In this document: piece after piece, positions 1-64,000 of the stretch
Layout of the letters: each line of letters opens with the position of its first letter
Position numbering within the stretch: position 1 is the first letter of the stretch
The notes under the pieces: model-generated
Seen by the model: only the letters and a program-made list of their open reading frames with translations
What the model was told of the DNA's origin: nothing
Databases searched by the model: none
Assembly: GCA_965637545.1 (NCBI GenBank)
Contig: OZ281497.1
Span: 15,314,001 to 15,378,000 of the forward strand
Reading direction: 5' to 3'
DNA length: 64,000 bases
Source of the DNA: Phallusia mammillata
Taxonomy: Eukaryota
Translations under genes and position numbers: made by a program

Positions 1-1767
1 AGATACCCATTACGCAATACAAAGCAGCTTGACTGGCCGGCTGGTACTGGGCACCGCTTGTAACCGAGCTGTCTTGACAGTCGTTTGCACCGCAGTAATC
101 AGCGACACTAAACTGTCTATTGGAATAAGCATAAGTTAGAAACTTTGATTTTAGAAAGTGTTCAGAGATTAAACAAACGTTTGTTTGTTTAAAGAGCACT
201 TTTGGATATTGAAACGGATAACCTGTTGGTGACCTGTTACAGGGGATTGGCAAATCAGAATAGTTTACAATTTAAAATTATTCTAGAATAAATAATACAA
301 ATCCAGAATACCAAATCCAATTACATTGTTTACCGTTCTGTGTTGTGAACCAGTCAAGTTTTAGAAATAGGAACGTCTACTGGTCATGTGATGTTTACCT
401 CAACAATTAACTAAATTACTGTTGTTTTTTTTGTGAGCAACACCTGAAAACATGTCATCCTGTGTGTTCCTAATTGCACAATCGTGGCGTGGGATTTTCT
501 CAAACCGAAAACGCATGGATAGGTCTACAAACGCGATATCAACCGAGAATTCGATTCGTTCATGTTAGGGTTCGGAACCTTCTGGATTCCCTATTCTATA
601 TTGCCCGTCCCTACCTGTACTTTTTGTGTAACTATGTGTTGGAACCGATGAAATATGTTAATTTTAAGCTTTAATTTTATTATACCAACAATATAAAGTC
701 CTCATCTGATGTTGTTCGTTTATTATAGTTTTACCAAGTTTTTTTTTAATATTGTAATTTGTTTTATAACATTGAGTGTTTGTAAATTGTTGATAAAAAC
801 TACTTACCCTCCAGTAATTGTTTCATTAACATCTATTGTTGAATTTCCAGTCAATTCCTGGGACTCCGATATCTTAAACACTATGAAGGAAATCATATTC
901 CCTAAAAGCTGCAAACCCAACGCTACGTTAGCATATACACATTAACCTTAAAAATAAAACTTGCCATTCAGTTACCTGCGTTGACAAATATCCACTGTAA
1001 AAATATCCACTGATATAACCTATATAGTCAATCAGCCCTTTCTTGCCATACGAAAGGTAGCGATACCCGAAGTAGATGTTTATCTTGCTAACACATACCC
1101 AGAACAGGTTTATGCCAATGCCGCTTAATAGACTCGCTGGTATTAATGTGCCATAATCTGTGCAAGATTTTTTGTATTCAGTGCTTGTGTTACAGCTATT
1201 TCATATATGGTTTATTTGGTAAACTTTACTTGCCTGGGTAGAAGTTTGCGGCAACATAAAGTAAGAACGTTACATCTGCGATGAGAATTCCTTGTTTTGC
1301 GCGGACATAAGGCATTACCACTGGGGCAACCAACACCCCAAACAGCACAGATGTACCCATCATGACCGAAAGTGATGTAGTCCCTTAAATAATCAATTTT
1401 ATTGCAATCGATATACATAAGGATGTTGTATTACTTTACGCGGTGTTTGTAAAATATTAGAAGTTTTAATCAGAACATAATAATTAACAATGTGAGACTG
1501 CAGTCGGCCGCAAAACTTCAAAGTTCGTTTTATCAATAATCCTACAGCTAACAACTTTATTTACTTTACGGGTAACTTACCTAAACCGCCTTCGATGTTA
1601 AGACTCGATTGAAGATTGCGCAGAGCGTTATTCGCCGAAAATATCAAAACCATTCCGAAGATGTATATAATCATGGTAATTCTGGTTTTGTTACGCATCA
1701 ACCGATTAGACGGAAGCTCTTGCGTTTCCTCGGACTTGTCAGTCGTTTCAGTTTGGCGAGCCGTCAT
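1..1767 (-). CDS. UNC93A: UNC93A-like MFS membrane protein, copy 1 (3' part runs off the window)
   Basis: Exons 1767-1581, 1383-1234, 1157-976, 908-808 and 116-<1 splice in frame: GMVLIFSANNALRNLQSSLNIEGGLG...ANFYPDYGTLIPASLLSGIG...LGNMISF...DYCGANDC. These match the UNC-93 family motifs LQSSL.xE.GLG, TLIP and CGAxxC. Intron 2 needs a GC donor. Confidence 0.85.
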
Positions 1768-3154
1768 ACTTGTGTTTGATCTTTGCCTGAAATACATTTA
1801 CACAAACATTCTTAGAAGTGTGATCTACAAAGTAAAATCTACAAAGAGTAAAACACTTTTGTACCACCAAATGTTAAGCTTTTCGTTACTCTTACTAATA
1901 CTTATTGCATCTATGCGACCTACCTTTGCAACGACATAGTACATATGAATTACAAGAGTCTTTGAAAAATGCCTTGAGGTTAGCTTAGCCGCACTGTAAA
2001 TTGACCCCTTTTTGCTTGTTTTAAATCGGAAAAATCTAGTTAAACCAGCGAAAACCGGTTTGCTTCTGGTTGCCTAATATTGCAACGAACGTCATCCCAA
2101 ACCGCGGGCAGTGGTTGTTTGTCTTCTGTTGTTCGCAAATAGACATAAAACAGGAGCTTCGTTTTTGCCACACTGAACATGTAAGACTTAGAGTTAGTTT
2201 TTCGGGTATTTTTCGTTTAACGCTTTAATAAAAATTGGATCACCCCGGATCGGTTATATTTTAAAAGAAAATGCTTGTTTGCATATATTTTATCATATTT
2301 ATTGTAATTTTAATTTCTGACGGGCTCAAAACAAGTTTTTAGATTGTCGTACTGTGATTGGTTAATAGAGTGGCGTGTATATTAGTCCGACAATGTTGCC
2401 TGTAAAAGCTCACTGGCGGTTGCAGTGTCTATATTACTAAGAATAATTCAAAGCACTAATTGATCCTGTTAGGAATAGAAAGTTTGCGAAAATATCTGTT
2501 TTGTCAATGTTGGTATTTTCTGATGCTCTCATCTTCTACACTTTCGTGTGCAATTTTACTGTGGCAGCTACAACCTAGAAATTAAATCCTGGTACTTTTA
2601 TCGTGCCAATTTTATTGTTGTAATTTTATCGTGGTAATTACATCGCGGCAATTTTGGAGTAGTAGTTTCGTCGTGGTTCATCATTGTGGATTCATTTTGG
2701 CGATTTAATCATGGTCATTTTTTCTTTTGGGAATTGCATGATAATTACATCGCATCATATATGTTAAACAACGACTTTTGCCCTAACTATACATAACCAA
2801 AGAAACGTCCCATTGAGCGGTGTCAATTATTGTCTTTTACCCTGTCCTGGTTAATCCAATAATGCCATGTAAATTTTTCGAAAAAGAAGCCGAAAAGTTT
2901 ATAGAATATGCTATTTGAGGGTGTCGGCACGTTATCTTATAAATGTTATTTACGCGATTTTTTATTTTCTCATTAATCTTTTAACGACCAGGGAACTTTA
3001 AACTCAAAACTCGTAAAAAGCAGAACTTAATCTGTAACGGCAGGTGCGATGGTAAAAGAGTTTACGATAATCAACCTCTGACGATACTCTACAAAAACAT
3101 GAAAAATAATGTAAAATAATCCAAGCAGCCCATGAAGAGCCTTAGGCTCTATTC

Positions 3155-3317
3155 CAGGGGTTCTTAACCCCAAGCACTGTTCCTAGGGGGTGCGGGGATG
3201 CTGAATCATTAAGGTTGGTTAGGTCTATTCTATACCAATACAAAAACCCAGGGGGGTGCGAAAACTGGTTGGTGATTTGTAAGGGGTGCAGCAAGGAAAA
3301 AAGGTTAAGAACCACTG
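3155..3317. mobile_element. hAT-type MITE
   Basis: TIRs CAGGGGTTCTTAACC / GGTTAAGAACCACTG; 8-bp TSD CTCTATTC on both sides. Confidence 0.9.
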
Positions 3318-3518
3318 CTCTATTCAAATGTGCACGTTTTTATGTTTCATCGTGTTTGTGGAGTTTATTTATTACAATCGATTGCTTACAAATATATACA
3401 CGTACATTATCCAAAAACGTAAAATGGGTCAAGATTTTCTCGCAGACTGTACAAAAATGTACAAATTGAGACCTAAAAATTGTAAAATTTACAGAACATT
3501 AGTTTCTAAGCAGTTCTG

Positions 3519-6500
3519 TTACTGCCGATATTTGTGGAACGGCTTTACGCATAAATATGTGTTTTCACTTGGTAGATCAGTTTTGGACGTTTGTAAGTTT
3601 TCTGTTTTTCTGATCTGAAACTCGACGGTACCTGCAAAAATAAGGTGAAATCGAGATGCCTTTAGCTATTGTTATCCAAACAATTCTAAGATTTACCATA
3701 TGTGATAGCTCCCAAGCATAGAATTGCAATATGAACGTAAATTTTGATTTCCATGCAAATAAGTGTTCGTCTTTAACTATTAAATAGTGTTGCCTAAGTT
3801 GTGTTACTACACAGACTATCACCAAAAATGTTGTAATCTGCTTGTGTTACCGGAAATAAATGTGTGATAAATTCCGTCAACAAGACCCGAAAGGCAAAGC
3901 ATTCCATACATTAGTCCGATACTTAAATTCGCGTAAGGAATCCAAAATAAGCAAAACAAATATATTCCCATGTTGATAACATATGCCGAGTAGATCGAGT
4001 ACACTCTGATTGCAACAAAACAAACAATGTTTTTGAAATGTCATCGAATTTTAGTTATTTTATTGACCTACGAAACTTGTACCTTCCAAGTCTTATCATC
4101 GCACCTTTCCGCAAAGAAATGCGCTGGTCATCGACACCCCTCCGTACATCGCCATGCATAGGCCAACCTCAAGAGATGTGGCAACGATACGATATGTTAT
4201 GTGTATACAAATACGTATTTGTTGAATTTCGACTTAAAAATCAAAATTTACCTCAGCTACTCCAAAAACACAGGACACATAACTTCGTGTTATTTCGCTA
4301 GCGCTAAAGGAGACGTTCAGCCCAAGTTGTAAGTAGGGGAAGATCAATAATAACTGCATCGGTTTGAGGAAAAACATCCAAAGCGTCTTTATGTCTTGAA
4401 AGGATCGTTTTGTTCTCTCAAAGAAACTGATTTGCTCTGTGTTGTCATGCTCCTGCTCACAGTTTTCTTTCTGGCAACGTTGTGAACTGCTTATTATTAC
4501 CACGTAAGTTATGAGTGTATAGAGTATTTTTACAGCATTATGAAGTGTATCTCGAAGGTTACATAATGGGATTAGGTTTATGATTTTTTTTATTGTAACA
4601 GAACATACTTCACGCGTGCCATCATAAAACCCTCTGGAAACCTAAGTTAGATTCGCGAAACGAGTGTTCTTTTCTAAATAATTTCACGTAATATTCGTTG
4701 AAATAGGACTTGCCTTGTTTAGAGCATTGTTTTGCAAAAACATATGAATAATATTACCTTCAGACCTCTTTTTCTACTTCGCGCGCCGCAGGAGAAGTAA
4801 CATCATTGTTTTTTGAAATATAATTTTTCCCATTTTCAGGCTCTTTATCCTTTCCGTTATCTTCAACAAAGTCACATTCACCAGGAAGGCAAGCCTCATT
4901 GTCAAGTGCTTCCGCGTGTTCTGTTGCACAATCATCCTGAACGTCGCCTACATAATCGTAAAGTATGAGAATAATGACAAAGAAATCTAACCGTTGGATT
5001 TGAGTCGGTGATACCTTTTTCAACGTTGGGCAGAAAAATCACGTGTAAACCTAGACCAATCATAGTCAGCACTACAAATATACCCATTACACAATACAAA
5101 GCAGCTTGACCGGCCGGCTGGTACTGCACACCGCTTGTAACGGAGCTGTCTTGGCAGTCGTTTGCACCGCAGTAATCAGCGACCATAAATTGTCTATTGA
5201 ACGAAGTAATAGGTTAATATTTGCTTTAATTTACAATGGCTGAATGCGGTGTTTGTAAACATAACTGCTGGTAAAACAGGTCATGTAGTAAACAAATTTT
5301 ATTTAAAGTAACCTCGATAAAGTTGTCGCTTTCGATGTGAAAATCTATGACCACCCGGTGGCCAGTTACAGCTACTGAAAGCAGTCTTGCGAAAAAACGC
5401 GAATCTATTTTTCCTGTACATGTATCCGATTTGTTAAAACTTTTTTGTTTTTAAAACAGGTGACTTTTATAATTTGTGTTTTTAAATTGTTTGGTAACAA
5501 CACGCGAAAATCGGAATATTGTTTTTGGTCGTTACTGGGGTGTTTAAGTACATGCTATTTTTTCTTGCCATTTATTTGTAAAATGGATCACTTGTAAAAT
5601 AAGTTGATAAAATATAGTTACTATACTTACCCTCCAATAACTGTGACATTACCATCTATAATTGTTGAGTTTAGTGACATTGACTGGGACTCCGATATCT
5701 TAAACATTATGAAGGGAATAATATTCCCAGAGACCTGCAAGACAAACACGAATATACATACTGACATAAAACCGAACATAAAATATATACATACTGGCAT
5801 AAAAGAAGCTTGCTGCTTATTTACCTGCTTCAAAAATAGCCAGAAAAGAAATAACCGCAGTGATATGACCAACATAGTCAATCAAACTTTTCTTTCCATA
5901 CGAAAGGTAGCGGTATGCAAAGTAAATGTTCATCTTGCTCACACATAACCAGAACAAGTTTTTTCCAAGGCCATTAAAAAAGCTCGTCGGTATCAATGTT
6001 CCGTAAACTGTGCAAAAGTTCTATTAACTTATAAGCAAACAACACTATGAACATATGAAGACGATTCGCATACACATGTGTACTGTTTTGTTGTGATGCT
6101 TACTTGCCTGGGTAAAGTTTGCAACAACATAAAGCAAAAACGTCACATCTGCGATAACATTTCCCTGTTTTGCGCGGACATAAGACATTACCACCGGGGC
6201 AATCAACACCCCAAATAATATTGAAGCACCGGTCATGACAGAAAGAGATGTAGTTCCTTACAAAAATAATGATTTAATTTTCAGGAAGTACACTCACACA
6301 GATTAATCGTTTGTCTGTGCAAGTCTAGCAGCCGGAAAACAGTACAGCCTTATTTAGCTTGTCCAATTAGGGATACAGGGCTAAACAAATCAACACTTTT
6401 TTTACATTTTTTTCAAAGTATACTTTTGTTGAGTTGAGTTATAACTTACCTAAACCGCCTTTAATGTTAAGGCTCGATTGAAGATTGCGCAGAGCATTAT

Positions 6501-6635
6501 TTACCGAAAATATCAAAACCATACCGAAGATGTATATAATCATGGTAATTCTGATTTTGTTACGTTTTGACCGATTAGACGGAAGTTCTTGCGTTACCCC
6601 CGACTGTCCGACGTTTCAATTTGGCTAATCGTCAT
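3519..6635 (-). pseudogene. UNC93A: UNC93A-like copy 2, probably disabled
   Basis: Exon-by-exon paralog of copy 1 that continues through SEITRSYVSCVFGV, VGLCMAMYG, GIYLFCLFW and IKIYVHIAILCLGAITYG. Exon 1 is 1 nt shorter than in copy 1 (early TAA), exon 2 is 1 nt shorter, exon 3 is 1 nt longer, exon 4167-4083 has a frameshift, and about 30 codons before LICMEIK appear to be missing. Confidence 0.7.
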
Positions 6636-7640
6636 TCTAAATTTAAGTGTGCCTATTTTTTATTCAAATCACAGAATAAATTAAAACACTTTTTAGCTAC
6701 ACCAAACACAAAATCGTTAGTTTTCGTTCCCCTTCAAACTCCTGATAGCAGTGTTGCACTTTCGCAACCTATCTTTGCAACGACCTTGAACAACCGACTT
6801 TTAAATAGGTTGCTCCATAAACGTCCTGATGATCCCACCATAAATTTACCTTTTTTGTTCGTTTTTAACGAGACTGTTTCATTCAGCGAAAAACAATTTG
6901 GTCTTTGTTGCCAATGAAGTAAAAGGGTCACAACGAACTTACGTAGGCCTACGATCAAAGCCCCATAATGAACTTTGATAGTTCGCAAATAAACATTAAA
7001 CGGAGTGTTAATGGGTTCGTTGTAAAATCTTTAACAGCCGTTTACAAAACGCCAAAAAACTCGTCCTTCTGTACAATACCGCTGCGCATCCAATAAACCG
7101 ATTTACACCCAAGAAATTGTTACGGTTTTAGGCGTATATTAGGTGCAAAAAGACCGGGATTTGTTTCCGACTATCGGGTCCCAAACAGAAGTCACGAACT
7201 ACCTTCATAACGTGACGCATTTCTTGTTCCAACTAAAACAGCGTGCGTGAAGTGTTACACCTTTTTAATTCGTGCACTGCTTGTGGAAAGGATACAATCG
7301 CAACGAACGGCGCTTAGTGCATACTTATGGATATATTTTACTGCACTAAGAAATACATGTAAAGGATACCAGAAGTTGGTGCTGAAAAATAACATGTTGT
7401 ATTGTATTATATATATAACAGTAAAAGTTGTTCACTCTATACAGGTAGTTTTAAGCAGAAGCGCAACAAAACTGATGTTGCTTTGACCATGGTCTATCCA
7501 CCTTATGCAGTTACCGACAGTATAACTTAAATTACATTTACATTTAAACAAACTTGTGGTTGAGGAAGATTTTTTGTGTTGGAGGCAGTTTTCGTTTAAA
7601 GTGCGTTCGGCAATTTGGGAAATTAACAACAACTACACCA

Positions 7641-9718
7641 ATGAGACGGGTCAAATCCAACCAATGCATTTTTCTTATTGCTTTGGTCCATGTCACAATC
7701 TTTGTTCCAACAGGATTGAACTTGGTGGTATTAAACCCTATTGGACCCACTCTTCAGACATTCGTAAACGAGTCGTTTCACTTGAGGCAAGTTTTTCATT
7801 TAAATTATAGTTTCGTTTCTCGTCTTTTTATGATACTGAAGTTTTTTATTTTCAAGGTACAATATAACTCCTCCGACCACAAAACTTAAAGTGATAGTCA
7901 ATTTAGCGCAATCAATGATGATGATTGGAGCTGCTTTTGGTGCTTTTTCAACCCCACTATGGTTGAACTACTTAAGGTAAAGACCTTTGTTTTCAAAAAT
8001 AGGTGAAGTTTTTTTTTTTTTGATAGTGATAGCCTTTTCTGTATCAGTCTCACGTTAAAGTTCCTAATAACCAAATTTATCACTTTTACAGCTTAAAGTT
8101 GTGTTTGGCTGTAATTCATTTGGTCTGTATAGCTTCTATTATTCTCATGTCGCCGGTGACGTACGCGTTTCATGCTTATGAGGCTTTAATCATGGGTCGA
8201 CTAATAGATGGATTCGTCAAGGGAGTGAGTTTTAGTCTCGGCCCGTTATACATTGCTGAAATCACCAGCCGCAAAACAGTAGCAGTCGATCAGGCGCCAC
8301 AAGGTTGGATCCTCATGGTCAGTGCTGGTTTTGCCAACATTATTGCTCATCCGGAGCTTTTAGGCAGTTTGACTACGTGGCCTTATGCAGTGGCGCTGCC
8401 AGTCATTTTCTCGATACTCTATTTGTTTGCTTATCCATGGGTGCCACATACAATACCACACCATGTGCACATCGAAAAACAAAACCAATGGGATGACCTT
8501 GAGGAAGGCTTTGATATGTCAGCATCCTCATTTTTGCTTTTGGAACGCCTTCGACATGCAAAAGGACAAGCCCTGGTGGAAGAATACGAAGAAATTCGAT
8601 CCGAAATCGCTGCAGAACGACATCTAAAAGAGACTCCAATTCGAAAAATTCTCGCCACCCGAAAGTACCAGCGCCAAATGTTGGCAGTGGTTATTTTACA
8701 GTTGACGTTGCAGGCTACAGGATTGCCAGTTCTGGTGCAATTTACCAACACGATTGTTGCGCTATCAGGTCTTTCCCCAGAGTATTCCAACTATTATGCA
8801 CTGGGTAATGTTTAACGTTTTTGATGTGTCTTATAGTTACGTTTCCGCTTAAGTATTCGTTGAGTCTAAGTTAATATACAGTATACCTCGCTTAAACTGA
8901 ATTCGGTTAATCCGGATCTTCGCCAAATTCGAAGTCCGGAAAATTTTTTTTTGGTCCAAAGGGGTCCGGATTAACCAAGGTTTACTGTATTCCTAAAACC
9001 CTACCCCATAGACTTACAAGCTGAAATTTATTTGTGCTTTAGGTATATACGCGGTACTTTCCATCTCTGTTATCATCGGTGCGAGTCTTCTTATCCACTT
9101 TGGATCAAAAAAAGTAATTGTCGGTGGTCTATTTATCGTTGTTGCTGCTCAGATACTTCTGTGCGTATCGCAAGCCTTAACTTACATTATTCCTGGCATG
9201 GGCATTGTTGGTACAGTGAGTCTGGCCTTACTTACGATGGGGGCTGCTAGTGGACCTTTGATGACAGTTTCAGCCTATCCGAGTGAAATAACGACAACAA
9301 TGACTCGACCACATTCGCTGTGGATCGGTGCGACATTCTTTTGGGTGATTTCTTCTGTGATTACATTCATCTTTCCCGTGAGTTCAGCAGCAATTCACGG
9401 ATTTGCATTTATCCCGTTTATCATGCTCGCAATACTGTTGGTAAGTTACTTCTTACATAATGAATTTAGTTACTTTTTTTAGCTTCTTTTCAAAATTTGA
9501 CTAGTTTTGCCGCCCTCCGATTGTAGTACTAGTGCATACACGAGGAGCAAATATATTACTAATTAACACTATCGTTTATGTTTCAGACCTTGTGTGTGCT
9601 GTTTCTTGTTCCATCTGTACATCGGCGACCTGTACATCAGATACAACAGTTCTTTGAAGATTCAAAAAACCAAGACTATTATCCAATACAAAGATTGTTA
9701 ACAAACGATTCTGAATAA
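7641..9718 (+). CDS. SLC2/GLUT-like sugar-porter family transporter 1
   Basis: Exons 7641-7786, 7857-7976, 8092-8804, 9043-9440 and 9587-9718 give an open 12-TM-like protein with GxNxxxxN, an N-glycosylation sequon in loop 1, GRLIDG, PLYIAEI, QLTLQATG and SEITTTMTRP. Confidence 0.88.
8879..8987. mobile_element. Tc1/mariner (pogo/Tigger-like) MITE in intron 3 of SLC2-like 1
   Basis: Imperfect TIRs CAGTATACCTCGCTTAA / TTAACCAAGGTTTACTG flanked by TA on both sides. Confidence 0.7.
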
Positions 9719-10941
9719 TTGGTTTATCATAATGTTACTGAATCGTATCGAAATGGCAAGCCCTTGGTTAATAAAGGTTCTGTTGGTATGCAAAATTTGC
9801 TATGTGTGCCATCAAAATAATAAAGATACATGACCATGCAACATATGACAAAAACAAATGATTAACACTTTTTGTGCCATTTATGCAAACATATTCTGAA
9901 AGTTGTGGCTGACCTGAGTTACAGTTTGTAGAAACGTCGTTATTTTTCGTTTCAACGCATTTTGATTGCATTGTATTTAACACCCAGGATAAAAAATAGT
10001 TTGTTCGAAACTTGTTTTTTTTTCTGTCCAGAATTTTGTTGCTGATACTTTAGCAACAAGCTATGCGAGTGCGGGAAATACCAACGCTTTTCTTAACATG
10101 AACTTCATGTTGCGTTAAAGGGGAAAGCTGAAACATTTGTTTAATCTGAACATTAATGAAATGGAAGGCACGAACGCACAATACGTTCGTCTGCTGCAGA
10201 ATGTTAACAAATTGCAAACGTGAGGAGTATATGACACATAATGTGTCGTGTAATGCATTTTGTGCGGGCGCCATCTCTTGATTTGCATTTTATCTTTATG
10301 CCACCAATAGCTGCAGGCAAAGCTGGCCAGAGAAATTCGATGTTTCTAACAAAACTAGATGCATATCTTAAATATACACACAAGACTTGGCGCATTAGAC
10401 TATACTTGACCGTGTGCCGATATTCGTAACACGCGTATGAAAAAAATCACTGATCCCAATGGATGTACGGAATATGGCCAATTCTAACGGCTTTCATTGT
10501 GCACATAAAAAACAAGGTTGTTTTCGGCCAACAATAAGGTGGCAATTAAAAAAAACTTTGTTCAAACCTAAACTATGCTTTACTACGTGCCAGACCTATT
10601 AAAATTCTCCCGTGTCTTTTATATGTGCATTAATTATCGAACGTGATACGTTGCAAGCTGTCGTATATAATTACATGACAAGCATGTTGTATTTTAATCA
10701 TTGTAGTGTCCTGCGCTTGCGCGTGTGTGTTTCACAGCAGGTACTATAGCACACTTAAGCAAAGGAGAACAAAGAGTTTTCAGTAACTGGAGGTGAGTTC
10801 TACAAAAGAATGTATTTGCGTGTTTTCTTCTGTGATTTTTGTCAATTGTAAGCATATAAAATATGTTTGGGGAAACTGTTGAATTGACGTATAAACAAAA
10901 ACGTACTTTTTACTTTAGCAAATGTCGACGTAGCCTTAACT

Positions 10942-13900
10942 ATGGAGCGACTGAATTCTAACTGGTGCGCATTTCTTGCGATTTTATGCCAGATTTCTAT
11001 CTTTGTGCCGATGGGTTTAAACTTGGCCGCTTTAAACCCGACAACCCCGTCCATTAAGTATTTTGTCAATGAATCATTCAAGGTAAATAGATAAGTAAAA
11101 CAAACCTGTTTGTGTATAATGGGCCTGCCCAACCGCGACGCTTAAGATTGGGTTACAGTTCATTTAAGCTAAAGTTTAAATTTTATATTTCTGTTTTGTT
11201 TGCGAAGTGTGTTTGCCTAAATTTTGCAAGTTAGAAATAGCATACTCCTTAACAATTGTGGGACAACTATAGTTTTGCAAGATTATCATGCAAAGGAATG
11301 ACCCAAGGATAATTATAACATCACAGCTGTGAATAAAACAATGTAAAAAAATAAGCGAACAATCGCCTGCTGGCGAAGAAAGTAGTTGTTCGATACAGAA
11401 AGCTTGATCATAAAAGTGGTCTGCTAAACTGAAAAGGTTGGCCAGGCCTGGTAAGGGTCAAACAAGTTATTAAAAGCAACATTTCACGTGTTTCGATTCG
11501 CAGGTGCGTTATAACGGAACTCCATCGACTGAGGAAACAAACACTTTAATCATACGCTTGGCTCAGTCGTGTGAGCCGCTTGGTGCTGCATTTGGTGCCC
11601 TGACCACACATTTGTGGCTAAAATATATGAGGTATGACCGTCAATATATATCCAAAAATATTACTGTTTTAGGTAGTTCAAGCCGTTGGCATAACTGAAC
11701 CACATTCGGCCTTATATTTAGTGTTCGCAGATGGCGTTGGAGCATATCTACAAATAATTTGGACTCCAAACTTAAAAATCTGGCTCAGATCCGAAAAGCT
11801 AAAAAATGTTTTTCAAAGACCTACACTTCCTAAACTAAACAATTCAAACCTTTGTTACTCTTATTTTGCAGTCGTCGCAAGGCTCTCGTTGTAGTACACA
11901 TCCTATCCGTAGCGTCTGCCTTCTTGATGTCGGCTATGACATACTTTCTATACTCGTACGAACTTCTTATCATCGGGCGTTGGATCAACGGAGTAGCGCG
12001 GGGTGTGGGATTTAGTGTGGGCCCGCTGTTTGTTGCAGAAATTACTCACCGCAAGACATTGGCCTTGTACCAAAGCCCTATAGGTTGGCTGACATTGGTA
12101 AGCGGGGGATTGGAAAACATTGTTGCTCATCCAAAAGTGATGGGGGGAGTAAAGACTTGGCCCTTCGCTCTTGCGTTTCCAGGATTTTTTTCACTGGCGT
12201 TCCTTTGCCTTTTACCGTGGATTCCACACACAATACCTTACCTGATAAAAACTGAACAAAACTCTTTCAAATATGGCGATAAAAGCGACGAGATGGATTC
12301 CCCATCTTTTCGGCTTCTCAAGCATCTCCGCTTTAAAGACACGACAGCGTTGCTCGACGAGTACGCCAGTATCAAAGCGGAAATCGCAAGCGAAATTGAA
12401 CTTGAAAAGCGCTCAATTTGGCAACTTCTTTGCATCGGAAGTTACAGACATCAAATGATCGCGGTTGTGGTTTTGCAACTTTCTACTCAGGCAACTGGTA
12501 CCGCGGTGTTATTGCAGTACACCAACGAAATATTGACCAACGCAGGCGTAAACGCGGATCAGACAACGTACTATGCAGTGGGTATGTGCAGTGGACATAT
12601 AAACATGTATATAGTATCAACAGTTTGGTTGATTTTAAATGACGTTTTAAATGGGCCAAACGTGAGTGCTTGTGCTTGAAACTTTAAATATAGGAAACTA
12701 GGTTAAACCGACAGCTTGGGTTGACTAAATTTTCGTTTCATTGTGCACATGTATTGTATGGTTAGTTCGGACCTACTAACCTACTACCCTCCTGTTCTGA
12801 TTTGCATATAACCTGTCGGAAATAATACAGCTTTTGCCAACATGGAAAATATATGAAATAATACGACAGCTTGTTACTTGAAATGACTTATGTTGTATAT
12901 CGCAGGCATATTTGGTCTAATGGTGGTCACGATGATTATGGCAACGCGTCTGCTCGAGCGTTTTGGTTCAAAAAAGATGTTGGTTACTGGTCTGGTTGTT
13001 GTTGTGATCGGACAAAGTCTTCTCTGTCTCTCCACTTCGTACAACTCAACTGTCCCAGAGATGGGTGTAGTCGGTATTGTCAGCGTCGCTATCTTTAGCA
13101 TAGGGGTTGGTACTGGTCCGCTGCTTACCATTACTGCATATCCGTCTGAAATTACAACCATCGTCACACGTCCGGAGGCCTTATGGCTGGGTTCAACCTT
13201 CTATTGGATGACCTCATCTATTGCATCTTTTCTCTTTCCAATCAGCATTGCGAAAATACACGGCTTTGCGTATCTGCCGTTCATTGTACTCGTCATAGTC
13301 ATGGTAAGTACGTTTTCTGTAATGCCCTTGAACTCGTGGCAATGCAAACATACGGTCCACTAGATTCTGTAGTACACGCTCCATTTGCATAAGTATACTC
13401 CTAAAACTTCGTGTTAATTGTCTTATGTAAGCTCAACCGTTTAGCCCAGTGGTTCTTAACCGGTGTTCGATCGAACCCCAGGGGTTCGGCAACGCCTGAT
13501 CAGGGGTTCGACGAAGGTCTTTTCAAAGTACAATAAAAATACTCGTTTTCGTCAAACTTTAGGGTCTGCTAAAAATGGTAATTTGTATATTGCCAAATAT
13601 CAAAACATTGGAAGCTTACACTTAGGCAAGGTTGAACAACCTGCGGACGTACTGCCGCAGAGACGAGTTTGTGCGGTCGTGAACATGTTTTTAATATGTC
13701 TACATGTACTGGCGGCCGTGACGTAAATAAAACTCGTTTGCTAAATATTATCATTTTTAAACTGCTTTAAACAGTTTTTGTGGTACCAAAAAGGGTATTA
13801 CCATAGTATACTAACTTTACCAGCCTAGTAGCAACATCCGTCAGACTTTTTGTACGCCTATTGTGTGCTAACAATGCGAACAAAACAGGTACCACAAGCG

Positions 13901-14624
13901 TCAGAATTTCGATTATGACATCATAAACGTGGGACTGATCTTCGTATAGTGCAGCTCAAACTGTGCACCTAGCTAGAAATTAATCTGGGTGTTTTGGGCG
14001 CTATTAGATGGTATGTATATGATATAAACCAAGTATTTTGAAACAAAAATAAACAGGTAAATGACGGTCGTTAGTAAAATAAGATGCGCAAAAAGGTTGT
14101 GCATCCCTGCACTAAGCTTTTATTTTCTTTTTTTGACGTACCAACTAGCAATGTGTGGTTTGTTCGTAAGCAGAAAAACAACAAAATATTGGCAGCAAAA
14201 ACATATCTTAACAAATAAAAATTGTCGGAATTAAAGGAATCTTGAAACAAGATGCTTGTATTATTATGTCAGATTTTAACAAAATGACTAACAGTAACTG
14301 TTGCCACTACGTTTGAACAAAAACTGATTATGATTATCCAAACAAAATTTTCTTAAAACCTACGATGTAACTTTGGGGTTCGACCAAAGGCTGAAGAATA
14401 TCGTGGGGGTTCGGCCGCTATAAAAAGGTTAAGAACCACTGGTTTAGCCCTATGCGTGCAACAACTTCATTACTTTGCAGAATTTGTACATCGTATTTTT
14501 TGTTCCTGAGACACACAACCGGTCAGTGGCTGAAATTCAAAACTTTTTTGGTCGAACGAAAACCTGCAAAGACGATGTGGAGAGTAGAAAACTGCTTTCA
14601 AAGGACAGTGACGTCGTTCGCTAG
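10942..14624 (+). CDS. SLC2/GLUT-like transporter 2
   Basis: Exons 10942-11082, 11504-11631, 11872-12581, 12906-13303 and 14481-14624; all GT-AG and in frame; motifs GRWING, PLFVAEI, QLSTQATG, LERFGSKK, PETHNRS. Confidence 0.9.
13447..14441. mobile_element. non-autonomous hAT element in intron 4 of SLC2-like 2
   Basis: TIRs CAGTGGTTCTTAACC / GGTTAAGAACCACTG; TSD GTTTAGCC. Confidence 0.9.
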
Positions 14625-15781
14625 TTTTGCGAAGAAAGCTGAACTGATTTATTGGTGAAGCAAATCATTCTAAATGAGCCGTAACTGGTCAAAACCAGTT
14701 TTTAAGTGACCCCTGCAATCGCGCTTGGGTGATTTTGTCTTGTAAAAATGGGAGTAGTGAGCACATTTGCTGTACAGTTGCTATAAGAGATCAAGTTGCA
14801 TGCTGTTTAATGCCGCCAATCGTCTTTATTCACGTTGCGAGAACTTATGTTTGTCGTGACCATTGCAACGAGAAAGTAACTTTATGTTTGCTTCTAAAAT
14901 TTTGTGTTTTTTATTTGAAAATTGGTCATTTTGTTGCAACATTGTTTTTATTTGCATTGCTTTTAATTGCCAACGTAAGTTGTAGGCTTGCGAACGAAAG
15001 TGTAGCTTGAGCATGGAATATTTGTTTATGTGCAACGAAAATTGTAAATTTATCTGGTATTGCCCAATTCAATAAACAAAACAACCGCGTAAAAAGCCGG
15101 AGGCTTAGGAAAAGGGTTGCGTCATTTAACATTACGGAAGCATACGAGGCGAAATACTGCACGTCTGTTTTCCTCTAGCTTGGGGCGGGTTGAGTCAAGT
15201 TGATAAAGCAAGTTATTTAAACATGTGAGTTTTGCCCATGGATGAAAATAGTGTATTTAAAGGAAGTGTGGCGTGAATGTTGCTGTGATATGTTTCGACA
15301 TGTACAGGTTTCTTATTCTTACTCTTACAGATTTTGAAATGGAAATGATTTAAAGTGCATGTTTTTAGCGGTTACTAGTATTTGAATAAAAGCAGGTAGA
15401 TTTGGCTACCATGAAATAGTCAAGTTCACCTAGAAATAAAAACCTGAACCTGGCAAGTTCATCAACGTGTTTTAGCATTTTTGTTTTCTGTACGTGTCAA
15501 ACTGCCCATTTTGTTTGCATTAAAAAGCTTAACAATTGCAAAATCAGTTCATTAGTAGCAAAAAAGTTGCGCTTTCTTCGTTTGTGTAAAACAATCAGTT
15601 CGTACCGCATTTACAATGTGATTGTGACCGCGAATACTTGTTTTAATTAATCTCTAAGCTTATTAGTCGTGCTTGACTGACAAGCCCAGAGGCACTGACT
15701 GGTGGTAGTTGCTTTGTTCGGCAATATTTAAACAGGTGGTTGGGAAAGTTGCAGACATGAACCTGATTAGTATGTATAAGA

Positions 15782-16325
15782 CAGGGGCGGGCAACTTCTT
15801 CAGTCGGCGGGCCTGATATGGGAAAATGAAGTACTTGGCGGGCCGGATTCCTGAATCGATACATTAATCGCGTATTTATCCAGTGATTTAAAACGGATTT
15901 TTGACCACATAAACCAAATACATTCAAGAACATCACAAATACAATACAGTCCAAACAATCTAACTGATATAACATAAAATTATTAACCACAGCGAATTTA
16001 ATGCATACACCACAGCCTTAGATACCGCTGAAACACAAACTAGGCTACACGTGTGGAAACAAAGGAAACCGTGAAAGCAGGCCACACACATGGTTGGCAG
16101 TTATGTCGTAACAATGGACGTATGGTGTAATGGTAACAACGACGGGAAAGTTTTTTGCTACTGGGGAGCGTTACTGTCCGTTACAACTAAAATTTGACGC
16201 AGTAAGCAAGTAGTGGGGGATTGTGGCAGACTGTGGCCGCGGGCCACATTATCATGTAAGACCTGAAACTGCCTGCGGGCCGCTCAAAATCCTGTGGCCC
16301 GCGGGCCGTATGTTGCCCGCCCCTG
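15782..16325. mobile_element. non-autonomous hAT element
   Basis: TIRs CAGGGGCGGGCAAC / GTTGCCCGCCCCTG; TSD GTATAAGA. Confidence 0.9.
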
Positions 16326-16491
16326 GTATAAGAGATGTAACAGGAATTTCTTTAAACGCAGATACCGAAACGTTTTTTTAAATCGCTACGGTTAACTTTT
16401 GAAGTATAATCAGTCGGCGAAATCTCAATAGAAAATTTGAATTATGTTTATTCTCCGAGCCTAATTCTAAGGTAACAGGTACCGCTGCACA

Positions 16492-19328
16492 ATGAAGCGT
16501 ATAAATTCAAATTTTTGTGTGTTCTTGGTCGTACTGAATCATGCAGCTATTTGGGTCCCAATGGGTTGGAATCTAGTTGCACTAAATCCCACTACCCCGG
16601 TTATTAAAAGTTTTGTCAACGAGACATTCCAGGTAATTACCGGAATCTGTTATTCAATATTTATCAAAACAAAGTGTCTAGAATTTCTTTAAATTTTAAA
16701 TATACTGGACCTGATTTACTGTAAGCTGAAACCTGTTATACCAGTCCAAGGCTGCACTGCTTATCGGTGACGTAATACATAAGCAGTTTAAAGCAGAGTT
16801 TAATTTTTACCACAGATTAAGTGCACATAAACTGCTCGCAAGGGAGAAATTACGTTTTATTCGAACAAAACCATCGTTACGATGTTACTCAGCGTTTTTA
16901 CACACTATTGGCGTCTTTGACCCTTACATATAAATTATACAAGCTTAGAGAATACTTTCGTAAACTCCTTTTAGATGCGGTACAACACCTCAGTTCCAGC
17001 AGAGACAAGCACATTGATTATAACTCTGTCCCAAGCTATGCTGATTGTTGGTTCTGCCATTGGTGCTTTTTCCACCCACGTATGGGTGACCTATTTCAGG
17101 TAAATTGGACTTTTTTGCTATTTGTAGAGTGATTTAAAGAAATATTGTTTAGCCGACGAACAGCTCTAGCAGTGGTTCATGCTCTTTCGGTGATTTCTGT
17201 GGTCTTAATGTCACCAATTTCGTTCTTTCTTAATTCATACGAGGCCTTGATCATTGGTCGTTTATTGAATGGACTTGCCAGAGGAATCGGATTTACTCTT
17301 GGACCTCTTTACGTATCGGAAATGGTCAGTCGCAAAACCTTGGGGCTATATCAAAGCCCAACTGGATGGATTGTACAGCTGAGTGCTGCGTTTGGTAACA
17401 TTATTGGTCATCCAAGTGTTTTAGGAGGTCCATTCACATGGCCTTTTGCTTTGGGACTACCAGGTATTTTTTCTGTGATTTACCTCTGCCTACTACCCTG
17501 GATACCACAAACAATTCCCCACGTCTTACACACCGAAGATAGCAACCAATCAAATTACACAACATCAACAAAGCCATCGTTTTTGTTGCTACAAAAGTTG
17601 CGCTCGATCAGAGGCGAAGAGCTTATGGAAGAATATTCCAGCATTAAGGCGGAAATCGAAGCAGACAGAGCAGTTGAAAAAGCGTCGGTTGCAACTCTTT
17701 TCAAAATCGGCAGATACCGACGACAACTGATAGCTGTTATCGTAATCCAGTTTAGCTTACAATCATCTGCAATCCAAGCGGTCTTTCAATACACCAACGA
17801 CATATTCATTCAGGCTGGTGTAAACCCTGATCATGCAACTTTCTATACTGTAGGTCAGTTGATATTCTTCCAACTAAAAATATTAAAAAACTATTGAATG
17901 GGAAAGTCATACAGTCTATCGTTGAATATTTTTTATGTCTTGTATCGTTTTCGCACTGAAACCAACCTAATTAGGTTCAAAATATGGATATTTTTAAAAT
18001 CAGAGTAGCGATTCACGGATAGGGCACTTTCATGGGTAATATATTATCCTACAATTACAATTCACATGGGGTCTTAATCGAGTTTGCTATGGTAATGCAA
18101 AGACAACGTTGTTGATAGTACATTTTGTGTGACATTAAAGAACCTGGTCAATGACTTCCAGGTAACGTTATACCATAACAGTTATTTCATGCCGTTAATG
18201 CCGCAGCATGGTTTACGCTGAGCAAAGTACAATATTTAAATATAGATTCAGTTTTAACAAAAACATCCCAATTACAATTTTGCAGGTACGTTGGCATTGA
18301 TGGCTCTAACGGTGTTTATATCAAGCAGAATACTTCCACGTATTGGTCCCAAACGAATGCTCGTGTGTGGTTTGATTATCGCCACCGTTGGTTTGATTTT
18401 CTTAACCATTTCTACTTCACTTAACTCTTCATCACCGACAGTTGGGATTGTTGGTGTGGTGGGAGTGACAATGTTTTCATTGGGCTTAGGAATAGGTCCA
18501 ATGCTTAACATGATAGCCTATGCTTCAATAATTACAACCACAGTAACCAGGCCAAACGCTATGTGGATGGCAGGAAACGTCTTCTGGATAACTGCAATAC
18601 TGGTGTCGTTTCTCTTCCCGTATGCCCTTGAGACCATAGGTGGATTTGCTTACATTCCGTTTATGGTTTCGACTGTTCTCGTGGTAAGTTTATTCAGATT
18701 TGTAGGGTATGCTTAATATAGCTGCGGGTTATCATCACAGCGTATAGTGGAGTTTCTTCGGATTGTTTTTTGTGGCTTTAAACATCATTATTCGCGCTTC
18801 ACTTCTTCTTTACAGTGTTTGTCATGCCACTAGATAAGTGCGCCAATTACTTATAAAATGCAAACCAATGGTCAGTTTATTGTCGGTCTTGTTTTAGGGT
18901 GTTATAAACATAAATTCACTGATACTCCTTGCTACCAAACTGTTCCGGTTTTTTCACATACTTAAATAATTTTCTATAGTGCATAACTTGGTGGTAAAAA
19001 GGAGAGAATTTATAACTGTTTTTTTTTCAACGCTTCATTGTTAGCAGCTATAGTATGTTACGGAAATTGTGTTATAGAATGCTTTATAACGCTACGCACG
19101 TTTTTGGGGCCTCGCATAACTAAACATTTGTTTTACATGTTATAATGTTATTTCTGGGCGATTGTATCTAAACGTTTTTTTTTCACGTAGGTGCTTTACG
19201 TTGTTGTCAGAATCCCACACACCCGAAATCGTTCCTCAGCTGAAATACAGAAGTTTTTTGTCAATTCTGAAAAGAATATGGCTCTACAGCCCATCGAAAA
19301 TCACGCAGCAATTTCTACGATGTCCTGA
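16492..19328 (+). CDS. SLC2/GLUT-like transporter 3
   Basis: Exons 16492-16632, 16975-17099, 17152-17853, 18286-18683 and 19191-19328; in frame; GRLLNG, PLYVSE, QFSLQSSAIQ, PHTRNRS. Confidence 0.9.
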
Positions 19329-19987
19329 GATTTCCAATCTGCAATCTAAACCAACGAGAAAAGTAATTCAAAACCCTTTTATACAATCCGCAACGCGTAA
19401 CCCTCAACTAACCGTCATACTTTTCCGTTTTGAATGATTTAGCCCTCGCTTGATGCATAGACTTCTCCCAAATTCTGTACTTTGCAAAAACGCAACGCCA
19501 ACACAAAATTCGTAAGACAGGCAACCTGGCGTTATCAGTTCTGCCTACACTTTGTGTCTGCGTGTCTGTTCACATATAATGTCTCGCTTTTTGATTTTTA
19601 AGTGCCATAAACGTGAATTTTATTCTGACTTCGTAAGATTGAAGTAGATGTCTTAAAGCTTTATTTACAAAACACTTTGTTGTTTTTTGCAATACTGGGA
19701 GAGACTTTTAATCGCCAAGTCTATAAAGCAAACATACATTTCAAATATAAAATAATGCAACGATTACACAACCTATTAAAATAAATAGGCAGTAACAGAG
19801 TGGTATATATTGTCGTATGATTTCCACGTCTCAAAAACTTAGATGTGATGGGATATGCTTTGGAACCAGTCGCTGAATGCTGTATCGCATTCATGCACTG
19901 TCCGATAACCACATAATTGTAACTTGGTTGAGAGGTATTTTTGGACAACATGATATGTATCTTACTTATCTGCTCCACAGTGTAGGC

Positions 19988-20762
19988 CAGTGGTTCCCAA
20001 CCGGGGTGCCGCGGCACCCTGGGGTTCCAATTGCAATGCTCAGGGGTGCCACGAGATATTGACATTGCAATACTGCGGCCCATTCTTTATTATAACTTTA
20101 ACCCGTGCTGAATTTATTTATTTCTAACCGAGTTTCAATAATAAATGTTAAGCACTCAGTTATTTTTCATTTAACACTAGAAGGCTTTTCGCTTGTTTCA
20201 TCATGATAACAACTTTTGTATGGGGATACGATACATAGCTAATCGGTAGGTACATGGTTAATAGCACGATACATAGCTAATCGAGAAAAGGCTAAGTTAT
20301 TAACCCTTTAACTGCGGCGGGCCGATAAATGGGCCCAAAGACATGGTTAATTGTAAATCGCGATAGAATACAAAGTGGTAAGAATTTTTTTCCAAACTGT
20401 GGTGCGTTTGAAAGCATATGTACAAATGGCTTCTATGTGTGAGTGGATTTTTTTGTATTAACGAACATAAAAACTAAAAAACGAGAACGGCAACTTATAG
20501 TCGAGGAAAAATTGTGGGTGGCTTTATCGAATGCACCTCCAGATATTAATGGACTTTGGCAAGAAGCCAAGGCCAAATTTCACACTGACTTTTGAATTAT
20601 TACATTTATTTACGCGCGCTATACTGTTCTCATTCTGTGTTATTTCATACAGTTATTTGAAATACAGAAACCTCAAAAAATGGATCCAGTTTTGCCAGGG
20701 TGCCCCAAACTATTTATCTTCATGATAGTGTGCCGCAAGGTCAAAAAGGTTGGGAACCATTG
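19988..20762. mobile_element. non-autonomous hAT element
   Basis: TIRs CAGTGGTTCCCAACC / GGTTGGGAACCATTG; TSD GTGTAGGC. Confidence 0.88.
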
Positions 20763-20770
20763 GTGTAGGC

Positions 20771-21915
20771 ATTCCGAATTAGTTCTTTCGCCTCAACATT
20801 GAAGCATGTGGGCAGTGCGAGCATGTTTTGATCGAATTCGGTTTTGCAGCCATTCTTGGTAACCATGTAGTAGGGGTGGATTTTTAAGTTTCTGATATTA
20901 TTCGCATTGTTTTGTTCAGTTGGGTGTTCAATTTTTTAGTGTGAGTACTACGCTCCCATGTTGGAGCACAGTATTCTGCAACTGTGTAACATAAACAAAA
21001 GCAGATGTTCTCAGGACCGATTGACTTGCTCCCCATCTAGTGGCTGATAATTTGTTGATCAGTCAGTTTCTTGTATTTATCTTATTTGATGGTTTCTGTA
21101 GATGTTCTCTATAATTTTGATTTGTGTTTAAAGTTATTCCAAGGTACTTCGGATTGGGGGCCGTGGGCAGTTGCCTTCTATCAATGCTAATATTGAGTTG
21201 TTGGTTTGAACGGTGATTGTCCAGATGGAAAAGAGCTGTCACTGTTTTAGTGGTGTTTTTTGTAGGTACCATGTCGTAAACTATTTCCGGAGATGGTAAG
21301 ATCTTATGTGAGTTGGTTTTAAAACATTAGATTATTTCCTTGATAAGTCAGTGCCCAGTCATCCGCATAGCTAGATTTAAGACATTTTGTTTATGGCATG
21401 TCACTAATGTATAGGTTGAATAGTGTGGGGGGCAGTACAGAATCCTGGAGTACACTGTTTTTGTTTTAAAAGTTTTACTTGTATCGGAACCTACACATGT
21501 GTAAAAGCGGCGAGCACCTGTCTTTTGTGAGAGGATTCGCAGCGTGGTTCTGCGTGTGATTATTTTTGCTAATCTTAGCACAAAAGCATCATGCCATACC
21601 GTATTGGGACTGCTGACAAATTTAAAAAAATGCCTCAAAATTTGATTTTTAGTTCATACACCGTTTTAATGTGTAATGTTAAAGCCAGGACTTGTTCTCT
21701 GGTACAACGTTGTTTTCTAAACCCAGATTGTTCAGGGGGTAAGAATGGTGCGATTAGTAACGCAATTCTGGCAGGGATGATTCTTTCCAATATTTTGTAG
21801 GTGCAGCATAGAAGAGAAATCGGCCTGTGTACAGGCCTACTTGGGTTGGTTGGTTGTTTTCCTGGTTTTAGGTTTGCATTCACTTTGGCTATTTTCCAAT
21901 CTTTGGAAAGTTTTC
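20771..21915 (-). mobile_element. degenerate non-LTR retrotransposon (LINE) reverse-transcriptase fragment
   Basis: Broken frames carry KPGK...RPISLLCCTYKILER, EQSGFRKQRCT, PKYLGITL and AEYCAPTW-like motifs. Many frameshifts; ends approximate. Confidence 0.8.
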
Positions 21916-22010
21916 CGGTTTAAACCATGCCTGTCTGTGCGTTCTTGGGCCCGGATCAAGCACGTTTTGTCAAAACTCAAACCCGAACACGACCCAAAAC
22001 CCGGCTAGAC

Positions 22011-22680
22011 CTACAAATATATGTAGTAGAATATGTGCAAAGGCAAAATGACGAAAGCCACTCACCTATTAGGCTATAGCCTCATTTGCTTATAACCGGA
22101 AAGATAAAAAGTGTGACATTTTGTTGCAGACATGAACATGGCTGGAAGCGCTAAGACAGACAGTTCCCTTGAACGCAGACATGCGGGGATGTGTCAAAGT
22201 TTTTTTTTTAGTGCACCTGTTTGTTTGTTTGCTTGCTGAGTAGATAAGTAGACTAATATGGAAGCGTGGAAATTACCCGGCCCAAATCCGATTTAATATT
22301 GTTATTAATAACATTTTTTAACAATTGTTAAAAACGAAATCCCGAGCCAAAGAAACGGAAAATGAGGCAAAAGCGATGCTGAGCGTGAAGCCAGGCCAAA
22401 ACCTGTCCCGAAAACCCGGGGTCGATCTACAAATGTATGTAGTAAAATATGTGCAATGGCGATATGATGAAAGCCACTTACCTAGCCTTGTTTGTTTATT
22501 GTCGCAAAGCCAGAGAGTGTGGCATTAAATAGTAGACATAAATATGGCTGGAAGCGCTGAGACAGACAGTTCCCTGCGCGCAGCCATGCGAGAATTTGTC
22601 AAATCTTGTTTTAAGTACAGCTGCTTGCTTGCTGAGCAGCTGGGCAGACTAATAGGGAAGCGTGGACACAAAGTTTATAC
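22011..22680. repeat. imperfect local direct duplication, about 410-bp period
   Basis: Blocks such as CTACAAAT.TATGTAGTA.AATATGTGCAA and ATGGCTGGAAGCGCT.AGACAGACAGTTCCCT occur near 22011/22426 and 22138/22543. Confidence 0.7.
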
Positions 22681-22858
22681 AATCATGTTTGCGAAATTTC
22701 TATCATTTGCTATCGATTTGTGGAATGTAACAGTTTTTAGACAAATGCTAGTTGAAAGCGTATGCAGTAACCAGTAACGAAAAAATAGTTTGCTAAATTC
22801 ACTTTCGTTATTTTTGTCCGAACTTACTGAGTAACAGGTGTCAGCTAACTGCGACGCA

Positions 22859-25800
22859 ATGAAGCGGATAAATTCTAATTTCTGTGTGTTTTTGGTCGTA
22901 CTGAATCATGCAACTATTTGGGTCCCAATGGGATGGACTATAGTTGCACTTAATCCCACTACCCAGGTTATTAAAGACTTTGTTAACGAGACGTTTCAGG
23001 TAATTATGGTTTTATTCAGGAAGTGAATACGTAATAAGAATTTACTTTTTTTATTGTTATTTTTAAATCGCTTACTTTACAGATTTTTAGTTAACAAACC
23101 GTCTTAATTTATCAAGTTTACATGGCATAACGTTGCATATGAAGGTCTGAGATGTAAACTTGTTGCTTGGGGGCTTGGGGCAATTATCTGCTCGCATAGA
23201 GCCAAATATTATATGTTAATAACCCACCCATACCGTCATTATATGAAGAAAACACTCGTATCAGAGTGGTAAGGCTTAGATTTCATCAAAAACAGGCCCA
23301 ACTTCACACTCTGTGTCGGTTAAAAAACAATTAAATTAATTAGCCAAGTAGTCAAGTAGCTAGTTCCTGGACCTGACCTAATGCCCTACAGTCCTAAAAC
23401 CCCTTGTTCAAGGTCATTGTCTGTTTTGTTTGTTGTTTTTGTCTTTCCGGGAGCTGTTATGCATAGGCAAACTTTCGGAACTCGACGGCTTCTCAAAGAG
23501 ATAAGGGTTCGGGCCGGGTTCCGGCTCTAATTTTGGGCCCGTATGCAACTTTGATTTAAACGGCTACTCACTGTTTCTGGCGTAGTAAACATTTTTACCT
23601 CCAGGTGTTAGACATAATTTAGGACAGAATAAACTCGAAAGGCTATTTTATATTTATTATTATGATGTTTTCGTGAATTTATTTACAGATACATTACAAC
23701 ACCTCAGTTCCAGCAGAGACAAGCACATTGATAATAACACTCGCCCAAGCTATGTTGATTGTTGGTTCTGCCATTGGTGGCTTTTCCACCCACGTGTGGG
23801 TGACCTATTTCAGGTGTGTTAGACTGTTTTGCTATTTGTGGAGTGACATATAAAGAAATGTTGTTTAGCCGAAGAACAGCTCTAACTATGATTCATGCTC
23901 TTTCGGTGATCTCTGCTGTACTAATGTCACCAATTTCGTTCTTTCTTAATTCGTACGAGGCCTTGATCATCGGTCGTTTATTGAATGGACTTGCCAGAGG
24001 AATCGGATTTACTCTTGGACCTCTTTACGTATCTGAAATAGTCAGTCGCAAAACCTTGGGGCTGTATCAAAGTCCAGTAGGATGGATTTTGCAGCTGAGT
24101 GCTGCGTTTGGCAACATTATTGGTCATCCAAGTGTTTTAGGAGGTCCATTCACATGGCCTTTTGCTTTGGGACTACCAGGTATTTTTTCTGTGATTTATC
24201 TGTGCCTGCTACCCTGGATACCACAAACAATTCCCCATGTCCTAAACACTGAAGATAGCAACCAACCAAGTTACACACCATCAACAAATCCATCGTTTTT
24301 GTTGCTACAAAAGTTGCGCTCGATCAGAGGCGAAGAGCTTATGGAAGAATATTCCAGCATTAAGGCGGAAATCGATGCAGACAGAGCAGTTGAAAAAGCG
24401 TCGGTTGCAACTCTTTTCAAAATCGGCAGATACCGGCGACAACTGATAGCTGTCATCGTAATTCAGTTTAGCTTACAATCATCTGCAATCCAAGCGGTCT
24501 TTCAATACACCAACGACATATTCATTCAGGCTGGTGTAAACCCTGATCATGCAACTTTCTATACTGTAGGTCAGTCGTTAGTGTTTTGGTTTGTAACACC
24601 AAACAAGAACCCTTAATTACAGCAAACTCGTATTAAGCAAATCGATTTTGCTTTAAAACTAACTTAATTATAATTTCCTTTACAAGCTTGCGCATTATCG
24701 CAATGCTTCAGCAAGTGAGTTCCTAGCATAAGGCTTTACTCACGTTGACTATGACCAGTGTTTTTTTTAAGGTGTTTTGGTTTCTCCAACGGTTTCCCAA
24801 AATTTGGATTTGGCTATTGTTTGGTATTTAAATGAAACACTTGCGGTATCTTAAAACTACTTAGCGGTCACCCAAACCAAACCTTAAAAAAAACCTGACT
24901 ATGACAAATGTACTGATGCCATTAACGAATTTTCGTCGATAATCAAGACAATGACATAGTCGAGGAGAGCACAAGCTTTTCGCTTTTGCCTGCTGCCTTC
25001 TCCGTCATAATTTAGTCAGCCGCCGACATGTGTTTTTCATGTGTTCCTTTTGTAAATAACAACGTAAAAAATATAATAAAATATATTTTTTGTCATACTA
25101 TTCCATAGACTCATGCCCAAATTACCAGATACTGTTCCTAATTACCTTAATTAGATTTGAACTGAAACGATTTGGCCCAGCGACTGAATCAACGGAGCGT
25201 CGTTTTAGGGACAACATTAATTTGATACATTATCTTTATTGCTTAAGTTTAGACAAAAACTTCACAACTGTTGTACTTTGCAGGTACGTTGACATTGATG
25301 GCTTTAACCGTGTTTATATCAAGCAGAATAGTTCCACGTACTGGTCCAAAACTAATGCTCATTTGTGGTTTGGTAGTTGCCATTGTTGGTTTGCTTCTAT
25401 TGACCATTTCCAATTCACTGAGCACAACGTCATCTACAGCTGGGATTGTCGGTGTGATAGGGATGACAATTTGTACATTGGGCTTAGGAATAGGTCCAAT
25501 GCTTGCTATGGTATCGTACGCATCCATCATTACAACCACAGTAACCAGGCCAAACGTCATGTGGATGGCAGGAAACGTATTCTGGATAACTGCAATACTG
25601 GTGTCGTTTCTCTTCCCGTATGCTCTTGAAGCCATTGGTGGATTTGCTTACATTCCGTTTATTGTTGTCACAGCACTCGTGGTAAGTTTTTCCCATCTGC
25701 GTAAGTTTATTAGCCTAGTTATGCATAAAAACAAACTAGTCAGCAGGCTGGTTGAGTAAAAGCATAATAGATGTTCCAGTGGTAAAAGTTGAAAACGCAC

Positions 25801-26075
25801 CGATTGTCACCTAAATACTGAATGAAGTTAGGCACTCTTTTTAGCCTCGCTTAAATAATACATATTTTAGATATTCTCCTTTTTTAGGGCGACTGTACAC
25901 TCAAGATTTGTTTTCCATGCAGGTGGTATACATTGTAGCCAGAATCCCGCACACTCGTAATCGTTCCTCTGCTGAAATACAGAAGTTTTTCATCAATCCG
26001 AAGAAAGCTATTGATCTTCAGTACATCGAGAATCACACTACAGTGTCAACCATCTCTCCGGATTTCGAAACGTAA
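22859..26075 (+). CDS. SLC2/GLUT-like transporter 4 (close paralog of 3)
   Basis: Exons 22859-22999, 23689-23813, 23869-24569, 25284-25681 and 25923-26075; in frame. Confidence 0.9.
24756..24897. mobile_element. hAT-type MITE (family also at about 47826-48795 and 49685-49848)
   Basis: Ends CAGTGTTTTTTTTAAGG / CCTTAAAAAAAACCTG; TSD ACTATGAC. Confidence 0.85.
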
Positions 26076-27205
26076 ATTCACACCAACATGAAATGCAAAC
26101 CCAAAACACCTTAATTTCGAGTACCTCTGGTCTTGAAAGAGTTTTATTATACTGTCAACTCCTTTGAATTTGTGAAAAACCGTCACTTTATTACCAAAAA
26201 TGGGATACTGTATATTATGTTTAATATGGGTTTTCGTGCATAGATATGTGACACATTTTGTGCTTGTCCCCAATTAACTGTTTGTGCGTTTTGGGGTGTT
26301 GGTAAAAGTTGACTTACATCTACAAAATACAATATTGTCCTGCTTTGTAATCGATGATATTTGCTATATAATATGTATTGTTTGAATACCTTGCGGATTC
26401 CTAATTGTTTTCTAGTTGAACGCAACTGGTTTTGATCATGCTTACTCCGAAGTGTTCAAACATTGCGAAAACAATCAGGTTTTAAATTGTGGAAGCAAAT
26501 TTTAACATTGCACATCAAACATTAGGTTACTGACAACTTATTACTTATTGAAACAAAAACGATAATAACCTAATCGTGTAAAATAAATAAAAAAAAATCA
26601 ACTCTACCCATGACGTCAATGCGAATATTACATCATTTATGTTACAATCGTGAGCATTTCCCACATTCAGTTTTGCATGTTAGGGAACTCACCAAAACCT
26701 TACACCAAAGCTTGAAAAGTTCAACGTGGTTGCCTGAAGAGAAGCTGAGGACATCTACGATTTATCAAACAAAAATCGCACAGTCGACACCTAACTGGTT
26801 ATCCATGATAACATAATTACGTCACAATGACAATGGCGTGGTAAACATAAATCGGCAAAACGGAAGATGACAAACCTTATTTACATAGAATAGAACAGGG
26901 TTTATAGAATAGAACAGGGTTTTGACATTCTGTGATTTTTGTTGGAATGAGGTTGGGTTGTTGTATTTGACACCTTTTAAAGTGTTGGTCATTCAAAAAG
27001 ACGTTTGCTTTGTTCTACACGTCATAAGACAAAAATGTCGGCCTGGTTTTTAACTGTTTATTACGTTGGCCATAGTAATTGTTTTCTGTGTCTAATTCCC
27101 CTCTTTTTTGTTGTGCACCAGTTTCCCCTTTATAGCAATTAACATGGATTTTGTTGTTGTGAATTTTGTACCAAGTTTGCTTGTCAAGTGGCAGGTCATT
27201 TAAGG

Positions 27206-28025
27206 CAGGGCTTCCCAAACTGGGGGTCGCGACCCCGGAAGGGGTCGCTAAACAAACTTGAGGGATCGCAGAGAGCTGTACCAATTACTCCATACACAGA
27301 AAGAATGTACCCCATGGCGTGGAGTACGGGGGTGTGGGGGTGCCGCACGAACAGACGTCGGTTGAAACGCAACGATTGCAATTGTTTTGAAATACAAAGG
27401 CATTTTAATGCAACATAAACTATGACATATAGAGTTATAGACTAACGTTTAAGTATTGTTTGGCGCAAAAACTTTCTCCAATGAAAAATAAAAATAGGTA
27501 ATAAATTTACGATTTCAAAGCAGTGTTTAATATCCGTTTGCAAAGCACTGCAATGGCCTAAACTTGGTGCAAGGTGACCTCAAAACTTGGTGCAAGGTGA
27601 CCGTCAATAATACATGATTTAAAACATAAATTGCTTTTACTTTATTTTTCGCCTTAACAAATTACTTAAAACCTAAATCGTTGTTAAAATTGCCGATTCG
27701 GCAAATCGTCCTTCACGTACGTGCGTATCATCTCGACGCACAGCAAATGTCCAAACCACACGAATACATTGTGACAAGTGCCTATTTGCAAAACAACTTG
27801 ACAGAAACTAAAGGCTAAAGCACGTAAAAGGTATCGGTGTTTGGACGTGTAAATTAGTAGACTCCCGAGTTCCCGTAGGTTGTTTTTAGTTTTTGCTCAA
27901 ATTAGTCGTTTCAATAAATACAACAACCGTATTTTTCGCACTGTTTATCATATTATCCGTGAAGGGTCGCGGACAATTTTAATAGATTAAACGGGGTCGC
28001 GATTAAAAAAGTTTGGGAAGCCCTG
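27206..28025. mobile_element. non-autonomous hAT element
   Basis: TIRs CAGGGCTTCCCAAAC / GTTTGGGAAGCCCTG; TSD ATTTAAGG; empty sites in the paralogous segments near 37308 and 49028. Confidence 0.92.
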
Positions 28026-30635
28026 ATTTAAGGTGAACTAAATTTTTGGATTGTGATGAAAAAGAATAACATATGGTGTCTTTGAGTGTTGCTTACTGAT
28101 TTGACAAGTTCTTGCAACGAATGTTACGGGTGTGTCAAACTAAATTCAAAGAATATATTCAACAGTTAGGTTTAGCTTTTGTAATTATAACAGAAGTATA
28201 TTTGAAATAATTTAAAACTTGTTACAAAAAAAATAGTTTTTAATCTGCCATACATTTTTAATTATAATTGTAAAAAAAGTTTACAGGTGGTAGGTGTAGT
28301 CATTTGTATATATTACGTATGTTTCACCTGTTTCACTTGGTTATATTGCCCCCTAAGTGGTTGTACGTCTAGCCACCCAGCCACTTCAACTAAAAATTAA
28401 ATATGAAATAAATCTCTAAACTGATATCCCAGCTTTGTGTTAAGTTTGATTCGATAGTCCCACAGGCTATTCCTAAATTTTTCATACAGCGAGTCAAAAT
28501 TATCAATTTATTACAATAAATTTACACAGATTGTGTAATGTGACATCAGAATATAGCAAAATCCATAGAAAACACAAGTTTTCGCACGAACTGGATTGCA
28601 GTGTTTCGGATCATGGGGATAAAAATGGGGCGAAATTAGCGCGAATTTTGCATTGCGCCTTATGGGGCCGATTTATAAAATGATTAATTTGCATACCTTT
28701 GCGGTGTTTGATTTTGCAAATTCTGCAAAATTTCGAATAAATATATAACTACGCTCAACTTATGATGTTTAAATGGAACTGATGAACATGAGATAGAGTT
28801 TAAATCAGGTTTTAGCGGGTAAATTTTCCAGTAGATAAACATGTAGCCTACTTAAGTCCTGAAAGATACGAAGGTTGTGATGCATATTCATCTAAAATTG
28901 GAATAAATAGTTTGACTATGTTCCTCCAACGTCAAAAAAGTGATGACGTAATAGTGACGTCATTCTTTACATGCTGTATTTTGACATTAAAAGCTTTTGA
29001 CAGTACCTTATAAGGTATTGTACAACCTTTTACTCTGCTTATCATTTTATTATCATTTCTTCGACACTTTTCAGTCATAAATATATTTTTTGCACCAATC
29101 AAGGACTATATATCATGTTTATTACAAGAATTACTATGTGAAACACAACAGCAAATCACTTTTTGAAAAAAGTCAGTATGAACAAATACAACTAAAATTG
29201 TTACATGCAACAACCAATAGAAAACAAAATTGGAAAAGATTCTTCAACTAATTCACCTGGACAGCATAAAAGCAAAGATTTGTTTTGTGAAAAATTTAAT
29301 TTCAATGATGGTATTTTTATTTGTTTAATTTAATCTCAGCTGATACTTCCCAGTTCTCATAATACATGTTATATGAGGATATCATGAGTAAAATTTTCCA
29401 AGTGATTCTATTGAGGATATAAATTAACATGTAAGGATTATCTGCAATTTTCAAACCTTGTTTTTTTATAAAAAAGCTGTTTCATAAAATCGAAAAAGTC
29501 ACAACTTCAGCAAGAACACAGCATTGCATGATATGGCTGTTTGTAGCTTCATAAACGGAAGCACAGTAGTTACATGAAGTCCAAAGCATCTAGTGTCAGT
29601 GTACTAAATGTCAGAAAATTACATTAACCAATTAAAACAAACAATGTATTTTGCTTTTTTGTCATGTTATGCATCATTATTTTATGTCAATAATAGTGTC
29701 AATAATAAGCTTAGTATCAGAAAATACAAAATAAAACACTGCCATTTATGTTTCCCTTTCTTTGTCTTCATGCCTGTTGGTATTGTAAGCCAGGTGCCAT
29801 CTATCCAACCAGGTTGGGTATGATGTTTCTTCTTTGGTAAGGATACTTTAAAATCAGGGTCTTTTTAATTTTAAAGCCCAATCATCCAACAGTTTCTTCA
29901 TTATTAAGGTGAACGTAACTGGTCATTTTTTTAGTTTTCACTATTTTAAGCTGCAAGTTTATGTGCACACGTAGTTATCTTATCATAGAACTGTTAAACG
30001 TATTGTTACTTTTCATAGGTTTGCACTTTCCTTTTTCAAGAAGATAAAAATACAAAGAGTTTAAAAAGTATAATTTTGACAATTCAAACTGCTTTGGTTA
30101 ACACTTTTAAATTTTTTAAATATCTGTGCAGAAAACATTTATATTGCTTAAAACTGTCGGGATTATTCATATTTACTACATTTTATCATCAATAAGATTA
30201 GTTTTGAAAACATATTTTCGCAAATTTGCTAGCAAACGATCATTTTCGCCCAACTAGTGTCAATAAAAGAGCTTTCCTGCAAAGATTGTGCGTTGCCCAG
30301 CAACCAATGACGTCACTTTTACGTCACATTTAAATTTTCTTGTCAGCAAGGCAATTTAGAAATAAAAAATATTTGGGCGTTAAAGCAGGTTATTAAAAAA
30401 ACACCAAAAACCATATCCTTTGCGTTGTTAAAACCGTGCAAAGTCGCCCCATTTCACGCCCCGTGAATTCTCGTGCGACAACTTGTGTTTGATAGAGAGA
30501 CATTTGAGAATATAGTGTAGCGTATATTCAAACTACACGCGACTCGCGACAGTACTTGCGTTGTTGGATTGAGTGCGCGCATCATTCGAATTAGTGTCTC
30601 GCAACAAACAGACGTAAAACAAGGCGTGTCTACAA

Positions 30636-31864
30636 TAGGGTTGCCATACGTCAGGATTTTCCCTGACATGTCAGGGAATTTAGTGTTTAAATCTGCGTCA
30701 GGGAGAAATGTTATAAAATGTACTTAAAAGTCAGGAATTTAAGAAAAAAATATATACTGTGAAATTAATGTACCAACGGAGAAAGTTTCTTGTAGTTAGC
30801 TACAACCGCGTCTATACCATGAAACGTAAAAAGGTAAACTGCAGGCGGCGCGCAGGTTGACGTACAGGGTTACTGTCTCGTTTTGCAGCGTAATACCTGT
30901 TTGTTAACTGGTTATCTGACAATACGCGTTAGTTACACACACAAAATCTGCGTCTTAAGAAAACACAGCATTAGATGCCACGTGGGAAATTTCATTTGCT
31001 TTTACTGTGTACCTAATATGCAAGGAACTGACTAACAACAAAAAGTCGAATGTCGTGAGACATAAAAACGTTTTACATTGGGATTTTATTTCAAATTTAA
31101 AAAGGTCTTTGTGGCTGCCAGTGTCTTTTTTCTGTGTAAAATTGATCTGAATGGTTTTTAGAGTGGTAAGGGTTGGCGGCCCCTGATATATGTGCTTAAT
31201 TATTGTTTCAAGGATAGTAAGAGTACGTGAGCCCAATAACCTTACTCGAGGAAGCATACGAAAATGTTAATTGTCATGGATCAGAGTATCGTATACGTTT
31301 TCTCGTATCGCCGTCCGTGTGACTTCTGAATATTCTAAATTTATTCCGGAATAAAAGTGTTTAGATCGCAAAAGGTTGACGCAGCGGTTCTCAAACTGAA
31401 GTCTGCGGTCCTTTAGGTTTAGGGGTATGTGAGGCAATTTTGCGGCGACCGCGATGAGGTGGAAGTAATTCAATATTCTTATTTGGCGTCAGTTTGTGCA
31501 ACTGAATAAGTTTAAATCAAAGTGAAAGTGAGAATCGTCCGTCTCCATTGCTAAACAATAAGCTGTATTGTATGACAACTAACAAAAATGCAATTGTTAG
31601 CGCACAATTGGAATGTTTTTTTGTCTTGTCTGTGATGTCAGACTTGGATCATTCTTATGCGCAATTTTGCATAACTAGCTAAAATACTGTAATCAACTTT
31701 CGTTTTTCTGAAATACACCATTCAGGCTTAAGGACCGCGAGCCCTCGAAATAATGGCAAAGGGATCGTTTAGAGAAAATAACGAAAAAGTTTGAAAACCA
31801 CTGGGTTAACGCAACTGAGATCAATTTTGTCAGGGATTGTGTATCATAAAATATGGCAACCCTA
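30636..31864. mobile_element. hAT element with a nested hAT (31382-31803)
   Basis: TIRs TAGGGTTGCCATA / TATGGCAACCCTA with TSD (G/A)TCTACAA. Nested element CAGCGGTTCTCAAAC...GTTTGAAAACCACTG with TSD GGTT(G/A)ACG. Confidence 0.85.
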
Positions 31865-32037
31865 ATCTACAATAGCATTAGTTTTACAATAGCATGAGTA
31901 TTACAGCTGGTGGGTTAAAAAGTTTAGTCTCTGCCATTACCACCTAACTGCGTTTAATTTGTACGATTTGTTTTAACAAACGGTAACTATTTCTGTTTTA
32001 TATCAATCAAATCAGATATTTAAACACAGCTTAAGCG

Positions 32038-34653
32038 ATGAGTCGAATCAACTCCAATTGTTGTGTTTTTCTAATTGTTCTTAATCACGCAACAATTTTC
32101 ATTCCAATGGGTTTGAATTTAGTTGCCTTAAATCCATCCACTCCTGCCATTGAAGTGTTTGTCAATGAAACATTTCAGGTATTGCAATATCTAATAAAGT
32201 AATAATCAAAGATCCTTGTTGTCTTACAGCTGTTGCTTTTAACTCAGGGGTGGGGAACCTGCGGCCTAAAGACTACTAAAGCTTATGGCTCAACAATCTT
32301 ATTTATGTGACAATTAACCAATTGTTTGCGCATAATGCAATATTTTAGATGTCTGTGATATGTAACAAACGTATCTTAGAATAGATCATAGGTATGCACA
32401 AAAACGGATCTGTAGGTAAAACAAATCCTGAATCTTATAGTGGGAAATTTATTTAGGTTTAACATTGCATTCAGCTTTGATCGTGCTATTTGAAAAAAAC
32501 TACAAAAGACCATTATGTAAATAAAAATTTTTGGAAACCACTGTTTCACACCTGAGAAATAGACAATGCGGCCTACACGAGTGTCGACAAAACGTTGGGT
32601 GGCCTTTATGAATCAAAAGGTTCCCCACCCCTGTTTTAACTGATTATATCTGCCCAGTGCAACTTTGTGTATTATAATGCAGTGTCTAGTCTAGTATTTT
32701 TGTTTAGTTAAGATACAACACTACTTCAACAGTGGATGAAAATACCCTAATTGTAACATTAGCTCAATCAATGCTGGTTGTTGGTGCAGCAATGGGCTCC
32801 ATTTCTACTCATCTTTGGGCAAAATATTTCCGGTACTTTTCTGTTTTATCAATTCTGCTTGATGTTTTTAAAAAGCCTAAAACACGTTTTAACAAAATCC
32901 TCTTACTTTTAGTCGCAGAACGGGAGTCATCATTGTACATCTCCTTTCGTTATCCTCAGCAATATTAATGTCAATTATAGCTTACCTTTTTCATTCTTAT
33001 GAAGCATTGATCATAGGTCGTTGGGTTAATGGCCTTGCTAGGGGTTTAGGATTTTGTCTTGGTCCATTGTATGTTGCTGAGATAACTAGTCGAAAAACAC
33101 TTGGTTTCTACCAAAGTCCTCTTGGATGGATTGTACAACTAAGTGCAGTACTTGGCAATGTAATAGCTCATCCAAACGTCCTTGGTGGGGTTTTCACTTG
33201 GCCATACGCAATGGCAATTCCTGGTTTGTTTTCTGTATTGTATTTGTGTTTCGTGCCTTGGATTCCAGATACCATACCCCACCACATAAATGTGGAAAAG
33301 CGCACTGGGGTTGAAATTGATGGAGAAAACCCTATGACAAGACGTTCGTTTCTACTACTTGAAAAATTACGCTCTGAAAAGGGCCCGGGCTTAATAAAAG
33401 AATACGAAGACATACAATCGGAGATTGCTGCCGATAATCGTGTAGAAGGGGCTTCATTGCGTACTATTCTGGCTATCGGAACTTACCGTAGGCAGGTGAT
33501 GGCTGCTATCGTGGTCCAATTCAGCTTGCAGGCATCAGGAATACAAGCTGTGCAGCAGTACACCAACAGCATTTTTGAAAGTGCGGGAGTGCACCCTGAA
33601 AACTCTACATACTACACTATAGGTATGTTGATATAACAAAAGTTTGCCACGCATTTCGCATAACACTTGCATCTTTTTTTATTATAGGAACTCTAATACT
33701 AATGGGGCTTGCTGTGTTCGCTTCCACGGGGCTTCTAACACGATTTGGCACCAAGCGAATGCTTGTTATTGGTCTAACAATTGTTGTATGTGCCTTAACA
33801 CTTTTAACCATTTCAACAACCAACAGCTCCAACTCTTCAAATATTCTGGGAGTTATCAGTGTCGCTTTGTTTGCGATCGGCGTTGGAATCGGTCCCATGC
33901 TTACAATGGTGACTTATCCGTCGGAACTAACCACTGTGGTTTCTCGACCCAACGCCATGTGGTTGGCTAGTGTAGTTTTTTGGGTAACTGGTGGTCTTGT
34001 GTCGTTTATCTTTCCCTACAGTTTGGAGCTTCTTGGTGGATACGCGTACATTCCTTTCACAGTACTAGTTATGTTGTCGGTAAGTGTATTTTTGTTCGCA
34101 ACAACTGACATTTGCTGATGTTTCAACTTAAGGATGTATGCACTACACTACACTATATACAAGCTCCAGGGCAGTTTGCCTTTCGTCGAGTTCACTGTTG
34201 TGAAAAAAGTTGGCGAAAAATGTTTGAAATTGCGATTGATAAGAGTTTCACATCGTAGCAGAATAATAGCATAGAATTCTTATACATCATGTGTAATTTG
34301 TTTTCGATGATCGTTTCGCAACATGTTTTGTATAGCAGGAAACATATAGCACAATTAGTTTATCCTTTTCTGAAAAATTTAAGAAAATGAATATACAAAG
34401 CACGCGTAGCTAATAAATAGAATATTTGACTGCATGCCAGCGTGCGAACATATATGTAACCGCTGTTTAAAAGACCAGCTTTCTGTTTAACTGAATTGTG
34501 TTCATTTCTTTTCAGGGTGTTTATGTCATCTTCTTTCTACCGGAAACACGAAATCGTTCAGCCCAAGATATTAAAACTTTTTTTGCGAAATCAAAACTCT
34601 CCAAGTCGACCACAGTCTCCTCTAAACATAGTACTGAACTTTTGCCCACATAA
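32038..34653 (+). CDS. SLC2/GLUT-like transporter 5
   Basis: Exons 32038-32178, 32708-32832, 32913-33622, 33688-34079 and 34516-34653; in frame; GRWVNG, PLYVAEI, QFSLQASGIQ, PETRNRS. Confidence 0.9.
32245..32633. mobile_element. hAT MITE in intron 1 of SLC2-like 5
   Basis: TIRs CAGGGGTGGGGAACC / GGTTCCCCACCCCTG; TSD TTTTAACT; absent from gene 7 (empty site near 50273). Confidence 0.92.
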
Positions 34654-34890
34654 ACCATTTCAAAGACTGATAAGTTGTAAATGGTGCACGATTCACAACT
34701 TCGTTCCACGATTTTTAAAGTCTTTTGCATTTTTTTCACAATTTTACTACTATTGGTGCAACTTGGTTTGAAAGTGTCTTAGACATGTAATTTATATTCC
34801 CTGCTTGTGAAATAGCATTTGGAATAAAACTTTATTCAAACTTTTTAAACATTTGTGTTTTTCATATTTCTTTTAGTTCGTACTTTAGCA

Positions 34891-35107
34891 CAGGGGTCGG
34901 AAACCTTTTTTCTCCTGCGGACCGTTTTTGAAACGGAAATTTTATCGCGGACCAGCCTTGCAGAAACTACAAGTATTGAGAAATGAAAACGTCTAAATTA
35001 GTTTATCATTCCCGGTGTGCATGGGCAAAATGTTTTGAAGCATTTAATTTGTAAAAGTATACGGCCCGGTGACGAAATAGTCGCGGACCGGCGGTTGCCG
35101 ACCACTG
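34891..35107. mobile_element. hAT MITE
   Basis: Ends CAGGGGTCGG / CCGACCACTG; TSD CTT(T/C)AGCA; empty site near 52531. Confidence 0.8.
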
Positions 35108-36160
35108 CTTCAGCACCCTGTATTCTATTGCACCTATAGTTACAAGTTTGGTAAAATGTGCTGCGTTTTTACTCATCATAACGCACAAGCGTATTAATTA
35201 AACAATTTCCCGTACTAAACCACATGGTTTGAATGTTACGTACATCTTAGCCTATACTGCATTTATTTATATTATCATGGAAATTTTGAATGTTTTCGCA
35301 TTGGCGTCCTTAATTGCAACCAATCCAATGGTACTGTTTTGTGTTTTAGGATCTCTTTTTATTTAAAACATATCTACCGTACCACAGCCTTGCGTAATTT
35401 AAAGATGCAATTTTATATCTGTCTCTTCAGCATTTGTCGGTCTCTCTTAATAGCCTTCATAGTTTCGTGCAATTTAAATTCAGTTGTCTAACTAAATTAA
35501 TACAATTTTCACCAAAAATGTACAAGTTCTAGTTTTGTATGAATTGAGCCCTAAACAGTTATCAATTCGCTGCCCGCTTTACAACGTGGTCCTTAAAAAA
35601 TCCGTAAATTACACATTTGGATGGCATCGACAAACTTTTAGGTTGTTGCGTTATAGAGGTATTTTAGAACAACGCCACATAAATGTAATAAAACCGACTC
35701 GAGTGGTTTTGAGTATATAGAAGCCTAAACGACTTATGTATAGTGCCTCGGTTGCCAAGTCTAGCTGTAGGCTACATTGGGACTTTCCATCAATGGTTGT
35801 AAAAGCCAGGACGTTAAGGAAAACCAACGTTAGAAGACTACAGAACATAGTGGTTGTTTTTTTGTTAAATTGTTTAAATCCATTTGAAAAGTTTCTCTGC
35901 GGTGATAGGCCAGTGATATCCTGTTGACTACTAATGATCAGTCGGTCGATCGCCTGTCCGGCACGTGGCAACTTTTTGCCCGATCTGATTTGACCGTGCA
36001 TGGGCGATGATAAGCAGGACAACTTCATGGTAAACAGAAGTTTACATCAGTACTAAATGTGGTAATCCGAATTTATTTTTATCAATTGCATAGCACATAT
36101 CAACGAGTTTGTAATTAGGCCCCAAAAAACGCAAATTGTTCGAACATTGATCTGCGTAAT

Positions 36161-36288
36161 GCCGAAGGTCATGCATGACCTGTGGATAGCAGGAATGTCT
36201 TCTGGATAACTGCAATACTGATGGTGTCGGTGGTGTTCTCTTCCCATATGCTCCTTCGGCCATAGGTGGATTTGCTTACATTCTCATG
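36161..36288 (+). pseudogene. relic of SLC2-like 3/4-type exon 4 (3' third)
   Basis: Degenerate match to ATGTGGATGGCAGGAAACG...GGATTTGCTTACATT plus the splice donor, followed by gene-4-like intron sequence. Confidence 0.8.
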
Positions 36289-38380
36289 GTAACTTTCCAC
36301 CCATCTGTGTAAGCCTATGCTAGCCTAGTTATGCATGAAAACAAAATAGTCAGTAGGCTACTTGTGTAAAAGCATAATAGATGTTCCAGTGGTGAAAGTT
36401 GAACACGCACTGGCTTACACCAAGAGCCATATCCCTATTCCGGTTTGCGCAACTTGTTTTTTGGCTGTTTTTTTTTTCAGAACGTCCCAAGTTGAACGCC
36501 AAGAGGCCCAGATTGGCATGATTAAACAAAATAGCGCACATTGCTATTTACAGTTTTGTCTGGAATTGCAAGATTCAATACTAAAACAGCCGGTCAAAAT
36601 TTCTTTAGGGGGAAGGGGGCATGGTACGATGTCCCCCCTAAATACGCTAATGTGTGGAAGCAAATTATAAAATTACGCTCCACGCATTGGGGTTGAAAGC
36701 TCCGACAACTCATTTCTCATTGAAACAAAAACGATAATAACCTAATCGTGAGCATTTCCCACATTCAGCTTTGCATGTTGGGGAACTCCCCAAAACCTTA
36801 CACCAAAACTTAAAAAGTTCAACGTAGGTGCCTAAAGAAAAGCTGAGGAAATGATTCAACAACCAACAATCCCACAATCGTCACGTAACTGGTTATCCAT
36901 GTTAACATAATTACGTCAAAAAGACAATGGCGTGGTAAACATAAATCGGCCAAGCGGAACATGACAAATCAAAAGGCTTTTTCAAAAAGGCTGTGGTACG
37001 AGACATATCGATACATAGAATAGAACAGGGTTTTGACATTCTGTGATTTTTGTTGGAATGAGGTTTGTGTTGTTGTATTTGACACCTTTTAAAGTGTTGG
37101 TCATTCAAAAAGACGTTTGCTTTGTTCTACACGTCATAAGACAAAAATGTTGGCCTGGTTTTTAACTGTTTATTACGTTGGCCATAGTAATTGTTTTCTG
37201 TTACTAATTCCCCTCTTTTTTGTTGTGCACCAGTTTCCCCTTTATAGCAATTAACATAGATTTTGATGTTATGAATTTTGTACCAAACTTGCTTGTGGCA
37301 GGTCATTTAAGGTGAACTAAAAAATCGATTCACTGGATTGTGATGAGAAAGAATAACATGTGGTGTCTTTGAGTATTGCTTACTGATTTGACAAGTTCTT
37401 GCAACGAATGGTATGGGTGTGAAATTGTTCCGAATGGTTCAGGTTCTTGCACTGAATGGTTTCTAATCAGCCATACATTTTTGGCATCATATCTTTAAAT
37501 ATAATTGTTTAAAAAAACGTTAACAGATGGAGGGTGTAGTTAGTTGTATATATTACATAAGTTTCACCTGTTTCACTTTATTATATTGCCCCCTTAAGCA
37601 CCCAGCCACTTCAACCAAATAATAAATATATATGTATATATATATATACATCAAATAAATCTCTAAACTAATGTCTTAACTTTGTGTTAGGTTTTGATTC
37701 TATAGCCCCATAGGCTATTCCTAAATCTTTCATACAGAGAGTCAAGATTTTAATAAAATATCTTATTTGAATAAACTTACACAGATTGCATAATGTGCAT
37801 ATTGTGACACTAGAATATAGTATTAGTTTATATAGTATTAAGGCATTTCACCCGGTAGGTTGAAAACTTTGGTCTCTGTCATTACCACTAAACTGAGTTT
37901 AATTTGTGTAGACCCATGTGTTTCTGCCTGTTAAAAAAATTTGATCAATGTTGAACCCATCAGTAATCAAAGTACACCGATTTAAGTATATAGATAATAA
38001 TATGCGTAACAGGGTGATACAGTCAGTGCCCCACTAATTGCCTAGCAACCAATGACGTCACTTTTACGTCACATTTAAACTTTCTTGTCAGCAAGGCAAT
38101 TTAGAAATAAAAAATATTTGGGCGTTAAAGCAGGTTATTGAAAAAAACACCAAAAACCATATCCTTTGCGTTGTTAAAACCGTGCAAAGTCGCCCCATTT
38201 CACGCCCCGTGAATTCTCGTGCGACAACTTGTGTTTGATAGAGAGACTTTGAGAATATAGTGTTGCGTATATTCAAACTACACGCGACTCGCGACAGTAC
38301 TTGCGTTGTTGGATTGAGTGCGCGCATCATTCGAATTAGTGTCTCGCAATAAACGGACGTAAAACAAGGCGTGTCTACAA

Positions 38381-39605
38381 GGGTTGCCATACGTCAGGAT
38401 TTTCCCTGACATGTCAGGGAATTTAGTGTTTAAATCTGCGTCAGGGAGAAATGTTATAAAATGTACTTAAAAGTCAGGAATTTAAGAAAAAAATATATAC
38501 TATGAAATTAATGTACCAACGGAGAAAGTTTCTTGTAGTTAGCTACAACCGCGTCTATACCATGAAACGTAAAAAGGTAAACTGCAGGCGGCGCGCAGGT
38601 TGACGTACAGGGTTACTGTCTCGTTTTGCAGCGTAATACCTGTTTGTTAACTGGTTATCTGACAATACGCGTTAGTTACACACAAAAAAATCTGCGTCTT
38701 AAGAAAACACAGCATTTGATGCTACGTGGGAAATTTCATTTGCTTTAACTGTGTACCTAATATGCAAGGAACTGACTAACAACAAAAAGTCGAATGTCGT
38801 GAGACATAAAAACGTTTTACATTGGGATTTTATTTCAAATTTAAAAAGGTCTTTGTGGCTGCCAGTGTCTTTTTTCTGTGTAAAATTGATCTGAATGGTT
38901 TTTAGAGTGGTAATGGATGGCGGCCCCTGATATATGTGCTTATTGTTTCAAGGATAGTAAGAGTAAGTGAGCCCAATAACCTTACTCGAGGACGCCTACG
39001 CAAAAAGTTAATTGACATGGATCAGAGTATCGTATACGTTTTCTCGTATCGCCGTCCGTGTGACTTCTGAATATTCTAAATTTATTCCGGAATAAAAGTG
39101 TTTAGATCGCAAAAGGTTAACGCAGCGGTTCTCAAACTGAAGTCTGCGGTCCTTTGGGTTTAGGGGTATGTGAGGCAATTTTGCGGCGACCGCGATGAGG
39201 TGGAAGTAATTCTATCTTCTTATTTGGCGTCAGTTTGTGCAACTGAATAAGTTTAAATCAAAATGAAAGTGAGAATCGTCCGTCTCCATTGCTAAACAAT
39301 AAGCTGTATTGTATGACAACTAACAAAAATGCAATTGTTCGCGCACAATTGAAATGTTTTTTTGTCTTGTCTGTGATGTCAGACTTGGATCATTCTTATG
39401 CGCAATTTTCCATTACTAGCTAAAATACTGTAATCAACTTTCGTTTTTCTGAAATACACCATTCAGGCTTGAGGACCGCGAGCCCTCGAAATAATGGCAA
39501 AGGGATCGTTTAGAGAAAATAACGAAAAAGTTTGAAAATCACTGGGTTAACGCAACTGAGATCAATTTTGTCAGGGATTGTGTATCATAAAATATGGCAA
39601 CCCTA
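38381..39605. mobile_element. duplicated copy of the 30636-31864 hAT with its nested element
   Basis: Same sequence; left TIR lacks its first TA; right flank GTCTACAA. Confidence 0.85.
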
Positions 39606-39778
39606 GTCTACAATAGCATTAGTTTTACAATAGCATGAGTATTACAGCTGGTGGGTTAAAAAGTTTAGTCTCTGCCATTACCACCTAACTGCGTTTAATT
39701 TGTACGATTTGTTTTAACAAACGGTAACTATTTCTGTTTTATATCAATCAAATCAGATATTTAAACACAGCTTAAGCG

Positions 39779-42395
39779 ATGAGTCGAATCAACTCCAATT
39801 GTTGTGTTTTTCTAATTGTTCTTAATCACGCAACAATTTTCATTCCAATGGGTTTGAATTTAGTTGCCTTAAATCCATCCACTCCTGCCATTGAAGTGTT
39901 TGTCAATGAAACATTTCAGGTATTGCAATATCTAATAAAGTAATAATCAAAGATCCTTGTTGTCTTACAGCTGTTGCTTTTAACTCAGGGGTGGGGAACC
40001 TGCGGCCTAAAGACTACTAAAGCTTATGGCTCAACAATCTTATTTATGTGACAATTAACCAATTGTTTGCGCATAATGCAATATTTTAGATGTCTGTGAT
40101 ATGTAACAAACGTATCTTAGAATAGATCATAGGTATGCACAAAAACGGATCTGTAGGTAAAACAAATCCTGAATCTTATAGTGGGAAATTTATTTAGGTT
40201 TAACATTGCATTCAGCTTTGATCGTGCTATTTGAAAAAAACTACAAAAGACCATTATGTAAATAAAAATTTTTGGAAACCACTGTTTCACACCTGAGAAA
40301 TAGACAATGCGGCCTACACGAGCGTCGACAAAACGTTGGGTGGCCTTTATGAATCAAGAGGTTCCCCACCCCTGTTTTAACTGATTATCTGCCCAGTGCA
40401 ACTTTGTGTATTATAATGCAGTGTCTAGTCTAGTATTTTTGTTTAGTCAAGATACAACACTACTTCAACAGTGGATGAAAATACCCTAATTGTAACATTA
40501 GCTCAATCAATGCTGGTTGTTGGTGCAGCAATGGGCTCCATTTCTACTCATCTTTGGGCAAAATATTTCCGGTACTTTTCTGTTTTATCAATTCTGCTTG
40601 ATTTTTTAAAAAGCCTGAAACACGTTTTAACAAAATCCTCTTACTTTTAGTCGCAGAACGGGAGTCATCATTGTACATCTTCTTTCGTTATCCTCAGCAA
40701 TATTAATGTCAATTATAGCTTACCTTTTTCATTCTTATGAAGCATTGATCATAGGTCGTTGGGTTAATGGCCTTGCTAGGGGTTTAGGATTTTGTCTTGG
40801 TCCATTGTATGTTGCTGAGATAACTAGTCGAAAAACACTTGGTTTCTACCAAAGTCCTCTTGGATGGATTGTACAACTAAGTGCAGCACTTGGCAATATA
40901 ATAGCTCATCCAAACGTCCTTGGTGGGTTTTTCACTTGGCCATACGCAATGGCAATTCCTGGTTTGTTTTCTGTATTGTATTTGTGTTTCGTGCCTTGGA
41001 TTCCAGACACCATACCCCACCACATAAATGTGGAAAAGCGCACTGGGGTTGAAATTGATGGAGAAAACCCTATGACAAGACGTTCGTTTCTACTACTTGA
41101 AAAATTGCGCCATGAAAAGGGCCCGGACTTGCTAAAAGAATACGAAGACATACAATCAGAGATTGCTGCCGATAGTCGTGTAGAAGGGGCTGCATTCCGC
41201 ACTATTCTGGCTATCGGAACTTACCGTAGGCAGGTGATGGCTGCTATCGTGGTCCAATTCAGCTGGCAGGCATCAGGAATACAAGCTGTGCAGCAGTACA
41301 CCAACAGCATTTTTGAAAGTGCGGGAGTGCACCCTGAAAACTCTACATACTACACTATAGGTATGTTGATATAACAAAAGTTTGCAACGCATTTCGCATA
41401 ACACTTGCATCTTTTTTTATTATAGGAACTCTAATATTAATGGGGCTTGCTGTGATCGCTTCCACGGGGCTTCTAACACGATTTGGCACCAAGCGAATGC
41501 TTGTTATTGGTCTAACAATTGTTGTCTGTGCCTTAACACTTTTAACCATTTCAACAACCAACAGCTCCAACTCTTCAAATATTCTGGGCGTTATCAGTGT
41601 CGCTTTGTTTGCGATCGGCGTTGGAATCGGTCCCATGCTTACAATGGTGACTTATCCGTCGGAACTAACCACTGTGGTTTCTCGACCCAACGCCATGTGG
41701 TTGGCTAGTGTAGTTTTTTGGGTAACTGGTGGTCTTGTGTCGTTTATTTTTCCCTACAGTTTGGAGCTTCTTGGTGGATACGCGTACATTCCTTTCACAG
41801 TACTAGTTATGTTGTCGGTAAGTGTATTTTTGTTCGCAACAACTGACATTTGCTGATGTTTCAACTTTAGGATGTATGCACTACACTACACTACACTACA
41901 CTATATACAAGCTCCACGGCAGTTTGCCTTTCGTCGAGTTCACTGTTGTGAAAAAAGTTGGCGAAAAATGTTTGAAATTGCGATTGATAAGAGTTTCACA
42001 TCGTAGCAAAATAATAGCATAGAATTCTTATACATCATGTGTAATTTGTTTTCGATGATCGTTTCGCAACATGTTTTGTATAGCAGGAAATATATAGCAC
42101 AATTAGTTTATCCTTTTCTGAAAAGGAAATGAATATACAACGCACGCGTAGCTAATAAATAGAATATTTAACTGCATGCCAGCGTGCGAACATATATGTA
42201 ACCGCTGTTTAAAAGACCAGCTTTCTGTTTAACTGAATTGTGCTCATTTATTTTCAGGGTGTTTATGTCATCTTCTTTCTACCGGAAACACGAAATCGTT
42301 CAGCCCAAGATATCAAAACTTTTTTTGCGAAATCAAAACTCTCCAAGTCGACCACAGTCTCCTCTAAACATAGTACTGAACTTTTGCCCACATAA
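39779..42395 (+). CDS. SLC2/GLUT-like transporter 6 (near-identical to 5)
   Basis: Exons 39779-39919, 40447-40571, 40651-41360, 41426-41817 and 42258-42395; in frame. Confidence 0.88.
39986..40374. mobile_element. copy of the 32245-32633 hAT MITE
   Basis: Same TIRs and TSD TTTTAACT. Confidence 0.9.
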
Positions 42396-42632
42396 ACCAT
42401 TTCAAAGACTGATAAGTTGTAAATGGTGCACGATTCACAACTTCGTTCCACGATTTTTAAAGTCTTTTGCATTTTTTTCACAATTTTACTGCTATTGGTG
42501 CAACTTGGTTTGAAAGTGTCTTAGACATGTAATTTATATTCCCTGCTTGTGAAATAGCATTTGGAATAAAACTTTATTCAAACTTTTTAAACATTTGTGT
42601 TTTTCATATTTCTTTTAGTTCGTACTTTAGCA

Positions 42633-42849
42633 CAGGGGTCGGGAACCTTTTTTCTCATGCGGACCGTTTTTGAAACGGAAATTTTATCGCGGACCAGCCT
42701 TGCAGAAACTACAAGTATTGAGAAATGAAAACGTCTAAATTAGTTTATCATTCCCGGTGTGCATGGGCAAAATGTTTTGAAGCATTTAATTTGTAAAAGT
42801 ATACGGCCGGGTGACGAAATAGTCGCGGACCGGCGTTTGCCGACCACTG
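42633..42849. mobile_element. copy of the 34891-35107 hAT MITE
   Basis: Same sequence and position relative to the gene. Confidence 0.8.
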
Positions 42850-43880
42850 GTTCAGCACCGTATTCTATTGCACCTATAGTTACAAGTTTGGTAAAATGTG
42901 CTGCGTTTTTACTCATCATAACGCACAAGCGTATTAATTAAACAATTTCTCGTACTAAACCACTTGGTTTGAATGTTACGCACATCTTACTGCATTTATT
43001 TATATTATCATGGAAATTTTGAATGTTTTTTCATTGGCGTCCTTGCAACCAATCCAATGGTACTGTTTTGTGTTTTGGCATCTCTTTTTAATTTAAAATT
43101 CCGTAGCACAGCCTTGCTTAATTTGAAGATGCAATTTTATATCTGTCTCTTCAGCATTTGTCCCTCTCCCCTGTTAGTCTTCATAGTTTCGTGCAATTTA
43201 AATTCAGTTGTCTAACTAAATTAATACAATTTTCACCAAAAATGTACAAGTTCTATAGTTTTGTATGGATTGAGCCCTAACAGTTATCAATTCGCTGCCC
43301 GCTTTACAACGTGGTCCTTAAAAAAATCCGTGATTTACACATTTGGATGGCATCGACAAACTTTTGGGTCGTTGCGTTATAGAGGTATTTTAGAACAACG
43401 CCACATAAATGTAATAAAACCGACTCAAGTGTTTTTGAGTGAAAAAGCCTAAACGACTTATGTCTAGTGCCTCGGTTGCCAAGTCTAGCTGTAGGCTACA
43501 TTGGGACTTTCCATGAATGGTTGTAAAAGCCAGGACGTTAAGGAAACCAACGTTAGCAGACTACAGAACATATTAATTGTTTTTGTTAAATTGTTTAACT
43601 ACATTTGAAAAGTTTCTCTGCGGTGATAGGCCAGTGATAGGCTGTTGACTACTTATGATCAGTCGGTCGATCGCCTGTCCGGCACGTGGCAACTTTTTGC
43701 CCGATCTGATTTGACCGTGCATGGGCGATGATAAGCGGGAAAACTTCATGGTAAACAGAAGTTTACATCAGTACTAAATGTGGTAATCTGAATTTATTTT
43801 TATCGATTGCCTTGCACATATTAACGAGTTTGTAATTAGGCCCGACAGAACGCACATTTTTCAAACACTGATCTGCGTAA

Positions 43881-43996
43881 TGCCGAAGGTCATGTGGATA
43901 GCAGGAAATGTCTTCTGGATAACTGCAATACTGATGGTGTCGTTTCTCTTCCCATATGCTCCTTCGGCCATAGGTAGATTTGCTTACATTCCCGTG
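43881..43996 (+). pseudogene. second relic of SLC2-like 3/4-type exon 4
   Basis: Translates as KVMWIAGNVFWITAILMVSFLFPYAPSAIGRFAYIPV; same junction and same internal deletion as 36161-36288. Confidence 0.82.
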
Positions 43997-44029
43997 GTAA
44001 CTTCCCCCCAGCTGTGTAAGCCTCTAGCC

Positions 44030-44348
44030 CAGTGGTTCCCAAACTATGCGCCGCAGCACACTTGTGTGTCGCGAAATGTCATTAGGTGTGCCTCAAAAAA
44101 TATTGAAATTAAAATCAATCAAGTAGAGTAGTAGTACCAGGTGCTTAGACCACTAGGCCAACGTGCTCCACGTCTCTGAGATGTTCAACTAGGCTATTTA
44201 ACTATGAGAGTGACCTGTATAGCGGCTTTATGACCTCATAGTTAGTGCCTTTGTCAGCTAAAAAAATTATTTAAATGTTCGAAGTGCGCCAAATAATTTT
44301 TGTTTTTTCTAAAATGCGCCTTAAAAGACAAAAGTTTGGGAACCACTG
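44030..44348. mobile_element. hAT MITE
   Basis: TIRs CAGTGGTTCCCAAAC / GTTTGGGAACCACTG; TSD CTCTAGCC. Confidence 0.9.
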
Positions 44349-44719
44349 CTCTAGCCTCTAGCCTAGTTATGCATGAAAACAAAATAGTCAGTCGGCTACT
44401 TGTGTAAAAGCATAACAGATGTTCCAATGGTAAAAGTTGAACACGCACTGGTTTACACCAAGAGCCATATACCTATTCCGGTTCGCAACTTGTTTAGGCT
44501 GTTTGTTTTTTTCAGAAAGTCCCAAGTTGGACGCTTGCTATTTACAGTTTTGAAAATAATAACCTAATCGCAATAATAACCTAAACAAAAACGATAATAA
44601 CCTAATCGTGAGCATTTCCCACATTTAGTTTGGCATGTTGGGGAACTCCCCAAAACTTAAAAAGTTCAACGTAGGTGCCTAAAGAAAAGCTGAGGAAAAG
44701 ATTCAACAACCAACAATCC

Positions 44720-45558
44720 GGTAGACTGCAGGGGTCACCAAACTATGGCCCGCGGGCCATTTCGTCCGGAGGTCATTTCGTCCGGCCCGCGACCACATTT
44801 TTTAGGTTGCCAAATTGTATTAATAACTTTGTAATATTAAAATTTAATCTACTCCTTCCAATTTTTTTCTGTGGGGATATTCAGAATTGATGTTGCCGAG
44901 TTTCATAGGATTATAACGCCCAGGATTGATCCAAAGCCAGTTTGTTACGTCACAGACAAGACTACAAGTATTAATTGTGCGCAAATAAGTGCCTTCTTTT
45001 GTCACTTGTGGCGTAATATACAAGCATTGCTCGTAAGATGAGACTAATTATACAGTTTAACAGTCGCATGACTACTTTTTGAATGGGATTGTAGAAAGAC
45101 CATATCTTGGCGCACATAAAAACGTCTCGCGGGCTAAGTTTGGAAAGACGGCGCTAGGGCATGTAAACTATGCGGCCCGCGCGAATCATTATTAGCACTC
45201 ATCCGGCCCGCAGTGAAAAAAGTTTGGTGACCCCTGCGGTAGAGCTACTAACACGATATGTTTCAGGAGATCCAAAAGTGCTTAATTTTTGAGTGGCGTA
45301 AAGAGCTGAATTATTTATTTAGCGGCTCAAGAAGGGTTGGTTTGGGATGCAAGTTTTTGAAAATGTTACATTAGTAACTAGTTTTTTGCTAGTTTTATTG
45401 AATTTTAAATGCTAATACCTTACCCCGGCCCTAATAGCCCTAACCGTTAGCATTTTTTGAGATATACCATTTTAAATGAAAAAGGTGCTCTTTGCGCCAC
45501 CTGTCCAAAGTTAAGCACTTTTAGATCTCCTGAAACATATCGTGTTAGTAGCTCTACC
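44720..45558. mobile_element. Mutator-like non-autonomous element with a hAT (44729-45236) inserted in its left terminus
   Basis: About 48-bp TIR GGTAGAGCTACTAACACGATATGTTTCAGGAGATC..., 9-bp TSD CAACAATCC, empty site near 36864. Nested CAGGGGTCACCAAAC...GTTTGGTGACCCCTG. Confidence 0.8.
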
Positions 45559-45590
45559 CAACAATCCCACAATCGTCACCTAACTGGTTG

Positions 45591-45835
45591 GGGTCTGGTA
45601 TACTTTCATGACCACACGTTATTACTACGTCATACCTGTGCATACACCAATGACCTTTATATATGATCAACTACGTCATTGTACGGATACGTCACGCACA
45701 TAATGACGTCACTGTGACGTCATCATGTGCGTGACGTTTCCGTACTATGACGTACTTGATCATTTGTAAAGGTCATTGATGTATGTGCAGATATGACGTA
45801 GTTATGACGTGTGGTCATGAAAGTATACCAGACCC
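45591..45835. mobile_element. fold-back (whole-length palindromic) MITE
   Basis: Arms GGGTCTGGTATACTTTCATGACCACAC... pair almost to the centre; flanks ACTGG(T/A)TG; empty site near 36888. Confidence 0.8.
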
Positions 45836-45862
45836 ACTGGATGTCCATGATAACATTATTTC

Positions 45863-47644
45863 GGGTCAAGTCTAAAACTGAGGGCCCACTTGGCCCACTT
45901 GGCCCGCTAGTCCCAGCAATTGGCACCTCTCATGCAAGTATAAAAACTGCGGGCCGGTTTGATAAAGCCGAGGGCACGCCTGTGACCCAGACATGGGGTC
46001 GAATACACGCGTCCTGTATTCGAATACTTTACGAATACCTGCATGACTGTATTCGAATTCATGAATACTTTGGTAATTTTTGAGTGACAGCAATTCGAAT
46101 GGTATTCGAATAAAACGAGTCAAGTATTTGTATTCATGAATTGTTGACCAAACTACAACGACAAGTAATTCGAATACTATTCGAATAAACCAAGGCATGT
46201 ATTCGTATTCATGAATTCTACGCACTTTTTAAAGTTCGACAATTCGAATTGTATTCGAATAATGCGAGTCAAGTATTCGTATTCACGAATTGTTTCGTAA
46301 TGTTAAGGTGGCAGCAACTCGAATTGTATTCGAATAAAACGTGTCAAGTATTAGTATTCATGAATAGTTGACCAAAAAACAACAACGTGTAATTCGAATA
46401 CTATTCGAATAACCCCAAGCGTGTATTCGTATTCATGAATACTTCGTACTTTTTGAGAAGTAGCAATTCGAATTGTATTCGAATTAATAGTTCTAGTTAT
46501 TTGTATTCACGAATTGTTCAGTTGTAATAAGAAGCAAACAATTCGAATAGCATTTGAATGCACCGATTCGGATATTTGCAGTGGCGGAAAATAAAAGAAA
46601 TGAAAGCGAGATGTTTGCTTCATGAACACGCTACACCTGTCATGTGCTGATAACAACCCAATGTTGCAAGCTTTGTAACACAATTCCATTTATGTAACGT
46701 CACAATTAAACTTATATGTGCATTGTTTCGTAACATAATTAAAAACTTGTCAAATCAGGTCACATTCACTGCCAATTTGAATTGTATTCGAATCTATTTG
46801 GCAACAATATATAGCAAAATATTCTCGACTACTCCTAGTCTGGAGGTAATCGACAATTCGAATTGTATTCGTAAAAATGTAGTCATGTATTCGATTTTAC
46901 GTGTCTTACGTTGCCAAAGGCTGACAACAATGCGAATTGAATTCGTAAAAATGTAGTCATGTATTCGATTTTGCGAATTGTTACGTAGAAACAGGCTGAC
47001 AACAATTCGAATTGTATTCGTAAAAATGTAGTCATGTATTCGATTTTGCGAATTGTTACGTAGAAACAGGCTGACAACAATTCGAATTGTATTCGTAAAA
47101 ATGTAGTCATGTATTCGATTTTACGAATTGTTACGTTGCCAAAGGCCGACAACAATTCGAATTGTATTCGTAAAAAATATCGTGTATTCGAATTTGCAAA
47201 TTGTTAGGTTGGCAAAAACCTAGAACAATTCGAATTGAATTCGAATAAATTTACTAAATTTCATGCACTATCGAACGAAAGCCAAAATCATTCGAATACA
47301 GCACGAAGGTGGCAAAACCTGTATTCGAATGCATTCGAATACGAATGACGAATACGAATTGCCCCATGTCTGCGCCTGTCACATGTCATTAAATTTTGAT
47401 TTCGACAAGATCTGAACGGCAAGCAACGGATATAGTGGGCCCGCAGTTTTTCCTTGCGAAAGACGCGACAAGCACTGTATATAGTGGGCCCGCGGTTTTT
47501 ATACTTGCTAGAAGCGGGCCCGCAGTTTTTCAATTGCATGGGGCGGGCCAAGTGCTGGGCCAAGTGCTGGGCCAAGTGCTGGGCCAAGTGCTGGGCCAAG
47601 CGGGCCAAGTGCTCCAAGTGGGCCCGCAGTTTTAGACGTGACCG
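45863..47644. mobile_element. Mutator-like element with a nested TTCGAA-rich element (about 45988-47372)
   Basis: TIR GGTCA(A/C)GTCTAAAACTG(A/C)GGGCCCACTTGG, 9-bp TSD CATTATTTC, subterminal 9-12-bp tandem repeats. Nested ends CAGACATGGGG / CCCCATGTCTG. Confidence 0.8.
46850..47170. repeat. 75-bp tandem repeat, about 4 copies
   Basis: ACAGGCTGAC recurs at 46991 and 47066; unit AACAATTCGAATTGTATTCGTAAAAATGTAGTCATGTATTCGATTT... Confidence 0.9.
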
Positions 47645-47825
47645 CATTATTTCGTCAAAAAGACAATGGCGTGGTAAACATAAATCGGCCAAGCGGAACA
47701 TGACAAATCTTTTTTTCAAAAAGGCTGTGGTACGAGATATATCGAATATCGACACATAGAATGAAACAGGATTTTGACATTTTGTGATTTTTGTTGGAAT
47801 GAGGTTTGTGTTGTTATATTTGACA

Positions 47826-48795
47826 GTAGTGTTTTTTTAAGGTGCTTTGGGGGACCGAAACGGTCCCCCAAATTTCTACAGCGGTTTCCCAAAATTTGCC
47901 AGTAGCCTAATAAATAATTCGTTTGAGCAAATACCAGATTGGAAAGAATGGCCTAAAAAATGGATAAATCCTCCGCGCAATATTTTGGATTTTCCCTTGT
48001 AATCCGCGCAAATTTAGGCTTCTTACGTGTAATCCGCGCAAAAAAATGTTGTCCGCGCAACTTAGCACAACTTTCGTAGGTAACTACAATAAACTTTCTT
48101 TAAAATTATATATTTACGTTGCACAATGAAGTTCTATGTCGTCATAAACCTTATTTCAGGAACAATCCACGCAAATCAGTCAAGCACATCGAAACTTTTC
48201 GATCGTCACGCTTGAAATAGCATTTCTATTTCGCTAACGTAGTCGTTAAAAGTACATTTATCTGTATTTTTAGGACGTAGTTTGACTATTAAAGTGACTG
48301 TCGGCTGGTCAAGTTACATAAAATAATGTTTTCTGTATGAAAAATAATTAAAAACAGTTAAGGGCAGTTTGGCAATCAAAAACTATCCCCATAAAAGAAA
48401 TCAGCCAAATGTTTGAATCGTTATGAAAATGAAAAATTGTAGAATCTAGCAGAACAGCTGCGTGAGCAATGGAGCAAAACTGAAGATTCGTCGTGTTTAT
48501 TACTTTATTCAGTTGTTCTTTTTGTCGACTGGTCTGGATAGTCTTGCAGGCGTTACATACAAATTGCGTTAATCGTTAAATCCACCTGTCAATCAAAAGT
48601 CTATCAATCCGCGCAGAAAATTGTAATTCCGCGCAAAAATCCGCGCAATTATTTTGACGAAAAAAATATCCTCCGCGCAAAAATAAAACTTTCCAATCTG
48701 GAGCAAATATGGCTATTTTTTGGTATTTGAATGAAACACTTGCGGTCTCTCAAAAATACTTAGCGGTCACCCAAACCAAACCTTAAAAAAACCTG
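47826..48795. mobile_element. MITE of the 24756 family interrupted by a nested element (47934-48701)
   Basis: Outer ends match the 24756-24897 family. Inner TIR CCAGATTGGAAAG / CTTTCCAATCTGG, TSD AGCAAATA, clustered TCCGCGCAA subterminal motifs. Confidence 0.82.
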
Positions 48796-49684
48796 TTTGA
48801 CACCTTTTAAAATGTTGCCAGTTCAAAAAGACGTATGCTTTGGTCTACAGTCTACACGTCATTAAACGAAATTGTTGGCATGGTTTTTCACTGTTTATTA
48901 CGTTGGCCATAGTAATTGTTTTCTGTTACTAATTCCCCTTTTTTTTGTTGTGCACCAGTTTCCCCTTTATAGCAATTAACATAGATTTTGCTGTTATGAA
49001 TTTTGTACCAAACTTGCTTGTGGCAGGTCATTTAAGGTGAACTAAAAAATCGATTCAATGGATTGTGATGAGAAAGAATAACATGTGGTGTCTTTGAGTA
49101 TTGCTTACTGATTTGACAAGTTCTTGCAACGAATCTTACGGGTGTGCCAACAGAATTCAAGGAATATATTTAACAGTTAGGTTCAGCTTTTGTAATTACA
49201 ACAGAAGTGTATTTGAAATAATTTAAACACTTGGAACAAATAAACTATTTTCTAATCAGCCATACATTTTTGGCATCATATGTTTAAATATAATTGTTAA
49301 AAAAACGTTAACAGATGGAGGGTGTAGTCAGTTGTATATATATATATATTACATTAGTTTCACCTGTTTCACTTTATTATATTGCCCCCTTAACAACCCA
49401 GCAACTTTAACCAAATATTAAATATATATCAAATAAATCTCTAAAATGATGTCTTAACTTTGTGATAAGTTTTGATTCTATAGCCACACAGGCTATTCCT
49501 AAATCTTTCATAAAATCAATAAAATATCTTATTTGAATAAACTTACACAGATTGCATAATGTGACACTATAGTATTAGTTTATATAGTATTAGGGTATTT
49601 CAACTGGTGGGTTGAAAACTTTAGTCTCTGTCATTACCACTAAACTGAGTTTCATTTGTATGATTTGTGTGACATGCATAAGTC

Positions 49685-49848
49685 CAGTGTTTTTTTAAGG
49701 TGTTAAAAATGGTCCCCCAAATTTCTCCAGCGGTTTCCCAAAATTTGTACTTGCAACTACAACTACAGTTTTGGGTATTTAAATGAAACACTTGCGGTCT
49801 CTTAAAACTACTTAGCGGTCACCCAAACCAAACCTTAAAAAAGCCCTG
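49685..49848. mobile_element. MITE of the 24756 family
   Basis: Shared body TAAATGAAACACTTGCGGT.TCTTAAAACTACTTAGCGGTCACCCAAACCAAACC; TSD unclear. Confidence 0.78.
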
Positions 49849-50068
49849 TGCATAACTATGATTTCAAATTTGTGTAGACCCATGTGTTTCTGCCTGCCAA
49901 AAACATGTTGATCAATGTTGAACCCATTGGTAATTAAAGTACACCGATTTAAATATATAGATGATGTGTAACAGGGTGATACCGTCAGTGCCCCACTAGT
50001 TATGTGTTCAACAGTAACTATTTCTGTTTCAGATCAATCAAATCAGATATTCAAACACAGCTTTGGTG

Positions 50069-52302
50069 ATGAGTCGAATCAACTCAAATTTTTGTGTTTT
50101 TTTAATTGTTCTTAATCACGCAACAATTTTCATTCCAATGGGTTTGAATTTGGTTGCCTTAAATCCATCCACTCCTGCCATTGAAGTGTTTGTCAATGAA
50201 ACATTTCAGGTATTGAAATATCTAATTTAATAAAGTAATAGTCAAAGATCCTTGTTGTCTTACAGCTGTTGCTTTTAACTGATTATCTGTCCAGTGCAAC
50301 TTTGTGTATTATAATGCAGTGTATATTATTTTTGTTCAGTTAAGATACAACACTACTTCAACAGTGGATGAAAATACCCTAATTGTAACATTAGCTCAAT
50401 CAATGCTGGTTGTTGGTGCAGCAATGGGCTCCATTTCTACTCATCTTTGGGCAAAATATTTCCGGTACTTATCTGTTTCATCAATTCTACTTGATGTTTT
50501 CAAAAAGCCTGAAACACATTTTAACAAAATCCTCTTACTTTTAGTCGCAGAACGGGAGTCATCATTGTACATCTTCTTTCGTTATCCTCAGCAATATTAA
50601 TGTCAATTATAGCTTACCTTTTTCATTCTTATGAAGCATTGATCATAGGTCGTTGGGTTAATGGCCTTGCTAGGGGTTTGGGATTCAGTCTTGGTCCATT
50701 GTATGTTGCTGAGATAACTAGTCGAAAAACACTTGGTTTCTACCAAAGTCCTCTTGGATGGATTGTGCAACTAAGTGCAGTACTTGGCAATATAATAGCT
50801 CATCCAAACGTCCTTGGTGGGGTTTTCACTTGGCCATACGCAATGGCAATTCCTGGGTTGTTTTCAGTATTGTATTTGTGTTTCGTGCCTTGGATACCAG
50901 ACACCATACCCCACCACCTAAATGTGGAAAAGAGCACTGGGGTTGAAATTGATGGGGAAAACCCTATGACAAGACGTTCGTTTCTACTACTTGAAAAATT
51001 ACGCTCTGAAAAGGGCCCGGGCTTAATAAAAGAATACGAAGACATACAATCGGAAATTGCTGCCGATAATCGTGTAGAAGGGGCTTCATTGCGCACTATT
51101 CTAACTATCGGAACATACCGCAGGCAGGTGATAGCTGCTATCGTGGTCCAATTCAGCTTGCAGGCATCTGGAATACAAGCTGTGATGCAGTATACCAACA
51201 ACATTTTTGAAAGCGCGGGAGTGCACCCTGGAAACTCTACATACTACACCATAGGTATGTTGATATAACAAAAGTTTACCACGCATTTCGCATAACTCTT
51301 GCATCTTTTTGTTAAAGGAACTCTAATATTAATGGGGCTTGCAGTGTTCGCTTCCACGGGGCTTCTAACACGATTTGGCACCAAACGAATGCTCGTTATT
51401 GGTTTGACAATTGTTGTCTGTGCCTTAACACTTTTAACCATTTCAACAACCAACAGCTCGGACTCATCAAATATTCTGGGAGTTATCAGTGTCGCTTTGT
51501 TTGCGATTGGCGTTGGTACCGGTCCCATGCTTACAATGGTGACTTATCCGTCGGAGCTAACCACTGTGGTTTCTCGACCCAACGCCATGTGGTTGGCTAG
51601 TGTAGTTTTTTGGGTAACTGGTGGTCTTGTGTCGTTTATCTTTCCCTACAGTTTGGAGCTTCTTGGTGGATACGCGTACATTCCTTTCACGGTACTAGTT
51701 ATGTTGTCGGTAAGTGTATTTTTGTTCGCAACAACCGACATTTGTTTATGTTTCAACTTTAGAATGTATGCACTACATTATATACAAGCTCCATGGCAAT
51801 TTGCGTTTCGTCGAGCTCACTGTTGTGAAAAAAGGTGGCGAAAAATGTTTAAAATTGCGATTGGCACAAAAGTTTCGCATCGAAGCAGAATAATAGTAAA
51901 TGATTTATACATCATATGTAATTTGTTTTCGAAAATCGTTTCGCAATATGCATTGCACAGAAAACATCTGGCACAATTAGTTTATCCTTTTCTAAAAAAC
52001 TAATTGCAATGAATATACAACACACGCGGTTATCTTACAAACAGAACCTTTGACAGCATGCCAGCGTGCAAACATATGTAACCTCTGTTTAAAAGTCCAG
52101 CTTTCTGATTAACTGATTAGTAATCATTTTTCTTCAGGGTGGTTATGTCATCTTCTTTTTACCGGAAACACGAAACCGTTCAGCCCAAGATATTAAAAGT
52201 TTTTTTGCGAAATCAAAACTCTCCATGTCGAATAAAGCCTCCTCCAAACAAAGTACTGAACTTTTACCTGCTGCCCTCATTTCAAAGACTGATGAGTTGT
52301 GA
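50069..52302 (+). CDS. SLC2/GLUT-like transporter 7 (paralog of 5/6)
   Basis: Exons 50069-50209, 50340-50464, 50545-51254, 51318-51709 and 52138-52302; in frame. Confidence 0.9.
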
Positions 52303-54210
52303 ATGGTGCATGATTCACAACTTTGTTCCATACGATTTTTAACATCTTTTGCATTTTTTCACAATTTTACTACTACTGGTGCAACATGGTTTAAAAGTGT
52401 CTGAGACATGTTATTTTCATTCTCTGCTTAAAGTGTCTGAGACATGTATTTTTCATTCTCTATTTTCAAGCATTGTGTTTTAAACTTTCTTTCCTTGCAT
52501 TGTAATTTTCATGTTTCTTTTAGTTCGTACTTTAGCACACTGTAGCCTATTTTATTGCACCTATAGTTACAAGTTACTGTTCCAAAAGTTCCAAAAAAGT
52601 GAAATCTGCTCTTGTACTGTCTTATTCCGTTACTTTTTTGTCAACGGCCTCTTTTTTGACGATGGTAATGGAGAATTGCAAACTAATCACTTTGCTTAAC
52701 TCATACACGTACATTCATTTACACATTTTTATCCCAAACACATTTATTTGTTTCACTTATAGGTTGGGTAAAATGTGCTCCGTTTATACTCATCATAACG
52801 CACTTGCGTATTAACTACACAATTTCCCGCACTAAACCACTTGGTTTGAATGTTACGTACATATTACTGCATTTATTTACTGATATCATGGAAATTTTGA
52901 ATGTTTTTGCATTGGCGTCCCCGCAACCAGCACTGTTATGTGTTTTGGCATCCCTTTTTAATTTAAAACATACCATATACCAAAGCCTAACGTAATTTAA
53001 AGGTGCAATTTTTTATTTGTCTCTTCAGCATTTGTCGCTTTTCCTTATTAGCCAACATAGTTTTGTGCAATTAAAATTCAGTTGTCTAACTGAACCAATT
53101 TTACTTTTTTCACAAAAGTGTGCAAATTCCGGTTTTGTGTGAATCGAGCCCTAAACATCATTTGCTGCCCGTTTTTTAACGTGTTCCTTAGAAATGGGTA
53201 AATTATACATTAGGATGCCATCGACAAACTCTTGGGTTGTTGCTTTATAGTGTTACAACAAAGATGTTCGGTGTAATGTTACAACATCGCCACATAAAGT
53301 TAATACAACCGAATCAAGTGTTTTTAAGTAGAAAAGCCTAAACGGCTTATGCAGTGCCTGTTGGTTGCCGAGTCCAGCTGTACATTGGGACTTCTAAGAA
53401 TAGTTGTTGTTACACCCAGGGCGTTGAGGAAACCAACGTTGTCCACAGAACATAATAATTGTTTTTGTTAGATTGTTTAACTACAGTTGAAAAGTTTCCT
53501 GCGGTATATCACTTTTAGGCTTCAGTGATATACTTAGGATTAGTCGATCGCCTGTCCGGCACGCGGTAACTTTTTGTCCGATCTGGTTTGACCGTGGGCG
53601 ATGATATGCGGGATAACTTTGGGATGGTAAACAAAAGATTTCATCAGTAATGAATGTGGTAATCCGATTTTTTATTGATGGCTTTGCACATCGCGCTTGC
53701 AATTAGGTCCAAAAGAAAACCCGTACGTTTTTCAAACACCGATCTGTAATTAATCTCGTTTGACAGAAGTAGGCTAGTTGGCATGACGTATTCAATTCGA
53801 TTGTTCCTGTTTTGTTAAGGTAGTTAAAGGCAAATTATTCAGCATTCTTGTTGTCTCATTAGTCGCGTTGTGATTCCAATTAAACAGAAGCACTGTTTTG
53901 CAAAAGTCAGCGGTACTGTACCGTACTTCTGCAGGTCGCAACAAGCTTGTGTGACTCAGCAAATACAAATGGTGCTGAGGCTGGGCTAAAGTTTCAGGAG
54001 ACCAGACGCTCTGTTTAAGTCTGCACCTTTTTCGGGCGGCTTCAATTGAAAAGAAAACTTTAGTGGTGCAAAAGCGTGAAGCTGCCGGTAACAGACCTGT
54101 GACCAGTAACTGGGGCGCCGCCAAACCTTTGTGACTACTGTAGCAGCAGTAAGAACCTAGTAACACAATTTGATTTGCAGCAGGTTGTTTCAAGAAGATT
54201 GCCAAAGATA

Positions 54211-55451
54211 ATGGGAATTACATTTTATTCAAATGTTGTGAGCCCACCTTGCAGGGCAGTGTGGCTAACTTTAAAAACCCTTGGTTTGGAGTTCAAACTG
54301 CATGAGGTAAACTTTGCTGAAATGGAGCATAAAAGTCCGGAGTTTCTTGCCGTTAATCCGAGGGGCAAGATACCTGGGTTGAATGACAATGGATTTGTAC
54401 TGGGAGAAAGGTAGGTTATATAGCAGTGGTTCTCAAACTTTTTTGAGCGCGAGCCAAATCTGAGTTTTATAAACACCTCACGACCCAAGCCTCAAACAAC
54501 AAAAAATGTATTTTATTTCCTTGTACGAATACTTACTCATACTCTAACGCTAACTGTCACATGGCCAAGTTCAGTTAACGCAAGATTAACTTATCCTATT
54601 ATTTCCCGTGCTATGACGTTACAATCGCCATGTGCGAAACAGTATAGTGGGAAGGCTATATTGTGTGCGCCACCCATTTTTTTACCCGGTGCGACACATG
54701 TTTGGGTCGCGACCCATACTTTGAGAACCACTGTTATATAAATTAACTAAGATTTATTTATTATTTTTGTGTATACGGTAAAGTGTAAACGAAGATACTT
54801 TAACCTGTTTCTGTATTTATAGCCGTGCCATAATGCAATATTTGTGCAACAAATTCGAGAAAAAGAATGAAAACGAACTTTACCCGAAAGATCCCCAAGC
54901 CCGAGCGCTAGTTGATCAAATGCTTTACATAGATGTCGACGCAGTGGAAGAATTCTATTCTTACGTGGTATGTTGTCGACAATAAAGCATTCTAAAATGG
55001 GTTAACAATAATCTATAGTTTACAATTTTGTGCGCAGAAACCGTTTCAGGTGTTGTTTCTCGAACAAAAACCTGGCTTGGGTGAAGAATCAAAAATTCAA
55101 GACTACTTTAAGAAGCTCGAATGCTCTCTTTCAAAAAACAAGTTTTTAGCTGCCGACCACTTCACAATTGCTGGTAAGTAATTCGCTTTATAGTGTACCT
55201 GTGTTTGTTCTAGAAGCAGAATTGTCATCCATGTTTTTTTGGAAACTATTAGTTTTGCCTTTGTTGCCGCAGATTTCTCGGTGATAGCAAGCATCACCAT
55301 CTTGGATTTGTGTAAATACGACAACTTTGGCGAGTTCCCCAAATTAAAGAAGTGGATGGAGGCAATGAGGGCACTGCCAGGATTTGAGGAGTGTGTTGGA
55401 ACACATGTAAAAAGCGTGACTGCAATGTATCAAGGAAAGATCAACGCATAA
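54211..55451 (+). CDS. cytosolic glutathione S-transferase, Ser-type (theta/delta-like)
   Basis: Exons 54211-54410, 54823-54967, 55038-55173 and 55273-55451 give SPPCRAV, NPRGKIP, LGESRAIMQYL, LYPKDP..RA.VDQML, FLAADHFTIAD and FPKLKKW. Confidence 0.92.
54424..54733. mobile_element. hAT MITE in GST intron 1
   Basis: TIRs CAGTGGTTCTCAAA / TTTGAGAACCACTG; TSD TTATATA(G/A). Confidence 0.88.
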
Positions 55452-56255
55452 ACATTTGTGATTGGCTACCCAATAATCGCTTGTGTATCAAACTCTGTAA
55501 CACTTAATAAACGAAGTAGCCTAGCTGCCTATAGTGCTTGCCCTTGTTATACAATATACTGCAAATGTTTAAAATACTATGTCGGCCTTTGATGAAATAG
55601 GGCCGTTAACCGCATAAACAAAGGTTGTGCACCCTGTTCATAGATGATGTACCTAACCATGAGTGAAATAAACAAAGCTAAGTAACCTTGCGTTGTCCGG
55701 TTGATATTTTTGTGTAGGCACACAAGCCTTGGTAACGCGTTAGGCATGGTGTCCGTTGCATACATTTCGCAGTTCTCAATCTATTGAGAAAGAAACAAGT
55801 GACATGTGTGATGCAACCGTGCGTAGCGTGGAACGTAAAACATCAAATACAGGCCTAGGCTACCATACGCGGTTTGACTCAATTTGCTTCCTTGGACAAC
55901 AAGCCTTTAATTGAACCGATCCCGATAGCTTATAGCCTATGTTTGTTGGACGAATAATTTAACTGCTCAAACTTGAAATCATTTACAATAAATTGACTTG
56001 GCACAAGTTTATTGTCATCAGTGGTATTGTTAATTGTTATACCGGTGGCGATAGGGTATTTTGAGTCTGACCATAGAATTCTAAAAACATAGAAGGACCA
56101 CTGGGCTTCGTCACGCTTGAGTAAGACTGACGCGATCAGAAAAAGTGTCAACAGCGGCAGGCGACAAATAGGCTACTGTACCTGCTTTTTGCAGTGATGT
56201 CGGTTTATTTTATAACATTTTTTACCTTGTTAGCAGGAGCTTTACCTTAAAAAGT

Positions 56256-56969
56256 ATGTCGGGCAGTGAAATTACCGAAAAGTTGCTTTTGGAACTGTTT
56301 GACATTCCAGATCGACTCGACACAACTCCTGTCAGTGTCATGCAGTCCACATGCGAAAATACCCCTGATTTTGTAAAGCGTATTTTACCTGACAAAGTCA
56401 AAGTATCTCCTGCAGGGTATGAAGTTTTTACAAAATGGCTAGGTATGCATGCCAAATGCAACCAAGCAAGCATAATTATTGAAGAGTATCCAAAGTATTG
56501 TTGTGAGGCTCATATTTTATTTTTAAAATTGTCACAAATGGAAGCAGCAAAACAACTGTTACACTTAGTTAACGAAATTGTGCGTCATAAAGCAGAAAAG
56601 AAATTTCCACACCTACGATATATTATTCAACATTTGTACGATGCCAATGATGCAAATTCATCATTTCTTTGCATGCTTGAAAGAAAAATCGGATGTTTAA
56701 AAAGGCCATCAGAACATTTTACATTCTTCACAGACTATTTGTATTTAAATTTTAGCAAGGAATGCAACAAGAAACTTAGCACTATTAATTTTGATTCTGT
56801 GATTGTTTATGTATTTTCTGGTTCCCACTTTTTAAGGTTTACAGAAACTTTAAGTGACATGGCCAAATGTGACTATGAGCAAAGTGAAACAATTGTTACC
56901 TATATTGTCAAGCTTTTTATAAGGGTACTTGGTCACAGTTTTAGCAAAACAGTTCGAAAACATTTTTAG
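56256..56969 (+). CDS. second ORF of the P element, 237 aa, unknown; weakly resembles the P/THAP9 transposase C-terminal domain
   Basis: Long uninterrupted ORF in AT-rich DNA, wholly inside the TIRs, convergent with the transposase; contains SSFLCMLERKIGCLKRPS and IVKLFIRVLGHSFSK. Confidence 0.7.
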   Translation: MSGSEITEKLLLELFDIPDRLDTTPVSVMQSTCENTPDFVKRILPDKVKVSPAGYEVFTKWLGMHAKCNQASIIIEEYPKYCCEAHILFLKLSQMEAAKQLLHLVNEIVRHKAEKKFPHLRYIIQHLYDANDANSSFLCMLERKIGCLKRPSEHFTFFTDYLYLNFSKECNKKLSTINFDSVIVYVFSGSHFLRFTETLSDMAKCDYEQSETIVTYIVKLFIRVLGHSFSKTVRKHF

Positions 56970-57049
56970 AAAAGTAAACAAACAATCTTCTGGGTTGCGA
57001 GCAAGTTTTGCCACTACATCAAAATAACAAGGGTTGCAATAGCTGTAAA

Positions 57050-60000
57050 TTATTTATTTTTCTTTTGGAGTGGTTCATCACACAATTCTGTCCAGGCATT
57101 CTTTTTTCCAAATGTAGTGTTTCCCCCTTTAATTTTTTTTATTATTTTGCGTTGGGTTATGTGCTGCACCCCATATGACACCTGAAATATATCAGGGTTT
57201 CTGGCTCGATGTCCAAGTTGTCTCTAAATAAAATTACAAATTGTGTAACCGGTCTTCTGTTATTTATGCAAACAGCAACAAATAAGTTTACAATGTTTCC
57301 AAAAAATGCCTCCAACACATCTTGTGAAAAAGTGTGAAGGCACACATATTTGAATTTTTCTAAAAGCCTCTTTGCAAGAAAAATCAGATTTCTTGTTGTA
57401 AATACTAATCCTTCCAGTGTTGGACGGGCCATAATTCTTTTCGTCTCACCCTTGTGGTGTTTTTCTATATCATTCTACATAAATAAAACATTGAGGTGAT
57501 GAACTGAGGACACCAATGGGAATAACATCACAGGGACTAAGAGTTAACATAATCTTCATGCAGAAAGTTAGGTAACTATTATATTGTTTTGTTAATGTTG
57601 TCAGAGTACTACATAAATGAAAAGACCTTCCAAGCAATAAGCTCTTCAATAAACACATTTTGTAGCCATAACAATCGAGAGTCTTCTGGATTGCGAATTG
57701 GACACTTGACGCCACAATTTACTATGTCGAACCACCTACAAGTGCAAACAAGCCTATTGTAAATAACCTCCATATAACAAATGGATCCAAATGTTATATT
57801 GGTTTAACAAGTTGGTACAGTAATGTACTTACTTAGCAAAAAGAAGGATGCAATCAGCAGTTCCAGATGTGTTGGAGTTAGCAAGCAAACACTGCCCTAC
57901 TCTCCAACTTAATATATCTCGAGCCAAGTTTACCTTCATCTGTATGATAAACTGCTTACTTATGTGGTTATGCAGTCATAGCATATTAATTACCTTTGTA
58001 CATGAATTCAATTGAATATGAGCCAAGCTTAAGTTAGTTTTTCTGAGCACAGGCATATCCTTGTCGGTATTATACAATTCTACAACATGGGTTCATAAAA
58101 TATCTTTTCCATTCCTGTTCATGTACTTTGATCCACCAGGTTTTGAAGAAAATAAACTGTTTCTTGCAGTCTGTAAAAAAAGGCAGGCATGAAAAAATAT
58201 CCAGTTGGAGTATACTTGTTGCTTACTTTTAACAAATGTGAAGGATCCGAACATAAATAAACAGGACGACTTGGACAAATCGGATTAGGTCCATGCAGTG
58301 GTTCCAACAAACTTATTTCTTTTTTTCCACTAATCAATTTAAAAAACTGTCGATTTGTAGCCATTCCATCAGCAATAACTGCATGGATCTGCAAACCTCT
58401 AGACTCGCATTCCAACAAAATTTTCCAAAATATTAAGGCCAGAGCTGGTGCAGGGGTAACTTTGGTTGGATACCACGCTATAGGCAGTGAAACTTTTCGT
58501 TTGACTGTTCTCACAAAAAACACTAAAACAGGATGAGTTTTAAAATCATGTTTAAGAACCTAAAATTTTCATTTCAAAGTAAACACTTGCCCAAAACATG
58601 TGTTGCAATATCATTGCTTAAGTCAGCTCCAGAGTAGTCCAGGTCAACAAACCCAACCAGTTTGTTGTCCTTCATGACAAGGTTTTCTTTTACTGCAAAA
58701 TCATAGATCAGTAAAAATGTTTATTTGGCATACACCAAAATAAAACATACTTTTCATTTCATCCAGTGTGAGAAATCCAACTAACTCAGAGACCGAGGTT
58801 GATACCCTTTCTATCTCATCAAGAGACATTTGATTAATTCCAGGCTGAGGCTTTATAAAATTACTACACAAAAGTATAATAAATATTTTGCTGTCCCTTA
58901 ACAAACTGCAACTTTACCGGTAACGCTTGATGGTTGTTGGGGAAGGCAAAGTCAAAACATCGGAGGCACGTATATGTTCATATGCTGCTGGCGACCGGCA
59001 ATAAAATTCAATGCACCATCGTACTAAATCTGGATGGTAACGGCGAGCATTAGGTGGCAGTGTTATGTTCAATAACTGTTGCTTTAAAAACATTTCTTTC
59101 CAAGGATTGGTGTTCTGCAAAATGCAATTAATTGTTATTATTACTGTTTAATAGGTAACTAGCTTCATATAGTGTACTTGTTTAACTTGTGAGTCATCAT
59201 CTTCTAGCAAAAGTGATTCACTTTGAATTTCAACGCACTCAGGACATGTTGCATTTTTCTTGCAAGCTAGAATTATAACATATCTTGATACAATCTGAAA
59301 ATACATACGAAACAATATACACTTACCAATTAATCTACAGTTTGTTGCCCTAAATACATTTTTAATTTTGATTGATCCATTTTCCCATGTAAGAATAGGA
59401 TGAACTTTTGTGTTCTTAACTTCTTCTTGTACTCCACTACAGGGAGTCAGATTGGAAATTTCATCTACATATTGTTTGTAGAAAAGCAGTTGGTCATAAT
59501 ATACAAAAATAAGTTAGCTACAGATTGCAAACACTTTTTCAAGTAGTAGTGTCTCATCAGTGCAACTGGTGACAACACAGATTTATGTTGTTCAGATTTA
59601 AATGACCAAAGCAAAAATTGGAAACTTACCTAATACTTTACTTAGTGCAACTTGTTGGGCATCAGGAAGAGGTACTGATCCCAAATCAACTTTCCACCCA
59701 TCTACAGACAACTCTGCAATTTTTGCATTTAATGCAAAAACAACCCTAACAGTGTGAAAATTAATTCTGATTAGTACTTTTTTGGGGTAAAAACTTGCCT
59801 AAACTTTTACCTTAAATGAGGAACTAGTTGTGCCTCTACATGTAATTCTGACACCAAGTTGTTTCCTTTCTCATAAAATATCCATTTTTCTGAAAATGAA
59901 TCTGCATTATTAACTACTTTTACTGACATGGCACCTGGCAGACTAACAGCTGGCCTCTCTAACCTTTTAAAAACTCAGGTAGTTGTTTAAAAGACTTCTG

Positions 60001-60475
60001 TAAGTCAACAATATTCTTGTGTCTTTTTCTGGGCTCTTCTGCAACTCTTGCCACTGGTGGCTTTCTAGGTGGATGGGTAAAACTTGACTTTTTTGGTAAA
60101 TGTAAACATGGTTTAGCACCCTGGCAAAGAGTCTTGAATTTGCCATGAACAACAATATCTGTTGGCATAAAGTGCAACTCACAAATTGCTGCCCTGTGAT
60201 GAAAAATACTGACATTGACTGATATTACGATTTTTTTGCATATTCATGGCAATTTACGTTTCTTTTTGTAGCATTTCTTTAATGCAATCACCAGAGGCTG
60301 CATCTCTCATGGACAGCACAAACCTTGTAAGCTGCTCTCTGTGGGCTTTTTCTGCTGAGCTTTTGGCAAGAGCCGGTTTTCGGACAGCAAAAATTGAAAC
60401 TTTGCGTTCGTTCTTAATTTTAGAATTTCTGACGCCTGAAATACAGCCAGGCACACAGCAATGACTAGGCGCCAT
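57050..60475 (-). pseudogene. THAP-domain P-element transposase, 15 exons, one in-frame stop
   Basis: Hand splicing gives THAP (CCVPGC...ICELHF...AKPCL), RSPAAYEHIR...LPSPTTIKR, the catalytic motifs LTLDEMK, IADGMATN, SDPSHLLK and SQDVLEAFFGNIRQLG...NP, and KMKVNLA. Single TGA at 58093-58095 where Trp is expected. Confidence 0.9.
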
Positions 60476-60626
60476 GATTTATATTTACACTTTTCGAGCG
60501 ACCAAACAGACAACAGGTACTAAAGTAACGAGAAAACTCGCGGTATCGTGTCAGTCTTACTCATGCGGAACGAGACGCAAGAACAATGAGTGGTCCTTCT
60601 ATGTTTTTAGAATTCTATGGTCTGAC

Positions 60627-60656
60627 CATAGATTACTTACCAGTAAGTTATCTATG
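60627..60656. mobile_element. 30-bp P-type remnant (excision footprint or micro-MITE)
   Basis: CATAGATTACTTACCAGTAAGTTATCTATG, a near-perfect hairpin with CATAG...CTATG ends, flanked by GTCTGAC at 60620-60626 and 60657-60663. Confidence 0.85.
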
Positions 60657-60885
60657 GTCTGACAAGCGCAGTAGTTCCAAAAACTAGTACCAAAAAAAAA
60701 ATCCGGATCGATTTGGCATAGGAAGGAGTTTCAATCTTTTTCCAGTTGGACAAAAAATATGCTTTGCTGTGCAGCAAATCATGCGTGTTAAACCAATCAA
60801 GTGAATCGTTTTAATATACCGCATACATTTTGCACTGTGATGATTTTATCATAAAGTAACGGCAAGTCAAGGTAAATCAATCCTA

Positions 60886-62253
60886 ATGATGGAAAGTTTA
60901 GACAACGTAGTTGTGACTGAAGTCACTGACGAAAATATTCAACAGCTATGGGATTCAATCCTGGCCAACATGCAAGAAGCATCTTTTATTGCCATTGATG
61001 CCGAAATGAGCGGTCTTGGGGATAAATCAGGCACTATGCATCCTAACATTGACCAGCGATATACTTCCTTATGTTCAGGAGCACGTTCTCATTCTGTAAT
61101 ATCTTTGGGTATGGCTTGTTTTAAAATGTGTACAAACAGCAGTAATAGCAATGATTGTTCTGCAAACATTATCAAATCTTGTGTTGTTGTGTACAATTTC
61201 GTTCTTTTATGTGCTGAACCATATACAATTGACCCAACTGCAGTAAAGTTTCTGATAGAACATGGCTTTAACTTTAACAAACAATTTGCAAATGGGCTTC
61301 CTTATAAAAAGGGAAATGACAAACCAGATTATGATCCTAAACAGCATTCAATTAGAAGTTTATTTTCAGAGTTGCTTTGCCTAAGAAAACCATTAGTTCT
61401 TCATAATGGTTTCACAGATCTAATTTTTCTTTATCAGTCTTTTTATGCGGATTGTCCATCAAAACTCTCTGCATTTATGGCAGATTTATCAGAAATGTTT
61501 CCAGCTGGGATATATGACACCAAATACATAACTGAGTTTGTTGATCATGCATCTGCCTCATATTTGTTGTATGTGTTCAAGCTTGCTTGTTTAAAAAATA
61601 CTGATCAGAAAAAAGGAAATAAGACATCACTAAATGTTGAATTTGTTGAGCATAATAACCATAGTGTGTTGGTTTCCATGAACTGTGATGTAAAACACAA
61701 AGCAGAGAAAAGTAATGATGTATGTATGAAGTTCGCTGCTTATGGATGGTGCATCAAGGGTACTGCATGTTCCAAAAGCCACAACACTGATGAAATTATC
61801 AAATTTCACATGCAAAAGTCAGGCAACCGCAAAAGAAAGAATCAAGTTGAAAGTGCTTTAAATGAAACTATAAAGAAAAAGAAAGAAGAAAGTGATCTCA
61901 CTAAATGTGAGTTCCAAAAGAACAATGAAATAGAAAAGAATGATTCAAAAGGACCAAAGACATCAAATTCTTCTCAAGGCCACAGATCTGGTACTGATGC
62001 ATTCATGACTGGTTACACATTTGCCATGTTGGTTGTTTCTCATGCACAACAAATGCCTGAAGAAACAGCCAACCCAAACAAAATTGGTGTTTATTCAAAT
62101 GCTATACCTTTTCTACCCCAAGATCTACAAAAATCAATCATAAACAAACTGTACCTAAGTGGTAAAAATATTCCCTTGCAAGTGTGCAAAAGCAGTTTTA
62201 CAAAAACTTCTAAAAATCATACTGAAAAAATCATTCGAGTGTATTTGAGTTAA
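60886..62253 (+). CDS. TOE1: Target of EGR1 protein 1 (CAF1-family DEDD deadenylase with CCCH zinc finger)
   Basis: IAIDAEMSGLG, LVLHNGFTDL, GIYDTKY, C-x8-C-x5-C-x3-H finger (CMKFAAYGWCIKGTACSKSH), basic RKRK, HRSGTDAFMTGY, NKLYLSGK. Confidence 0.93.
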   Translation: MMESLDNVVVTEVTDENIQQLWDSILANMQEASFIAIDAEMSGLGDKSGTMHPNIDQRYTSLCSGARSHSVISLGMACFKMCTNSSNSNDCSANIIKSCVVVYNFVLLCAEPYTIDPTAVKFLIEHGFNFNKQFANGLPYKKGNDKPDYDPKQHSIRSLFSELLCLRKPLVLHNGFTDLIFLYQSFYADCPSKLSAFMADLSEMFPAGIYDTKYITEFVDHASASYLLYVFKLACLKNTDQKKGNKTSLNVEFVEHNNHSVLVSMNCDVKHKAEKSNDVCMKFAAYGWCIKGTACSKSHNTDEIIKFHMQKSGNRKRKNQVESALNETIKKKKEESDLTKCEFQKNNEIEKNDSKGPKTSNSSQGHRSGTDAFMTGYTFAMLVVSHAQQMPEETANPNKIGVYSNAIPFLPQDLQKSIINKLYLSGKNIPLQVCKSSFTKTSKNHTEKIIRVYLS

Positions 62254-63800
62254 TAAAATTATTTTTACACTTTGTTTTATTGATATGTTTCAGTGTAAGT
62301 GATTTTAATAGTTTCAATAAACATAGTTAAAACTGATCACGTGAAATGAATCTGAAAGGAAACACATTTTGAGGTGCAAAACAAATTTACTGGATAAGTT
62401 GGAATGTGAGTAATAAGTTGAAATGTGAGTATTATACATAAACATTTAGATACAAAGAGCATTTGTTTATGACCTGTTGCTAGCTCAAACTTTGTTTTCT
62501 ACTCTATGTTCTATTGAAAGTTTAACATTTTAGCCTAATAATAATATCTTGTAAGCATAGTATGATTCTTCTGTATGAACAAACTTTTTACTTTTAAAGA
62601 ATATTCGACCAACTGATAATTGGTTTAATGAAAAACACAATGTAAACATTTTGTGTGTGATGTATTTAAAACAAATGATTTACCAGAAATATACATGGTA
62701 TAATCGAGAGATGGAAACAATTTTTTGCATTGATTTTTACTGCAATTTGCAAGTAATGATTAAAAAACAGCACCTGCCCACCCCAAGTTTTCTGTGTTTT
62801 TTGCATAATATTTGACTAAAAACTTTAAATTTTTTTGTGTAATGCAATAGCTTAATTGCAAATTGTGAGCTTCGTTGTCAAAACATAGGTCATCGTTGAA
62901 TAGCACTTAGGAAACGGAAAGCAGCTGTTTATCCAAGTGTCATTTACTTAACATGTGTTTACACCGGATTTCAAACATCAAATGTTTGAATCGGCAAAGC
63001 AGACTTGTTTGTGCCAACAAGTTTCCACGGTTATTCTCTCACAAAGCGCGATTTCTGACACCATGAAAATGGTTTAAAAACCCTGTTCAAAGTTCAAACA
63101 TTGCTTTTGATCGTACCTTTTATTTAACAATCGCACCTGGCTGCGTTGGTTAGGAGAACAGAGCCGTGGTGGCCCTTCAAGTATATTCATATCCTCGCTT
63201 GATGGCGCACCTGGACTTTTGGCATTCGGTCGCGCCAGTTAAAGCAAATTTCAACTTTCTCCACAACCGCGGCTGCGAATTTAGCGCTAGTCATGCGTGT
63301 CGCTCCTTTTGGATGGAATTGTTCACACAGCGCACCGTTCAGGTAAGCACTACACTTTTATTCTTCTCAAGAGACGTTCAGTTTTACTACTGCAGAGGTA
63401 GTAATTGTCCCAGAAAGTCTGTTGGAAATTTGACAGCCAGAACTGCTTGTTATAGACTTATAATAATGTCTTCCGTCGTGTTTTGCCTCGGAGCAACGGT
63501 GTTTTGTAGTGACCATTGAATGTCGTTCCGACAAATCAAGCGCAGGTTTGAGATTCAATAGGATTTAGATATATATCAACCGCTATACCCATCGGCGGTT
63601 AGTTTGAGAAAAAAAGTTTGTCAACCACCTTCTAAATTGAAAGTGTCATAATTAGGCCAGAAAGTTGTTTTTACTCGGTGAAAGATAGCTACAGGTGTTG
63701 CAGTATGTAAGGAATATGTAAACGTTCAGCCTGTGATATGTAATTAATATGTACGTTGTGTTAAGAACTTACTTTATAACTTTATACATTTCGTTTTCAG

Positions 63801-63924
63801 GAGTGAAACAGCAGACATTGGCATTGTTAGGCAGCAGGCCTTTTCGGCGCGAATTGTTTGACGGCCGTTTCATTGCTGTGATTTCAAAACTCTATAAACA
63901 TGGCGCAGATATTTGCTGCTTTCG
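63801..63924 (+). other. probable exon of the next gene, possible start ATG at 63900
   Basis: Good acceptor TTTCGTTTTCAG at 63800 and donor G|GTAAGT at 63924; an upstream donor CAG|GTAAGC near 63342. Product not recognisable. Confidence 0.35.
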
Positions 63925-64000
63925 GTAAGTCAGCGTGTTCCTTTTGTATGCTAGCGCCCAACAAAGGACAGGCTGTTTCGTTTGTTGTCGCAAGGAGTCC

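What the first reader, a model, noticed from the sequence alone, without database searches (positions are those of the whole stretch)
56256..57320. Candidate two-component (split) P transposase: truncated catalytic gene plus a convergent ORF resembling the missing C-terminal domain
The transposase ends naturally about 60 residues after the catalytic Glu (...WTELCDEPLQKKNK*), whereas Drosophila P transposase (766 aa, E531) has over 200 residues there. Only about 80 bp beyond the stop, a convergent 237-aa ORF ends. Its second half recalls the THAP9/P C-terminal pattern as I remember it: LY...S.L....GL..PS followed about 65 residues later by a helix like IVKLFIRVLGHSFSK. If real, this P lineage supplies that domain in trans from a second gene, or uses it as a regulator. 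Tail-to-tail overlap of transcripts could also produce silencing dsRNA.
Basis: partly seen in the sequence, partly recalled or inferred. Interest (0 to 1): 0.82.

Follow-up and report, generated by a model that had tools for sequence, protein, structure and literature searches.

The report
P transposon with split transposase gene
This jumping gene, a relative of the fruit-fly P element, encodes the cutting enzyme and the enzyme's usual tail domain as two separate genes that face each other; the same layout recurs in distant relatives in sea squirts, although the copy in this window is damaged.

Summary
A 4,548-bp P-type transposon lies at 56072-60619, with perfect 31-nt inverted ends and a 7-bp target duplication. 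It carries two convergent genes.

- **Transposase (minus strand):** 15 exons, 779 codons. It stops 63 residues after the Glu of SQDVLE and has no C-terminal domain (CTD).
- **ORF2 (plus strand, 56256-56969):** it has 19 relatives, the full-length ones 277-331 aa. Their profile's best match in the PDB is the CTD chain of Drosophila P transposase (E 2.6e-4). An AlphaFold model matches that chain (Z 10.2, 114 of 118 residues). Ten of 19 members hit Pfam Tnp_P_element_C.

Five further elements share the layout, one of them in Ciona intestinalis with perfect TIRs. Their transposases are 44-61% identical to each other and to this one, and their ORF2 proteins 24-35%. Transposase frames are open, and three elements checked share the same short tail and stop.

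So the split is an old, maintained feature of this lineage. That ORF2 acts in trans as the missing domain is inferred, not shown.

This copy is defective: a nonsense codon in the transposase, a deletion of about 32 aa in ORF2, and a 2-nt frameshift in ORF2.

The scan had already noted this stretch as a P element (s1-364076), but not the split.

The parts
56065..56071 (.). Left target-site duplication GTCTGAC
   Evidence: Identical 7-mer at 60620-60626.
56072..56102 (+). Left 31-nt terminal inverted repeat (CATAGAATTC...GGACCACT)
   Evidence: perfect match to 60589-60619 on the opposite strand; 0 matches in 100 shuffles.
56108..56136 (+). Left subterminal inverted repeat with the motif CGTCACGCTTGA
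   Evidence: The same motif sits at the left end of L003 and L005, and its reverse complement at the right end of L003. The window's right-end copy is a variant of it. Its role as transposase-binding site and/or promoter element is inferred.
56256..56969 (+). ORF2: a defective copy (237 aa) of a family whose full-length members are 277-331 aa and correspond to the P/THAP9 transposase C-terminal region
56586..56588 (+). Deletion junction inside ORF2 (CAT microhomology). About 32 codons are missing, including the FENDxLEYxxGY motif
   Evidence: other copies read ...ILAYVGGYTV|56586 and 56588|PEKEAMAQSF..., both in the ORF2 frame; the window sequence has a gap at alignment columns 166-197.
56945..56946 (+). 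Site of a 2-nt deletion that shifts the ORF2 C-terminus. With the AA seen in other copies the frame runs on to a stop at 57025-57027
   Evidence: AA put in behind 56945 in X10, X13, X17 and X3; the restored tail ...SKKQFENIFRKVNKQSSGLRASFATTSK* matches the family's ...FAKKLF...GLRGDLKK.
57050..57052 (-). Transposase stop codon (TAA)
   Evidence: Stops at the equivalent place in L003 and L004.
57053..60475 (-). P-type transposase gene, 15 exons, 779 codons. Exons: 60475-60258, 60193-59964, 59901-59811, 59745-59630, 59464-59327, 59266-59178, 59114-58918, 58863-58751, 58692-58591, 58522-58227, 58170-57994, 57939-57833, 57735-57627, 57474-57292, 57223-57053
   Evidence: Nine of the 14 introns are seen as joints in RNA-like contigs and a tenth only in a contig of the DNA-labelled run X3. 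The other four are predicted from GT..AG ends and frame. My spliced aligner reproduces the model. Pfam: RNaseH_N 31.9 bits, HTH 20 bits, RNaseH_C 15.7 bits.
58093..58095 (-). Nonsense codon 556 (TGA) in this copy. Other copies read TGG (Trp)
   Evidence: 58093 T>C in all four runs.
57053..57223 (-). Last exon: end of the RNase H domain plus the conserved short tail ...KKIKGGNTTFGKKNAWTELCDEPLQKKNK
   Evidence: 55-75% identity to five relatives, the best-conserved part of the protein in L003, L005 and L008.
60545..60573 (-). Right subterminal inverted repeat
60589..60619 (-). Right 31-nt terminal inverted repeat
60620..60626 (.). Right target-site duplication GTCTGAC

Best explanation
The stretch is the 3' third of a P-superfamily DNA transposon (56072-60619) from a lineage in which the transposase is encoded in two pieces.

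The long, intron-rich gene on the minus strand has a THAP-like N-terminus, an HTH domain and an RNase H catalytic core, with stretches between the two RNase H halves that resemble the GTP-binding insertion by eye only. It ends in a short conserved tail 63 residues after the catalytic Glu. An intronless gene on the plus strand, starting about 150 nt inside the other end of the element and running towards the transposase gene, encodes the whole C-terminal region (THAP9_C / Tnp_P_element_C), which in ordinary P transposases is fused to the enzyme.

Most likely (inferred) the two proteins assemble into the active transposase. The free CTD would take the place it has in the Drosophila complex, between the RNase H domain of one subunit and the GTP-binding domain of the other, contacting transposon and target DNA. 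The split probably arose by inversion of the 3' part of an ancestral one-piece gene at the flexible linker.

The window's copy is a decaying member: stop codon 556 in the transposase, an in-frame deletion of about 32 codons that removes the LEYxxGY motif of ORF2, and a 2-nt deletion that changes the ORF2 C-terminus.
For: **Shown**

1. Anatomy, TIRs and target duplication.
2. Spliced gene model. Joints with minus-strand GT..AG ends appear in RNA-like contigs from two studies, and the last exon is continuous from 57223 to at least 56586. The model has 779 codons and one internal stop.
3. ORF2 has 19 relatives at E <= 1e-3 among 1.84 billion representatives. All are short stand-alone proteins; none is a one-piece transposase.
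4. Homology to the CTD:
   - Pfam PF12596 hits in 10 of 19 members. Three stored proteins (P0006, P0009, P0010) score above the curated cut-off, as does the intact L003 ORF from the same locus as P0006.
   - The family profile's best hit among 177,635 PDB sequences is 6p5a_B, the CTD chain of Drosophila P transposase (E 2.6e-4).
   - An AlphaFold model of P0001 (pLDDT 83.9) has 6p5a_B as its top Foldseek hit (prob 0.99). With VIA-align it is the only hit at Z >= 8: Z 10.2, rmsd 2.6 A, 114 of 118 residues, next best 7.2.
   - The five nearest ESM Atlas shapes are all THAP9/P-transposase clusters and cover residues 6-284.
5. The same convergent layout occurs in L003 (Ciona intestinalis, perfect 30-nt TIRs), L004, L005 (38-nt TIRs), L007 and L008.
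6. Spliced models of their transposases have no stop or frameshift: full length in L003, L005 and L008, and the catalytic two thirds in L004 and L007. In L003 and L004 the tail reads straight into a stop at the same place as in the window; the other models end with the same tail motif.
7. Identity between elements is 44-61% for the transposase and 24-35% for ORF2, so the layout is old.

**From the literature:** in Drosophila the CTD is joined to the RNase H domain by a flexible, disordered linker and packs against the other subunit (PMC7776569). That makes supply in trans structurally plausible.
Against: - No experiment or complex model shows that ORF2 binds the transposase or is needed for transposition.
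- All copies seen in this species carry lesions: the window copy as listed, and other copies with W660*, 20 nt of deletions in the ORF2 5' half, and a 72-nt exon-11 deletion variant.
- The strand of ORF2 transcripts in this species is not established, because the contigs are unstranded and ORF2 has no intron.
- Pairwise divergence of the two genes across the six elements is uncorrelated (r = -0.18), because the elements are about equally distant. Co-evolution could therefore not be demonstrated.
- Two homologues (L001, L002) sit on short contigs that show no transposase tail in the 77-82 nt downstream, and L006 has ORF2 without a neighbouring transposase.
Confidence: 0.7

Rival explanations
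1. ORF2 is a regulator rather than a subunit of the catalytic complex. It could be an inhibitor, a titrating or assembly factor, or mainly a source of antisense RNA against the transposase mRNA.
For: A spliced minus-strand transcript contig runs antisense across at least 384 nt of ORF2. NCBI's three isoforms of the C. intestinalis ORF2 gene splice from a donor at L003 10751 into acceptors that lie antisense within the transposase gene, replacing the last 50 or so residues. ORF2 evolves faster than the transposase.
Against: The transposase has no CTD of its own for a free CTD to compete with. In Drosophila the CTD contacts transposon and target DNA in the strand-transfer complex (PMC7776569). 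The whole fold is conserved, including the basic C-terminal helix.
Confidence: 0.2
2. The layout is a dead-end rearrangement: an inversion in a non-autonomous lineage that is moved by ordinary one-piece P transposases, with ORF2 open only because the copies are young.
For: The copies in this species are few, 1-3% diverged and all damaged. Substitutions between copies in the transposase exons look neutral, 11 non-synonymous to 5 synonymous.
Against: Six elements with 44-61% (transposase) and 24-35% (ORF2) identity keep the same layout and open transposase frames. ORF2 is also open in L003, L004 and L005. Three elements checked share the same transposase tail and stop. That cannot result from youth. 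No one-piece transposase appeared among the ORF2 hits.
Confidence: 0.05
3. The transposase gains its own C-terminal domain by splicing to further exons, and ORF2 is irrelevant.
For: The gene has many short introns, and alternative joining (exon 11 skipped) is seen.
Against: RNA-like contigs from two studies carry the last exon unspliced from 57223 through the stop to at least 56586, or 56711 in X13. Every hit of the ORF2-family queries lies on the ORF2 strand; none lies on the transposase strand of any locus. The stop position recurs in L003 and L004.
Confidence: 0.03
4. ORF2 is an unrelated host gene or a chance open frame next to the transposon.
For: The window's ORF2 alone has no Pfam, PDB or word-search hit.
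Against: It lies inside the TIRs. It has 19 homologues, and their profile and fold match the P transposase CTD.
Confidence: 0.02

Closest known systems
Drosophila melanogaster P element and its 751-aa transposase (PDB 6P5A/6PE2)
   Same: 31-nt TIRs, a short target duplication, and internal repeats just inside the ends. The transposase has a THAP-like N-terminus, an HTH domain, an RNase H core with DEM / ADG / SQDxLE motifs, and an all-helical CTD with the same fold (Z 10.2). Alternative splicing may give truncated products.
   Different: In Drosophila the CTD is fused to the enzyme through a flexible linker. Here it is a separate, intronless, convergent gene with an extra N-terminal helical domain, and the enzyme ends in a short conserved tail. 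The target duplication is 7 bp rather than 8 bp. There are 15-16 exons rather than 4.
THAP9 and THAP9-like one-piece transposases (Pfam PF21787, PF21788, PF21789, PF22824, PF12596)
   Same: The ORF2-family model aligns over 174-184 residues with THAP9_C-containing clusters of the ESM Atlas. Members hit PF12596 at the LEYxAGY motif.
   Different: THAP9 is a single polypeptide, and in vertebrates a domesticated gene without TIRs. Here the region is a stand-alone protein inside a mobile element.
Ciona P elements (Pcin1-3; Kimbacher et al. 2009, cited in PMC7776569 and PMC10824691)
   Same: From my memory of the abstract, P elements in Ciona have TIRs, target duplications and a transposase of 13 small exons. 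The L003 element is from C. intestinalis, and C. savignyi proteins H2YMF8 and H2ZF06 belong to the ORF2 family.
   Different: The paper is not held in the library, so I could not check whether a second gene or a missing CTD was described. Nothing in the papers I could read mentions one.
Two-protein DNA transposons such as PIF/Harbinger (transposase plus Myb-like protein)
   Same: Two genes within one pair of TIRs, with a second protein expected to be needed alongside the catalytic one.
   Different: In PIF/Harbinger the second protein is an unrelated DNA-binding factor. Here it is a piece of the transposase itself. The two systems are not homologous.

Membership tests
P superfamily DNA transposon | RNase H-type catalytic core of the TNP/THAP9 kind (PF21787 and PF21789, with DDE residues) | tested here: met
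   PF21787 scores 31.9 bits against a cut-off of 24.6, and 25.2 bits on exon 10 alone. PF21789 is partial, 15.7 bits, because the domain is split by an intron. The motifs LDEMK (393), ADGMATN (482) and SQDVLE (711) are present. Their assignment as the catalytic triad rests on my knowledge of the family.
P superfamily DNA transposon | N-terminal THAP zinc finger | tested here: inconclusive
   There is no Pfam THAP hit on exon 1 or exon 2 taken alone, and the domain is split by intron 1. By eye, C-x2-C (CCVPGC) and C-x2-H (CELH) are present in the spliced protein.
P superfamily DNA transposon | P-type HTH domain (PF12017) | tested here: inconclusive
   20 bits, E 9e-4, below the cut-off of 23.
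P superfamily DNA transposon | Short TIRs of about 31 bp and a target duplication of 7-8 bp | tested here: met
   Perfect 31-nt TIRs and a 7-bp GTCTGAC duplication.
P superfamily DNA transposon | Single transposase polypeptide that includes the C-terminal domain | tested here: not met
   The transposase stops 63 residues after the Glu. The CTD is encoded by ORF2 on the other strand. This is the variant feature.
P/THAP9 transposase C-terminal domain (PF12596 Tnp_P_element_C, PF22824 THAP9_C): ORF2 family | Sequence match to the family profile | tested here: met
   10 of 19 members hit PF12596 at E <= 0.01. Four sequences score above the cut-off of 22.6: P0006 24.8, P0009 26.5, P0010 23.3 and the L003 ORF 24.7 bits, the first and last being products of one locus. 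The family profile against the PDB gives 6p5a_B at E 2.6e-4. The window's ORF2 itself gives no hit, because the matching segment is deleted.
P/THAP9 transposase C-terminal domain: ORF2 family | Same all-helical fold as the solved CTD | tested here: met
   The model of P0001 against 6p5a_B gives Z 10.2, rmsd 2.6 A and 114 of 118 residues aligned, the only hit at Z >= 8 among 48,161 chains. It is also Foldseek rank 1 of 350,542 chains, with prob 0.99 and E 0.087. Caveat: helical folds often give middling Z by chance. Here the sequence evidence agrees.
P/THAP9 transposase C-terminal domain: ORF2 family | Works as part of the transposase complex (DNA contacts in the strand-transfer complex) | not testable with these tools
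   This needs a complex model or a transposition assay.

The most novel reading that the evidence does not exclude
A natural heteromeric P transposase. In an old ascidian P lineage the enzyme was cut at its flexible linker, and the CTD became a separate subunit expressed from the opposite end of the element. Both ends share the TIR and a subterminal motif. The convergent, overlapping transcripts would give the element a built-in antisense control of transposase dosage.
Probability: 0.5. Interest if true: 0.72.

Novelty: new variant of a known kind. Interest (0 to 1): 0.62.

Why it matters
The role of the C-terminal domain of P transposase and THAP9 is poorly understood. For human THAP9 it is described as uncharacterised (PMC10824691).

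A lineage in which evolution has already separated that domain from the catalytic core offers a ready-made system. One can ask whether the domain is needed, with what it assembles, and what it contacts, simply by leaving one gene out.

It also adds P elements to the short list of DNA transposons that need two element-encoded proteins. It shows that the annotated "uncharacterized protein" LOC113475742 of Ciona intestinalis is a transposon gene. And it warns annotators that a P transposase without a CTD is not necessarily truncated.

Tried and rejected
- **Window ORF2 searched alone.** Pfam, PDB sequences, two word-index protein searches and ESM Atlas features gave nothing useful. The full HMMER search was needed.
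- **Exact look-up of ORF2 in assemblies.** Not on record.
- **Other copies in the window.** None; only the TIR pair matches itself.
- **Co-divergence of the two genes across six elements.** No correlation, because the elements are about equally distant.
- **Selection between copies within this species.** In the ORF2 3' half I counted 1 non-synonymous and 4 synonymous changes; in the 5' half 3 and 0; in the transposase 11 and 5. The numbers are too small to use, and the transposase ratio looks neutral.
- **Literature.**
  - 'Pcin1' found nothing relevant, and the Kimbacher 2009 paper is not held.
  - No paper found mentions a second P-element gene.
  - The run and assembly accessions of the relatives appear in no paper, so the hosts of L001, L002 and L004-L008 are unknown.
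- **Motif at 48204.** A further CGTCACGCTTGA there has no TIR beside it and was taken as chance.
- **Nested tail-to-tail insertion of two P elements.** Rejected: one TIR pair encloses both genes in three elements, and there is no N-terminal transposase coding on the ORF2 strand.
Full report
**1. What is there**

The finding lies in the left third of a 4,548-bp DNA transposon.
- Perfect 31-nt terminal inverted repeats sit at 56072-56102 and 60589-60619 (none expected by chance).
- They are flanked by a 7-bp duplication, GTCTGAC.
- Inside each TIR lies a second inverted repeat, 56108-56136 and 60545-60573.
- Upstream on the + strand, about 54175-55451, are exons of a glutathione S-transferase-like host gene (by eye).
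- The window has no other copy of the element.

**2. The transposase gene (minus strand)**

Six-frame translation shows P-type pieces in several frames. Pfam finds:
- the P HTH domain (20 bits);
- TNP-like RNaseH_N (31.9 bits, above the cut-off);
- the start of RNaseH_C at SQDVLEAFFG.

I laid the contigs of three RNA-like runs from two studies, plus one DNA run, on the element.
- Nine joints have minus-strand GT..AG or GC..AG ends and skip 54-166 nt. A tenth was seen only in the DNA-labelled run.
- Four more introns are predicted from splice signals and frame.
- Together this gives 15 exons and 779 codons, from the ATG at 60475 to the TAA at 57050-57052. A spliced aligner I wrote reproduces the model.
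- The protein carries the motifs LDEMK, ADGMATN and SQDVLE. By my knowledge of the family these hold the catalytic D, D and E.
- It ends 63 residues after that Glu.
- The last exon is continuous in the contigs from 57223 down to at least 56586, well past the stop. No further coding exon is spliced on.

This copy has one nonsense codon: codon 556 is TGA at 58093-58095, where all four runs read TGG.

**3. ORF2 (plus strand, 56256-56969)**

On its own ORF2 matches nothing. A full HMMER search of 1.84 billion representative proteins found 19 relatives at E <= 1e-3, the best at 6.4e-22.
- All are short proteins. The complete ones are 277-331 aa. None is a one-piece transposase.
- The alignment shows conserved features along the whole length:
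  - an acidic N-terminal ELLFxDxD;
  - L(T/S)xxGxxxxxxW;
  - QYP...FF;
  - ILDII;
  - FENDxLEYxxGY;
  - LIxxMEKxxGxLxYPS;
  - YIVKLFxRxLSxxFAKKLF;
  - a basic end, GLRGDLKK.

The window's ORF2 is damaged in two places.
- **Internal deletion.** It lacks about 32 residues (alignment columns 166-197), including LEYxxGY. This agrees with the reads. At 56586-56588 other copies continue with sequence that reads ...ILAYVGGYTV on one side and PEKEAMAQSF... on the other, both in the ORF2 frame.
- **Frameshift.** Other copies have two extra A after 56945. With them the frame runs to 57025-57027 and ends ...SKKQFENIFRKVNKQSSGLRASFATTSK, like the rest of the family. The two stop codons are then 22 nt apart rather than 80.

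**4. Is ORF2 the missing domain?**

Four independent tests say yes.
- **(a) Pfam.** Tnp_P_element_C (PF12596) is hit by 10 of 19 members. P0006, P0009 and P0010 score above the curated cut-off, as does the intact L003 ORF from the same locus as P0006. One member also gives a weak THAP9_C hit.
- **(b) PDB by sequence profile.** The best of 177,635 sequences is 6p5a_B, the separately modelled CTD chain of Drosophila P transposase (E 2.6e-4; profile 120-236 against chain 2-122).
- **(c) PDB by fold.** An AlphaFold model of P0001 built with the family alignment (pLDDT 83.9) has 6p5a_B as its first Foldseek hit (prob 0.99, TM 0.56 by target). In an exhaustive alignment against 48,161 chains it is the only match at Z >= 8: Z 10.2, rmsd 2.6 A, 114 of 118 residues, Drosophila residues 617-734, next best Z 7.2.
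- **(d) ESM Atlas.** The five nearest shapes are all THAP9/P-transposase clusters. They align over 146-184 residues spanning 1-284 of the model, so the N-terminal helical domain also belongs to the ancestral C-terminal region.

**5. Is the arrangement a property of the lineage?**

Yes. I looked up the contigs that encode the relatives.

| Locus | Source | ORF2-like gene | Transposase on the opposite strand | TIRs |
|---|---|---|---|---|
| L003 | Ciona intestinalis chromosome AP043569.1 | 10001-10906, 301 aa, intact | 14347 down to 10939 | perfect 30 nt, 9843-9872 and 14474-14503 |
| L004 | ENA ERZ25072152 | 5224-6084 | 8511 down to 6133 | contig ends before the right end |
| L005 | ENA ERZ25072152 | 1362-2195 | 7119 down to 2954 | 38 nt, 1248-1285 and 7275-7312 |
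| L007 | ENA ERZ25067590 | 8031-8663 | 16006 down to 10013 | not identified |
| L008 | Logan SRR25569784 | about 147-1132, frameshifted | 4608 down to 1223 | not identified |

- Spliced models of these transposases have no stop or frameshift. L003, L005 and L008 are open over the full length, with 15-16 exons. L004 and L007 are open over the catalytic two thirds.
- In L003 and L004 the transposase ends in the same tail, followed by a stop at the same place as in the window: GGNTTFGNKNAWTSVSDEPLPKKTRKSD* and GSTTFGKENAWTEVSDIPLPKRPRK*. The models for L005, L007 and L008 end with the same tail motif.
- Identity between elements is 44-61% for the transposase and 24-35% for ORF2. Keeping the frames open, the same order and the same stop over that distance needs selection.
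- Ciona savignyi proteins H2YMF8 and H2ZF06 also belong to the ORF2 family.
- Exceptions are L006, with a broken ORF2 and no neighbouring transposase, and L001 and L002, short contigs with too little flank to judge.

**6. How it most likely works**

*Shown:* the catalytic gene lacks the CTD, and the CTD is a separate convergent gene inside the same TIRs.

*From the literature* (PMC7776569), for Drosophila:
- the CTD is tied to the RNase H domain only by a flexible, disordered linker;
- it contacts transposon and target DNA.

*Inferred:*
- The free ORF2 protein docks in the same place and completes the enzyme.
- The split arose by inversion of the 3' part of a one-piece gene at the linker.
- The conserved transposase tail and the ORF2 N-terminal part may be the new interface.

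Both genes start 77-156 nt inside a TIR (154 and 114 nt in the window). A subterminal motif, CGTCACGC(A/T)TGA, lies just inside the left TIR of the window element, L003 and L005. Its reverse complement lies inside the right TIR of L003, a one-mismatch variant at the window's right end, and a looser 75%-complementary repeat at L005's right end. It may be the transposase binding site, a shared promoter element, or both (inferred).

**7. Transcripts**

- Spliced, and therefore minus-strand, contigs run antisense over the 3' half of ORF2.
- One RNA-like contig covers the ORF2 5' half (56275-56494) at lower depth.
- In C. intestinalis, NCBI annotates the ORF2 gene (LOC113475742) on its own strand. 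Three isoforms splice from a donor after codon 250 into acceptors that lie antisense within the transposase gene.

Sense-antisense overlap is therefore likely. Neither dsRNA nor any effect of it is shown.

**8. State of the family in this species**

- Loose ends with other flanking sequence at both TIRs show at least one more insertion site.
- Every copy seen is damaged. The window copy has the lesions listed above. Other copies have W660* (57630), 20 nt of deletions at 56362-56403, and a 72-nt deletion in exon 11.
- The RNA-like contigs of one study join exon 10 directly to exon 12. That shifts the frame and would give a truncated protein.

**9. Verdict**

The trans-acting role is the best explanation but remains an inference.

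I found no description of a split P transposase in the papers I could search. The key Ciona paper and Repbase could not be read, so prior notice cannot be excluded.

The scan had already noted the same stretch as a P element (s1-364076), without the split.

Noticed in passing
window 57736-57993 (exon 11 = 57833-57939): RNA-like contigs of runs X10 and X13 join exon 10 directly to exon 12, skipping the 107-nt exon 11. This shifts the frame and would give a protein cut off inside the insertion domain. It recalls the truncated repressor forms of the Drosophila P element. A DNA contig also shows a variant with a 72-nt deletion inside exon 11 (57866-57937).
   Followed up: partly
L003 10001-12952 (Ciona intestinalis AP043569.1): NCBI's 'uncharacterized protein LOC113475742' (XP_078482418.1 and isoforms) is the ORF2 gene of a P element with perfect TIRs. 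Its annotated isoforms splice antisense into the transposase gene. That gene appears intact (15 exons, no stop) but is not among the genes called in this locus.
   Followed up: partly
window 56109-56120 and 60561-60572; L003 9903 and 14452; L005 1293: A subterminal motif CGTCACGC(A/T)TGA lies just inside the TIR in three elements whose transposases are only about 50% identical: at both ends of L003, at the left end of L005, and at the left end of the window element, whose right end has a one-mismatch variant. It is a candidate THAP binding site and/or promoter element.
   Followed up: partly
window 60620-60663: Directly after the right target duplication lies a palindrome, GTCTGAC CATAGATTACTTAC..GTAAGTTATCTATG GTCTGAC.
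   Followed up: no
window 54175-55451 (+): Exons of a glutathione S-transferase-like host gene end about 600 nt before the transposon. The insertion is intergenic, or in the 3' flank of that gene.
   Followed up: no
window 57630 and 58093: The window copy and the other copies each carry one TGG-to-TGA change, at different Trp codons: codon 556 in the window and codon 660 in the others. These look like independent inactivating hits in a family that is still transcribed.
   Followed up: partly
L007 4672 and 5996-6892: In L007 the subterminal motif lies about 3.3 kb upstream of the ORF2-like gene, with an unexplained 298-aa open frame between them. The spacing between the two genes is also 1.35 kb rather than tens of nt. 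This element probably carries insertions.
   Followed up: no

Follow-up and report, generated by a model that had tools for sequence, protein, structure and literature searches.

A very likely excision footprint of one P-like transposon family beside a resident P element of another family in the ascidian Phallusia mammillata

The window analysed here, a 64,000-nt stretch of the Phallusia mammillata genome (assembly GCA_965637545.1, contig OZ281497.1, positions 15,314,001 to 15,378,000 of the forward strand), carries a GST gene (54175-55451) and a single-exon gene of the CAF1 ribonuclease family (60886..62253, plus strand; PF04857, E 1.5e-61), and within the 0.84-kb spacer from the one to the other the heptamer GTCTGAC occurs three times in direct contact with transposon ends. 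The first target-site copy (56065..56071) lies to the left of a 4548-bp family A P-type transposon, here element A (56072..60619, transposase exons on the minus strand), which is bounded by perfect 31-bp TIRs (56072..56102 and 60589..60619). The second copy (60620..60626) is common to element A and to a unique 30-mer (60627-60656), and the third (60657..60663) closes the arrangement about 222 bp upstream of the ribonuclease ATG (60886). All three copies are identical, and the order of target, P element, target, short insert and target is the one that the original prediction had read from the letters. GTCTGAC by itself is not rare in the window (6 occurrences versus 3.8 expected), so the evidence lies in the exact abutment of the three copies to element ends and not in their count. 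The position near the start of the CAF1-family gene agrees with the preference of fly P elements for 5′ ends of genes (PMC2577343). The arrangement is not an assembly artefact, because contigs from public sequencing runs cross both junctions: an 11.9-kb contig of run X12, which may be the same sample as the assembly source, extends without any difference from 60593, inside the end of element A, through the TSD, the 30-mer and the next TSD into the flank, and another run contig spans the left junction of element A (55700-56097).

Element A is a P-type transposon, as it combines a P/THAP9-type transposase RNase H-like domain with TIRs and a 7-bp TSD, within the class range of 7-9 bp. On the exon, the TNP-like RNase H N-domain (PF21787) reaches 25.1 bits, and in a six-frame genome scan the same domain has 31.5 bits at window 58335-58535 (C4:15372335-15372535); the HTH domain of P transposases (PF12017) stays at 19.9 bits on the exons, under the cut-off of 23. 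A THAP-like pattern is discernible by eye, its C-X2-C in exon 1 (from 60475 downwards) and its C-X2-H, with an F behind it, in the second exon; Pfam yields no THAP match for the exons taken one by one. The window copy shares 97-98% identity with two full-length sister copies (L032, L033), and these two and a third near-full copy on C5 are likewise flanked by 7-bp TSDs (CCGGGAC, CTTTGAC and ATTAAAC). Given this level of identity and the perfect TIRs and TSDs, the P-like elements of this genome appear young. The window copy is without 84 bp near 56586-56588 that are present in L032, L033 and a contig of run X3, and this deletion falls within a plus-strand ORF (56256-56969). A rearranged family A copy at C8:8912029-8920154 (L035, L039, L048, L056) is broken by several insertions, one of which is a family C element with its entry point about 40 bp from the A end, recalling the good P targets held by fly P ends (PMC2577343).

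The 30-mer contains nothing except TIR-end sequence and lies between intact target copies, as a P-type footprint would. Its left arm (60627..60642, plus strand) equals the first 16 nt of the ‘left’ end of a second family, B, and its right arm (60642..60656, minus strand) equals the outermost 15 nt of the opposite, ‘right’ end of that family, in a variant with A at position 8; the A at 60642 is common to both arms. The original prediction of about 15 nt from each TIR end thus named the right kind of arms but not their exact lengths, which are 16 and 15 nt with 1 nt shared rather than 15 and 15. The arms are complementary at 13 of 15 positions, and at position 8, where they disagree (T versus A), the two ends of the source elements genuinely differ. 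As had also been proposed, the sequence departs from the TIR of the large element beyond a shared start, and its 6 differences within positions 7-16 show that it was not derived from element A. Within the window the 30-mer occurs once, even at 3 mismatches, and it is matched in 0 of 100 shuffles.

Longer elements with the TIR of the 30-mer, whose existence the original prediction made a check on itself, are indeed present. The first 14-mer of the 30-mer has 34 exact matches in the genome, some of which are the ends of family B elements of 1.9-2.8 kb with 7-bp TSDs, exemplified by copies of 2760 bp (C4:11635993-11638752, TSD GTTTTAC), 2438 bp (C5:15167764-15170201, TSD GTCAAAC) and 1856 bp (C1:35286224-35288079). 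Both arms are reproduced by the ends of this last copy: positions 1-16 of the 30-mer match its left end (L003), positions 16-30 match its right end, and the A at position 16 belongs to both. The two family B ends diverge after position 14 (C or T), and in a subfamily A replaces T at position 8 of one end. Family B copies contain no long open frame, and a tblastn search with all family A open frames against three B copies returned no similarity, so we regard family B as non-autonomous; no autonomous family B copy was found. Judging from its 7-bp TSD, its target motif and the match of 12 of the first 13 TIR bases to those of a third family, C, family B is probably P-type as well, and a P-type transposase would presumably be what moves it. 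Family C has 102 intact ends in the genome, which pair at about 2.4-2.6 kb and about 5-5.4 kb; several copies of about 5.3 kb contain PF21787 matches about 2.3-2.8 kb from an end, and this P-transposase RNase H domain within the long copies marks family C as an autonomous P family.

The 30-mer belongs to a genome-wide series. We identified at least 26 two-armed remnants of 22-39 bp from three P-like families, about half of the sites belonging to family C. A gapped pattern of 10 nt from each end matched 20 B/C sites with total lengths of 22-35 bp, compared to 0 for a reversed-pattern control, and the exact 30-mer accounts for a single one of these 20 sites in 240 Mb; no remnant with a total length of 41-70 bp was found in the genome search. 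Direct repeats of 7 bp flank all 15 of the 20 B/C sites that were inspected (13 perfect, 2 matching at 6 of 7 positions), this inspection having covered, among the family A remnants, the C1:8881103 site only. Family A has scars of its own, a 28-mer (17/18 + 11) present at three sites and a 39-mer present at C2:8481449 and again on the small contig C256. Throughout the 26 remnants the arms are invariant, and the centres differ in junction position, microhomology and filler. The search for similar remnants that had been suggested therefore produced about two dozen of them, differing at their centres, and the many identical dispersed 30-bp copies that would have pointed to a mobile element are absent. 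Some remnant sequences recur at two or three sites, for which recurrent repair outcomes would account and mobility would too.

The scar census is a lower bound, since one-sided remnants also occur. Three family B cases (L004, L014, L018, positions 1501-1530) preserve 14-15 nt of one TIR with the other arm gone, and the target copy, minus its first G, comes directly after the TIR piece. At least six dispersed copies of the family B 14-mer share an identical flank (L009, L010, L012, L013, L015, L028, at about position 1501-1514), with GTAATAC before the 14-mer and again 34 nt later; this may be an old one-sided scar carried by another repeat family.

Matching each remnant to the intact ends of real copies provides the arm lengths, and these stop sharply. 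The longer arm measures 18 nt in 10 remnants, 17 nt in 1, at most 16 nt in 14 and 23 nt in 1, with none of the 26 having a longer arm of 19-22 nt. In 8 of the 10 cases with 18 nt the last base can be assigned to the other arm, making the arm 17 or 18 nt long; one remnant reads 17 + G + 11. A length of 18 nt, or of 17 nt with a matching filler base, is required in three remnants, namely a 34-mer (16 + 18), the longer scar at the L063 locus and a one-sided family A remnant whose 18 nt adjoin a target copy directly. The data favour 18 nt slightly over 17, and since the statistical backing of this preference is weak (about 0.1 from the unambiguous cases, about 0.01 from the partner-arm argument), we state the cut as 17-18 nt. 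Arms that end abruptly at this length, in two families whose TIR interiors are unrelated, are as predicted for a long P-type stagger with subsequent end joining, and these sequence data suggest that the P-like transposases of this chordate would cleave 17-18 nt inside the TIR. The sole exception is the 23-nt arm of the family A 39-mer, which exceeds a 17-18-nt overhang and needs templated synthesis. At 16 and 15 nt, the arms of the window 30-mer are within the length of the 17-nt Drosophila stagger. Regarding the claim that the unusual cleavage, with its 17-nt stagger and its scar, is conserved here, the abrupt end of the arms at 17-18 nt speaks in its favour, but the exact figure of 17 is the slightly less favoured of the two.

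Taken together, the 30-mer is very probably the excision scar of a non-autonomous P-like B element, located beside a family A P element in the same target. The original prediction is thus confirmed in what it observed and supported, as to its interpretation, on every main point. We infer the cleavage chemistry, the repair pathway, the transposase that acted on B and the succession of events along the following lines. A family B element, with a TIR starting CATAGATTACTTAC and with A at position 8 of its other end, would have inserted at GTCTGAC and duplicated the 7-bp target. A P-type transposase would then have excised it, with a cut at the element tip on the 3′ strand and another 17-18 nt into the TIR on the 5′ strand, which would leave each flank with a 3′ overhang of TIR sequence. 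Host end joining may have trimmed these overhangs to 16 and 15 nt and joined them at the common A, yielding the 30-mer between two target copies. Separately, the 4.5-kb family A element would have entered the left target copy and duplicated it, which would produce the third GTCTGAC. The target has the same letters in all three copies at this locus, and the insertion of A may have come before, during or after the residence of B.

Could the remnant be an extreme internal deletion, left by interrupted template-directed gap repair and hence uninformative on the position of the cut? Internal deletions of Drosophila P elements do form by interrupted gap repair, and the 39-bp family A remnant with its 23-nt arm needs some templated synthesis. 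Gap repair would, however, be expected to leave a broad range of sizes, yet there is no remnant of 41-70 bp and no arm of 19-22 nt, and the arms pile up at 17-18 nt in two families of different sequence; we therefore consider this origin unlikely for the window scar. A still smaller probability attaches to the 30-mer being a mobile micro-MITE, two minimal TIRs that inserted on their own, even though it has inverted ends and perfect 7-bp TSDs and a few other remnants are identical at two or three sites. Rather than existing as dispersed near-identical copies with substitutions, as a MITE would, the exact 30-mer is unique in 240 Mb, and its relatives differ only at the central junction. The constant arms of the 26 remnants, with centres that vary by junction and filler, show variation of the repair type and not of the substitution type, and the recurrent remnants are what a full-length overhang or an AATT microhomology should yield. 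In addition, Drosophila P requires more than 100 bp at each end, internal transposase sites included (also cited in PMC1562414). That a chance palindrome or an assembly artefact merely happens to lie beside a single P insertion would be helped by the frequency of GTCTGAC in the window; this idea, the least probable of the three, is already refuted by the shuffles, which give no match, by the arms, which exactly match real element ends, by an independent run contig that bridges the whole junction, and by the 20 analogous sites against 0 in the control.

The excision scar and element A share a target, and this sharing is not peculiar to the window. From 22 reconstructed empty sites we obtained a palindromic target, GTNNNAC, in which positions 2 and 6 show T and A, respectively, in 41 of 44 symmetrised counts each and the outer positions show G or C in 29 of 44; the motif amounts to only about 6 bits. 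The window locus displays the hallmark of a double insertion, two P-type events one TSD apart with three target copies. At C1:22715211-22715295 (L063:1452-1536), three CTAAAAT copies alternate with two family C scars, the first of 35 bp with filler and the second of 29 bp; here one target has served for two insertions, and neither element is present any longer. Two intact family C elements of 1719 bp and 5229 bp (C7:16706776-16713730) stand exactly 7 bp apart (ATTTAAG, 16708495-16708501), which looks like the unexcised form of a double insertion. At C1:8881096-8881162, CTGGAAC is present at least three times and sets apart a B/C-type end, an A scar of 28 bp and a one-sided A remnant of 18 nt; this site (C1:8881089-8881168) sits in a repeat of about 111 copies that holds the palindrome CTGGAGCTGCAGTTCCAG. 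Under generous assumptions, chance coincidence of two events per site would be expected 0.003-0.9 times genome-wide, versus at least 4 observed. The view that two different families used the same 7-bp target is supported, and the other sites hit several times show that such use is repeated. Two things would favour this reuse, the preference of these elements for a palindromic GTNNNAC site and the continued suitability, as a target, of the copy beside a P end.

Such reuse has precedents in flies. The singed-weak allele carries a double P insertion, and in the ‘restored target site’ model the TIR tips restore the target (Linheiro and Bergman 2008, PMC2577343); from the fly data, the same authors predicted that the copy of the target next to a P end already in place stays, or turns into, a favoured site of insertion. 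For a restoration of the flanking motif by the CATA tip, the flank signal from our 22 sites is too weak to judge. As in singed-weak, a second P-type insertion in Phallusia lies in the target copy by a resident P end, one TSD apart and with the target in three copies; unlike singed-weak, the window locus involves different families, one partner having since been excised. The Phallusia sites show that reuse of this kind, known from singed-weak and predicted from the fly data, is conserved in this chordate.

Footprints of Drosophila P elements resemble the scars described here in keeping both target copies, up to about 17 nt of each TIR, and variable junctions with microhomology or filler; they differ from them in a TSD of 8 rather than 7 bp, in the host, here a tunicate, and possibly in the arm limit, which may be 18 nt in Phallusia, and our material consists of genomic scars and not of biochemistry. 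After Tc1/mariner excision, too, transposon-end nucleotides stay between the target copies. Tc1/mariner scars retain only 2-3 nt per end, and the arms of 15-18 nt seen here do not fit that chemistry. The 17-nt staggered donor cleavage of Drosophila P is described as distinctive (Beall and Rio 1997, as cited in PMC7776569 and PMC10983969), and in the literature that we searched a long staggered cut has been mapped only for the Drosophila P transposase (PMC7776569, PMC10983969); the same searches returned no stagger mapping for vertebrate THAP9 or for P branches with a 7-bp TSD. Among the latter, Galileo, with the 7-bp target GTANTAC (PMC4168063), and 1360/Hoppel share with the Phallusia families the 7-bp TSD and a palindromic GT..AC consensus, here GTNNNAC (PMC4168063, PMC3698922); both are insect elements, unlike the families described here, and Galileo has very long TIRs. 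No report on the cleavage stagger or the footprints of Galileo or 1360/Hoppel was found in the literature searched. P-like elements of another ascidian, Ciona intestinalis (Kimbacher et al. 2009, as cited in PMC7776569), are similar in that they are transposons encoding a P transposase.

The mechanism itself is already known from the P element, and it is the extension to chordate P families with a 7-bp TSD that is new evidence: a known mechanism in a new lineage and not a new kind of system. Both the long stagger and the reuse of targets would thereby extend to P families of a chordate, with a hint that the stagger may be 18 nt. A stricter version, which we put forward as speculative and more likely wrong than right, is that the P-type transposases of ascidians place their cut 18 nt into the TIR and make a 7-bp target stagger, and that a target copy by a P end or scar acts as a homing site across P families. 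The sum of 18 and 7 is 25, as is that of 17 and 8 in Drosophila P, which hints at a fixed geometry of donor and target cleavage in the P transpososome. As the elements look young, ascidian P elements could become a second experimental system for P cleavage chemistry.

Neither an empty nor an occupied version of the window locus was directly observed, and some traces in public reads may stem from other alleles of it. In runs X1 and X4, a contig of the left flank breaks off at 56077, after which the A TIR and the 30-mer diverge, and X4 also contains a right-flank contig with 13 unaligned letters just before 60642, the start of the 15-nt right arm; these contig ends, which are suggestive only, could come from an allele that lacks A, and perhaps from one in which B is still present. 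A contig of run X3 that joins a full A TIR to a flank ending in GTTCCAG was considered as the occupied allele of the C1:8881103 scar and set aside, since its flank is a repeat with 111 copies and does not point to any one site. Indel variants of the 30-mer in reads (3 nt out at 60639 and 2 nt at 60643) were likewise discarded as alleles, since both flanks are unlike the window locus, and we read them as scars of other loci.

Beyond families A, B and C, the genome holds further P-like sequences. The genome scan for the P-transposase RNase H domain yielded 83 matches, several of them full-length (about 159 bits) and in uninterrupted frames of 531-744 aa; those at C3:17509267-17509677, C3:17562131-17562541 and C6:6995743-6996153 are P/THAP9-like genes that are poor in introns and separate from families A and C. 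At C2:7049317-7053019 (L045, about position 1494, minus strand) lies a diverged relative of family A with 67-73% identity; its TIR begins CATAAAATTCTAAAC next to the flank CTGTAAC, which makes it a fourth family of P-like TIRs, again with a target of this type.
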